From assembly GCA_043765375.1 (NCBI GenBank), contig JAYUJH010000008.1, positions 12,113-76,112 of the forward strand: a DNA stretch of 64,000 bases, written 5' to 3'. Each line of letters begins with the position of its first letter. Positions within the stretch are counted from its first letter, which is position 1. Shown here one piece after another: positions 1 to 64,000 of this stretch. This DNA is from Alphaproteobacteria bacterium (GTDB lineage Bacteria; Pseudomonadota; Alphaproteobacteria; Rickettsiales; UBA998). The notes under the pieces are model-generated. The model had not been told where the DNA came from. It did no database searches and worked only from the letters and a program-made list of their open reading frames with translations. The translations under genes were made by a program, and so were the position numbers.

Positions 1-539
1 TTATAAATATATCCTTGCGGTATTGAATGCTTACCCGCCACCACCCGCACCCTATCAGGACGGAGCAAATGCAACTCTTTTGGTGGCTCATCACTCACGC
101 CAATTGCCAACACAAATGCGTCACCAGCGAGCAAATAATAACTGACCAACGCTTCCAAAAATTGATAATTCCCTTGAATTGGGTTAGGATTATGCAACAA
201 ATGTAACATTGGGTGCGTGTTCACTTCTGCCCGCACACCTGCATCATTTGATTGATAACCAAGAATTGTGCAATTCGCCACTCCCATCGCAATCATACTA
301 ACTGCACGATTTGCCACCACATTGCGCTTATATGCTTCATCAGCGAACTTGCGATAATCCCGCCCACTCCATACTGCATTTGCCGGTGATTGCATGAAAG
401 TTTGCAAACCAGAATACCAACTTGGCACCGCAGATTTGGCTTCACTAATATTATTTATTGATTGATTATCGTTTATTGATTGTTTTGCCACAATATTTTT
501 AGCAAAAACACTATTTACCTGCTTAATACTTGCTTTCAT
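1..539 (-). CDS. phage/GTA-type portal protein (HK97 family), N-terminal part; ORF continues past window start
   Basis: Open-ended, so absent from the ORF track. My translation from the ATG (rc of cat 537-539): MKASIKQVNSVFAKN...WSGRDYRKFADEAYKRNVVANRAVSMIAMGVANCTILGY...HPMLHLLHNPNP...FLEALVSYYLLAGDAFVLA...LHLLRPDRV. This is the pattern I associate with HK97-family portal N-termini (alphaproteobacterial GTA g3-like). Confidence 0.6.
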   Translation of the reverse strand, partial: MKASIKQVNSVFAKNIVAKQSINDNQSINNISEAKSAVPSWYSGLQTFMQSPANAVWSGRDYRKFADEAYKRNVVANRAVSMIAMGVANCTILGYQSNDAGVRAEVNTHPMLHLLHNPNPIQGNYQFLEALVSYYLLAGDAFVLAIGVSDEPPKELHLLRPDRVRVVAGKHSIPQGYIY

Positions 540-616
540 ATCAGTTCCTATTGATTATTTGCTCTCTATGATGTCAAACTATGCAATAAAACTTATATGC
601 GGAAGGGATTATTTTA

Positions 617-1675
617 ATGTATCGTATTATAAATATTATGCTAGGGTGCGGGCTTGGAGGAATTGAACGCTCCTCAATTGATTATGCCGAGTCCCTACAA
701 AATGCAGGCTGCGATGTGTTGTTCATCACTGACCCAAATGCAGAGATTAATGCGAGCCTAAACCATAGTGAATATGCACTAACACATCTTAAACAGCTTG
801 GTGCTTGGGATATAATGGCAGGCAAAAGATTGAACCAAATAGCGCAACGCTTTGAAGCGGATTTCATCATCACCCACGGCAACAGAGCGTTGCAAATTGC
901 GGCGAAAGCCAAACAAGGCAGCAAAGCAACGAATGCGCCAATTATTGCCACTTGCCATAATTATAACATGCAACATGCGCAACTTGCCGATGGTGCATTT
1001 TGCATCACCAATCATATGTTGCATCATTTGCGAACTACTCACCCAATATTTGCAGCGCATAATTCGTTTCATGTGCCAAATATGTTGCCAAAATCAGCTA
1101 AATATAGCGAAAAACATTGGCATAATCCATTTCGTATTGGAGCGATTGGCAGAATGGTTGAGAAAAAAGGGTTTGCGGTGCTAATCAAAGCAATGGCTCG
1201 CCTCAAGGATAAGCTAGCAGATACCATACCATTTGAATTATGGATTGCGGGTGACGGCGAGGAAAAACCTAAATTGGAAAAAATCACCAAAGAATTAGGG
1301 CTGGAAAATATCGTCAAGTTTTATGGTTGGGTGGAAAATCCATCAGATTTTTATGCGCAAATTGATGTTTTTTGCTTGCCCTCGCTTGATGAACCATTCG
1401 GAATTGTGCTACTTGAAGCAATGAATGCGGGGCTACCAATTATCGCCACCAAAACCGTTGGAGCGTTAGAGATTATAACTCATAATCAAACGGGTATTTT
1501 GGTTGAAATAGGTGATGCAGAGGCTATTTGCACCGCCATCATCAATCTGATTGAACCACGCAAAGAGGCGCAAAATATGGGTAAATGCGGCTATGATGAT
1601 GTGCATTTGAATTATGGCAAGCAAGTGATAGCTACAAAAATCATCAACTCATTAGGGCAGTTTCAACAAAAATAA
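617..1675 (+). CDS. glycosyltransferase, group 1 (GT4-like, GT-B fold)
   Basis: 352-aa ORF. C-terminal signature EPFGIVLLEAMNAGLPIIATKTVGALEIITHNQTGILV is typical of group-1 glycosyltransferases. Confidence 0.8.
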   Translation: MYRIINIMLGCGLGGIERSSIDYAESLQNAGCDVLFITDPNAEINASLNHSEYALTHLKQLGAWDIMAGKRLNQIAQRFEADFIITHGNRALQIAAKAKQGSKATNAPIIATCHNYNMQHAQLADGAFCITNHMLHHLRTTHPIFAAHNSFHVPNMLPKSAKYSEKHWHNPFRIGAIGRMVEKKGFAVLIKAMARLKDKLADTIPFELWIAGDGEEKPKLEKITKELGLENIVKFYGWVENPSDFYAQIDVFCLPSLDEPFGIVLLEAMNAGLPIIATKTVGALEIITHNQTGILVEIGDAEAICTAIINLIEPRKEAQNMGKCGYDDVHLNYGKQVIATKIINSLGQFQQK

Positions 1676-1730
1676 TCGCCCCCACCTATATTTACCTCCC
1701 ATGTTCGCCTCCCATATTTGACTACAATAA

Positions 1731-2618
1731 TCACTCTCGCCAATAATCAGCAAGCCACGGTGAAGGGAGAATATTTTTATATATTTTTTTATAAAATGGC
1801 TGCCCCGCCTCTGCCCACCTGCCCGCAATTGCATCAGCAATTTTTGGGTCACCATGGAAGGCAAGCAATTTTGCACCCGCTGGCAATTTTGGTGCAACCC
1901 AAAGGCGCAACCACCATGGTGCAATTGCATGTTGTTTGAAACTGACGCACCATTGCTCTGGCCAAAACTTCAATTCACCATATTTTTCAATCACTTTTGC
2001 GGATAAATATTCTTGGCTTGCGGTGAAATATTGCGCTACAACCTCTTTTGGACGCGCTTCAAAATCAGCTTTGACAAACCCTAATGTGCCAACCCGCCAT
2101 GAATAGCAGCTTGCTTGCCCGATTTTGTCCCCCTTGGAGTTCCAATCATTAATAATCACAAACTCATCATCTTTTGGATAATCAAACAAACAATCCAAAT
2201 TATCCGTGATAATTACATCTAAATCAAAGAAAAATACTCGCTCACCCTGCAATCCACTATGCAACCCCCCAAGCGCATCATCGCACAAACCAACTTCTTT
2301 GCGATAAACATATTTCAAATCATCTGGGTTTTGTAAATTAATTTCTGGTAATGGGTGCGCTATGATTTCAGGGTTTAATCCTTGCGCATCATCAGTAAAA
2401 CAATGGAACTTTAGCGCATTTTTGGCGGTGTTGCGTTTCACCATAGCAAATAATATATTCACATCACTTGGCGAATATTTTACCCCCCATTTGATACAAA
2501 TAACATGTTTTATGTGAATAACATGTTTAGTGGTAGGGAGATTTTTTGCGGTATTTATTTTATCTGCGGAAACGGTATTTTTTTGAAAAATATTGTCGTT
2601 GTTTAAGATTTCATTCAT
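1731..2618 (-). CDS. putative nucleotide-sugar transferase (DxD-like), family not recognised
   Basis: 295-aa ORF with FFFDLDVIITDNLD (DxD-like) and WGVKYSPSDVNILFAMVKRN...FHCFTDD. Sits next to another glycosyltransferase. Confidence 0.4.
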   Translation of the reverse strand: MNEILNNDNIFQKNTVSADKINTAKNLPTTKHVIHIKHVICIKWGVKYSPSDVNILFAMVKRNTAKNALKFHCFTDDAQGLNPEIIAHPLPEINLQNPDDLKYVYRKEVGLCDDALGGLHSGLQGERVFFFDLDVIITDNLDCLFDYPKDDEFVIINDWNSKGDKIGQASCYSWRVGTLGFVKADFEARPKEVVAQYFTASQEYLSAKVIEKYGELKFWPEQWCVSFKQHAIAPWWLRLWVAPKLPAGAKLLAFHGDPKIADAIAGRWAEAGQPFYKKIYKNILPSPWLADYWRE

Positions 2619-2685
2619 AAATCCATGTTATTTTATGTTCAATCAAAAAACAACAAAAATTACTATATTATATGTTACCAACTAA

Positions 2686-3021
2686 TTATACGCTCCAACC
2701 GTTAGACTTAGATGTATCAGCAGATTTATCAGCATTAGCTCTAGCAGCCAATGCTCCAGCGAAACCACCAGCAGGGTCAACAGTGTTTCCACCAGTTATA
2801 CCAGATAGTGCAAGAGAGTCTTTGACGTTCTTAAACTTGTCTGCCCATAAATCAGAATTTTTATTCTCAGTTCCATCTAATTTCACGGTAGCTGCAAGAC
2901 CAGACTTGTCATTGTGAACACTATTAAATAATTCAATTCTATTCTTCACAACAGCACTGGCTAGGGGTGTCAAATCACTTCTTGGCGTTAAAACTTCAAA
3001 ATCAGTTGCTGTCATTTTCAT
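2686..3021 (-). CDS. hypothetical protein downstream of flhF-flhG
   Basis: Track ORF is 2686..3036. GGAG about 8 nt upstream of the internal ATG (MKMTATDF...) favours a start at 3021. No domain recognised. Confidence 0.4.
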   Translation of the reverse strand: MKMTATDFEVLTPRSDLTPLASAVVKNRIELFNSVHNDKSGLAATVKLDGTENKNSDLWADKFKNVKDSLALSGITGGNTVDPAGGFAGALAARANADKSADTSKSNGWSV

Positions 3022-3278
3022 AATTATTTGCTCCATTCCTATAAATTAACTATAGCAATGTTTGCAGCATAGACTCAAGTAACAAATGCACTATGCAACT
3101 AAATGTTCACTGATCCGTAATATAACCGTCACAAATAAAACAAAACTATAGCAATATTCACCAAGTAAAAGCAAATAAACACTAAATTGAGTTAATTTAA
3201 CCCTCACCACTCAACTACGCTGCTTTGCAGCTTGTTTTGTGAACTCTCCCGCAAGGGAATAGTAATTGCTTTCCAAAG

Positions 3279-4049
3279 CTATGATTGCATCTTTTGCAAC
3301 AACTTAATGGAAATCGTCGCAACGTCCATTGCAGCGATAGAATTGGGAGATTTCTCCACGATTGGTGATTGCGCCCGAATCGCCTCCCTCACCTTGTTAT
3401 CCTTGCGCACAATTCCAAGCAATGGCGGAGTGAACTTGAGAAAGCTCTCGCACGCCTTGCTGATTGCCTCATAAGTGCGCTCACCTTCTTTTTGAGTAAT
3501 CGCTTGATTTACTACAATATTTACTTGCGTTTTTTGCAACCGAGTGGTGCATAATTTGATGAACGCATAAGCATCAGTTAGCGAAGTTGGTTCATCAGTC
3601 ACCACCACAATGCAGCATGATGCCATGGAGGCCATAAATTGCACATATTGCTCAATCCCCGCCCCTAAATCAATAATAATATAATCATATTGATTAGCTA
3701 GTTCAAGTAATTGTGCCTTAATGGTTAGTAATTTCTCTGATGATAAATTAGCAAGGCTGGTTGAACCAGAACGCCCCGCTATAATATCAAACCCAAGATG
3801 ATAATGCGTGATTATATCCTCAAGCAAACTGCCCCCACGCAACATTTGTGAAAGGTCACGTTGTGGGGTTAGCCCCAATTGCACATCAACATTTGCCAAA
3901 CCAATATCGCCATCAAACAATAATATTTTTCGCCCCGAACGAGCAAATAATTGTGACAAAGTGATGGATAGCCAAGTTTTCCCCACCCCTCCTTTGCCTG
4001 ATGCAACTGCGATAATATTGCGAGCCGATGATAAATCTACATGATTCAT
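3279..4049 (-). CDS. flhG: MinD/ParA-type ATPase FlhG (FleN/MotR-like flagellar number regulator)
   Basis: 256 aa with deviant Walker A VASGKGGVGKTW. Its start overlaps the flhF stop (ATGA at 4046-4049). Position directly after flhF. Confidence 0.75.
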   Translation of the reverse strand: MNHVDLSSARNIIAVASGKGGVGKTWLSITLSQLFARSGRKILLFDGDIGLANVDVQLGLTPQRDLSQMLRGGSLLEDIITHYHLGFDIIAGRSGSTSLANLSSEKLLTIKAQLLELANQYDYIIIDLGAGIEQYVQFMASMASCCIVVVTDEPTSLTDAYAFIKLCTTRLQKTQVNIVVNQAITQKEGERTYEAISKACESFLKFTPPLLGIVRKDNKVREAIRAQSPIVEKSPNSIAAMDVATISIKLLQKMQS

Positions 4050-5263
4050 GGTAGCAATCCCTCTATTTTAGGTTCTGGTGCTATTGAGTGACTGGAAAAG
4101 AATAATTTTGTGATAATTTCTGCATTGCACGGCTCAAATGCACCAATAATATTTTCTGTTCCCGTGATATTCACAATTTTCAGATGCGTTGCCCCTGCGG
4201 CGTTCAAAATGCTACCAAACCGCCTTGCGCAATCAATCCGTGTGATGATAATTTTTTCCACCCCGATAAACGAGAAAGCTCTAGCAATTTCATCAGCCTC
4301 CGCAGGGTCAGCCCCCGCCGCATAAACTAACACGGGTTCTAATTCAATCATATTTGCATATTCAGCAAGTTCTTTTAGCTTGCCAAAATCATAAGGATTT
4401 GCGCCTGCACTATCCACCAACACAGTTTCATTGAGTGGAATATCAGAAAGCATCGTCCGCAATTCATTACGACTTCTGGCAATTAGCAGATTTATCCCTA
4501 AAATATCCGTGATAGCAGAGAGTTGCTCCGCCCCGCCCGCCTTGTTGTTGTCAACCGTGATGACATGCACGATTTGACCATTTTTAACGCAATCAGCAGC
4601 GATTTTGGCAACGCTCAAAGTTTTGCCTGCACCTTGCGCTCCAATCAAAATATAGCGCAGGCAATCATCACCAACATTCAATTGGGAGAACACAAAACTT
4701 GCCTCAATTAATGCACCAAACCATTGCTTAATTGTGTTCTTATGGTGAGAAAATCTTTCTGCATCACCACCATTTAATTTGCTCATCTTATCGCATAAAT
4801 ATTCAACCATGGACTGATTAACACCATGCTCAACCAATATATTCTCAATAGATTTGGCAGTTTTAAGCGAAATATTTTGTAACTCTAGATTTTTATGCCC
4901 TAAAATGTTATGCCCTAAAATGTTATGCTCTAAACTCTTAGGTTCTAAACTGTGCCTAGGCATATTTTTCGTTGATAATTTATTAGGATTATTTAATTCA
5001 ACGGAATTATCAACATATGAATTATTTGAGTGCAAATTATTATGCGGAATATTATTGCTAACAACGCCACTCAAAGTTGCAAACCAATCATCGTAATTAT
5101 CATCATAATCAACATCTACAGGCTCAAAAGCTGCGGTCACCTGCACTGCTCCTAACGTATCAACTTGCTTGGTTGATATGATGATGGCACTATCGCCCAT
5201 AGTTTCACGAACCATTTTCATAGCTTGCTGCATATCATTTGCATCAAAAGTGCGCAATTTCAT
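4046..5263 (-). CDS. flhF: flagellar biosynthesis SRP-type GTPase FlhF
   Basis: 405 aa. N-terminus MKLRTF..MQQAMKMVRETMGDSAIIIS. G-domain motifs GAQGAGKTLSVAKIAA, VDSAG and ITRID. Contains a 15-nt tandem repeat (HNILGHNILGHKNLE). Confidence 0.8.
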   Translation of the reverse strand: MKLRTFDANDMQQAMKMVRETMGDSAIIISTKQVDTLGAVQVTAAFEPVDVDYDDNYDDWFATLSGVVSNNIPHNNLHSNNSYVDNSVELNNPNKLSTKNMPRHSLEPKSLEHNILGHNILGHKNLELQNISLKTAKSIENILVEHGVNQSMVEYLCDKMSKLNGGDAERFSHHKNTIKQWFGALIEASFVFSQLNVGDDCLRYILIGAQGAGKTLSVAKIAADCVKNGQIVHVITVDNNKAGGAEQLSAITDILGINLLIARSRNELRTMLSDIPLNETVLVDSAGANPYDFGKLKELAEYANMIELEPVLVYAAGADPAEADEIARAFSFIGVEKIIITRIDCARRFGSILNAAGATHLKIVNITGTENIIGAFEPCNAEIITKLFFSSHSIAPEPKIEGLLP

Positions 5264-5384
5264 GATTTGTTATTTACTCAACATAATTAATATAAATAAT
5301 TATTAGTGAGATTTCACATAGTTAGCAACTAATTTATTGATTTTCTTTGCAACTGTTATGTTAGGCATAAATTGACTATTTATA

Positions 5385-5485
5385 TGTTCATCATACCAGC
5401 GCACAACAGTTAATATTCCATTTACATGTTCGTCATACCAGCCCACGAAGCACAACATACGCAAATGCTGGTATCCATAAAACAT
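5385..5485 (+). repeat. composite copy of small palindromic REP (two left arms ATGTTC(A/G)TCATACCAGC, one right arm GCTGGTATCCATAAAAC)
   Basis: Left arms at 5385-5400 and 5426-5441; right arm at 5467-5485. Same motif as at 7463, 13515 and 43881. Confidence 0.7.
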
Positions 5486-5557
5486 AATCACTCAATAAAT
5501 ATTTCTTTAACAAATAATATATTGATATTACCTCGCAAAATGTTTAAGAATTATCTC

Positions 5558-7447
5558 ATGACCAAAACCCCATTGCTAGACACTATTGCAAGCCCGAATG
5601 AGTTGAAAAAGCTCAAGCCCGCACAATTGCCAAAATTAGCAGCTGAGTTGCGCCATGAATTAATTCAAACAGTGGCGCAAACGGGTGGACATCTGGGGGC
5701 AGGGCTTGGTGTGGTGGAGCTGACAATCGCCCTGCATTATGTTTATAACACACCGCATGATAAGCTGATATGGGACGTAGGGCATCAGGCTTACCCGCAC
5801 AAAATGCTCACAGGCAGACGGGCGCAAATGCACACAATAAGGCAGCTGAACGGGCTTTCAGGATTTTGCAAGCGTGATGAAAGTGAGTATGATGCGTTTG
5901 GTGCGGGACATAGTTCTACCTCCATTTCTGCCGCTCTTGGCATGGCAGTGGCGCGCGATTTGCAGCAACAAAAACATGAGGTGATTGCGGTGATTGGTGA
6001 TGGCGCAATGAGTGCAGGCATGGCTTATGAAGCAATTAATAATGCGGGCGCACTTAAATCACGCTTAACTATTATTCTCAATGATAATGATATGTCAATT
6101 GCTCCCGCCGTTGGTGCATTAAGTGGATATTTATCACGCTTAACATCTTCCAATGCTTATAATAATTTCCGTGATACGGCTAAGCATTTTGCCGAATATC
6201 TGCCCCCACCATTCCAAAGTGCGGCTCGCCGTGCTGAGCGTTATGCTCGTGGGGTGGGTATAGGAGGCGGTTCGTTATTTGAGGAATTAGGGCTATATTA
6301 TATCGGGCCAATTGATGGTCATCGCCTAGATTTGCTGGTGCCAATATTGGAACAAGTGCGCCAAACTCCGCATGATAAACCCGTGTTAATTCATATCGTC
6401 ACCGAAAAAGGGCGTGGCTTTGCCCCAGCCGCATCGGAGCTGGAGAAGTTTCACGGGGTGGGTAGTTTTGATGTGCTAACTGGCAAACAACATAAAGCAA
6501 TAGCCACCGCACTAAGTTATACAAACATATTTGCAAATGCGTTAATTGCACAAGCGCACCTTGATGAGAAAATTATTGCCATCACCGCTGCTATGCCATC
6601 AGGGACGGGGCTGGATAGGTTCGCAACAATTTTCCCCAAGCGTTGCTTTGATGTGGGAATAGCAGAACAACACGCCGTAACTTTCGCAGCGGGGCTAGCA
6701 GCTGAGGGTATGCGCCCATTCGTTGCGATTTATTCCACTTTTTTGCAACGAGCTTATGACCAAATTGTGCATGATGTGTGTATTCAAAACCTGCCCGTGC
6801 GCTTTGCGATTGATAGGGCGGGGCTAGTTGGAGCAGATGGTGCAACTCACGCTGGTATGTTTGATGTGGCGTATCTATGTTGTTTGCCGAATATGGTGGT
6901 GATGGCAGCGGGTGATGAGGCGGAATTGGTGCATATGGTGCATACGGCAAGCCTTCATGACGCATCACCAATTGCATTTCGCTATCCTCGGGGGGAAGGG
7001 TCTGGGGTTGAACTGCCTGAAACACCGCAAGCATTACCCATTGGAAAAGGGCGTATTATAGCGAAGCATGATGATGCCAAAATCGCTATCATCAATTTTG
7101 GTGCAAGGCTAAAATCATGCAAGCAAGCGATTAATGATTTAGCATTGCAAGGCGTGAATGTTAGCTTAGGCGATGCACGTTTTGCCAAACCACTTGATGA
7201 AGATCTGATTTTAGATTTTTTAGAAACACATGATTATGTGCTAACAATTGAAGAAGGGGTAAGCGGTGGTTTTGCCTCGCAAGTGCTGATGATGCTTGCA
7301 CAAAAAGCTCCGCATTTATTGCCAAAATTAAAGCCATTATATTTGCCCGATTATTTTCAACATCACGCTGATTGTGAAAAGTTATATGCTGATGCGGGCT
7401 TGGATAAAGCGGGAATTATCAAGTGTATAATGTCATTAACATCATAA
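5558..7447 (+). CDS. dxs: 1-deoxy-D-xylulose-5-phosphate synthase
   Basis: [20 protein letters not shown]-terminus and TPP-binding [18 protein letters not shown]...LNDNDMSI. The track ORF (from 5426) has 44 extra codons that are read-through of the REP (FVIPAHEA), so the start is set at ATG 5558. Confidence 0.95.
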
Positions 7448-7462
7448 TAAATACACTTTATA

Positions 7463-7486
7463 GATACCAGCCTCCGCTGGTATGAC
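7463..7486 (-). repeat. small palindromic REP (GATACCAGCCTCCGCTGGTATGAC), inverted orientation
   Basis: Perfect ATACCAGC/GCTGGTAT stem with a 4-nt loop, 16 nt after the dxs stop. Confidence 0.75.
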
Positions 7487-7574
7487 AAACATATATATTT
7501 TCATGAAAATCCATAAAATAATTATCACATAAAAAACATTGACTTAAAACCACATAAATGATTAAATAATTGTA

Positions 7575-7787
7575 ATGTTTTTGATTGAGGGTAATTTTTA
7601 TATGCTACCCATAGATTATATTCCAAAAAGACCGAATGAAGTGGAAGACTTCATTCCTGATGTATTTTTGCTAGCAACAGCTCTGTTCTGCTTGCTAGGG
7701 TTTTTGTGTCACGCCCTCTGGGTGCTAGCACTAATACTATTTCTCGGATTAGCGGCAGTCAAAATATTGTTACCCCCGCTGAAATAG
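7575..7787 (+). CDS. small hydrophobic hypothetical protein
   Basis: 70-aa ORF with one long hydrophobic stretch (VFLLATALFCLLGFLCHALWVLALILFLGLAAV). No other support. Confidence 0.3.
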   Translation: MFLIEGNFYMLPIDYIPKRPNEVEDFIPDVFLLATALFCLLGFLCHALWVLALILFLGLAAVKILLPPLK

Positions 7788-7851
7788 AATACATCTATAA
7801 GTTATGGTTTTACTTGCCATAACTTTTTTTTTATGCTTGTTTAGCAACATG

Positions 7852-8991
7852 CAAAAACCACAACCTAACCTTCCACAATCTAATCTTCCAAAGGCAAACC
7901 TCACAAAGGCTAGCCTTCCGCAGGCGAAACCATATATCTATAATATTGCGCCTTACAAACAGGGCAAATCAGCAACCAATCCTGATATTATTCCAATCAA
8001 ACTCTCCTCCAATGAAAGCCCCTATGGTGCAAGCCCCAAGGCGATTGCGGCATATAATCAAGCAAGCACAAACCTCCATCGCTACCCTGAGGGCAGTTGC
8101 AAATTATTACGCCACAAACTCGCTGAAATGCACAATATTAACGCAGATAACATCATTTGTGGGGCTGGGTCTGATGAACTCATAGCCCTGCTAATCAACG
8201 CATATTGTGGTGCAGGCGATGAAGTGCTATTCACTGAACATGCGTTTTTAATGTATCGTGTTTATACCTTATCCGCTGGTGCAACTCCCGTTGAAGTTGC
8301 AGAAATTAATCTCAAAGCTGATATTAGCAACATCATTGCAAGCATCACCGAGCGCACTAAAATTATATTCATTGCCAACCCAAACAACCCAACGGGTAGT
8401 TATTTAACCGCTACAGAATTAGCAGAGTTACACGCCAAAATCCCCCCACATATTATTTTAGCGATTGACGCAGCATACGCTGAATGCGCCACCGCAGAGG
8501 ATTATGCAAACGGGCTAGATTTAACGCATCATAACAATGTGGTAATGCTTAGAACTTTTTCAAAAATATATGGGCTACCGTTGTTACGCCTTGGTTGGGC
8601 TTATGGTGATGGTAAGATAATAGATGCAATGAACCGCATTAAAAGCCCGTTTAATGTGAATGGAGCAGCGCAAGTTGCAGGAATTGCCGCACTGGAAGAT
8701 GTGGAATGGATGCAGGCACAAATGGCGCATAATCAAGCAGCGAGAGTATATTTAACTAGGGAATTGCAAGCGATGAAGTTGCACGTCCACCCATCGCAGG
8801 GTAATTTTATATTGGTTGATTTTGCTGATGAAGTGCGGGCAAAGATGGTTGCAAATGAGTTGGAATTGCGCAATATTTATGTGCGTGAGGTTATAAGCTA
8901 CAAACTACCAACTCACCTACGCATTTCCATGGGAACAATAGCAGAAAATGATGCACTAATTGCAGCATTACGAGATATTATTTTATTATAA
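7852..8991 (+). CDS. hisC: histidinol-phosphate aminotransferase
   Basis: Motifs LSSNESPYGASPKAI, ANPNNPTGSYL and FSKIYGLPLLRLGWAY (PLP lysine context). The track start at 7804 adds a hydrophobic extension; the internal ATG at 7852 gives a typical length. Confidence 0.9.
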   Translation, partial: QKPQPNLPQSNLPKANLTKASLPQAKPYIYNIAPYKQGKSATNPDIIPIKLSSNESPYGASPKAIAAYNQASTNLHRYPEGSCKLLRHKLAEMHNINADNIICGAGSDELIALLINAYCGAGDEVLFTEHAFLMYRVYTLSAGATPVEVAEINLKADISNIIASITERTKIIFIANPNNPTGSYLTATELAELHAKIPPHIILAIDAAYAECATAEDYANGLDLTHHNNVVMLRTFSKIYGLPLLRLGWAYGDGKIIDAMNRIKSPFNVNGAAQVAGIAALEDVEWMQAQMAHNQAARVYLTRELQAMKLHVHPSQGNFILVDFADEVRAKMVANELELRNIYVREVISYKLPTHLRISMGTIAENDALIAALRDIILL

Positions 8992-9015
8992 TTATTTAAT
9001 AATATCCAATTGCTA

Positions 9016-9066
9016 TTGCAAATCATTCGCAACAATGCTATATTGTTTCTTGCAAATCATTCGCAA
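9016..9066. promoter_or_regulatory. two identical 17-bp imperfect palindromes TTGCAAATCATTCGCAA (Fur/Mur/Zur-family-like operator candidates)
   Basis: Copies at 9016-9032 and 9050-9066, 34 bp apart and 21-71 nt upstream of the 9087 start. Palindrome form is TTGC-N-AAT-N-ATT-N-GCAA. Confidence 0.4.
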
Positions 9067-9086
9067 ACAAATAGAGATTAAACCAG

Positions 9087-9521
9087 ATGAAAATAATAGC
9101 AAGTTTCATGATTATTAATGCAATCATAACAATGACGGCAATAACAGCGCAAGCCGAGCCAAGGGTTCATCATTATGACCCAAGCAAACCAGCAAATGCA
9201 AGCATTGCCGCCAAAAACTTGCAGACTGATAACGATAAAATATCGCAAATTATTGCCCAAAATAAAACGCTTGATGCAAATCAGCTAGAAGCCATACACG
9301 AAATCACCTACGCGCTAGAGGAATCTCAGGAATCATTAGAAGGGGCGGGCTTTGATGATGCACAAATGGAACAGCTTGAAGATGCGATTAAACATTTGCA
9401 TAATGCCTCAGAGGATCATGATAGCAATGCAACTATTGAAGCATATCAAGCAATGCAATCCGAATTAAATGCAGAAGATATTGCCGAAAAACTACAATCC
9501 CTTATTAAATTAGGCGAATAA
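9087..9521 (+). CDS. secreted helical His/Asp/Glu-rich hypothetical protein
   Basis: 144 aa. Signal peptide MKIIASFMIINAIITMTAITAQA. Acidic and His-containing mature part (HHYD, HEITYALEES, HLHNASEDHD). Confidence 0.5.
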   Translation: MKIIASFMIINAIITMTAITAQAEPRVHHYDPSKPANASIAAKNLQTDNDKISQIIAQNKTLDANQLEAIHEITYALEESQESLEGAGFDDAQMEQLEDAIKHLHNASEDHDSNATIEAYQAMQSELNAEDIAEKLQSLIKLGE

Positions 9522-9557
9522 TTAGATATTTATTTTGCCAACATTATTTCTTAAAAG

Positions 9558-10499
9558 TTATTTCTCCAAACTCATCTTCCCAAGTGGGTGTTTTGTTTGC
9601 ACCAGTTTTTGCAAAGTATCACTTGGGATATGAGTATAAATCTGGGTGGTGGTGATGTTAACATGTCCAAGCAAAGTCTGAATGCTACGCAAATCTACGC
9701 CACGCTCCAGCAAATGGCTAGCAAATGAATGACGCAACGCATGAGGGTGAACCTTGTTTGCATCAACCCCCGCTTGCATCGCCGTTTTCTTAAGCAGTTT
9801 AGCAAACCCTTGGCGAGTAATATGCCCCCCTGCCCCATTTGAAGGAAATAAAAACGCCGTTTTTTGCATATCAATTTTGCTATGCTGCAAATGTTGTTGC
9901 AACGCCAGCCATGCCACATGATGCAACGGCACCAGCCTTTCTTTATTGCCCTTGCCAAGCACCGTTAATAACATTTGTTTGGGTGCATTAACATCACCTA
10001 TATTATTATTTGAAGTATTATTATTTAAGGCTCGTAAATTATTAGTTTTTAAGCTAACTAATTCTGAAATCCGAAGCCCGCCCGCATATAAAATATTTAA
10101 CATCGCATATATTCGTATGGCTGAAGCAGTTTGTTTGGTGGTGATTTCTGCCATAATCATTTTAATTTCTGTTGCACTCAAAACATCTGGCAATGTGCGC
10201 CTTTGCTTTGGTGCATTAAGTTGCTTGGTTGGATTATCAGGTCGTATTTCCTCCACATAAAGATAAGCGCATAATTGCTTAACGCTGCTTAATTTCCTTG
10301 CAATCGTTGAAGCTGCAAACATACCCGCCATGGATTTTATCCATGTTTCAATATGCGCCCGCTCAAAATTGTTCGCATCAATATGCTGGGGCAGTGAGGC
10401 AAAAAAATCGCATAAATCTCGCTGATAAGCCTCCGCCGTATTGCGAGATATACCCTTTTGTGCTGTTTGTTCTATGATGAAATCTTCAATTAAGTGCAT
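9558..10499 (-). CDS. xerD: site-specific tyrosine recombinase XerD (XerC/XerD family)
   Basis: HPHALRHSFASHLLERGVDLRSIQTLLGHVNITTTQIYTH catalytic region. N-terminal SRNTAEAYQRDL resembles XerD. Contains an Asn-rich insertion (NNNTSNNNIGD). Confidence 0.8.
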   Translation of the reverse strand: MHLIEDFIIEQTAQKGISRNTAEAYQRDLCDFFASLPQHIDANNFERAHIETWIKSMAGMFAASTIARKLSSVKQLCAYLYVEEIRPDNPTKQLNAPKQRRTLPDVLSATEIKMIMAEITTKQTASAIRIYAMLNILYAGGLRISELVSLKTNNLRALNNNTSNNNIGDVNAPKQMLLTVLGKGNKERLVPLHHVAWLALQQHLQHSKIDMQKTAFLFPSNGAGGHITRQGFAKLLKKTAMQAGVDANKVHPHALRHSFASHLLERGVDLRSIQTLLGHVNITTTQIYTHIPSDTLQKLVQTKHPLGKMSLEK

Positions 10500-10678
10500 T
10501 ATGTATCAACCAATTATTATGTTTAATTTACGCATTTACTGCTTTCATAAAAACAGAAAAAATATATCATAAAAACCACTTTGCAAATTGTTACAATTAT
10601 GTTACAACGTTCTTTCAGAATTAAATGTGCAATAAATACACTTCCAACAAATATAATGAATGAATATAGAAATTAAAT

Positions 10679-10966
10679 ATGATAATTTTTAATATTATTA
10701 ATGTCAAATATATCAATATCGCATATTCCATTGCGCTCGTTGTGTTATGCGCGTCAATGCTTTGCGCCTGTGGGTCAGGGTCTGATGAAGCGATGTGGAA
10801 TAGCTATGATTATCGTTACGCAGCACCTTCAATTGATAGCAATGATTCATATTATAGCCCCCCACAAGGATATGGCGCAACCAGCGTTGGTGGTTATCAG
10901 GATAATGATTCATCATATAATGCACCAAAAACTTGCGCTCCCAACAGCCCTGACGCTTGTTATTAG
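10679..10966 (+). CDS. putative lipoprotein, Tyr/Ser/Asp-rich
   Basis: 95 aa with lipobox-like LCASMLCAC-GS after a hydrophobic segment. Chosen over the overlapping alternative frames at 10701(+) and 10713(-). Confidence 0.45.
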   Translation: MIIFNIINVKYINIAYSIALVVLCASMLCACGSGSDEAMWNSYDYRYAAPSIDSNDSYYSPPQGYGATSVGGYQDNDSSYNAPKTCAPNSPDACY

Positions 10967-11077
10967 AGAGTTTCACTTTAGGGCTTAATTGTGATAAAAC
11001 TTGCAAATATTGAACTCACATGTTAATTTGAGCGTCAGAATAAATATCCCTAATTTAGGAAATATTACCAGTTTAAT

Positions 11078-11905
11078 ATGAATAAACAGCAAGCCCTCAT
11101 TAACATGATACATAATAAATATGAGCAAATCATTGCTATTGAGCAACGCTTCTCGGTGCTTGGAGTTGATGGCGATTATCGTTGCCGCATTGAGCATTAT
11201 CATGATGCAATCAGATGCTTGAATCATGATAATGGGCTAGAGAGAAACTCACGTTTGGCGGCAGAAAAACTGGCTGATGATGTTGAAATGTTGCGCCAAA
11301 TCACGACTCGTCCGTTTATTGTGGGCAGAGGAGAGCAGCATTTATCTGTTGGTAATGAGCTAACATTGGGGGAAGATGCTGGGCGAGAATTGCGCCCTGA
11401 TGCAAATGTCAAACGCAATTTAACCGCAATTTACCGTGATTATACCGTGTTTTTCATAGCGTTAATGATTGAAAAAGCTGAAGATAATATTAATGCTCGC
11501 AATGAAGAAAATGATGTTTTGGTGCAAGATTGCTACCGACTAGAGCAAGTTTTGGCGGCGTTAGATGCGGGCAAAGTAGATTTGCAGGCAGTTGCAAAAG
11601 CCGCTAATATGATGGAAAATGATGGATTACGACAAAAAATCATTGCGATGTTATCACAAAATGCGCCATCATCTGCGGAAATTAAAAACTCCATCTCCGC
11701 ATTGCAAAATGTTCGCCGCAGCTTGAATGATGAACGCAAAAACCTTGATGCAGCGGGAATGAGATTGGCATCTTCACAATTAATGGTTTATGAAGGGGCA
11801 AAAGATGTGGTCAAACAATTAATGCAAGGAGGGGTGAATATTGTGGGCAAACATACGGAATCTGCCGTTCAACCACCACAAACAAGCAAAGATCGTGGGA
11901 TTTAA
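11078..11905 (+). CDS. hypothetical protein (helical, no signal peptide)
   Basis: 275-aa ORF with clean flanks. No motif recognised. Confidence 0.5.
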   Translation: MNKQQALINMIHNKYEQIIAIEQRFSVLGVDGDYRCRIEHYHDAIRCLNHDNGLERNSRLAAEKLADDVEMLRQITTRPFIVGRGEQHLSVGNELTLGEDAGRELRPDANVKRNLTAIYRDYTVFFIALMIEKAEDNINARNEENDVLVQDCYRLEQVLAALDAGKVDLQAVAKAANMMENDGLRQKIIAMLSQNAPSSAEIKNSISALQNVRRSLNDERKNLDAAGMRLASSQLMVYEGAKDVVKQLMQGGVNIVGKHTESAVQPPQTSKDRGI

Positions 11906-11969
11906 GTAATTGCAAGATTTAAGAGATTAAGCTATTAATATTATTTAACACAAAACCAACATAATAATC

Positions 11970-12314
11970 ATGTTTGAACAAAAAGATACATTAATAATCT
12001 CCAAACAAGCCTTTATGCAGCGAATGCTTGGCTCTGGGTTCATTACATTAATCATGTTTTCAGGGTCACTATTGCTTGGTATTGTTGGGTATAGTTATTT
12101 TGAAAATATGAATTGGATTGATGGTTTGCTAAATGCTTCTATGATTTTGGGAGGAATGGGGCCTGTTGATGTGCTAAAAACTAACGGAGGCAAGATTTTT
12201 GCATCATTATATGCGATTTACAGCAGTGTATTTTTAATTATATGTGGAGGCGTGCTGATGGTGCCAATTTTTCATCGTATTTTACATCATTTTCATTCTG
12301 ATGGTGAAAATTAG
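11970..12314 (+). CDS. small 2-TM membrane protein with pore-loop-like segment
   Basis: 114 aa with TM1, then NWIDGLLNASMILGGMGPVD, then TM2. The layout is reminiscent of minimal ion-channel pore modules, but the selectivity-filter motif is degenerate. Confidence 0.45.
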   Translation: MFEQKDTLIISKQAFMQRMLGSGFITLIMFSGSLLLGIVGYSYFENMNWIDGLLNASMILGGMGPVDVLKTNGGKIFASLYAIYSSVFLIICGGVLMVPIFHRILHHFHSDGEN

Positions 12315-12358
12315 ATTATAGTGAAAACAACAATTGTAATAATAATTAAGGGAAAATC

Positions 12359-12814
12359 ATGAAACTTACTGATATAGAAATTGCACAAATTGAAAAGTTC
12401 AGGTTCTTAAATCCTGCGCAAAGCATACCATCATATGAACATAAGTGTAGTTTCGGTGATAAAATGGCTGATAATATCAGTTCTTTAGTTGGATCATGGC
12501 ATTTTTTGATTGTCCAAAGCACATTATTATTATTGTGGCTTGCCCTAAATATCACTGCTTATGTTGAACATTGGGATCCGTATCCATTTATTTTGCTTAA
12601 TTTAGTTATGTCATTTCAAGCGGCTTACACTGCACCGATTATTATGATGAGCCAGAACCGAGAATCACAAATTGACCGTGCCAAACTGGAATATTATTAT
12701 AATGTGAACGTCAAGCAAGAATTGGAAATTGAATTATTGCATCAAAAAATGGAAGAAATGGAAATTGATAAATTGCACATCAAAATAGATCAATTATTGC
12801 TAAGATATATTTAG
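12359..12814 (+). CDS. DUF1003-family membrane protein
   Basis: DPYPFILLNLVMSFQAAYTAPIIMMSQNRESQIDR matches my memory of the DUF1003 signature. Confidence 0.7.
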   Translation: MKLTDIEIAQIEKFRFLNPAQSIPSYEHKCSFGDKMADNISSLVGSWHFLIVQSTLLLLWLALNITAYVEHWDPYPFILLNLVMSFQAAYTAPIIMMSQNRESQIDRAKLEYYYNVNVKQELEIELLHQKMEEMEIDKLHIKIDQLLLRYI

Positions 12815-12829
12815 CGACTAACCAAATAT

Positions 12830-13483
12830 ATGAAATTATTTTTGACTCAAATGCGTATTGATATCAGTTGTTTGCTGGACAATTCGGCGCAAATATTTGC
12901 ATTAATCGCAACTTCCATCACCATGTATTTATTATTACGTTTTGGCATTGAACCAGATGCAGAAGCTAAGATTTTACCTTCATTTTTGCTTGGAGCGATG
13001 ATATTAACATTGCTTTACGGCACTCATTCAACCTTTGTGGAGGATAATTCGCATGACCGCATAAGCGGTTGGCATAGTGCAAAACTCAGCATGGAGTGGA
13101 TAATTTTTAGCAGGTTTTTAGCGCATTTGCTTTGCTCGGCACTGCCGTTGATTATCTGTTTTTTTGCGCTTAATTTGCTAGAGGGAATTGCAATAAATCA
13201 AGCATTTACAATCGCTTATATTATGTTGCAAGTGGCAATTTTTGTAGTGGCGTGTGGAATGATGGCAGCAGCTTTGGGGGTGAGTTTTGCAGGCTCGGCG
13301 GCGTTGTCACATTTGCTTACTTTACCATTTTTGTTCAGTGTGGTGATTTTTGCGAGTGATGCAATGGTTAATGCTCAATCGTTAAATATAGCTTCAAATG
13401 CAATGATTGCGAGTGATTGGTTAATGCTTTCATGCGCAATATTCACACCGATTTCATGTTTTATTTGCGCAAAATTATTGTGA
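12830..13483 (+). CDS. ccmB: heme exporter permease CcmB-like
   Basis: 217-aa polytopic protein. The pattern F.ED..HDR....(L)..EW...R.LAH.L...LPLII and the later LLTLPF....IF resemble CcmB/HelB. No ccmA or ccmC adjacent. Confidence 0.5.
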   Translation: MKLFLTQMRIDISCLLDNSAQIFALIATSITMYLLLRFGIEPDAEAKILPSFLLGAMILTLLYGTHSTFVEDNSHDRISGWHSAKLSMEWIIFSRFLAHLLCSALPLIICFFALNLLEGIAINQAFTIAYIMLQVAIFVVACGMMAAALGVSFAGSAALSHLLTLPFLFSVVIFASDAMVNAQSLNIASNAMIASDWLMLSCAIFTPISCFICAKLL

Positions 13484-13514
13484 AGAAAAATTATTGCTAT
13501 GTTCATAATTTGTT

Positions 13515-13534
13515 ATTCCAGCGGAGGCTGGAAT
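13515..13534 (+). repeat. small palindromic REP variant (ATTCCAGCGGAGGCTGGAAT, followed by CCATAAAACC)
   Basis: Same loop (GGAG) and flank (CCATAAAAC) as the other copies. The stem carries a compensatory T-A to... ATTCCAGC/GCTGGAAT change. Confidence 0.7.
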
Positions 13535-13619
13535 CCATAAAACCATATGTTATTTTGCTATATTTATGCTAAAGTTGCTTCAATATTCAATTGAAATGGT
13601 TAATTGTAAGTATTTTTTC

Positions 13620-13712
13620 AATAAAACTGGCGATGACCCAAAGGTTAGCCACTCTGGCTGCTTCCTTCCAGACCTGACCAACTAAGCAACGCCTCTGCCC
13701 ACCACCAGCAAA
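13620..13712 (-). ncRNA. ffs: signal recognition particle RNA (4.5S RNA)
   Basis: The minus strand reads GCUGGUGGUGGGCAGAGGCGUUGCUUAGUUGGUCAGGUCUGGAAGGAAGCAGCCAGAGUGGCUAACCUUUGGGUCAUCGCCAG. It contains the conserved domain IV motif GGUCAGGUC(U/C)GGAAGGAAGCAGCC. The 5' CUGGUGGUGGG pairs with the 3' CCCAUCGCCAG-type end, and a U-run follows. Confidence 0.8.
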
Positions 13713-13861
13713 AATATTACTGCCATAAAACGACAAAATATTCAAGCATTATAATCGCTCAAATACTATGTTTTTTGTATCATTGCATTGTTTATAATGA
13801 TATTAATTAGTCTATAATAACAATAAAATAATTCTAATATAAACCCCACAATAAAAAAACC

Positions 13862-16150
13862 ATGTTGACATTATCACCTTCATCTTTTTTTGGATTAAAA
13901 AATAATCGTAAAAATGCAAGTTACGCTGGAATATTGTGTATGTGCGTTGCATTGTTTTTGTGCATTGCCTTGCTTTCACATCATAGCGGTGACCCGTCGC
14001 TCAACCGCTCCACGGGTGCAAAAATTGCAAACTTAATGGGAACAAATGGTGCAATCATTTCAGATATATTATTGCAATTATTCGGGTTGGCGAGTGGATT
14101 ATTGGTGATAAACCTCGCCACATGGGGATATCGCTTAATTGTGGACGCTGCCTTAGGGTTTGTTGGGTTGCGAATATGTGCGCTAATTATCGCCATAATT
14201 TGCGGTTGCGCATTGCTGTATAATATCCCACCGCCCGCAAGCTGGGGCTTTGGTAGCGGGCTTGGTGGCAATGTTGGTATGTTAGTATCAACTGCGCTAT
14301 ATCAAGCATTTCCACCCATTATAGTGAATATAATCATGTGTTTATTATTCATTGCAGCAACCATATTTGCGCTTGCATTGCGAGTGGAGGAATGGAGTTA
14401 TCTTGGCGGTAACATCAAAAAAAGCGGTGGATATGTTAATTGCGCAGTGCGGTTTTTGCATAATATGGTTAAATCTGATTCGCTCACTTTGTCAGCAGAT
14501 GCAATCAGCACCAATCAAACCCCGCCCAGCAAAGAAACTAGCAAAGAAACTCGCACACCCAAAGAAAAAATCCAACGCAAGGTAATGCAGCAGCCAGCTA
14601 ACGCCGAGAGAATTAAGCAAGCATCGCTGGAGCTTGGCGTGCAAAAAGGTGATTATGAATTGCCATCATTATCATTGCTCTCAGATGCACCAAAAAGCAA
14701 AATTAATCATATTAACGAAGATTCCCTCAAGCAAAATGCCTCTATGCTGGAATCTGTGCTGCATGATTTTGGCGTGAAAGGCGAGATTATCAATATTCGC
14801 CCCGGCCCTGTGGTGACGTTATATGAGTTAGAGCCAGCAGCGGGGACAAAATCTTCACGGGTGATTGGTTTGGCTGATGATATTGCTCGCTCAATGAGTG
14901 CCATCTCAACCCGCATTGCTGTGATTGCGGGGCGTAATGCGCTTGGGATTGAGTTACCTAACAAAACCCGCCAAACGGTTTATTTGCGGGAGATTTTGGA
15001 GCATGAAGCATTCGCCAAAACCAAAGCGAACCTGCCTATGGCGTTGGGTAAAAATATTGGTGGTGACCCAATCGTAGTTGACCTTGCCAAAATGCCGCAT
15101 TTGCTGGTGGCTGGAACAACTGGATCTGGTAAATCCGTTGCAATCAACACGATGATTGCCTCATTATTATATCATCACAGTCCTGATACCTGCCGTTTCA
15201 TTATGATTGACCCGAAGATGCTGGAATTATCAGTATATAATGACATTCCGCATTTGCTCACCCCCGTGGTGACTGAACCTGCAAAAGCGGTGGTTGCATT
15301 GAAATGGACGGTGAAAGAAATGGAAAATCGTTACCGTATGATGGCAAATCTTGGCGTGCGCAACATTGAGGGCTATAACAACCGCATCAAAGATGCAGCC
15401 AAAGCTGGTGAGGCTTTAAGCCGTGAAGTGCAAACTGGATTTGATGAAAATGGTAGGCCAATTTTTGAGAAACAGGAACTAGACATGAATCCATTACCAT
15501 TTATTGTGGTGGTGGTTGATGAAATGGCGGATTTAATGTTGGTTGCGGGTAAGGATATTGAAGGCTCAATTCAACGCCTAGCGCAAATGGCGAGGGCTGC
15601 GGGAATCCATATTATTATGGCAACGCAACGCCCATCTGTTGATGTGATAACGGGGGTGATTAAAGCGAACTTCCCTACCCGCATCAGCTTTCAAGTGACT
15701 TCCAAAATTGATTCCCGCACTATTTTAGGCGAGCAAGGAGCGGAGCAATTGCTAGGGCAAGGTGATATGTTATATATGGCGGGTGGCGGGCGCATCATTC
15801 GGGTGCATGGACCATTTATGAAAGATGAAGAAGTTGAGTTAATGGTTAAGCACCTCAAAAGCCAAGGCACGCCAGAATATATTTCTGATGTTACAGTCAG
15901 CGAAGATGATTCCGAGATGTATGATGATGGCGAGGAAACGGAGGAGGATAAACGCTTATATGATATGGCGGTTTCAATCGTTACTCGTGACCGCAAGGCT
16001 TCAACTAGTTATGTGCAACGCTGCTTAAAAATTGGCTATAATCGTGCGGCTCGCCTGATTGAAAAAATGGAACGTGATGGTTTAATCTCAGCCGCCAACG
16101 CCACAGGCAAACGTGAGATTTTAATCCCCGAGAGAGGAAGCGATTATTGA
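13862..16150 (+). CDS. ftsK: DNA translocase FtsK
   Basis: 762 aa. N-terminal TM helices. Walker A HLLVAGTTGSGKSVAINTMI, Walker B IVVVVDEMADLM, ATQRPSVDVITG, and a C-terminal gamma wHTH (TSYVQRCLKIGYNRAARLIEKME). Confidence 0.95.
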   Translation: MLTLSPSSFFGLKNNRKNASYAGILCMCVALFLCIALLSHHSGDPSLNRSTGAKIANLMGTNGAIISDILLQLFGLASGLLVINLATWGYRLIVDAALGFVGLRICALIIAIICGCALLYNIPPPASWGFGSGLGGNVGMLVSTALYQAFPPIIVNIIMCLLFIAATIFALALRVEEWSYLGGNIKKSGGYVNCAVRFLHNMVKSDSLTLSADAISTNQTPPSKETSKETRTPKEKIQRKVMQQPANAERIKQASLELGVQKGDYELPSLSLLSDAPKSKINHINEDSLKQNASMLESVLHDFGVKGEIINIRPGPVVTLYELEPAAGTKSSRVIGLADDIARSMSAISTRIAVIAGRNALGIELPNKTRQTVYLREILEHEAFAKTKANLPMALGKNIGGDPIVVDLAKMPHLLVAGTTGSGKSVAINTMIASLLYHHSPDTCRFIMIDPKMLELSVYNDIPHLLTPVVTEPAKAVVALKWTVKEMENRYRMMANLGVRNIEGYNNRIKDAAKAGEALSREVQTGFDENGRPIFEKQELDMNPLPFIVVVVDEMADLMLVAGKDIEGSIQRLAQMARAAGIHIIMATQRPSVDVITGVIKANFPTRISFQVTSKIDSRTILGEQGAEQLLGQGDMLYMAGGGRIIRVHGPFMKDEEVELMVKHLKSQGTPEYISDVTVSEDDSEMYDDGEETEEDKRLYDMAVSIVTRDRKASTSYVQRCLKIGYNRAARLIEKMERDGLISAANATGKREILIPERGSDY

Positions 16151-16154
16151 TGTA

Positions 16155-16409
16155 TTATTTGGTTATACTACTGGTAAAATAAAATGATATAACCAGTGTT
16201 ACTAAAGAACAACCACCAATTTTGGTTAATTCAAAAACTTCTTTTAATGCAGGATTGGTTGGATACATACCATATGCTACAAACACAATTATGAAGATTG
16301 AGAACATTGCAAATAATATCTGCTTGGCAAACTTTAATCTATCTCTCTCATCTATTTTATTTGTCGTTGTTTTACTAGATTCATTAAACTCTTTATTGAT
16401 ATCTTCCAC
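16155..16409 (-). CDS. small 2-TM membrane protein, hypothetical
   Basis: 84 aa with two hydrophobic helices (ILFAMFSIFIIVFVAYGMY; IGGCSLVTLVISFYF). Confidence 0.4.
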   Translation of the reverse strand: MEDINKEFNESSKTTTNKIDERDRLKFAKQILFAMFSIFIIVFVAYGMYPTNPALKEVFELTKIGGCSLVTLVISFYFTSSITK

Positions 16410-16547
16410 GAACTAACCACCTTATATTTACGTTGAATTAACCATAGTATTGATGACTATACATATCAATATTATTTTATATTTTGATGTATTTATATAT
16501 AATAATGGTTATAAAGCAAACGCTTAGGTCGTTAATTTTTTGTTATA

Positions 16548-16760
16548 TTATATTCCGTTAATGGTGTTTATAATCTCTTTACTTCCATTTTTTTCACTAA
16601 TGACTCCAATGGAGAAACCATTTTGCTTGTTTCGTTCTGCAATTGAGAGTAAAGCGAAGGCTTTTTGCATAGTTTCACCCATGGTCATGCCATTGCGTTT
16701 CGCAATTTCACTGAGCCTATCGTTTATTTCTTCAGGAATATTAACAATTATTTTGTTCAT
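16548..16760 (-). CDS. ribbon-helix-helix (CopG/antitoxin-like) protein
   Basis: MNKIIVNIPEEINDRLSEIAKRNGMTMGETMQKAFALL is a classic RHH beta-alpha-alpha N-terminus. Start set at the internal ATG (cat 16758-16760) rather than the track start at 16796. Confidence 0.55.
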   Translation of the reverse strand: MNKIIVNIPEEINDRLSEIAKRNGMTMGETMQKAFALLSIAERNKQNGFSIGVISEKNGSKEIINTINGI

Positions 16761-16829
16761 ATAAATAATGATATAGAAAATCTTCCACAAATGCAATATC
16801 TAAAGTGCAATGATTGACATTATCAAAAA

Positions 16830-18038
16830 TCAAACACCAGCCAATCGCAACCGCAGCGCATTCAGTTTAATGAAACCCTCCGCATCACGTTGGTTATATA
16901 CATTATCTTCCTCAAATGTGACGTGGGCAGCGGAATATAGGCTTTTCGCCGAACGCCTCCCCTCCACAATTACATTACCTTTGTAAAGCGTTAAGCGAAC
17001 CTCGCCCTCCACATTTTTCTGTGACGCATCAATCAAAGTTTGCAGCATCACTCGCTCTGGCGAAAACCAATAACCATTATAAATCAACTCAGCGTAACGA
17101 GGCATTAACTCATCTTTCAAATGCGCTGCCCCTCGGTCAAGCGTGATAGATTCAATCGCTCGGTGGGCGTGCCATAACACCGTCCCGCCCGGAGTTTCAT
17201 AAACGCCACGAGATTTCATACCAACATAGCGATTTTCCACCAAATCCAACCGCCCAACCCCATGTTTGCCTCCAAGCGCATTGAGGCGTGCCAACAAATT
17301 GGCGGGGCTGAGGGCTTCACCATTCACCGCCACCGCATCACCGCCCGCAAACTCTATCGTGATAGTTTCGCCTTCATCAGGCGCATTACGAGGCGACACA
17401 GTCAAACGAAACATATCCTCCGCAGGCGCAACCCACGGGTCTTCCAAAGCCTTACCTTCATATGAAATATGCAACAAATTAGCGTCCATAGAATATGGTG
17501 CTTCCCCTTCCTTATCACGTGCAACTGGAATCTGATGTTGCTTAGCATATTCAATCAATTTGGTGCGGGAGTTCAAATCCCACTCACGCCACGGTGCAAT
17601 CACCTTAATATCAGGCTTCAACGCATAATATCCCAGCTCAAAACGCACCTGATCATTACCCTTGCCCGTTGCCCCATGTGAAACTGCATCAGCATTGGTT
17701 AGGCGAGCAATCTCAATTTGTCGTTTAGCAATTAACGGGCGGGCGATTGACGTTCCAAGCAAATATAGCCCTTCATAAATTGCATTGGCACGAAACATAG
17801 GATAAACATATTCACGCACAAACTCTTCACGCAAATCTTCAATAAAAATGTTTTGCGGGGCGATGCCTAGCAATTCTGCTTTGGCACGGGCGGGGGCTAA
17901 TTCTTCGCCCTGCCCCAAATCAGCTGTGAAAGTTATCACCTCGCACCCATATTCCTGCTGCAACCAGCGCAAAATCACCGAGGTATCCAACCCACCTGAA
18001 TATGCTAACACAATTTTTTTGATGTTTGTTTGTTTCAT
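16830..18038 (-). CDS. argG: argininosuccinate synthase
   Basis: N-terminal ATP motif [10 protein letters not shown], plus [15 protein letters not shown] and [22 protein letters not shown]. Confidence 0.95.
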
Positions 18039-18205
18039 ATTTTTATCCTAATTTCCAATATCTTATACCTTAAATATATTATTTCTTAAATAAAATAATT
18101 ATTCCAATCAGCAAAATATTTTTTAATCAACTATTAACTTTTTAGTTGCAAAAAAAGAACAACTTGTTAAACTTGTAATTGTTCATTTTTTGAGGTCAGA
18201 TTTTC

Positions 18206-18610
18206 ATGACACAACAAGTTAAAATACAGCCCTCCGAACAGGGATACTGGGATTTTAATGGCTCGCTAACCCTAGCAGCCATCTATACAGAAGGAGATAG
18301 CTTTGCTATTTTCCATGGCGTTGCAGGGCAAATGGAACTTACAACTTGCTCTTGCAGTTCAGACGGAAGCCCTCTAACTGCCTCCATTTTGAAAAAAGGC
18401 ACCTTGCCTTCTGGAAAAACGGTGGTGTGGTATGAAGACAACCGTTTTGCTCTTTTCAACGAGCAAGATGAGTTTCTCTACTCCACTGGCTTCGCATTCA
18501 AGCCACGCACCCCCAGTGTGTGTGACGGTGACCATTGCGACGATGCACATGAGTGCATTGATGGTCAGGCTCATTTATTTGGCGGCGATAACATCACCTG
18601 CCTAAATTAA
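18206..18610 (+). CDS. hypothetical protein with Cys/His/Asp-rich C-terminus
   Basis: 134-aa ORF. Visibly more G+C and different codon choices than its neighbours. C-terminus is SVCDGDHCDDAHECIDGQAHLFGGDNITC. Confidence 0.45.
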   Translation: MTQQVKIQPSEQGYWDFNGSLTLAAIYTEGDSFAIFHGVAGQMELTTCSCSSDGSPLTASILKKGTLPSGKTVVWYEDNRFALFNEQDEFLYSTGFAFKPRTPSVCDGDHCDDAHECIDGQAHLFGGDNITCLN

Positions 18611-18690
18611 CGGACAATTAGCAACATTGAATTATTAGTTTAATTCTTTGTTGCTATTTTTTTCACAGAAACCACCTAATCCAAAACCAC

Positions 18691-40474: not shown

Positions 40475-42169
40475 TTATGCGGAAATTACTGCACTACCAC
40501 TCATCAACTTGGCGGCGGCCAAACGGGCTTCATCAGTTACAACCGCTCCAGAAAGCATACGAGCCAATTCCTCTTGGCTTTGATCATGCGTTAATTGCAA
40601 CACATCAGTCACGGTTGCGCCGTTAATCACCTTTTTACTGATAAATAAATGAGTTTCACTACGAGCAGCAACTTGTGGCAAATGGGTTACCACCACCACT
40701 TGTTGTTTGCGTGAAAGTTCAGCGAGCTTCAACCCGATGCTATCCGCCACTGCCCCGCCTGTCCCCGTATCAATCTCATCAAAAATCAACATAGGAGAGT
40801 TCACACCATTATTCATCACCACCGCCATTGCCAACATGAAACGAGAAAGCTCCCCGCCCGATGCAATGCTTGCCAACCCTCCATAATGCCCGCCAACATT
40901 TGTTGCCACCTCAAAACATATATCATCAATTCCATTAGCTTTTGCTTGCTCTAATGTCAATTCATCACAACGAACCCGCACTTTGGTTGCTGACATTTTC
41001 AACATTTGCAAATTATCATGAATTGCATCACATAATTTAGGGATTGCCTCCAATCTTTTATCACGCAATAATTTTGCTTGATTCATATATTCCATTTGCA
41101 ATTCTTCAACCCGTTTGGCAAGGCGAGCAATTTCTTCCTGCCCACCAATCACTTGCTGCAATTTTTGCTCTGCTTGCGCTAAATATATCGGCAATTCATC
41201 AACATTCATGCGATATTTTCTCGCCAATTCACGCAGTGCAAATAATCGCTCTGAAATGCGCTCTAATTTCGCTTCATCATAATTAATTTCGCGCGAATAT
41301 TCATGCAAGATAGTTTCTGAATGTTCCAATTCATGCAAGCATCGCTCTAGGGAATCAATAATATTGCTAATTTGGGGAATCGTTGCAATCGCAGAACGTA
41401 AAAACGAAACTTGCACACGACGCAATTGCTCAGCAATGGGTGATTGTCCACCGCTTAAAATCTTCTCATTATCCTGCAATAATAGCCCTGTTTTTTCCAT
41501 TTGCAACAATGCACTGCGCTCATTTGCAAGCTCATCTTCCTCGCCTATTATTGGTTTCAACTTACCAATTTCCGCCACAACATGCGCCAAATATTCACTC
41601 TCACGGGCTGCATTTTGCAAATCCTGCTGCAATTTCTCCAACTCACGCTTGCTTGCCTGCCACGCCCCATAAGCCAGACGCACTTGCTTAGTTAAACCAT
41701 CACTTAATCCCGCATAATCATCAAGCAAGATAGCGTGTTTTGCCACTTCCAACAAACCACGCTGATCATGCTGCCCATGAATGACGATTAACCATTCACC
41801 AATATATTGCAATGTTTTTTGCGTCACTGGTTGATCATTCACGAATGATTTTGATGCACCGTCGGATTTCAATGTGCGCCTGATGATTAATATATCATCT
41901 TCAACCTCAATTCCTTGTTCAGCTAACCAATTTTGCAAATGGACATAACCCGCAATATCAAACTCAGCGGTAACCTGCCCACTTTCTTCGCCATAACGCA
42001 CCATTTTCCCGCCGCCATCGGCTCGCTTGCCCAGCACTAACCCCAGCGCATCAAGCAAAATGGATTTGCCTGCACCAGTTTCACCAGTAAGCACAGTTAA
42101 GCCAGCTGCAAACTCAATATTCACCTGCTGCAACAAAATAATATTTTTAATATTCAACCGAATAAGCAT
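40475..42169 (-). CDS. recN: DNA repair protein RecN
   Basis: MLIRLNIKNIILLQQVNIEFAAGLTVLTGETGAGKSILLDAL, a long coiled coil, and the C-terminal ASGGELSRFMLA...IFDEIDTGTGG. Confidence 0.93.
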   Translation of the reverse strand: MLIRLNIKNIILLQQVNIEFAAGLTVLTGETGAGKSILLDALGLVLGKRADGGGKMVRYGEESGQVTAEFDIAGYVHLQNWLAEQGIEVEDDILIIRRTLKSDGASKSFVNDQPVTQKTLQYIGEWLIVIHGQHDQRGLLEVAKHAILLDDYAGLSDGLTKQVRLAYGAWQASKRELEKLQQDLQNAARESEYLAHVVAEIGKLKPIIGEEDELANERSALLQMEKTGLLLQDNEKILSGGQSPIAEQLRRVQVSFLRSAIATIPQISNIIDSLERCLHELEHSETILHEYSREINYDEAKLERISERLFALRELARKYRMNVDELPIYLAQAEQKLQQVIGGQEEIARLAKRVEELQMEYMNQAKLLRDKRLEAIPKLCDAIHDNLQMLKMSATKVRVRCDELTLEQAKANGIDDICFEVATNVGGHYGGLASIASGGELSRFMLAMAVVMNNGVNSPMLIFDEIDTGTGGAVADSIGLKLAELSRKQQVVVVTHLPQVAARSETHLFISKKVINGATVTDVLQLTHDQSQEELARMLSGAVVTDEARLAAAKLMSGSAVISA

Positions 42170-42263
42170 ATATAATCATATATATAATGTTTTTTGATTT
42201 TATTATCCATTATAATTTTAACCATACGCCACTAAAATTGCGGTTTTAAGTTCTAGAACCTGC

Positions 42264-42391
42264 ATTCACAGTTTTTGAAAACCGCCGAAACGTTTGTATT
42301 TTTGAGAACCACAGCGCAGTGTATATAGAAATACATGAGCAGAGGAAGCGCAGAAAATCAAATGTTGCAGGCATTTTGAAAAGCTGTGAAT
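42264..42391 (+). mobile_element. MITE-like palindromic element, copy B (128-bp short form)
   Basis: Terminal inverted repeats ATTCACAGTTTTTGAAAACCGCC and GGCATTTTGAAAAGCTGTGAAT. The whole element is an imperfect palindrome. It is the reverse complement of the arms of copy A. Confidence 0.75.
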
Positions 42392-42404
42392 ATCAGTTTT
42401 AGCG

Positions 42405-42677
42405 TTACTCAACCAACAAAGTGATATTAGTGCTGATTGTAGCATTTGCAACCACGCCACGCAAAAACCTAACACTTAAACCAATCCCTACCACTTCTTT
42501 TTCGCTAAAACTTACCAAATCAAACCATTCAGTGCCATTGGGCGAGCCTTGCAATATAACCATCGCCCCCGCAAATGTTCCGTAACAATAGACTGTTTGC
42601 AAATATGAATAATTTTCCTGTGATATTCCAATTGAATTAGTGCTAATATTTTGTAAAATCTGCATATTTCCTCTCAT
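42405..42677 (-). CDS. hypothetical beta-rich small protein
   Basis: 90-aa ORF (alternative start MQILQ). No motif recognised. Its stop is 13 nt from MITE copy B. Confidence 0.4.
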   Translation of the reverse strand: MRGNMQILQNISTNSIGISQENYSYLQTVYCYGTFAGAMVILQGSPNGTEWFDLVSFSEKEVVGIGLSVRFLRGVVANATISTNITLLVE

Positions 42678-42902
42678 ATTGGTTGTTCATCAAGAGTATA
42701 TAAGCACATATTTAATTCACGGCAGGAAGGGAGAAAAGGTCATATACAACATTACTAATATGTAATTTAATGCGAATTATCTGCATTTCTTGATTGAACC
42801 AACATTAAAAATATGTTATGTTTCAAATGCGATTAAAGCTAAATAATTGTATCAATTTGAAACTTAATTAAACATATTTAATCAACATCATGGAGGAAAA
42901 CA

Positions 42903-43091
42903 ATGAATGCCATCTCATATATTAATGCCTTGGAATATCGCCGTAACACTTTGAAAAATACTATTAAACATGAATTGAAATTATCCAGCCGTGATGAAAT
43001 GAAAATAAATGCACTCAAAAAATATCGGTTGCGTTTGAAAGATAAAATCACCTCCATGAATCAATATTCCTCCGAAAAAACATATAACTAA
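42903..43091 (+). CDS. DUF465 (YdcH-like) small protein
   Basis: 62 aa. GGAGGAAAACA is upstream of the ATG. The D..I..LKK.RL.LKD.I pattern is as in DUF465. Confidence 0.6.
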   Translation: MNAISYINALEYRRNTLKNTIKHELKLSSRDEMKINALKKYRLRLKDKITSMNQYSSEKTYN

Positions 43092-43314
43092 AAATCTATA
43101 TGAACTTGAAGGCGAGTGCGCTCAATTACTATTGAACTTGAAATCTATTTAACTTGAGGGCAAATCGCCTTTTTTATTTTTCAACCGAACCACAAATCAA
43201 CAAAATATGAAAAATAAAAAATAAACGCATTATAAATGTTTTTTTGTCAAAAAATTACGATATATTTAAGGAATTATTCATAATCTGGAAATATACGTTA
43301 TTTTATAAGTTAAC

Positions 43315-43782
43315 ATGACAAAAATCAACGAACCAACCAATATTAATTCTACCAAACGCACAACCAAAAAAGCGCATATTGGAGGCACTGATAGCGCGCA
43401 TAGTTATTTTGCCGATATTATGGCGATGGTTGATATGGCAACCAATATTAACGAAGTAGCAAGCAATGCTGCAATTCTGAGCTCCGCCCCCATCGCTGCG
43501 ATGGATAATTTAATGGCGATGCAGGAAAGTTCCAGTGAAGCGCAAAACCACAATGCACAACGTCAACAACAAATTAAATCCGCCAATCTTGCCCTTGATT
43601 CCCTTGAGGAACTGCGCCTAACTTTGCTTGCGGGTGAGATACCGCATTATTTGTTGACCAGTATTGAATCCAACATGAACGCCTTAAAGCACAAGGTGCA
43701 AAACCCAGATTTGCGTGAAATAATTGAGGATATTGAGTTGCGGGCGGCAGTTGAACTCGCCAAGTTTTATTTTCAACGCTGA
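43315..43782 (+). CDS. fliX: flagellar assembly regulator FliX
   Basis: 155 aa. LDSLEELRLTLLAGEIP and C-terminal EDIELRAAVELAKF match my memory of Caulobacter FliX (LDELKVALLEG...ETRAAVELAKL). Confidence 0.7.
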   Translation: MTKINEPTNINSTKRTTKKAHIGGTDSAHSYFADIMAMVDMATNINEVASNAAILSSAPIAAMDNLMAMQESSSEAQNHNAQRQQQIKSANLALDSLEELRLTLLAGEIPHYLLTSIESNMNALKHKVQNPDLREIIEDIELRAAVELAKFYFQR

Positions 43783-43880
43783 GATATTTTGGGACATATA
43801 AGGCGTGCAATTCGTGAGCATGACACAAATATAGATACTAATTAATATATAGACACTAACTAATATAGGCACTGACTCCC

Positions 43881-43905
43881 GTCATACCAGCGGAAGCTGG
43901 TATCC
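43881..43905 (+). repeat. small palindromic REP (GTCATACCAGCGGAAGCTGGTATCC)
   Basis: Perfect 8-bp stem and 4-nt loop, lying between the convergent fliX and nhaA genes. Confidence 0.75.
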
Positions 43906-43936
43906 ACCATATCAGTTACTTTGCACTTATAATACT

Positions 43937-45136
43937 TCACACCTGAGATGATATTTTCAAAGCATATTTAAGCAAAAAATAACTCACCAGCCCTGAAGCA
44001 ATTGAACCAATCATCACTCCGAGCTTGGTTTCGGTTAGCAACATCACATCATCATAAGCAAGTGTGCCAACAAACAAACTCATAGTAAATCCTATACCAC
44101 ACATTAAGCATACGGCGTAAAATTGTAACCATGTTGAGCCTTTAGGGCGGCTAGCAACGCCCAGCTTAATAGCAATTAATGATGAACTAAACACCCCAAT
44201 TTGCTTGCCAAAAAATAATCCACAAGCAACCCCCAAAGGAATTGCCCCTTGCAACTGATGCAACCCAACACCCGCCAACACAACTCCCGCATTAGCAAAA
44301 GCAAATAATGGCAAAATCAAATGATTAACTGGATAAGCAATTTTATGTTCTATATTTTTGAGCATAGAACCACCACGCAAATCGGGTTTCAATGGAATGG
44401 CAAAGCCAAGCACCACCCCAGCGATGGTTGCATGAACGCCAGATTTCATAATCGCCAACCACATTACCACCCCAACCAGCAAATAAAGTGAGAAGAACCG
44501 CACCCCACGCATATTCATGAATAATAGCAATATCGCACAGCCCGCACTCACCAATAACGCATCAATTGAAATATTAGCCGTATAAAAAAAGGCGATAATC
44601 AATACGGCGATTAAATCATCAATCACGGCAACAGCAGTTAAAAATACTTTCAAACCCAACGGAACACGGCTGCCCAGCAATGAAATAACTCCAACCGCAA
44701 ACGCAATATCAGTTGCAGTTGGAATTGCCCAGCCTCGCAATGCCGCATCATTGCCCGCATTAAACCATGTAAAAATTATTGCAGGAACAGTTACTCCGCC
44801 TATAGCAGCAATTAACGGCAGGATAGCATCTTGACGAGACGCAAGCTGCCCCTCTTTCAATTCTCGCTTAATTCCCATACCAACAAAGAAGAAGAAAATC
44901 ACCATCAACCCGTCATTAATCCAGTGATCAACAGGTTTGCTCAGGCTAAAATCTCCAAAACCTAGCGTAATCTTGCTATGTAGGAATGCTTGATAGCCCG
45001 CAGCGGTTGATCCCATATTGGCACATATCATCGCAATAATGCTTGCAACCATCAGCAAAATGCTACTGGAGGAATCCATCTCAAGAAAGCGTTGCAAAGT
45101 TGATTTTTTGGAAATATCATTATCATTCATAATCAC
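43937..45136 (-). CDS. nhaA: Na+/H+ antiporter NhaA
   Basis: 399-aa polytopic protein. FLEMDSSSSILLMVASIIAMICAN, WINDGLMVIFFFFVG.EIKRE, and the paired aspartates in AVIDDL. Confidence 0.9.
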   Translation of the reverse strand: MIMNDNDISKKSTLQRFLEMDSSSSILLMVASIIAMICANMGSTAAGYQAFLHSKITLGFGDFSLSKPVDHWINDGLMVIFFFFVGMGIKRELKEGQLASRQDAILPLIAAIGGVTVPAIIFTWFNAGNDAALRGWAIPTATDIAFAVGVISLLGSRVPLGLKVFLTAVAVIDDLIAVLIIAFFYTANISIDALLVSAGCAILLLFMNMRGVRFFSLYLLVGVVMWLAIMKSGVHATIAGVVLGFAIPLKPDLRGGSMLKNIEHKIAYPVNHLILPLFAFANAGVVLAGVGLHQLQGAIPLGVACGLFFGKQIGVFSSSLIAIKLGVASRPKGSTWLQFYAVCLMCGIGFTMSLFVGTLAYDDVMLLTETKLGVMIGSIASGLVSYFLLKYALKISSQV

Positions 45137-45204
45137 AATATATAACGCACTAGCAAATAATCAAGCCTTAAATAACAAACAAATTGGTAAGGTTGTGTTA
45201 TAAT

Positions 45205-45445
45205 TTCGCTGATGCGCTAGCGAAAATTGTAATTTAACGAGCATTCAAGCGACGTGTATTATAGTGCCTCAACTTTTTATTGATCCTGTAAAAACGGAAT
45301 AATAAAAAGTTGAGAAAGCACTATAACCTTAAAAATATAGCACTACATCACTTTTTATCAGGTTTTGAAAAAACCAATAAAAAGCGAAAGTGCTATACAT
45401 ATACATGAGCGAAGAAGCGCAAGTTAAAATGCGATTTGCAGCAAG
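45205..45445 (+). mobile_element. MITE-like element, diverged copy C with two nested hairpin modules
   Basis: Arms align with copy B (CGAAAATTGTAATTTAACGAGCATTCAAGCGACGTGTAT vs CGAAACGTTTGTATTTTTGAGAACCACAGCGCAGTGTAT; ATACATGAGCGAAGAAGCGCAAG vs ATACATGAGCAGAGGAAGCGCAG). Hairpins at 45261-45324 and 45337-45396, each bounded by ATAG(T/C)(G/A)C...G(C/T)(A/G)CTAT. Confidence 0.6.
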
Positions 45446-45469
45446 CAACAGTAGAAATAAAAACATAAC

Positions 45470-46327
45470 CTAGTGTTTTTTGTCGCCATAAGCATTAATT
45501 ATTATCCCAATAATAATGATAATTGCACCAATCACCGTGGTTGAGGCGATTTTTTCATCAAATAGCAACCATGCAAAAGTGGAAGACCATATCAGGTTCA
45601 AAAACATAAATGGGTGCGCCACGCTTAACTCAATTTTTTGCAACGCATTACCAACAGAAAATTGAACGGCAGCAACCAAAATCGCCATCAAAGCGAAATA
45701 TGGTAAATGCGAAACATCGGGCAACCTCGCCTGTGTTGCCGCAAATGGCGCAGAAAATAACGCCATCATCACCAATGTTCGTGCAGCAATCCGTGATGGA
45801 GGCTCAGTTTTGGCAAGCAACCTTATAGTCACGCCACACAAAGCAAAACAACAAGCAGCAAGCATGGGTAACAAATATGCAAGTTGAAACTCCGCTCCAA
45901 ACGGGTTGGTGACGCTGATAATTCCGATAAATCCAACCATTAAACCAATGATTTTTTGCTGATTAATTTTCTCACCCAACATATAAACCGCAAATATTGT
46001 GCCAATCAGTGGCGTGGTGAAAGTTAGTGTTACCAACACGGCAAATGGTATTTTGGCGAGCGCAAAAAACATGCACATAAATCCAGTAATTTCTAAAATC
46101 GCTCTTACGCTATACAACCCTGAGCGGGTGGTTGAAAATCGTATTTTTCCACGCAATATTGCGGGCAAATAAAGTGAACTACCTAGAAGAGAATAGCAAA
46201 AAACCAACTGAAACGGGTGATAATTGAATGTATGATTTAAGTATTTCATATTGATATTGATTATCACGGATAATAATCCCGATATGCAAAACCACATGAT
46301 TCCTTGTTGTTTGTTGCTTAAGTTCAT
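45470..46327 (-). CDS. DMT-superfamily (EamA-like) transporter
   Basis: 285 aa with about 10 hydrophobic helices in two EamA-like halves. Confidence 0.75.
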   Translation of the reverse strand: MNLSNKQQGIMWFCISGLLSVIININMKYLNHTFNYHPFQLVFCYSLLGSSLYLPAILRGKIRFSTTRSGLYSVRAILEITGFMCMFFALAKIPFAVLVTLTFTTPLIGTIFAVYMLGEKINQQKIIGLMVGFIGIISVTNPFGAEFQLAYLLPMLAACCFALCGVTIRLLAKTEPPSRIAARTLVMMALFSAPFAATQARLPDVSHLPYFALMAILVAAVQFSVGNALQKIELSVAHPFMFLNLIWSSTFAWLLFDEKIASTTVIGAIIIIIGIIINAYGDKKH

Positions 46328-46487
46328 AGTTTATTCAAATCCATAATATTCTTATTTATGCTACAATATTATTTTAATTTCATAACATATATAATATTTT
46401 TTTAATATTACCACTTAAAAAATATTTCATCGCTCAAACTAAAAACTTATACTTGTATTTAGGATAGTAAATTGTTATAAATATTTC

Positions 46488-47585
46488 ATGAATATAGAGC
46501 ATCAATCTCAATCAGCCATGCAAGAAAGCGTCAGACATCAAACAGCCCAATACCAAACAGATATTGTTATAATTGGAGCGGGGCCCGTTGGGTTGTTCAC
46601 CGTTTTTGAATGTGGAATGCTAAAAATGCAAACCCATGTGATTGATTCACTGGAGGCAGTTGGTGGGCAATGCACCGCATTATATCCCGAGAAACCAATT
46701 TATGATATACCCGCATATCCGAGCATTAATGCCGCAGAATTAATTGATAAATTAGTTGAACAATCAGCCCCTTTTAAGCCACATTTTCATCTGGGTCAAC
46801 AGGTGATAGGGCTAGAAAAACAAGGCGATGATTGGCAAGTTACAACCTCCAAAGGCGTTGAAATAACCGCAAAAGCAGTGATTATTGCGGGTGGGTGCGG
46901 AGCATTTGGCCCCAACCGTCCACCGTTGCAAGGACTTGAACAATATGAAGGAACATCTGTGTTTTACATGGTGGCACACAAAGCTGATTATGCGGGCAAA
47001 CGCATTGTGATAGCTGGCGGGGGCGATTCCGCCGTAGATTGGGCGATTGCACTAGCTGATATTGCTGAACATATATATTTTGTGCATCGCAGAGCCAAGT
47101 TTCGTGCTGCCCCTGAAAGCATCGCTCGGTTGGAACAATTATGTCAAACGAGAGATAATATTGAGATGGTAATTCCCTATCAATTGCATGGCTTGCAGGG
47201 CGAAAATGGTATTTTGAACACTGTTGAAGTGGCAACGCTTGAGGGTGAGGTTCGCACCCTGCCCGCTAATGTGCTATTGCCATTTTTTGGCTTGGCGATG
47301 GAGTTAGGGCCTATCAATGATTGGGGGTTACAGTTGGAAATGAGCCATATAAAGGTTAATCCCGCTACCATGCAAACCAACCATCAAGGAATATTCGCAG
47401 TGGGTGATATCGCCAGTTTTGCGGGCAAGTTAAAGTTGATTTTATGCGGTTTTAGCGAAGCTGCGGTTGCTGCACATAACGCTTATTCTTGCGTCAATCA
47501 AGGCAAAACATTGCATTTTGAATATTCCACCAGTAAGGGCGTTCAATCTGATGGCGTTCAATCTAAAGGCGTGCAGGCAGCTTGA
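46488..47585 (+). CDS. ferredoxin-NADP(+) reductase, thioredoxin-reductase-like type
   Basis: DIVIIGAGPVGLFTVFECGMLKM..HVID.LE.VGGQCTALYPEKPIYDIPAYP, a second GGGDSAVDWA fold, and a C-terminal 15-nt repeat (GVQSDGVQSKGVQ). Confidence 0.85.
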   Translation: MNIEHQSQSAMQESVRHQTAQYQTDIVIIGAGPVGLFTVFECGMLKMQTHVIDSLEAVGGQCTALYPEKPIYDIPAYPSINAAELIDKLVEQSAPFKPHFHLGQQVIGLEKQGDDWQVTTSKGVEITAKAVIIAGGCGAFGPNRPPLQGLEQYEGTSVFYMVAHKADYAGKRIVIAGGGDSAVDWAIALADIAEHIYFVHRRAKFRAAPESIARLEQLCQTRDNIEMVIPYQLHGLQGENGILNTVEVATLEGEVRTLPANVLLPFFGLAMELGPINDWGLQLEMSHIKVNPATMQTNHQGIFAVGDIASFAGKLKLILCGFSEAAVAAHNAYSCVNQGKTLHFEYSTSKGVQSDGVQSKGVQAA

Positions 47586-48361
47586 TTAATCCCAAAGAGC
47601 AACAAATCCTAGCAGCGCATTTGCTTGGCTTAAGCAGAGAGGATTATCTGCGCTTGCAACCCCCAAACCCTGCGCAACTTCAACAATTATGCGACCGTCG
47701 TGAAGCTGGTGAACCGATTGCTAAAATTATTGGACGCAAAGCATTTTGGCGAGATGATTTTTTCACCAATCAACATACCCTAGACCCTCGCCCCGAGAGT
47801 GAATTAATCATTGAAACCATGTTGGAATTATACCCAAACCGTAACTTACCACTAAAAATATTAGATTTAGGCACAGGCACAGGTTGCTTGTTGCTCAGTT
47901 TATTGCGGGAATATCCTAATGCAAAAGGCGTGGGAATTGATATTAGCAATGAAGCAATCACAATCGCCAATCGCAACGCAAACGCATTAAAATTGCAAAA
48001 TCATAGTGTTTTTCACAATTTAAGCTGGACAGAATTAGATAAATCATTATATAATGTGATAATAACAAATCCACCTTATATTCCAACCAATGATATTGAT
48101 TTTTTGGAATGCGATGTTCGGGATTACGACCCTATCAAAGCCTTAGATGGTGGTGATGACGGTCTCAACGCTTATAGGCAAATATTTACATTGATAAATA
48201 ATTTATTAAATCATGATAGTGTGATAATTTGTGAAATTGGGATAAATCAGCAAGATGACGTTAATCAAATAGCAAATGATGCTGGATTTATTAATTCTCA
48301 TTCCAAGCAGGATTTAGCTGGAATAGTGCGAACTCTAGCTTTCAAAAAAACTGATTTTTAG
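47582..48361 (+). CDS. prmC: release-factor glutamine N5-methyltransferase PrmC (HemK)
   Basis: ILDLGTGTGCLLLSL (SAM motif I) and IITNPPYIP (NPPY). The TTG start overlaps the stop of the upstream gene. Confidence 0.85.
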   Translation: MINPKEQQILAAHLLGLSREDYLRLQPPNPAQLQQLCDRREAGEPIAKIIGRKAFWRDDFFTNQHTLDPRPESELIIETMLELYPNRNLPLKILDLGTGTGCLLLSLLREYPNAKGVGIDISNEAITIANRNANALKLQNHSVFHNLSWTELDKSLYNVIITNPPYIPTNDIDFLECDVRDYDPIKALDGGDDGLNAYRQIFTLINNLLNHDSVIICEIGINQQDDVNQIANDAGFINSHSKQDLAGIVRTLAFKKTDF

Positions 48362-48464
48362 AAGAAATTAAAAATCACTCAAGCACCACCTAAAAAAACA
48401 GCATTTGAAACATGTTTCAATTAATATAAACTAACCACTTACGCAAAATAACTAAGGAAAATCA

Positions 48465-49514
48465 ATGCGCCCTACTAATAATAACAATAATAATACCCGT
48501 CGCCCCAACCCAAATGGACAGATAAATAATAGTCGCAGCAATCCAAATGGCAGCCCCAGCAATATGGGACGCAGATTTAACAATAATCCACGCCCCAGCC
48601 CGAGCAGTGGCAATGCGCAAAGCCGCACTAATGCCATTTATGACCGTGACGAAATGAGCGATATCGTCAACCCAGCCCAGCGCAGGCACGCCAGCAATCA
48701 ACAAACTAAGTTCCTAGATTTGGCTAAAAATGCCAAACAGCAGGGTGATAGGGTAGAAGTTGAATATTATATGCAGCATGTGGAGCATTATACCAGAGTG
48801 CTAAACTTGGCTGAAGCCCAAGATGAATTACGCAATAAGGAGCGTAATGTTAATGTAAGACCGCCACAGCAGCAGCAACAGCAACAGAACGCGCAGCAGG
48901 TTTCGCAACCAACATCACAACATAATCATGATGAAAAATCAGAAATTGAGGAAGAATCCAGTGATGAAAATGCACCGCATAATGGTGAAACGGAAGAGCA
49001 ACGGCTGGCACGAGTGGAGCGCAACCGAGCCAAAAGGCGCAATCGCCGCTTGAAACGTAATAATTATACGGGGCAAGGAGCAACCGAGCAAGATGATGCC
49101 CCAAATAATGATACACTAAATGCTGATGCCCCAAGCCATGATGCCTCACCCAATGAAATATCACATCAAGCGATAGATATAACATTGCTTGACGAATATG
49201 ATAGCACTAAACCAGTAGCAAAACCTGTTGCAAATCCAACCGTCACAAATCCAATGGACAAAAATATCACAGAGCAAAATCCAATTGAAACTGACGAAGT
49301 TTTGGAAAAAACGCCAATTATTGCTCGCCCAACCACACCAAAAATTAAACGCTTACCAGTTCGGGCAAAACGTGAATCAACCATCAAAAAAACACCACAA
49401 GAGGATTTGCTAGAAAATAGTGGTGCATCTTTGCGTGATGTTCTGCCCGCTGCCAAAATAGATAGTAATAATGTGAATAGCGATAAAATTGACGCAACAG
49501 AGCTTGATAATTAA
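48465..49514 (+). CDS. DUF4167 domain protein (N/Q/R-rich)
   Basis: FLDLAKNAKQQGDRVEVEYYMQHVEHYTRVLN matches the DUF4167 core (A..GDRV.AE.Y.QHAEHY.R). The remainder is low-complexity. Confidence 0.7.
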   Translation: MRPTNNNNNNTRRPNPNGQINNSRSNPNGSPSNMGRRFNNNPRPSPSSGNAQSRTNAIYDRDEMSDIVNPAQRRHASNQQTKFLDLAKNAKQQGDRVEVEYYMQHVEHYTRVLNLAEAQDELRNKERNVNVRPPQQQQQQQNAQQVSQPTSQHNHDEKSEIEEESSDENAPHNGETEEQRLARVERNRAKRRNRRLKRNNYTGQGATEQDDAPNNDTLNADAPSHDASPNEISHQAIDITLLDEYDSTKPVAKPVANPTVTNPMDKNITEQNPIETDEVLEKTPIIARPTTPKIKRLPVRAKRESTIKKTPQEDLLENSGASLRDVLPAAKIDSNNVNSDKIDATELDN

Positions 49515-49570
49515 CAATATATATCTAGCAAAAATCAGATAATACAAAAATTAAATAACGCAAAAACTAT

Positions 49571-50422
49571 ATGGCGCAAAAATTATATGATAACTTAAAG
49601 ATAAAATCCTTTTGTGCCTTAGAAATTGAGTGGTATTTGTTGCATGAAGTTGCAGAAAACTTTGATTTATCCGCAATCCATGAAAAAATCACCGTATCAA
49701 ATGAATTGCGCCATGAATATATCAATCAATTCAAGCATAATTGCGCTAATATACCTCTACATTCCGCAAGCATAGAAGTGGGTGACGGGCAGGTTGAGGC
49801 AGCATTGCAACCAACTTGTAATATAGCACAATTATTGTATGATGCGGAAAAATTGCAACAAATAGCACGGCAAACCGCACAGAAAATGCAGCTTATCACT
49901 TGTTTTGAGGCTAAACCATTCCCGCAAGCACATGGCAATGGGTTGCATATCCATATCCATTTGGAAGATTTCACGGGGCAGCAATTATTTTGGCTAGAAG
50001 AAGGGGAAATCAGTGAATATCTCGGTTATGCGATTGCAGGATTGCTCACAAATATGCAACTTGATTTACCAATTTTTGCAGGCAGTGAACACGCCATGCA
50101 ACGCTACCAATCGGGTTTTAATGCACCCACAAATATTAGCTGGGGGTTCAATAACCGCACCACAGCGTTGCGATTGCCTGATAATGTTGGGCATGTGACG
50201 GGACTTGAGGCAATTTTACAAATGCGAAGTGAGGCGCATACTCGGCGTTACAAACGAATTGAGCATCGTGTGCCAAGTGCAGAAGCAGATTTGAGTGCGG
50301 TATTAGAGGCGATTTTAACCGCAATTTATGATGGTATCACCAATAAACTCCCTCACCCCGCACCAATTCATGGCAATGCTTATGATGCTGGTTATGAGTT
50401 AATCTCACTGACGGCTACTTGA
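49571..50422 (+). CDS. glutamine synthetase catalytic-domain-like protein lacking the N-terminal beta-grasp domain
   Basis: 283 aa. EVGDGQVE, KPF...HGNGLHIHIHL, NISWGFNNRTTALRLP and RIEHRVPSAEADL follow the order of GS catalytic motifs. Confidence 0.6.
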   Translation: MAQKLYDNLKIKSFCALEIEWYLLHEVAENFDLSAIHEKITVSNELRHEYINQFKHNCANIPLHSASIEVGDGQVEAALQPTCNIAQLLYDAEKLQQIARQTAQKMQLITCFEAKPFPQAHGNGLHIHIHLEDFTGQQLFWLEEGEISEYLGYAIAGLLTNMQLDLPIFAGSEHAMQRYQSGFNAPTNISWGFNNRTTALRLPDNVGHVTGLEAILQMRSEAHTRRYKRIEHRVPSAEADLSAVLEAILTAIYDGITNKLPHPAPIHGNAYDAGYELISLTAT

Positions 50423-50527
50423 CAAAATAAATATCTGAAAAATGGCAAGCTGAAAAAACACAATATAAACATCAACAAAAAATATTAGAAAATGTTTAAT
50501 AAAAAATAACAATAGCCTAAAATCAAT

Positions 50528-51526
50528 TCAAGCAAAATTAATCAATTCCTGCATGATTATAAAATCCTGCGCTCCCGTGCTTTTGCTCAGAACCTCAAGT
50601 GCAACCAACTTATTTTGCAACCGCATCAAATCCGTTGGATTCTTCCAGCGAATCATCGCTTTAGCATAAAGTGGTTGGCTCGCAAATGGAATAAAAGGGC
50701 GATTATATTTCACCAAATCCGATGGCACACCACCACGAGAATATTTTTCCACCAGCCCGCCAAGGGTGGTGAAATGATATTGCAACACCCGCATTGCCGC
50801 CACCATGCTTTCACCTGATTGCATCAACCGTTCTGTCATACGAGTGAATGCTAACTTGTTGCCCGCTAGCAGCTCCAACATCGCTTGATATAACATCAAA
50901 TGCTGATTATCCGCACAACATTTTAGCACAATCTCGGAGGTTAGCACTCTATCATCTCCCATATAAATATTGATTTTCTCAATCTCTGATTTAATAATCG
51001 CCCGATCATTGCCAAGCATGGAGCTAAGAATCATTAGCACATCTTTGTGGAAACTAATATTTCTCTCAATCAGCATCGCATTAATCACCCTGTTTAACGC
51101 ATCGCCCTCCACACGGTAACAAGCGATTCCTGCCATTGACTTGCATTTTTCATCTTCAAATAATGCTTTGAGCGAAGATTTGCTATCCAATTCTCCCGCC
51201 ATCACAATCAAATAATTCAATTCATAATTAGCGTTATAAATATTTTTCAAAATCTCAGTTAAATAATTTCCTGCATCACGCACCACCACGCAAGGAGGGT
51301 CACCCATCAAACTCATTGCACTGAGTGCATCATGCAATATTGCTGGTTCAGATAAAATATCTGGCAAATCAAGCTTGGTTAGTGCAAAATCATCGCTTTC
51401 ATCAATTTTCAAACTTTTCAATAATGTCTGATATTGTAGCTTAACCAACCCATAATCCGCCCCATAAATTAAAAATGCTCGGCATGATGCTGGGATTTTA
51501 GCAAAATCATCTGGTTTTAGCTTCAT
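50528..51526 (-). CDS. holA: DNA polymerase III delta subunit
   Basis: 332 aa. RAFLIYGADYGLV N-terminus. Conserved leuS-lptE-holA gene order. Confidence 0.75.
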   Translation of the reverse strand: MKLKPDDFAKIPASCRAFLIYGADYGLVKLQYQTLLKSLKIDESDDFALTKLDLPDILSEPAILHDALSAMSLMGDPPCVVVRDAGNYLTEILKNIYNANYELNYLIVMAGELDSKSSLKALFEDEKCKSMAGIACYRVEGDALNRVINAMLIERNISFHKDVLMILSSMLGNDRAIIKSEIEKINIYMGDDRVLTSEIVLKCCADNQHLMLYQAMLELLAGNKLAFTRMTERLMQSGESMVAAMRVLQYHFTTLGGLVEKYSRGGVPSDLVKYNRPFIPFASQPLYAKAMIRWKNPTDLMRLQNKLVALEVLSKSTGAQDFIIMQELINFA

Positions 51527-51540
51527 TTATCCTGCCCCCC

Positions 51541-52104
51541 TCATTTAGATTGTCCTTTCATTCCATTCGTTCCCACTTTTGCTTCCGTTTTCACATTCTC
51601 AATTTTATTAAAATAATCAATCAGGCGCAAACGCAACTCCTCTGCCACCGCTTCAATCACCTGCTTTTTAGCATCTTTTCCCGCAACATAAGTGGAATAA
51701 TCCGCATTAGCGATGCTATAACTACTAAATCGCTCAAATGCACCTTGATTTTGCACCACTCCGTTTGCATCTAACAACTGATAATTTGCATTGCCAATCA
51801 CACGGTAACGCTGAGTTGTTCCATTTGATTCAATACTAAGCGGCAACACACTTAAACCTAAATTAGGAATAAGCACATATTTCGGTTGCGTCCCTTGTTG
51901 CGTATTTCCCTCTCCATGCAAATCAGCCCCACCACCAGCATAAATGGAATCCTCCAATGATGCTTTCAGCGTTTGCGCCTCACGGTTATCAGGGGCAGAT
52001 ATGCTAATATTTTGCAATTGAGTGCGCAACTGCCCCTGCTGATAGACGGGGGTGAACCCACATGCACCAACCATAAGCAATAGAATAATTAAAACCGCTT
52101 TCAT
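51541..52104 (-). CDS. lptE: LPS-assembly lipoprotein LptE
   Basis: 187 aa. Lipobox LLMVGAC-G. Position between leuS and holA, with a start overlapping the leuS stop (ATGA-type junction at 52101-52104). Confidence 0.7.
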
Positions 52105-55100
52105 GCTGCAACCACATTAACAATTTTTCCCTGCACACAAATAACTTTACGCACATTCAAGCCCTGCAAATGCTTCTGCACAGCGGGGAGTGCAAGCGCA
52201 CGGGATTCCAGCTCAGCGTTGGAGGTATCTTTTTTCACCTGCAAAGTTTCCCGTAATTTACCATTAATTTGCACCCCAATAGTGATTTCATCATCTGCTA
52301 GCACCGCCATATCAGCCACAGGAAATGCTTGCTGCACAACCAAACCCGCCTCACCAATCGCCACCCACATGCTTTCAGCCAAATGCGGCATGAAAGGGGC
52401 AATCAACAAAATCAAGTTCTTCAAGCCATGATGATATAAAACGGCTGCAACAGCATCGTTCAAATCTAGCTCATCAAGCGCATTGCTGCACTCACGAATG
52501 CTTGCTACCGCTTTGTTGAATTGAAACTGCTCAATCGCTTCACGCACTGCAATAATAGTTTTCTGCAACTGACGATAAACTGGCATTTGGCTTGAGGTAA
52601 GTTCGTTATAATCAGTGAAGATAACTCTCTTCTCCCCCTTCATTGCTACCGTTTCCATTGTTGCTGCCTCCTCCATTATTGGATTAGCTAGATTAGGGGC
52701 GACAAACTCCGCCCCCTCCACCCTTGCGGGGGAGGGCTGGGGTGGGGGGTTAAAGTTTAGTGGGGAGGAGTTTAATTGCGGGAGTTCTTCTCCCCTCTCA
52801 CTTTGGGAGAGGGGTTGGGGGTGAGGGGAAGCCCTCTCCTGCTTGAGGGAGAGGGTTGGGTGAGGGCAATGTTGCGCCACACGCCCCCCATCTTGCGCCA
52901 TGCGCCATAGGCGGTTCACATAACGCCATGCGCCTTCAATTCCTGCTTCCGTCCATTCCAAATCACGCTCGGGTGGTGAATCTGACATCATGAAAAGCCT
53001 GGCCGTATCCGCTCCAAACTTGGCAATAATCCCCCGCGGGTCAACGGTATTATTCTTGGATTTGCTCATTTTTTGCGTGCGCATAACGCTGACTTTTTCA
53101 CCCGACAAACTTACCCACTCACCATCTTCACCTCGCTTCACTTCTTCAGGGTAAAGCCATTTGCCGCTTAAATCTTGGTAAGTTTCATGTGTTACCATTC
53201 CTTGAGTGCGCAAGTTTTTGAATGGCTCTTGCACATCAACATAGCCAAGTTTTGCCAATGCACGAGTGAAAAACCTTGCATAAAGCAAATGCAAAACCGC
53301 ATGTTCAATTCCACCAATATAGCAATCAACGGGTAATAGTGCATTTGCCGCCTTCGCATCAATTCCACCTGCAAAATGCGGCGAACAAAATCTTGCAAAA
53401 TACCATGATGATTCAAAAAATGTATCAAATGTATCAGTCTCTCGCACCGCAGGTTTGCCACATTGCGGGCAATCAACATGTTTCCATGTTGCATGGTTAG
53501 CAAGTGGGTTGCCAACACCGTCAAAGCTCACTCCATCTTTGGGCAACTCAACTGGCAGTTGATCCTCTGGCACTGGCACAGCTCCGCAATCATCACAATG
53601 AATAATCGGAATTGGACAACCCCAATAACGCTGACGTGAAACTCCCCAATCACGCAGACGATAATTCACTTGACGAGTTCCCGCTTGCATTTCCTCTAAT
53701 TTTTTGATGGCTGCTTCTTTAGCATCTGCCACATTCAAACCATTTAAGAACTCAGAATTAATTAGCACTCCGTCACCCGTGAATGCTTCATGTGCAATAT
53801 CCACTCCCTCGCCTGCAACCCCCTCACTTTCAACCACGCGCTTAATCGGCAATCCATATTTGCTTGCGAACTCATAATCACGCACATCATGCGCAGGGCA
53901 ACCAAATACTGCCCCCGTGCCATATTCCATCAACACAAAATTAGCAATATATATCGGGTGCAACTCGCCATTAAATGGGTTTTGCACCTTAAGCCCCGTA
54001 TCAACCCCTAGTTTTTCGGCTTTTTCAATCGCCTCCTCACTAGTGCCAGACTTTGCACAATCCGCAATGAAATCCGCAATGGTAAAGTCACCCGCTGCCA
54101 ATTTTTCAGCGGATATTTTCTCAGCTAACGGGTGCGAAGATGCAATTGCCAGAAAACTCATGCCAAATAATGTGTCAGGACGTGTGGTATATGCTTTGAT
54201 AAAATTAGGGGGTAGGGTTGAGGGGGTAGGGTTTATTTGGCTTTCATCAACAGCGAACCCTAATTCATTCAGCCCCCACCCTAACCCTCCCCCATAAGGG
54301 GGGAGGGAACTTACATCTCGCTCAAATGCTAGATTTTGTTCTCCAACATAAGAGCCCTCGCCCAACCCTCTCCCCTTGGGAGAGGGGTCTTCCACCGCAC
54401 TCATTGCTACTCCCTCTCCCATTGGGAGAGGGTTGGGGTGAGGGTTAGATAAATGTGATTTGTGGGGATATTCCCCTCTCCCATCGGGAGAGGGGTTAGG
54501 GGTGAGGGCAGAAAGGTGAGTGGTGAGGGTTTCACCATTAATCTCAAACTCAATCACCGCACCGCTAGATTTACCAATCCAATTTTGTTGCATCAAGCGC
54601 ACTTTTTCTGGCCAACCATCAAGCTGTTGCAAGCCATCAAGCAAATCACCCGCAAAATCAGTGATACGCAAAAACCACTGGCTCAACCGCTTGCGTTCCA
54701 CCACCGCACCAGACCGCCACCCTTTGCCATCAATCACCTGCTCATTAGCAAGCACCGTATTATCCACAGGATCCCAATTCACCACACCTTCTTTGCGGTA
54801 AGCAATCCCCGCCTTCAACATGCTCAAAAAGAACCGTTGCTCATGTTGATAATATTCTGGGTCACATGTTGCAATTTCCCTGCTCCAATCATAAGAAAAG
54901 CCTATCATCTTCAACTGCTCACGCATTGATGCAATGTTGGAATATGTCCAATCAGCAGGGTGAATGCCTCTCGCTATTGCTGCATTTTCCGCTGGCAACC
55001 CAAATGCGTCCCACCCCATAGGATATAACACATTAAACCCGCAAGCTCGCTTGAACCTTGCAGTCACATCACCAAGAGTATAATTCCTAACATGCCCCAT

Positions 55101-55343
55101 ATGAATATTTCCCGATGGATACGGAAACATTTCAAGCACATAATATTTTTCCTTTGATGATTTCTCATCAGAATGTTTGTTGTTTGATGAACAATCATCA
55201 GAATGTTTGTTGTTTGATGAACAATCATCAAATGCAAAACACCCTTCAGCCTCCCACTTTGCTTGCCAATAAGCCTCAGATATAGAGGGTTCATATTGCG
55301 TTGTTGTGATAAAGTCTGAATTATTTTCTATTTTGTTTTCCAT
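52101..55343 (-). CDS. leuS: leucyl-tRNA synthetase, enlarged (1080 aa) by in-frame repeat insertions
   Basis: HMGHVRNY (HIGH), [10 protein letters not shown] (editing domain), KMSKS and C-terminal VQINGKLR. Two repeat-derived inserts and an N-terminal 30-nt duplication are present. Confidence 0.95.
52712..52866 (+). repeat. cluster of 3 GC-rich palindromic REP units inside leuS (C-terminal-domain insert)
   Basis: Units at 52712-52749, 52789-52828 and 52831-52866, of the form (C)CCTCTC(C/A)C-N4-GGGAGAGGG(G)TTGGG(G)GTGAGGG(G). Confidence 0.85.
54206..54529 (+). repeat. cluster of about 5 GC-rich palindromic REP units inside leuS (editing-domain insert)
   Basis: Units or half-units at 54206-54233, 54273-54307, 54355-54387, 54411-54447 and 54471-54508, e.g. 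CTCCCTCTCCCATTGGGAGAGGGTTGGGGTGAGGG. Confidence 0.85.
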
Positions 55344-55446
55344 AATTGTTACATATAATCATTTTTAACTTGATGCAAAATAATTTTTTGCTTATTAACT
55401 AATATAAAATAAATTATGTAATTAAAAAGTAAGAGTTCTTAAAGAT

Positions 55447-56214
55447 ATGACAACCACCCAAACAACACAACAAATTGGTGCGAGTATTGATCCAGTCGCA
55501 GCGGCAGAACTTGCGGGCAAAATGGTTCATGATATGTCCGTTTGGGGTATGTTTATGCAAGCAGATTTCGTGGTGAAAGCTGTGATGATTATGTTGTTGC
55601 TCGCCTCATTTTGGTGCTGGGCAATTATCTTTGAGAAAATATCCAAGTTCGGCACATTAAAAGCCAAAGCAGCCAATTTTGAAAGTGAGTTCTGGGCAGC
55701 CGAAACATTGGAAACTTTCTATGAAAAAGCCAAACGCAAATCAAAGCACCCATTCGTTGCCACTTTCATTGCCGCAATGGACGAATGGTTTCGCACTAAC
55801 AAACAAGTTCGTAGCCGCACCAACGCAGCCCTAATGCCAAGCAGCATTGACCGCATTGCCAAAATTATGAGCGTCACTCGCAACCGTGAACTCGCCAAAC
55901 TTGAGCGTGGACTTGGCTTTTTGGCAACAGTTGGCTCTGCTGCACCTTTTATTGGGCTTTTTGGCACAGTATGGGGCATCATGAACAGCTTTCAATCTAT
56001 CGCATTTTCCAACAATACCTCACTCGCCGTTGTCGCTCCCGGGATCGCCGAAGCATTGCTTGCCACTGCCATAGGGTTATTTGCAGCCATTCCAGCCGTA
56101 ATCGCTTATAACCGTTTTTCAGGGGACTTAAACAAATATGCGGGGCATTTGGAAGATTTTGAAGTTGAGTTCTTGGCATTAATCTCACGTCAAGCTGATG
56201 AAGCGAGGGCATAA
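55447..56214 (+). CDS. tolQ: Tol-Pal system protein TolQ
   Basis: 255 aa in the MotA/TolQ/ExbB family. LATVGSAAPFIGLFGTVWGIMNSF and the downstream TMs. Followed by tolR. Confidence 0.9.
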   Translation: MTTTQTTQQIGASIDPVAAAELAGKMVHDMSVWGMFMQADFVVKAVMIMLLLASFWCWAIIFEKISKFGTLKAKAANFESEFWAAETLETFYEKAKRKSKHPFVATFIAAMDEWFRTNKQVRSRTNAALMPSSIDRIAKIMSVTRNRELAKLERGLGFLATVGSAAPFIGLFGTVWGIMNSFQSIAFSNNTSLAVVAPGIAEALLATAIGLFAAIPAVIAYNRFSGDLNKYAGHLEDFEVEFLALISRQADEARA

Positions 56215-56648
56215 TGGGAGCGCAACTTGGAGGCGGAAATAACAGGCGGGGCAGACGTGGTAATCAAGGTTTCACCGAAATAAACGTCACGCCATTTGTT
56301 GATGTAATGTTGGTGTTGCTGGTGATATTCATGGTAACCGCCCCGATGCTTACCGCAGGGGTTGAGGTGGAACTGCCCGATTCCAAAGCTGGATCTGTGC
56401 AAGGCAAAGATGAGCCACTGACTGTGACAATTAAAGCAGATGGTATTATTTTTGTGCAAGAAACTAAGATTTTAGCCGATAGTTTAATCCCCAAACTCAA
56501 AGCCATTTCAGGAGAAAAGTTGGATACACGCATTTTTGTGCGTGGCGATTCCAATGTAGATTATGGGCAGGTGATGAAAGTCGTTGGTGATATATCCTAT
56601 GCAGGGTTCAAAAAAGTTGCGTTAATCACGGAAAATAAGGGACGTTAA
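56214..56648 (+). CDS. tolR: Tol-Pal system protein TolR (ExbD family)
   Basis: 144 aa. EINVTPFVDVMLVLLVIFMVTAP. TAATG overlap with tolQ. Confidence 0.85.
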   Translation: MGAQLGGGNNRRGRRGNQGFTEINVTPFVDVMLVLLVIFMVTAPMLTAGVEVELPDSKAGSVQGKDEPLTVTIKADGIIFVQETKILADSLIPKLKAISGEKLDTRIFVRGDSNVDYGQVMKVVGDISYAGFKKVALITENKGR

Positions 56649-56651
56649 AAC

Positions 56652-57569
56652 GTGAATAATTCGCATGATTTGTCACGAGACTCTGATTTGTCCCGAGGAA
56701 TGTTGCTCTCAATAGGTATTCATTTTACCCTATTTGTGATTGCTTTCATTGGCTTGCCAGATTGGTTCAACAAAAAGATTGAACCACAACCAATGGTGAT
56801 TTCACTGGAGCAATTGCCAATAACCGACCGCACCAATGTTCGCCCCTCTAAGCAACCAATTGTGAAGCAAGCGCAACCACCAGCCCCCGCCAAAGCACCG
56901 CCTCAACCGCTAACCTCCAAGCCAAAACCTCCGCCACCGCCTGAAGTTAAGCCAGATCCACCAAAGGAAACACCGAAAGAAAAGCCTAAGCCAGAGCCAA
57001 TCCCTGAGAAAAAAGCGGATAAAAAACCACCTCCGCCACCAAAGGAGCAGCCAAAACCAACTCCTCCCGCCAAAAAGCCCACTCCAACTGAAGCCAAGCC
57101 CGACAAAGCAGCAGATGAAGCGATGGAAGACCAAGCATTAAAAGATTTAATTGATAAAGCAGTTAGCAATGATTCCAAAGAGAAACCAGTTGCCAAACCC
57201 GCCCCTGCACAAAATCTCACCAAATCTGATGCACCTTACGACCCTAGCCTTCCTCTTTCAATCAGTGAGCGTGATGCTATAACCAGCCAATTTGTGCAAT
57301 GTTGGCGGTTGCCTGCGGGTTCTGCCAAAGATTATTCCCTCAAAGTCAGTGTGGACGTATGGTTGCGCCCCGATGGAAGCGTGATTAAGGCGCATTTAAC
57401 TTCCGATCAACGGGGGAAATATAACGCTGATGGAGTGTTTCGTGCCGCCGCCGATGGTGCGTTGCGTGCCGTTCATATGTGCAGCCCGCTGAAAAACCTC
57501 CCTACCAATAAATATGACACATGGAAGGAAATGCGCCTCAATTTTGACCCATCAATGCAGTTATATTGA
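56652..57569 (+). CDS. tolA: TolA-like protein (Pro/Lys/Glu-rich linker, TonB/TolA C-terminal domain)
   Basis: N-terminal TM, a long PKPEPxPPP linker and a C-terminal domain (FVQCWRLPAG...). Position after tolQR. GTG start. Confidence 0.7.
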   Translation: MNNSHDLSRDSDLSRGMLLSIGIHFTLFVIAFIGLPDWFNKKIEPQPMVISLEQLPITDRTNVRPSKQPIVKQAQPPAPAKAPPQPLTSKPKPPPPPEVKPDPPKETPKEKPKPEPIPEKKADKKPPPPPKEQPKPTPPAKKPTPTEAKPDKAADEAMEDQALKDLIDKAVSNDSKEKPVAKPAPAQNLTKSDAPYDPSLPLSISERDAITSQFVQCWRLPAGSAKDYSLKVSVDVWLRPDGSVIKAHLTSDQRGKYNADGVFRAAADGALRAVHMCSPLKNLPTNKYDTWKEMRLNFDPSMQLY

Positions 57570-57570
57570 G

Positions 57571-58359
57571 ATGGATAGCATTCAAATAACCCAAGGTAAT
57601 TGCATCAAAATAATGCAAGAATTAATTGTTCAAAATACAACCGCCCAAAACACAATTGGTTGTGCAGATATGATTTTTGCTGACCCACCATATTTTCTTT
57701 CAAACGGAGGGATTTCATGCAAAAGTGGTAAGCAAGTAAGCGTTGATAAAGGCTCATGGGATAAGTCACTGGGAGCTGAACAAAACCATGAGTTTAACTT
57801 AGAATGGCTTTCTTTATGCCAACAATTATTAAAACCAAATGGAACAATTTGGGTTTCTGGCACTTCACATGTGATTTTTTCAATAGGTTATGCAATGCAA
57901 CAATTAGGCTTTAAGTTGCTAAATGATATTATATGGGAGAAGCCAAACCCACCTCCCAATCTCGCTTGTCGCAACTTCACGCACGCAACTGAAACTGTGT
58001 TATGGGCAGCAAAAAATGCAAAATCCAAACATTATTTTAATTATAGTTTAATGAAAAAATATAATGCCGATAAACAGATGAAATCCGTTTGGAGATTTAC
58101 TGCTCCCAAGCCATCAGAGAAAATATTTGGCAAGCACCCAACCCAAAAACCATTAGAGCTGCTAAGGCGTTGCATTGAGGCATCAACTAATGAGGGAGAT
58201 TTAATATTTGATCCGTTTATGGGAAGCGGAACAACAGGAGTTGCAGCCATTGAGTTGCAGCGTAAGTTTCATGGAACAGAACTAGAAATAGAGTTTATTA
58301 ATTTAGCAAAATTGCGCATAAATGATGCTTTTGAAAGAAAAAAAGGAATGATGCTGTGA
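57571..58359 (+). CDS. beta-class N6-adenine DNA methyltransferase (DpnA/M.MboI-B-like; CcrM/HinfI superfamily)
   Basis: Motif IV MIFADPPYFLSNGG precedes motif I FDPFMGSGTTGVAA (beta permutation). GTIWVSG, NDIIWEKPNPPPN, FTHATETVLWAAK and GKHPTQKP are present. Start set at ATG 57571, 1 nt after the tolA stop. Confidence 0.88.
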   Translation: MDSIQITQGNCIKIMQELIVQNTTAQNTIGCADMIFADPPYFLSNGGISCKSGKQVSVDKGSWDKSLGAEQNHEFNLEWLSLCQQLLKPNGTIWVSGTSHVIFSIGYAMQQLGFKLLNDIIWEKPNPPPNLACRNFTHATETVLWAAKNAKSKHYFNYSLMKKYNADKQMKSVWRFTAPKPSEKIFGKHPTQKPLELLRRCIEASTNEGDLIFDPFMGSGTTGVAAIELQRKFHGTELEIEFINLAKLRINDAFERKKGMML

Positions 58360-58790
58360 AAAAAGGAGGGGTTGGCGGTGCAAATACTAAAACAGGATTG
58401 GATTATGAAGAAAAAGTTTGTTTTCGCAAATTGTTATTATCCAGCCATGGTTATGAAATAAAACAAAATGAACAAGCTGGTGAAAGCGTATTCTATAATG
58501 ATAAATTAGTTGCTAGGTTGTTTTTAGAAAACAAAACATTATTTATTATTGAAATTAAGTTTCAAAATGGCACTGGTTCAACCGACGAAAAATTGCAAAC
58601 TTGTGATTTTAAGCGTAAGCAATATGTTAAATTAGTGCATCAAATCGGCTTGAAAGTTGAATATGTTTATGTGTTGAATGATTGGTTTAAGCAACTAAAA
58701 TATAAAGATGTGCTAGATTATATTCATCAAGTAGGTTGTCATTATAAGTTTAATGAATTACCACTAGCATGGCTAGGGTTACCTGAATAA
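58356..58790 (+). CDS. short PD-(D/E)xK-like ORF: candidate cognate restriction endonuclease, or a remnant of one
   Basis: 144 aa. The GTG start overlaps the methylase stop (GTGA). D48...E65-I-K67 in LFIIEIKFQNGTGSTDEKLQ resembles nuclease E-x-K cores; from memory it is reminiscent of the C-terminal core of DpnII/MboI-type enzymes. It is about half the size of those enzymes. Confidence 0.4.
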   Translation: MKKGGVGGANTKTGLDYEEKVCFRKLLLSSHGYEIKQNEQAGESVFYNDKLVARLFLENKTLFIIEIKFQNGTGSTDEKLQTCDFKRKQYVKLVHQIGLKVEYVYVLNDWFKQLKYKDVLDYIHQVGCHYKFNELPLAWLGLPE

Positions 58791-58817
58791 TGTTCATTAA
58801 CTTCAAGGAGAAACAAA

Positions 58818-59381
58818 ATGGGAATATTACCAGATAAATGGATTAGGGAACAAGCGCAGCAACATGGCATGATTGAGCCATTTGTGGAGAAATTGCAACG
58901 TGAAAATGTCATTTCATACGGGCTTTCATCTTATGGTTATGATGCACGGGTTGCGGACGAGTTCAAGATATTCACCAATGTGGATTCCGCTATAGTTGAC
59001 CCGAAAAACTTCTCTGATGAAGGATTTGTTGACCGCAAAACTCCCATATGCACCATTCCCCCCAACAGCTTTGCGCTTGCCCGCACCGTGGAATATTTTC
59101 GCATTCCCCGTGATGTGCTGGTGATTTGTGTGGGTAAATCCACCTATGCAAGGTGCGGAATAATCGTTAATGTTACCCCACTTGAACCCGAATGGGAGGG
59201 GCATGTGACATTAGAGTTTTCCAACACAACTCCCTTGCCTGCCCGTATTTATGCAAATGAAGGGGCGTGTCAATTTTTGTTCCTAAAGGCACATGAGGAG
59301 TGCGAGGTTTCATATGGCGAACGAGCAGGAAAATACCAAGGGCAGCGGGGCGTTACGTTACCACGAATTGAAGGGAAATGA
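58818..59381 (+). CDS. dcd: dCTP deaminase
   Basis: [24 protein letters not shown], and [32 protein letters not shown]. Confidence 0.93.
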
Positions 59382-59469
59382 CCTTGCACTAATCGTATAT
59401 ATTCATTATATAATTGTAATAAATTGATTATATTTATGTTATAATTCAGTGAATAAAGAGGTTTTGGCT

Positions 59470-60099
59470 ATGACTGATGAAACTCAAATAAACACTCAAA
59501 CAATTAACACTTCGGAAATGCAAACATACCCAGCAAGCGCCGTTGTGAATTATATGTTGGATAACGCTGAAAAATATGGAGTTATTATTACTCCAATGAA
59601 ATTGCAAAAATTGCTATATTTCGCTAATGGCTGGTCGTGGGCTTTTTATAACAAACCCTTAATTAGCGACGAATGCCACGCATGGCAATATGGTCCAGTT
59701 TATCCTAGTGTTTATAACGCATATAAAAGTTTTGGCAGAAATGAAATTTTTAGCGAAAAAGGTAGTAAAATGCATGATTGTGGCAATACTATTGGCAATT
59801 TGGTGACAATAGTAAATTCATTTGATGATGTAGATGAAGGCTATTCGGAGCAAAAAACTTCCGATGATTATAGTTATCAAACAATTCAAGATGACGTTGC
59901 AAAAAATCTGATTATTAATATCTTGAAAAGCTATGGTAAAGCGGGAGGAGTTGCGCTTTCTGAGTGGACGCATGTTGGTTCATCTGATAACCCATGGTTA
60001 ATTGCTAGAAACAAAGGGGGTTCTAGTAGATTGAAAATTCAGGATAAAGACATCAAAGAATATTTTTCTCGCATAAAAAAACAAGGAACTTTAAAATAA
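59470..60099 (+). CDS. Panacea/DUF4065-domain protein (SocA/PanA-type antitoxin-like; GepA-like)
   Basis: ITPMKLQKLLYFANGWSWAFYNKPLISDECHAWQYGPVYPSVYNAYKSFG is the DUF4065 signature as I remember it. AAAGAGG is 7 nt upstream of ATG 59470 (the track starts at GTG 59449). Confidence 0.8.
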   Translation: MTDETQINTQTINTSEMQTYPASAVVNYMLDNAEKYGVIITPMKLQKLLYFANGWSWAFYNKPLISDECHAWQYGPVYPSVYNAYKSFGRNEIFSEKGSKMHDCGNTIGNLVTIVNSFDDVDEGYSEQKTSDDYSYQTIQDDVAKNLIINILKSYGKAGGVALSEWTHVGSSDNPWLIARNKGGSSRLKIQDKDIKEYFSRIKKQGTLK

Positions 60100-60677
60100 T
60101 GAATCAAATTGAAACTCCAGACGAATTGCCGACTAGCCCAACAATAAGTAATACGGAAGAAAAAGGCGAAATACCTGATCTTATTAAGAAAGAAGCTTAC
60201 AGAGTAATGTATAATAAATGGGTAGTATTTGTTATTTTGTGTATAATAACGGGAATTATTTTTTCGTTTCCTTGGATATACGAAAATTGCATTTTTCGCA
60301 TAGAAGGTTTGCAAAAACTGCAGACTATGACAGACGAAAAATTTTCCGCTTCATTTTTATTGAGCATATATTTATTTGGTAAAACCTTTGGGTTTTTATT
60401 TTTATTTTCTCTATTTATATATGTAGCTAAAATATTTGATAATCTGCGCCGCTTAGAGATTATATATCGTGACAAGGCATTGGCGTTCAGAAATATATCA
60501 ATATTATATTACGACGCACAAGTAGCAGAAGTTGAAAAATATTATGATTTTGTATTTGAGCCAACCTTGCAGCAAGCAGAAAAGCAAAAACCTATGGAAC
60601 AACGTAATAATCAGCATCTTGGTGATGCACTTGCATCATTGATAGAAAAAATAACCGAACTATTGAAGAAAAAATAA
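60099..60677 (+). CDS. uncharacterised 2-TM protein translationally coupled to the Panacea gene (candidate toxin/effector)
   Basis: TAATG stop/start overlap at 60097-60101. 192 aa. Helices VVFVILCIITGIIFSFPWIY and FLLSIYLFGKTFGFLFLFSLFIYVA, followed by an amphipathic helical tail (IFDNLRRLEIIYRDKALAFRN...). No enzymatic motif. Confidence 0.6.
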   Translation: MNQIETPDELPTSPTISNTEEKGEIPDLIKKEAYRVMYNKWVVFVILCIITGIIFSFPWIYENCIFRIEGLQKLQTMTDEKFSASFLLSIYLFGKTFGFLFLFSLFIYVAKIFDNLRRLEIIYRDKALAFRNISILYYDAQVAEVEKYYDFVFEPTLQQAEKQKPMEQRNNQHLGDALASLIEKITELLKKK

Positions 60678-60692
60678 CCACGGAAACTAATA

Positions 60693-62006
60693 ATGGATAA
60701 AATACGGATAATTGGGGGCAAACCCCTAAATGGTGAGATTCGCATAAGCGGGGCGAAAAATGCTGCACTGCCGCTGATGTGCGCTGCACTTCTGACTGAG
60801 GAAACTCTCACCCTTAGCAATATGCCATATCTCGCTGATATCGTCACCATGTCGCAATTATTGATGCAACACGGCATCAACTTCAACATGACTGATGCGC
60901 ACGAGATGCAACAATTTGGCGACATCACGTTAGGGCGCACCGTGATGCTTGATGGTGGCAACATCACCAGCTTCACCGCACCATATGAAATTGTGCGCAA
61001 AATGCGGGCTTCAGTGCTGGTGTTAGGGCCTTTGCTTGCTCGGTTCGGTGAGGCTCGGGTATCACTCCCAGGGGGGTGCGCTATTGGCACTCGTCCGATT
61101 GATTTGCATTTATCCGCCCTTGAGCAAATGGGCGCAGAAATTGAGCTTGAACAAGGTTATATCGTTGCAACCGCACCCAAGGGATTGCGGGGAGCTGATA
61201 TTATATTTGACAAAGTCTCCGTCGGTGCTACCGAAAATATCATGATGGCAGCAAGCCTTGCACATGGCACAACTCGGTTATATAACGCTGCATGTGAGCC
61301 TGAGATTGTTGACCTCGCCAAATGTTTGAATGCAATGGGGGCGGATATAAGCGGGGAAGGCACTTCCACCATCATCATTAACGGCAAACCAAAACTTCAC
61401 GCTGCTTTCCACAGCGTCATGGCGGATAGGATTGAAGCGGGAACATTTGTTGCCTGCGTTGCCCTCGCTGGTGGGGAAATATTGCTCAAAGCCGCCCCGA
61501 TTGAGGCAATGAAGCCGATGATTGAGATATGTCAAAAAGCGGGGGTGATTTTCACCGAGCATAAAGCGGGTGAGTTGCGAGTGAGAAGCAATCGCAAGCT
61601 ACAAGCTGTTGACATCACCACTGCTCCGCACCCTGCCTTCCCAACAGATATGCAAGCTCAATTAATGGCGATGATGACCATGGCAATAGGGGCGAATGGC
61701 GGGCATGGAACTTCCATCATCACTGAGACAATCTTTGAAAATCGCTTTATGCACGTCCCTGAATTGCTGCGCATGGGGGCGGATATCAGCCTCAAAGGGC
61801 AATCTGCGATTATCAAAGGGGTGGAGCGTCTGCATGGTGCGAATGTGATGGCAACAGATTTGCGAGCATCTGTTTCATTAGCGATTGCCGCACTCGCCAC
61901 GCCCGAGGAAACCGTGATACACCGCATTTATCATCTGGATCGTGGTTATGAATATCTGGAAGCAAAACTCTCAGCCTGCGGTGCGGATATTATGCGGGTG
62001 AAGTGA
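60693..62006 (+). CDS. murA: UDP-N-acetylglucosamine 1-carboxyvinyltransferase
   Basis: MDKIRIIGGKPLNGEIRISGAKNAALPLM and the active-site loop LPGGCAIGTRPIDLH. Confidence 0.97.
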   Translation: MDKIRIIGGKPLNGEIRISGAKNAALPLMCAALLTEETLTLSNMPYLADIVTMSQLLMQHGINFNMTDAHEMQQFGDITLGRTVMLDGGNITSFTAPYEIVRKMRASVLVLGPLLARFGEARVSLPGGCAIGTRPIDLHLSALEQMGAEIELEQGYIVATAPKGLRGADIIFDKVSVGATENIMMAASLAHGTTRLYNAACEPEIVDLAKCLNAMGADISGEGTSTIIINGKPKLHAAFHSVMADRIEAGTFVACVALAGGEILLKAAPIEAMKPMIEICQKAGVIFTEHKAGELRVRSNRKLQAVDITTAPHPAFPTDMQAQLMAMMTMAIGANGGHGTSIITETIFENRFMHVPELLRMGADISLKGQSAIIKGVERLHGANVMATDLRASVSLAIAALATPEETVIHRIYHLDRGYEYLEAKLSACGADIMRVK

Positions 62007-62929
62007 TGGATTTAGTCAAAAAAATTAAAAATAATAAATTGTTTCTAATTGGATTAACACTAACCTTTTTATGGCTTGCTATGTTTTGCGTGCTTTCAGG
62101 ATTAAATCCACTTGGAATATTAGATGGTAGATTTGATACATTTCATAAACTAGACTTAAATGCTAAGGGTGATTTTTTAGCAGGATTATTCGCCCCCGTT
62201 GCATTTTTATGGTTAATTATTGGCTCTTTTCAACAGCAACAAGAAATTACAAATCAACTTAAAGAAATGCAGTTGCAACGTGAAGAAACGAAGCAAATGG
62301 TGAAAGCACAAAACGAGCAAGCAAAATCAATTGAAGCCAACACCAACCACGCCGCTATGCAGACTTTTTTAATTTTAGAAAAATCATTGAATGAAGGATT
62401 GAAATGGAACTTGAAAAACTTTCTTATGAATTATCACTATTCTCTTCAAACAGAAAATTTAGTGGAAAAAAAAGATAATTTGTTTTTAATTATTAATGCA
62501 GTCAGAATTTCACTGAATGGAAAAACACAACAAGAAATACAAAATTCAAGAAATGACGTTATTCAAATAACCGAAAAACATATAGATTTTTATCAAACTT
62601 ATAAAAATAAAAAAATCGTTTCAAGTGCAATTAATTCATATTTCCAAACATTTGAAATGTTAATTGCGGAAGCTGAAAAAATTGATACGTTATTAAATGA
62701 ATATTACTATAATAAATTTATTGATGACAAAGCAGACGAACTTTCAAATACGGCATTAAGGAAAATGCTTTATCCTCCTGATAAAGCTAAGAAACATTAC
62801 AAATTTGAATATTTTCATAAAAACTCACCAGCGGGCGAACTCTATAATTTATTCAAAGATATTATTGCAGAAGTTGAAGAACATAACAAAGCAGTTGAAG
62901 AACATAACAAAGCAACCGCAACCACCTAA
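62006..62929 (+). CDS. 2-TM + coiled-coil protein, AbiC-like N-terminus (candidate abortive-infection effector)
   Basis: The ATG overlaps the murA stop (TGATG). TM1 is LFLIGLTLTFLWLAMFCVLSG, then KGDFLAGLFAPVAFLWLIIGSFQQQQEI, then about 230 aa that are K/E/N-rich and helical. A 21-nt tandem repeat (VEEHNKA x2) is at 62873-62914. Confidence 0.55.
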   Translation: MDLVKKIKNNKLFLIGLTLTFLWLAMFCVLSGLNPLGILDGRFDTFHKLDLNAKGDFLAGLFAPVAFLWLIIGSFQQQQEITNQLKEMQLQREETKQMVKAQNEQAKSIEANTNHAAMQTFLILEKSLNEGLKWNLKNFLMNYHYSLQTENLVEKKDNLFLIINAVRISLNGKTQQEIQNSRNDVIQITEKHIDFYQTYKNKKIVSSAINSYFQTFEMLIAEAEKIDTLLNEYYYNKFIDDKADELSNTALRKMLYPPDKAKKHYKFEYFHKNSPAGELYNLFKDIIAEVEEHNKAVEEHNKATATT

Positions 62930-63009
62930 AAAAAACCGCTATACTTATGCGCTATTTTGCATTATCAATTATGCAACAAATATTTGCGATAATTTAAGGC
63001 GTATAAAAT

Positions 63010-64000
63010 ATGATAACATTACCCATCTCCAGCAACAACAGCAATCAATCGCTTAAAAAATTACCGTTAGCGCATACATTGCCGTTGAATGTGGGCTTGA
63101 TTCATATTGTAGGAATTGGCGGAATTGGTATGAGTGGCATCGCTGAAATATTGCATAATCTTGGCTATAAAGTGCAAGGAACGGATATCGCCGAAAACGC
63201 CAACATCACACGGCTGCGCACCCAAGGAATTAACGTCACCATCGGGCATGACGCCAGCAACATTGATGGTGCAGCGGTGCTAGTGATTTCCTCCGCCGTC
63301 AAAGCAGGCAATGCGGAAGTGGATAGCGCACGGTTGCGCCATATTCCCGTGGTGAATCGGGCGGACATGTTGGCGGAATTAATGCGCCTCAAAATGGCAG
63401 TAGCAATTGCAGGAACACATGGCAAAACTACCACCACCTCACTCACCGCAGCATTATTGGAGGCAGGGGGGCTAGAGCCTACCATCATTAATGGCGGAAT
63501 TATCAACGCCCTTGGCACCAATGCAAAAGTCGGCAAAGGCGAATGGATGGTGGTGGAAGCCGATGAATCTGACGGCACATTCACCAAAATCCCCGCAACA
63601 ATCGCCGTTATAACTAATATTGACCCTGAACATTTGGATTATTACGGCTCGTTTGAAGCATTAAAATCCGCCTTTCAACAATTTGTCGCCAATATTCCGT
63701 TTTATGGCTTTGCAGTTATGTGTGTGGATCACCCCGTGGTGCAGGAATTAGTCGGCAAAATCCATGATCGGCGAGTGGTGACTTATGGCTATGCAAGCCA
63801 AGCGGATATTCGCCCCGTGGATATTGCGTTTAGCGAGGCGGGGCAAACTTTCAGCATAGAGTTTTCAGAGCGCATTGCGGGAATAAAAACGCTTGAAACT
63901 GGGTTCATATTGCCAATGCACGGCGAACATAATTTAAGCAATGCTTGCGCTGCAATTGCCGTCGCACGGGAGTTGGGGATTGATATGGCAACCATTAAAA
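63010..64000 (+). CDS. murC: UDP-N-acetylmuramate--L-alanine ligase, N-terminal 330 aa (runs off window end)
   Basis: Open-ended, so absent from the track. My translation is MITLPISS...[29 protein letters not shown]...[14 protein letters not shown]...EADESDGTF...[11 protein letters not shown]. Confidence 0.93.

Follow-up and report, generated by a model that had tools for sequence, protein, structure and literature searches.

The window, by which we mean the whole 64 kb stretch of DNA that was analysed, harbours a leucyl-tRNA synthetase gene, leuS, with copies of a short GC-rich repeat inside its open reading frame. The gene and its features are listed below; the strand given for a unit is the strand bearing its G-rich sequence, and leuS itself lies on the minus strand.

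52101-55343, minus strand: leuS, host gene of all units, an intact ORF for a 1080-aa leucyl-tRNA synthetase (LeuRS)
52626-52892, minus strand: insert 2, about residues 818-906, in the anticodon-binding domain, within the loop that joins its first two long helices; holds U1-U3 and spacers
52712-52749, plus strand: U1, a subfamily variant like U5; C-rich strand sense, 14 residues encoded; found by nhmmer
52791-52828, plus strand: U2; C-rich strand sense, 13 residues; nhmmer
52831-52867, plus strand: U3; C-rich strand sense, 13 residues; nhmmer
52869-52906, minus strand: imperfect local duplication, RMAQDGG / RVAQHCP, adjoining U3
54206-54233, plus strand: G-run repeat, AGGGGGTAGGGTTG x1.9, with a homologous stretch in the relative P0002
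54207-54530, minus strand: insert 1, residues 272-379, in the beta-hairpin at the start of the CP1 editing domain; holds U5-U8, remnants and spacers
54272-54309, minus strand: U5, subfamily variant CCCTCCCCC / GGGGGAGGG / GGGTGGGGG; G-rich strand sense, 12 residues; nhmmer
54354-54388, minus strand: U6, lacking the canonical in-frame TGA; G-rich strand sense, 12 residues; nhmmer
54410-54445, plus strand: U7, the exact published TM_ECO pattern; C-rich strand sense, 12 residues
54472-54509, plus strand: U8, a perfect unit, CCCCTCTCCC-ATC-GGGAGAGGGG-TTA-GGGGTGAGGG; C-rich strand sense, 12 residues; nhmmer E = 5.8e-8
54507-54529, plus strand: incomplete remnant of a G-rich tail, made up of successive GGGTGAG-like heptamers
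55165-55234, minus strand: a 30-nt tandem repeat in 2.4 copies, not a triplex-motif unit, within a third variable insert at the N-terminus

The first-pass annotation of this DNA had read leuS as an intact ORF of 1080 codons, and this is confirmed. The gene is a single ORF that keeps every column invariant across 120 LeuRS sequences, and the HMGH (residues 81-84) and KMSKS (758-762) motifs, the zinc cysteines (583/586/625/628) and T387/R388/P389/T391 of the TTRPDT editing motif are all conserved. The best PDB LeuRS match has E = 1.8e-246, and the Pfam families found on an identical product (tRNA-synt_1, tRNA-synt_1_2 and Anticodon_1) are tRNA-synthetase and anticodon-binding domains only. The identical 1080-aa product is encoded on three contigs and a 1070-aa variant on a fourth, and leuS of the independent assembly L333 shows 0 differences. 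The exbB-exbD genes lie upstream in all close relatives, lptE is found downstream both in the genome of the window and in P0023 and P0010, which are more distant, and in its core leuS agrees with vertical descent alongside its relatives. In assembly L003 the N-terminal 30-nt tandem repeat has one copy fewer.

An nhmmer search with a profile built from the units returned seven significant copies (E 6e-8 to 1e-3), all within leuS. No further unit was found in the 64 kb window or in 9.4 and 8 kb of additional flanking DNA of this genome (about 81 kb altogether), and the initial observation that the intergenic DNA of the window is free of copies agrees with the profile search. Eight units in two clusters had been reported; the two clusters stand, but the profile supports only seven full units, and the claimed eighth corresponds to the partial G-rich remnants at 54507-54529 and 54206-54233. 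The G-run repeat at the latter position is the oldest part of insert 1. The proposed 4-nt loop has to be abandoned: a consensus with such a loop gave 0 matches even at 3 mismatches, and the first loop is usually 3 nt. As had been stated, the units are much richer in GC (64-82%) than the leuS core (45%), the window as a whole being at 41%. U1, U3, U5 and U6 are degraded, and U5 is 83% complementary to U1 over 40 nt.

One DNA core is read in all three frames, as PSP..GRG, PLP..GEG and LS..ERG, and in both orientations, the sense strand being C-rich in five units and G-rich in two. The two sense-G-rich units occupy the only frame in which the canonical unit carries a TGA, and in both the TGA is absent. 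Every unit is in frame. This use of three frames and both orientations by one core shows that the units arose at DNA level, as the first-pass annotation had claimed on the grounds of the three frames, and a protein-level repeat was rejected since the frames differ between units.

Both inserts lie in loops of LeuRS. They are marked by gaps in alignments with 14 and with 119 relatives, and the PDB alignments break exactly at both, at 271/380 and 817/938. Compared with 121 LeuRS sequences, the CP1 segment measures 126 aa against a median of 21 aa and the C-terminal segment 132 aa against a median of 50 aa, and the N-terminus is about 25 aa longer than in other LeuRS, in line with the roughly 200 additional residues estimated at first sight; the clusters of four and three units account for about 105 and 82 aa, or about 190 residues. 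An AlphaFold (AF2) model built from 120 sequences (a 15-sequence model was poor, pLDDT 55) is confident except at residues 1-4, 284-373 and 830-905, where pLDDT is below 50, which for the inserts is partly expected because their alignment columns are nearly empty. Secondary structure is lacking only at 284-373 and at 830-905, the latter between helices 799-825 and 920-938, and neither insert is modelled as a folded domain. An intein or self-splicing intron was accordingly rejected, given also that Pfam finds synthetase domains only and Rfam SRP RNA only. In the AF2 model both sites fall at domain boundaries, and PDB alignment gaps and the model, with sparse alignment columns, place the inserted peptides on the protein surface away from the catalytic sites; the suggestion that surface loops tolerate the insertions is thus upheld. 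The CP1-entry hairpin and the loop in the anticodon-binding domain are probably the two most insertion-tolerant sites of LeuRS. Insert 1 has a GC content of 54%, the mRNA of both inserts folds far better than shuffled sequence (z = -6.9 for insert 1 and -3.5 for insert 2), and the duplication beside U3 points to slippage where the insertion took place.

The repeat had been presented as an anonymous REP, but on sequence the units belong to the BoxC / PIT / TM_ECO family, first seen in the 1990s and described in E. coli, Enterobacter and cyanobacteria, whose means of spread the authors of the 2015 description had yet to identify (Holder et al. 2015, PMC4666352). The tripartite TM_ECO pattern, CCCTCNCCC-N3-6-GGGNGAGGG-N3-GGGNGAGGG with one mismatch allowed, is matched exactly by U7 and, with a second loop of 2-5 nt, by U6 and U8; the strict published pattern yields three matches against none in 100 shuffles. 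All seven units are tripartite, with 8-10 of 10 Watson-Crick and 8-10 of 10 Hoogsteen-compatible positions, both being complete (10/10) in U8. The unit of about 36 nt has three parts, namely a C-rich stem, the G-rich sequence complementary to it and another G-rich segment in mirror symmetry, and as single-stranded DNA it may form a hairpin together with a putative purine-motif triplex. The predicted hairpin has a free energy of -9.9 to -11.7 kcal/mol and leaves the third segment single-stranded, and in the U1/U5 subfamily all three segments shift in step, from A.T*A to G.C*G. U8 aligns over 37 of its 38 nt, at 89% identity, to a sequence present in 3497 of 5426 complete E. coli genomes, and the E. 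coli copy examined sits in the hrpB-mrcB spacer. All 23 copies in E. coli K-12 are intergenic (PMC4666352), whereas seven of seven units here are inside the leuS ORF; an intergenic position is typical of the E. coli copies without forming part of the family's sequence definition. Rfam has no family for the units, SRP RNA being the sole match in the window at the gathering threshold, and in the literature on encoded peptides and on intragenic triplex motifs nothing specific was found.

The exact 36-nt master is cosmopolitan in metagenomes and phage contigs, with at least 120 matches in metagenomes and at least 120 in IMG/VR, and some of its copies there are in frame within real genes: when ten host ORFs were tested, nine proved to be genuine Pfam-domain genes. 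U7, U8 and the units of the relative P0003 and of contig L204, which terminates within a unit, are perfect copies of it. In two amidohydrolase genes, L268 and L283, a unit occupies one and the same site but is read in different frames. A close relative of the window genome has two units in frame in gltB, and within about 130 kb of the clade each of the 11 units seen is inside a gene (leuS or gltB).

Repeat-derived inserts recur at the same two sites in other LeuRS lineages. When the relatives were checked for extra segments without the DNA signature, P0003 leuS proved to carry units with a perfect signature at the same C-terminal site as the window, and its nearest relatives (91-93% amino acid identity) had empty sites, so that the original reading survives this comparison. 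At 36 of 38 positions (95%) U2 is identical to its P0003 counterpart from the same site, whereas the four-fold degenerate sites of the gene are only about 50% identical. The left junction (after TG[TC]CC), the right flank (GAACTCC) and a 40-nt tandem pair of units are common to P0003 and the window. The P0003 flanks are otherwise hypervariable, the roughly 50 nt downstream of the units resembling neither the sister P0005 nor the window in genes 90% identical overall. The sister clade lacks the CP1 cluster. Similar GC-rich units occur at the CP1 site in P0023 and P0015, and in P0010 both sites hold another palindromic element, about 70 nt long.

Taken together, we consider it probable that units were inserted as DNA into permissive loops and expanded locally, with the frame kept by selection on an essential gene. 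Unit copies would have entered leuS at two places, after which each cluster may have grown by adjacent insertion, duplication or slippage. Since leuS is essential, only frame-keeping, stop-free arrangements would survive, and survival should be easy because the master of 36 nt makes 12 codons and is stop-free in five of six frames (four of six with the TTA second loop). The encoded peptides, rich in Pro, Gly, Ser, Glu and Arg, would then be passive, disordered surface loops, and their neutrality, like the local expansion of the clusters, is plausible. Against this reading, two independent founding events both falling in a gene that makes up 4% of the 81 kb would be unlikely by chance (about 0.002). 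Among the called genes of this 81 kb there is no transposase, RAYT or other, the only recombinase being one XerC/D-like integrase, and a flank profile of 287 copies, with only extra C at -1/-2 and a weak T at -3, shows neither a target-site duplication nor a conserved flank at the units, so that insertion is something we infer rather than observe. The element may be a selfish mobile coloniser scattered through this genome, but neither a further copy nor a transposase turned up in the 81 kb to support this.

A serious though tentative alternative is that the insertions are recent and site-preferential, the work of an active element served by a trans-acting system that leaves no target duplication, and were repeated at the same leuS positions across lineages. 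Units far better conserved than synonymous sites must be either recent or structurally constrained, and recency would agree with the perfect master copies in U7, U8, P0003 and L204, the near identity of U2 and the P0003 unit, the nesting of P0003 among relatives with empty sites, the identical junctions in P0003 and the window, and the one site but different frames of the amidohydrolase genes. It is countered by the lack of a mobilising gene nearby and of any other copy in the 81 kb, and by the absence of a target motif beyond the unit in the 287 copies; the common right flank could equally reflect common descent or allele exchange. A broader idea, that of a cosmopolitan, coding-compatible mobile element that is actively and site-preferentially colonising genes as well as intergenic DNA across phyla, is possible but somewhat doubtful. 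If it were true, the near-perfect conservation would reflect ongoing activity or the structural constraint of three strands, and the pairs of filled and empty leuS sites (P0003 and P0005, the window and P0004) would be snapshots from before and after insertion in which the mechanism of spread could be read. One may instead regard the units as old relics of an ancestor rich in copies, retained in an essential gene because only precise in-frame deletions are viable there, while intergenic copies were purged from an AT-rich, compact genome and the sequence was kept by structural constraint or gene conversion. The confinement of 11 of 11 clade units to genes, the degradation of U1, U3, U5 and U6, and the two junctions shared by the C-terminal pair between lineages 85% identical in protein would all suit such an origin. 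We find it rather unlikely nevertheless, as units of 36 nt would be expected to have vanished by neutral decay over so much divergence, the distribution calls for at least two precise losses among the P0002/4/5 lineages, and the CP1 cluster is missing from the sister clade. The contrast between 95% identity in the unit and 50% at four-fold sites means that a simple neutral-relic story fails, and that recency, constraint or conversion must be invoked.

Insertion of single units is itself dispensed with if GC-rich segments were acquired as patches, through recombination or repair templated on foreign DNA, be it another leuS allele or an unrelated locus. TM loci are reportedly prone to rearrangement in E. 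coli (PMC4666352), the spacers between the units have no identified origin, and the aberrant 50 nt beyond the P0003 units would be explained, yet patch acquisition is unlikely in view of the vertical leuS core, the preserved synteny with exbB-exbD and lptE, and the failure to find a donor. An adaptive role, whether of the peptide as a flexible linker in editing or tRNA binding or of mRNA hairpins that pause translation at domain boundaries, appears very improbable: the peptides change with frame and orientation, close relatives lack the inserts, the same unit occurs in unrelated proteins, and in E. coli PIT elements showed neither promoter nor terminator activity (PMC4666352). The position of both sites at domain boundaries, the strong mRNA folding and the conservation of the units above neutral expectation are what speaks for it. 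Cosmopolitan repeats can break or mis-join metagenome assemblies, and L204 does end in a unit, but an assembly or annotation artefact or a decaying pseudogene is hardly credible here when the same in-frame gene is found in four assemblies, none of the seven units breaks the frame and no invariant LeuRS residue is lost; on the four assemblies an artefact was rejected. The reading we prefer thus remains DNA-level insertion followed by local expansion under selection for the frame.

BoxC / PIT / TM_ECO repeats are abundant, near-identical across distant bacteria and described as intergenic, and are not known to have a function or a means of spread. New here is their presence in frame within an essential protein, to which the two inserts add their residues without breaking it. 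The leuS case is a record of insertions filtered by selection, in which the empty sites of close relatives allow mechanism and age to be inferred. The two LeuRS loops that accept large insertions may be of use in enzyme engineering or tagging, and in annotation, peptides of the PSPxGRG, PLPxGEG and GLGVR types in predicted proteins can be recognised as derived from the repeat.

Several known systems resemble the leuS units. Intragenic REPs, tagged GTAG or CGTC, lie inside known genes and add 20-30 aa (Di Nocera et al. 2013, PMC3733652). They too are short GC-rich hairpin repeats, found as singles, dimers and groups and seen as neutral in modular proteins, but the leuS units have neither tag nor a RAYT nearby, possess a third segment, and form larger clusters (four and three units, about 105 and 82 aa). 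A RAYT-mobilised REP or REPIN was rejected on the lack of the GTAG or CGTC tag and of a RAYT in the 81 kb. The enterobacterial RU/ERIC MITEs, which insert in frame (Delihas 2007, PMC2759123), are likewise small, non-autonomous, intragenic repeats with open frames. However, MITEs are 100-170 nt long with terminal inverted repeats and target-site duplications, neither of which is seen here, and this class was rejected since 251 of 287 copies lack a flanking direct repeat of at least 2 nt and no termini are conserved outside the unit.

The parallel with Rickettsia palindromic elements (RPEs) drawn in the first-pass annotation is supported as a matter of behaviour, namely in-frame insertion in an essential gene. 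RPEs are palindromic repeats that lie in frame in functional, often essential genes of alphaproteobacterial hosts and supply an extra surface peptide, and the leuS units are likewise inserted in frame in the ORF of a functional gene. RPE-1 has a length of about 100-150 nt, whereas the leuS unit of 36-38 nt is cosmopolitan, carries a third mirror segment and has no conserved flanks, and by description would probably stand apart from RPEs. RPEs are described as a feature of Rickettsia, RPE-1 being a longer palindromic insertion (PMC3733652). With the E. coli members of BoxC / PIT / TM_ECO the units have in common the tripartite sequence, the TTA/TTG second loop, about 89% identity, the occurrence as single units and inverted pairs, and unstable flanks. 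They differ in that every copy here is coding and in frame whereas the K-12 copies are intergenic, in that seven units are clustered in one essential gene instead of dispersed, and in the host, an uncultured alphaproteobacterium with 41% GC. In-frame units in essential leuS link the family to the RPE phenomenon: with seven BoxC copies in this gene, it is a repeat family tolerated inside proteins, as RPEs are.

The leuS gene is a single intact open reading frame on the minus strand (52101-55343), and its 1080-aa product, already recognised in the first-pass annotation, matches solved LeuRS structures with E = 1.8e-246. All columns invariant in 120 LeuRS sequences are retained, including HMGH, KMSKS, the zinc cysteines and, from the TTRPDT editing motif, T387/R388/P389/T391. 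The source is an uncultured alphaproteobacterium of 41% GC, and the nearest named LeuRS among the matches listed is 63% identical to the product. The same leuS occurs on four contigs of separate assemblies, one with zero differences and one (L003) differing only by one copy fewer of an N-terminal 30-nt tandem repeat, which gives a 1070-aa product. This repeat (55165-55234, 2.4 copies) lies in the N-terminal extension before the HIGH motif, where relatives carry unrelated inserts. The neighbours of leuS are ordinary housekeeping genes, exbB/exbD-like on one side and lptE-holA on the other. What may be a small islet of defence or toxin-antitoxin-like character lies downstream of exbBD (57600-60100): an N6/N4 DNA methyltransferase, a small ORF, a gene resembling dCTP deaminase and a SocA/Panacea-domain protein.

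Seven significant copies in leuS came out of regular expressions, repeat finding and a unit-derived profile HMM.

Units and remnants in leuS (U1-U8 placed by the profile HMM; the strand is that of the G-rich reading)
52712-52749, plus strand: U1
52791-52828, plus strand: U2
52831-52867, plus strand: U3
54272-54309, minus strand: U5
54354-54388, minus strand: U6
54410-54445, plus strand: U7
54472-54509, plus strand: U8
54507-54529 and 54206-54233: two partial G-rich remnants

The two clusters described earlier thus stand, but of the eight units counted seven are full and the eighth corresponds to the remnants. The 4-nt first loop of that consensus did not hold up: it gave zero matches in a scan of the window because the loop normally has 3 nt. 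The strict published TM_ECO pattern gave 3 matches against 0 in 100 shuffles. At 64-82% GC the units are, as first noticed, richer than the leuS core (45%) and the window (41%). Outside leuS none was found in the rest of the 64 kb, in keeping with the reported lack of intergenic copies, nor in a further 17 kb flanking the window, which other assemblies of this genome supplied. The remnant at 54206-54233, at the distal end of the CP1 insert, is a G-run repeat (AGGGGGTAGGGTTG, 1.9 copies) with four G-tracts and is possibly quadruplex-prone. In the relative P0002, leuS has a homologous stretch, C-rich and heptamer-like, and this part is therefore older than the triplex units.

Their sequence places the units in the BoxC / TM_ECO family and not, as initially proposed, in an anonymous REP. 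The TM_ECO motif, 5'-CCCTCNCCC-N3-6-GGGNGAGGG-N3-GGGNGAGGG, earlier named BoxC or PIT element, was counted 3610 times across 262 proteobacterial genomes and folds in vitro into a purine-motif intrastrand triplex (Holder et al. 2015, PMC4666352). Triplex motifs rich in G/C abound in cyanobacteria, and an earlier study had already reported Synechocystis and H. influenzae as carriers of the element; it is linked to local instability of the DNA, and no function has been demonstrated for it (PMC4666352). The three-part architecture is present in 7/7 units, with Watson-Crick pairing at 8-10/10 and Hoogsteen compatibility at 8-10/10 positions, U7 and U8 being perfect. U8 aligns over 37/38 nt with 89% identity to copies in 3497/5426 complete E. 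coli genomes; the copy inspected lies in the hrpB-mrcB intergenic spacer. U1 and U5 form a subfamily in which T->C in the C-stem and A->G in both G-stems turn an A.T*A triplet into G.C*G. Such a joint change in three segments is what a three-strand constraint would predict, the comparison comprising two sequence types only.

The sense strand is C-rich in five units and G-rich in two, and the core is read in all three frames, as PSP..GRG (U8, U6), PLP..GEG (U7) and LS..ERG (U2, U3), which confirms the initial reading. A canonical unit of 36 nt is exactly 12 codons and is open in 5/6 frames, or 4/6 with a TTA second loop. On the G-rich strand of the TTG-loop unit TGA in GGGTGAGGG is the single stop; with a TTA loop, that frame also gains TAG, and one C-rich-strand frame gains TAA. 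Both sense-G-rich units (U5, U6) use the TGA-bearing frame, yet neither contains TGA, U6 having GAG and U5 TGG at that position. Since the antisense unit U1 also carries TGG, that of U5 may be a subfamily trait rather than an in-place repair.

Alignment with 14 and then 119 relatives, the comparison originally suggested, delimited the extra segments. From WIGKS to TTRPDT the window protein has 126 aa (median of relatives 21 aa), from the GAWRY helix to FNKAVA 132 aa (median 50 aa), and about 25 additional aa precede the HIGH motif. Aligned to Neisseria gonorrhoeae LeuRS (6q89), the protein matches in three pieces (47-271, 380-817 and 938-1078), with the breaks exactly at both clusters. An AlphaFold model from 120 sequences (mean pLDDT 79.5, pTM 0.79) falls below pLDDT 50 only at 1-4, 284-373 and 830-905, which in the inserts is partly expected from nearly empty alignment columns. 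Segment 284-373, which follows strand 258-268 and helix 270-280 and precedes strand 381-386, and segment 830-905, between helices 799-825 and 920-938, are modelled without secondary structure. Alignment and model thus put the inserts at the hairpin that opens the CP1 editing domain and in one of the loops of the anticodon-binding domain, in agreement with the loops first envisaged. The mRNA of the inserts has strong predicted hairpins (z = -6.9 and -3.5), and in predicted folds of unit DNA the third, G-rich segment is left single-stranded. A bacterial small SRP RNA (13621-13711, minus strand; RF00169, 49.5 bits) was the sole RNA family in an Rfam scan of the window.

Among the 120 closest LeuRS, P0023 carries one unit at the CP1 site (CTCCCTCTCCCTCAGGGAGAGGGTCGGGGTCAGGGT -> LPLPQGEGRGQG), where P0015 has a related insert, also GC-rich. 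In P0010 both sites contain, in frame, another palindromic element (CHSERSEES...KDPSA.PQDDN, about 70 nt), the copies (L329 4815-4900 and 6165-6250) sharing orientation and frame. These inserts are strong evidence that the two sites are permissive positions of LeuRS, to which selection filters insertions.

In the nearest clade (P0002-P0005; 83-86% identical to the window protein, 91-93% among themselves), P0003 has two perfect tandem units with a 40-nt period and a decayed half-unit at the exact C-terminal position of the window, after TG[TC]CC and before GAACTCC. This site is empty in P0002, P0004 and P0005; P0003 is nested within these empty-site relatives and shares a different CP1 insert with P0005. 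The distribution therefore implies precise loss more than once, a second gain at the identical nucleotide or short-patch exchange. Four-fold degenerate leuS sites are about 50% identical between the window and P0003, against 36/38 identical positions between U2 and a P0003 unit. The units must therefore be young, under constraint from the structure of their DNA or RNA, or subject to homogenisation with other copies, and a simple neutral-relic model does not fit their conservation. An imperfect 17-21 nt duplication adjoining U3 (52869-52906, RMAQDGG / RVAQHCP) looks like slippage at the insertion site, and the 50 nt downstream of the P0003 units are unlike any relative; both agree with local instability as reported for these motifs in E. 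coli.

All seven units in about 81 kb of the source genome lie in leuS, and the leuS neighbourhoods of 80 other alphaproteobacteria (1.68 Mb) gave four matches, 0 in leuS. In the P0004 genome two units lie in frame in gltB, the glutamate synthase large subunit (L204 16403-16479), upstream of the final portion of the Glu_syn_central domain; the contig stops within the repeat. In this clade, all 11 units seen across about 130 kb lie in coding sequence. At least 120 matches each were obtained for the broad pattern in IMG/VR and for the exact master CCCCTCTCCC-N3-GGGAGAGGGG-TTN-GGGGTGAGGG in JGI metagenomes. Among the matches listed, units of low-GC contigs lie in ORFs of at least 250 aa as random positions do (0.54 vs 0.51; 0.56 vs 0.55), and those of higher-GC and viral contigs are depleted in ORFs. 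Nine of ten unit-bearing ORFs tested were genuine genes; hosts include kynureninase, glycosyltransferase, helicases, M20 peptidase, amidohydrolases, zinc alcohol dehydrogenase, a HAD-family (P-type-ATPase-like) hydrolase and an MrfA-like helicase. Two related metagenome amidohydrolases (dihydroorotase-like; L268 748-781, L283 1146-1179) have a unit at one shared site, read in different frames.

Across 287 copies only two extra C at the 5' end are conserved beyond the unit and no target-site duplication was seen, so that the element is self-contained at about 36 nt rather than a larger MITE's core. No transposase was found among the called genes of window and flanks, where the sole recombinase is an XerC/D-like integrase (9558-10499). 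Genes for a phage portal, an S78 protease and a major capsid protein, situated just upstream of where the window starts (window 1-539 and L332 6457-9923), could be a gene-transfer-agent-like or prophage remnant cluster. An 860-aa ORF (30258-32840, minus strand) has no Pfam family on record and is conserved on 7 contigs.

The family to which the units belong, a DNA-level origin, an intact frame, loop placement, recurrent site use and high unit conservation are established here. We infer that the units entered leuS at the DNA level, that both clusters then grew locally, and that selection on an essential gene left only in-frame, stop-free arrangements, their peptides probably being passive disordered loops. 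Such survival is easy because the unit is 12 codons and nearly stop-free. That both clusters are in leuS may reflect local hopping, trapping in the essential gene or patch recombination. The filled and empty leuS pairs provide natural material for studying how this repeat family spreads.

While the window units share their sequence with BoxC / TM_ECO, they differ from the described habit of that family, whose location in E. coli K-12 is always intergenic (PMC4666352); we found no report in the literature of BoxC / TM_ECO inside coding sequences. In behaviour they resemble Rickettsia palindromic elements, the parallel drawn at first, which is apt for in-frame insertion, and the GTAG/CGTC REPs that Di Nocera et al. 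(PMC3733652) described inside genes. With the tag absent and no RAYT found within the 81 kb read, they are probably members of neither.

Follow-up and report, generated by a model that had tools for sequence, protein, structure and literature searches.

The 64,000-nt stretch of alphaproteobacterial DNA analysed here (the window) contains, between the housekeeping genes dcd and murA, two tightly coupled ORFs on the same strand (Table 1). The first, panA, encodes a Panacea protein, and the second, which we call X, a predicted membrane protein that we treat as a candidate toxin. The placement of the pair between dcd and murA, proposed in an initial annotation made from the sequence alone, was confirmed by matches of the flanking genes to the Pfam models DCD and EPSP_synthase. 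The TAATG junction described there can be read directly in the sequence: the final A of the panA stop codon (TAA, 60097-60099) is also the first base of the X start codon ATG, giving a 1-nt overlap. The same two genes were called independently on a public contig that is 99.7% identical, and since their orthologues are 40-61% identical in amino-acid sequence, at dN/dS values of 0.2-0.36, we regard panA and X as real genes and not as chance ORFs.

Table 1. Genes and sequence elements of the dcd-murA interval, in window coordinates.
Feature	Position	Strand	Description
dcd	58818..59381	+	Upstream housekeeping neighbour; Pfam DCD, E 3.6e-32
dcd-panA spacer	59384..59445	+	AT-rich; two promoter-like elements
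25-nt direct repeat	59391-59415 and 59422-59446		Two copies in the dcd-panA spacer
Extended -10-like motif TGTTATAAT	59437-59445	+	From spacer alignment
Shine-Dalgarno AAGAGG of panA	59456..59461	+	8 nt ahead of the ATG at 59470; read from sequence
panA	59470..60099	+	209 aa from ATG; standalone Panacea (DUF4065) protein
X	60099..60677	+	192 aa; candidate PanT toxin; predicted inner-membrane protein with two TM segments
murA	60693..62006	+	Context gene; Pfam EPSP_synthase, E 2.1e-101; start 15 nt past X stop

The assignment of the 209-aa ORF to DUF4065/Panacea was borne out by the HMM search that had been proposed as a check. The product matches SocA_Panacea (PF13274) over residues 45-168 with an E-value of 9.5e-19 and 68.8 bits, well over the Pfam gathering score of 25.7 bits, and it also matches phrog_1281 in PHROGs (E 2.2e-38). 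In NCBIfam, PanA scores best with SocA_antitoxin (E 6.1e-25, 87.9 bits), a match that falls below the equivalog cut-off of 190 bits and covers only residues 23-96, that is, the shared Panacea core. As judged from Pfam and from an alignment of orthologues, PanA is a standalone Panacea domain that carries neither a DNA-binding N-terminal domain nor an accessory neutralisation domain, and it contains a hypervariable insert at ~residues 95-140. The gene has its own Shine-Dalgarno sequence, as first noted, and its orthologues have an AGG/GAG-type block at the corresponding place in the spacer alignment.

Further upstream in this spacer, an ATG(T/C)TAT core is invariant in all five orthologous loci aligned, and the remainder of the -10-like element varies. 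Since a generic sigma-70 scan called no promoter in the dcd-panA spacer, the promoter function of these elements is putative. On the other side of the pair, a scan of the + strand between X and murA detected no terminator-like site; given this result and the gap of only 15 nt, murA is probably co-transcribed with X. In the orthologous loci, X either directly adjoins the next gene, murA or yggS, or overlaps it.

The X protein has two hydrophobic segments, with Kyte-Doolittle 19-mer peaks at residues 42-60 and 92-110, and K/R-rich flanks precede TM1 and follow TM2. It is a two-TM hairpin protein, both termini of which are predicted to be cytoplasmic by the positive-inside rule. A disordered, acidic N-tail (residues 1-24) leads into an amphipathic helix (25-40), followed by TM1 (~41-63), a loop of ~20 aa, and TM2 (~84-110), which carries an invariant lysine, K95. 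Beyond TM2 lies a conserved, predicted cytoplasmic region of ~80 aa, comprising an invariant juxtamembrane motif (RRL-x3-Y-x-DK, 117-126) and a helical domain of ~65 aa with a FEPTLxQAE motif and a strongly amphipathic C-terminal helix (174-191, hydrophobic moment 2.09). The AlphaFold2 model of X is all-helical, with pLDDT of 82-94 across both TM helices and a mean pLDDT of 71. Hydropathy, hydrophobic moment and the structural model agree with the two hydrophobic helices and amphipathic helical tail described in the initial annotation, which had advised TM and structure prediction.

No catalytic motif had been recognised in X from sequence alone. No family matched X in Pfam, NCBIfam, PADLOC or PHROG; a profile search of the PDB returned only GPCR/b562 fusion-protein noise; and Foldseek, run with the X model on PDB and BFVD, gave generic long-helix proteins, none of them below E 0.066. 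When 13 members of the X family (see below) were scanned against Pfam, only scattered sub-threshold matches to unrelated membrane families were obtained.

The topology of X had been likened to that of SLATT 2-TM effector domains (Burroughs et al. 2015; Pfam SLATT_1 to SLATT_6). According to this reading, X would be a SLATT-family pore effector that shares ancestry with the 2-TM effectors of nucleotide-signalling conflict systems and was recruited to PanA. The gross architecture is indeed alike, with an N-terminal helix, a TM hairpin and a helical tail, and in both cases the proteins are predicted to act on membranes within a conflict system. Also, among the Foldseek BFVD matches are three proteins of giant viruses whose annotation reads SLATT or 'SMODS and SLOG-associating 2TM effector'. 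These matches are non-significant (E 0.43-1.3, TM-score 0.21-0.44, from a query model of mean pLDDT 71), and long-helix models are prone to match helical proteins that are unrelated. However, none of the 13 X-family members matched the SLATT Pfam models even at E<=5, X from the window had no SLATT match in Pfam at E<=0.1, and no SMODS, SLOG, cyclase or TIR gene lies next to the pair in any locus inspected, the neighbours of X being PanA and housekeeping genes. SLATT membership of X is thus not supported, and we consider such an origin highly improbable.

An exhaustive HMMER search of 1.84 billion representative proteins revealed the X family, which comprises 14 clusters; word-index searches, with X alone or with an X-family profile, had returned essentially the query and two known members. 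The family is present in one of 185,579 GTDB species genomes, and it is known from uncultured alphaproteobacterial MAGs and metagenomes alone. We obtained no match to X by tblastn against phage and plasmid collections, in a scan of viral contigs, or in a metagenome scan with the X profile.

We then looked at the gene neighbourhood, another check that had been proposed. Closely related Panacea genes are found immediately upstream of X in all ten X-family loci that have upstream DNA (the window, L001, L002, L005, L007, L009, L011, L012, L014 and L015), in keeping with a coupled pair in antitoxin-then-toxin order; an X gene standing without its Panacea partner, named beforehand as evidence against the pair, was seen in none of them. 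The overlap is again 1 nt in six of the nine complete panA-X junctions, the remainder lying between a 7-nt overlap and an 8-nt gap. The loci with this pairing represent six or more distinct genomic contexts. The pair occupies the same place in four diverged relatives (dcd-pair-murA or dcd-pair-yggS), the dcd of the window being 87-93% identical to that of relatives with the same pair, and more distant members of the family are found in differing housekeeping contexts. The downstream neighbour varies by locus (murA, yggS, a D12-class methyltransferase or rpsT). The X-linked PanAs form a clade of their own with 34-62% mutual identity, and the pairwise identities of PanA and X are correlated (Pearson r 0.69). 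A metagenome scan with a PanA profile yielded 80 more distantly related PanA loci, all of them lacking X; their PanAs share at most 47% identity over the best local segment and at most 38% in near-full-length matches.

Because the Panacea gene and X always occur together, X is most likely a new toxin partner of a known TA type; the PanAT type is the known part, and X, as a candidate toxin partner family, the new one. Three features of PanAT systems were found here: a Panacea domain in one partner (PF13274, phrog_1281), the same partner family beside PanA across genomes (10/10 loci), and the tight antitoxin-then-toxin coupling seen in the window. Nine validated PanAT pairs are given in Table 1 of Kurata et al. 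2022 (PMC8832971), from which several of the cloned Panacea-adjacent candidates in the plasmid list of that paper are absent, and the sampled rows of its Dataset S1 have the A|T gene order with distances of -26 to +22. The membrane-targeting PanTs of that work come from E. coli STEC O31 (T3), Bartonella apis (T12) and Helicobacter sp. (T4), and the validated membrane-depolarising PanTs are described as charged at the N-terminus, with their TM helices at the C-terminus. The 2-TM X is consistent with this class of PanA-associated membrane toxins. Further, Ernits et al. 2023 (PMC10440598) describe a TM toxin that is neutralised by a standalone Panacea domain via the region before its TM segment; the B. 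choladocola PanA:PanT(D11) pair is likewise a validated one.

Our pair resembles these membrane systems in its standalone Panacea antitoxin without an N-terminal domain, in its gene order with a tiny overlap, and in the small size of X, with its charged or disordered N-terminus, short helix and TM helices. The N-terminal part of X fits the charged N-terminal region of the known membrane PanTs, and PanT(D11) shares with X the layout of N-tail, short helix and TM segment. The position of the TM helices is different, being C-terminal in the published descriptions of T3, T12 and T4, whereas the hairpin of X is central, with TM2 ending at ~residue 110 and ~80 conserved residues following it. Also unlike the known systems, the pair is embedded in and syntenic with housekeeping genes, and is confined to uncultured alphaproteobacterial MAGs and metagenomes. 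The coupled partners of most sister PanA clades are small proteins whose N-terminus is charged and whose C-terminal part holds one or two TM segments, and the PanA of our pair lies in the same sequence neighbourhood as the PanAs with such partners. The 18 sister-clade partners compared with X resemble the published PanT description and are putative T3/T12-like proteins. Homology of X to them was considered and rejected, since hhalign gave a probability of 1.8% over 15 aligned columns, aligning just a short K/R-x-Y-A-like pre-TM motif that is not significant. From the sequence evidence we consider it probable that the pair is a chromosomal PanAT-type (type II-like) TA module with an undescribed toxin family, a candidate membrane-acting one. 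We infer the toxicity of X and its neutralisation by PanA from their association.

SocAB is a type VI TA system of Caulobacter crescentus, and SocB is a soluble, clamp-binding protein. PanA could work in a similar way, as an adaptor that delivers X to ClpXP or another protease, X being active once proteolysis stops. Like SocAB, our pair is a chromosomal two-gene module with a Panacea antitoxin in an alphaproteobacterial host, SocA_antitoxin is the best NCBIfam match of PanA, and the lack of DNA-binding and accessory neutralisation domains in PanA fits as well. That match, however, is far under its cut-off and restricted to the shared Panacea core, X, with two TM segments and no NCBIfam match, is a membrane protein unrelated to SocB, and for the validated PanAs a direct PanA-toxin complex is on record (PMC8832971). 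We rate a mechanism of this kind as improbable.

The pair had also been called foreign to its dcd-murA context, a claim that stands in part. Atypical composition and fast evolution speak for it. The GC content of the pair is 31-34%, against 46-50%, and it lies ~10-15 GC points under the flanks in all nine loci compared, including one contig of 57% GC. The dN/dS of the pair is 0.32-0.36 versus 0.02-0.15 in the flanks, its dN is 3-40 times that of the flanking genes, and its dS is somewhat above flank dS, in the same order. Between L002 and L005, for example, dcd and rpsD are 98% and 99% identical, PanA 62% and X 43-48%. On the other hand, the same position in diverged relatives and the absence of mobile genes speak against it, and a recent horizontal insertion is rejected on account of the conserved synteny. 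As the pair keeps its position in relatives, is not flanked by any integrase, transposase or phage gene, and has X abutting or overlapping an essential downstream gene, these sequences indicate that it is a long-resident chromosomal module. Such long syntenic retention, together with overlap or abutment with the essential murA and yggS, is unusual for a TA module.

Retention in four diverged relatives, the junction of X with murA or yggS and the missing X-murA terminator, purifying selection on both genes (dN/dS below 0.4), and the lack of flanking mobile-element genes and of phage, plasmid or viral-contig homologues would all fit a different role. X could be a lineage-specific non-toxic membrane protein and PanA its cytoplasmic chaperone or regulator, both domesticated in a dcd-murA operon, perhaps with an envelope-related function, and serving neither addiction nor defence. 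Several observations argue against this: the pair has no consistent functional partner, since the downstream neighbour differs among loci, its dN is high and its GC persistently low, it is extremely rare and patchy, and the characterised Panacea pairings in the literature searched are all TA-like (PMC8832971, PMC10440598). We regard a non-toxic role as unlikely, although with a real chance of being correct.

If the pair is a PanAT-type module, as we favour, the conserved promoter-like element just 5' of panA would drive its transcription, and PanA would bind the cytoplasmic parts of X and hold it inactive. By analogy with B. choladocola PanA:PanT(D11), the contact could involve the disordered N-tail and the short pre-TM1 helix, and the conserved juxtamembrane and C-terminal domain of X may join it. 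Upon loss, degradation or triggering of PanA, for instance by phage infection, free X would oligomerise in the inner membrane, where a polar path might be lined or gated by Lys95, invariant and mid-membrane, together with the RRL-x3-Y-x-DK collar; the membrane potential would dissipate through it, leading to an arrest of growth or to abortive infection. The module would have been inherited vertically for long in an uncultured alphaproteobacterial lineage, within the dcd-murA gene string, evolving much faster than its neighbours. More speculatively, and with rather little probability in our judgement, X may represent a new class of membrane effector, a central 2-TM hairpin with an invariant buried Lys that is gated by its own conserved ~80-aa cytoplasmic domain, with PanA acting as a trigger-sensing lid and not as a simple plug. 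The module would then be domesticated and long kept in the dcd-murA transcription unit, its activity or read-through tied to nucleotide and cell-wall precursor supply, as a stably inherited growth or defence switch and not a mobile addiction element.

Should X be toxic and neutralised by PanA, the Panacea network would gain a toxin family that RefSeq-based surveys have probably missed. The pair would also be a clean natural case of a TA-like module that is kept vertically in a housekeeping string and whose evolution outpaces that of its neighbours several-fold to tens of times, a case of use in studying the persistence of chromosomal TA modules. The invariant TM2 Lys and the RRL-x3-Y-x-DK collar would offer mutational handles on the action of a 2-TM toxin and on its silencing by a standalone Panacea domain. 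If X is non-toxic, PanA would be a rare documented Panacea protein with a role other than antitoxin.

Finally, we note some minor points on the surroundings of the pair. A link to pyrimidine metabolism, suggested by the neighbours dcd (window) and thyX (L011), was weakened because the deaminase of L011 is TadA-like and the neighbour in L009 is a generic phosphoribosyltransferase. In relatives with dcd at least 90% identical, dcd lies next to a tRNA synthetase gene; this may reflect presence/absence polymorphism, but the pair may instead adjoin murA in these genomes, L007 and L016 being from one sample. Other AT-rich accessory genes are interleaved nearby in the window, in line with the favoured reading: one encodes a type II methyltransferase and is followed by a small ORF, and another ORF matches a PHROG family.

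The first gene of the pair encodes a Panacea protein, PanA, which matches Pfam PF13274 (SocA_Panacea) over residues 45-168 with an E-value of 9.5e-19 and 68.8 bits (gathering score 25.7), bearing out the domain call of the initial annotation, and which also matches Panacea families of phages (phrog_1281, E 2.2e-38). Pfam and the alignment revealed neither a helix-turn-helix nor any other added domain in PanA, only a T/Q-rich N-terminal tail of ~20 aa. The second gene encodes a two-TM protein, X, and reading of the sequence shows that the TAA of PanA and the ATG of X have one base in common (TAATG). The same two genes were called independently on a public ENA contig of 487 kb (L013), identical to the window over the compared 6.6 kb except for one 21-nt indel. 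The ORFs, the Shine-Dalgarno site and the overlap are all confirmed.

Features of the PanA/X pair and its surroundings
Feature	Sequence	Position	Strand	Remarks
Small SRP RNA	window	13621..13711	-	Rfam RF00169, 49.5 bits
Methyltransferase and 144-aa ORF	window	57613..58790
dcd	window	58818..59381
Extended -10-like element TGTTATAAT	window	59437-59445		contains invariant ATG(T/C)TAT core
Shine-Dalgarno-type AAGAGG	window	59456-59461	+	8 nt 5' of PanA ATG
PanA ORF	window	59470..60099	+	209 aa
PanA variable insert	window	59750..59890		between two conserved Panacea blocks
X ORF	window	60099..60677	+	192 aa
308-aa ORF	window	62003..62929
VEEHNKA-encoding 21-nt tandem repeat	window	~62880..62926		2 copies
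VEEHNKA-encoding 21-nt tandem repeat	L013	~5800..5849		3 copies
thyX	L011	1424..2353		TIGR02170, E 1.9e-66
FitA-like RHH and PIN-domain pair	L007	3478..4142		just after murA

A Panacea gene lies immediately upstream of X in 10/10 family loci with upstream DNA (the window, L001, L002 with L003 and L004, L005 with L006, L007 with L008, L009, L011, L012, L014 and L015), counting L015, where a 48-aa upstream fragment is the C-terminus of PanA; L010, which begins at the X gene, is uninformative on pairing and stands outside this count. The 1-nt overlap is identical to that of the window in six of the nine complete PanA/X junctions. The toxin-antitoxin-like pairing proposed from the sequence therefore holds, and it is strict, translationally coupled and specific to one clade: X-linked PanAs share 34-62% mutual identity and a highly conserved core (TPMKLQKLLYFANGWS, LSxWTH..DNPW), while X is absent from all 80 more distant metagenomic PanA loci (identity up to 47% in the best local segment, or up to 38% where the match is near full-length). 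Pairwise identities of PanA correlate with those of X (Pearson r 0.69). At about residues 95-140 the X-linked PanAs carry a hypervariable insert with indels, and the ~35 N-terminal residues of X are likewise variable, as is its periplasmic loop (alignments A1 and A3); insert and X N-terminus may be co-evolving contact surfaces, or just unconstrained loops.

X has no match in Pfam, NCBIfam, PADLOC or PHROGs, a PDB search with the X-family profile gave no meaningful match, and phage, plasmid and viral-contig collections contained no homologues. HMMER, run exhaustively over 1.84 billion representative proteins, yielded only 14 clusters at E<=1e-3, and one of 185,579 GTDB species genomes, a MAG labelled Rickettsiales bacterium, has a member. 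The family is new and rare, with members found in uncultured Alphaproteobacteria alone, and has a distinctive C-terminal cytoplasmic domain. Two TM segments are marked by 19-mer hydropathy peaks at 42-60 and 92-110; the 15-residue stretches ahead of TM1 and behind TM2 contain four K/R each, and the connecting loop is about neutral, so both termini are predicted to be cytoplasmic by the positive-inside rule. In A1 and A3, K95 within TM2 is invariant, followed by I112, a juxtamembrane block (R117-R118-L119-x3-Y123-x-D125-K126), a conserved F-E-P-T-L-x-Q-A-E motif and an amphipathic C-terminus that is likewise conserved. The AlphaFold2 model (13-sequence alignment) is all-helical, with helices at 25-63, 68-77, 84-139, 143-152 and 156-191, the final stretch 174-191 being strongly amphipathic; mean pLDDT is 71, reaching 82-94 in the TM hairpin and falling below 50 in residues 1-21. 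Foldseek found nothing significant for this model (best E 0.87 in PDB and 0.066 in BFVD). Amid many unrelated long-helix proteins, the matches include three (E 0.43-1.3) whose annotation is SLATT or 'SMODS and SLOG-associating 2TM effector'. Sequence and context tests of SLATT membership failed; the resemblance noted initially is not supported as membership, which we consider very improbable.

Of the 80 distant PanA loci (L020-L099), 46 were examined, and in most of them (e.g. L037 3500.., L026 1738.., L063 3534..) PanA is translationally coupled to a small protein of ~100-195 aa whose N-terminal region is charged and whose TM segments, one or two in number, lie towards the C-terminus. These partners resemble the validated membrane-depolarising PanTs (toxin partners), described as having a charged N-terminus and a C-terminal TM (PMC8832971). 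Judged from the published description, this large metagenomic family fits T3/T12-type membrane PanTs. Many of its two-TM members share the motifs RKxYAxxIF...LSDxVLIAxIGxTTxNxxGxFxIVxxYLFP. X and 18 such partners, compared profile to profile, gave a negative result (probability 1.8%), a short pre-TM K/R-x-Y-A-like motif being the sole aligned stretch.

Dozens of unrelated toxins, some of them membrane disruptors, are known partners of PanA, so one more such family is to be expected and comes as no surprise; the novelty lies in the X family itself and in its setting, long vertical retention in a housekeeping gene string with rapid divergence. The strongest reading is a toxin-antitoxin module of the PanAT type in which the toxin, acting on the membrane, represents a new family. 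By analogy, X would be toxic to the membrane and would be neutralised by direct binding of PanA. The closest experimental precedent is standalone-Panacea:PanT(D11), where Panacea contacts the unstructured N-terminus and short pre-TM helix of the toxin (PMC10440598), a layout that X shares. The invariant lysine in the middle of the membrane, together with the basic collar that follows TM2, could suggest an oligomeric polar path or an interaction with lipid headgroups. A SocA-like mechanism, with PanA as a protease adaptor, appears improbable.

GC and third-position GC of the pair are ~10-15 points under flanking genes in 9/9 loci (in the window, 34% for PanA and 31% for X vs 47% for dcd and 51% for murA), even on the L012 contig, of 57% GC. 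Identity of the window to relatives is 87-93% for dcd and 72-74% for murA vs 47-61% for PanA and 40-44% for X; in the closest comparison, L002 vs L005/L006, dcd (98%), rpsD (99%), a neighbouring 182-aa ORF (89%) and yggS (80%) stand against PanA (62%) and X (43-48%). The rate at which PanA and X evolve thus exceeds that of their neighbours by several-fold to tens of times. Their dN/dS of 0.32-0.36, vs 0.02-0.15 in the flanks, indicates purifying selection on both, hence real and functional genes. dS is somewhat above that of the flanks but of the same order of magnitude, arguing against a recent xenologous replacement. The pair is accessory-like in composition and rate, though stable in position; the description 'foreign' to dcd-murA is apt for the former only, as the pair is anciently resident and syntenic in relatives. 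A rival reading, in which X is a membrane protein that has been domesticated, is not toxic and merely has Panacea for a partner, is unlikely, if not negligibly so.

The window, from an uncultured alphaproteobacterium, reads tolQ-tolR-tolA-like, methyltransferase, 144-aa ORF, dcd, PanA, X, murA, 308-aa ORF and Mur ligase. Its dcd groups at 90% identity or more with a cluster in which the named members are 'MAG: Alphaproteobacteria bacterium'. Related loci have dcd-PanA-X-murA (L001), dcd-PanA-X-yggS (L002, L005/L006) or amidotransferase-PanA-X-murA (L007), and distant pairs lie in other housekeeping surroundings, by thyX / D12-class methyltransferase, malic enzyme / rpsT, sulfatase / phosphoribosyltransferase or tauE. 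None of the copies has an integrase, transposase or phage gene beside it. X ends 15 nt 5' of murA in the window and abuts or overlaps murA or yggS in relatives, and a scan found no terminator-like site on the + strand between dcd, the pair and murA. The dcd-PanA spacer, which in the window also holds a 25-nt direct repeat, is partly conserved in five loci; its -10-like element is a putative promoter, because a generic scan called no site there. The pair directly follows a dTTP-pathway gene in two independent contexts (dcd in the window lineage, thyX in L011); its other contexts have no such neighbour, and coincidence is possible.

One gene (dcd) from the pair lies another AT-rich pair (GC 37% and 31% vs ~46-48% in flanks), a CcrM-like/type II N6/N4 DNA methyltransferase (Pfam N6_N4_Mtase E 4e-62; PADLOC MTase_II E 2e-92) and the 144-aa ORF, which overlaps its stop by 4 nt, has a weak PD-(D/E)XK match only (E 0.018) and none in PDB or PHROG; together they may form a small restriction-modification system of type II. 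The 308-aa ORF (GC 29%), a third AT-rich accessory islet of this string, overlaps the murA stop, has N-terminal hydrophobic segments and a long coiled-coil-like K/E/N-rich region, holds the tandem repeat near the C-terminus of the ORF, and matches phrog_9267 (unknown function, E 1.2e-11) but nothing in Pfam or PADLOC. In its place L007 carries a VapBC/FitAB-type toxin-antitoxin pair, so the murA neighbourhood repeatedly collects accessory modules. No tRNA genes were found in the window, and the bacterial small SRP RNA is its sole Rfam match.
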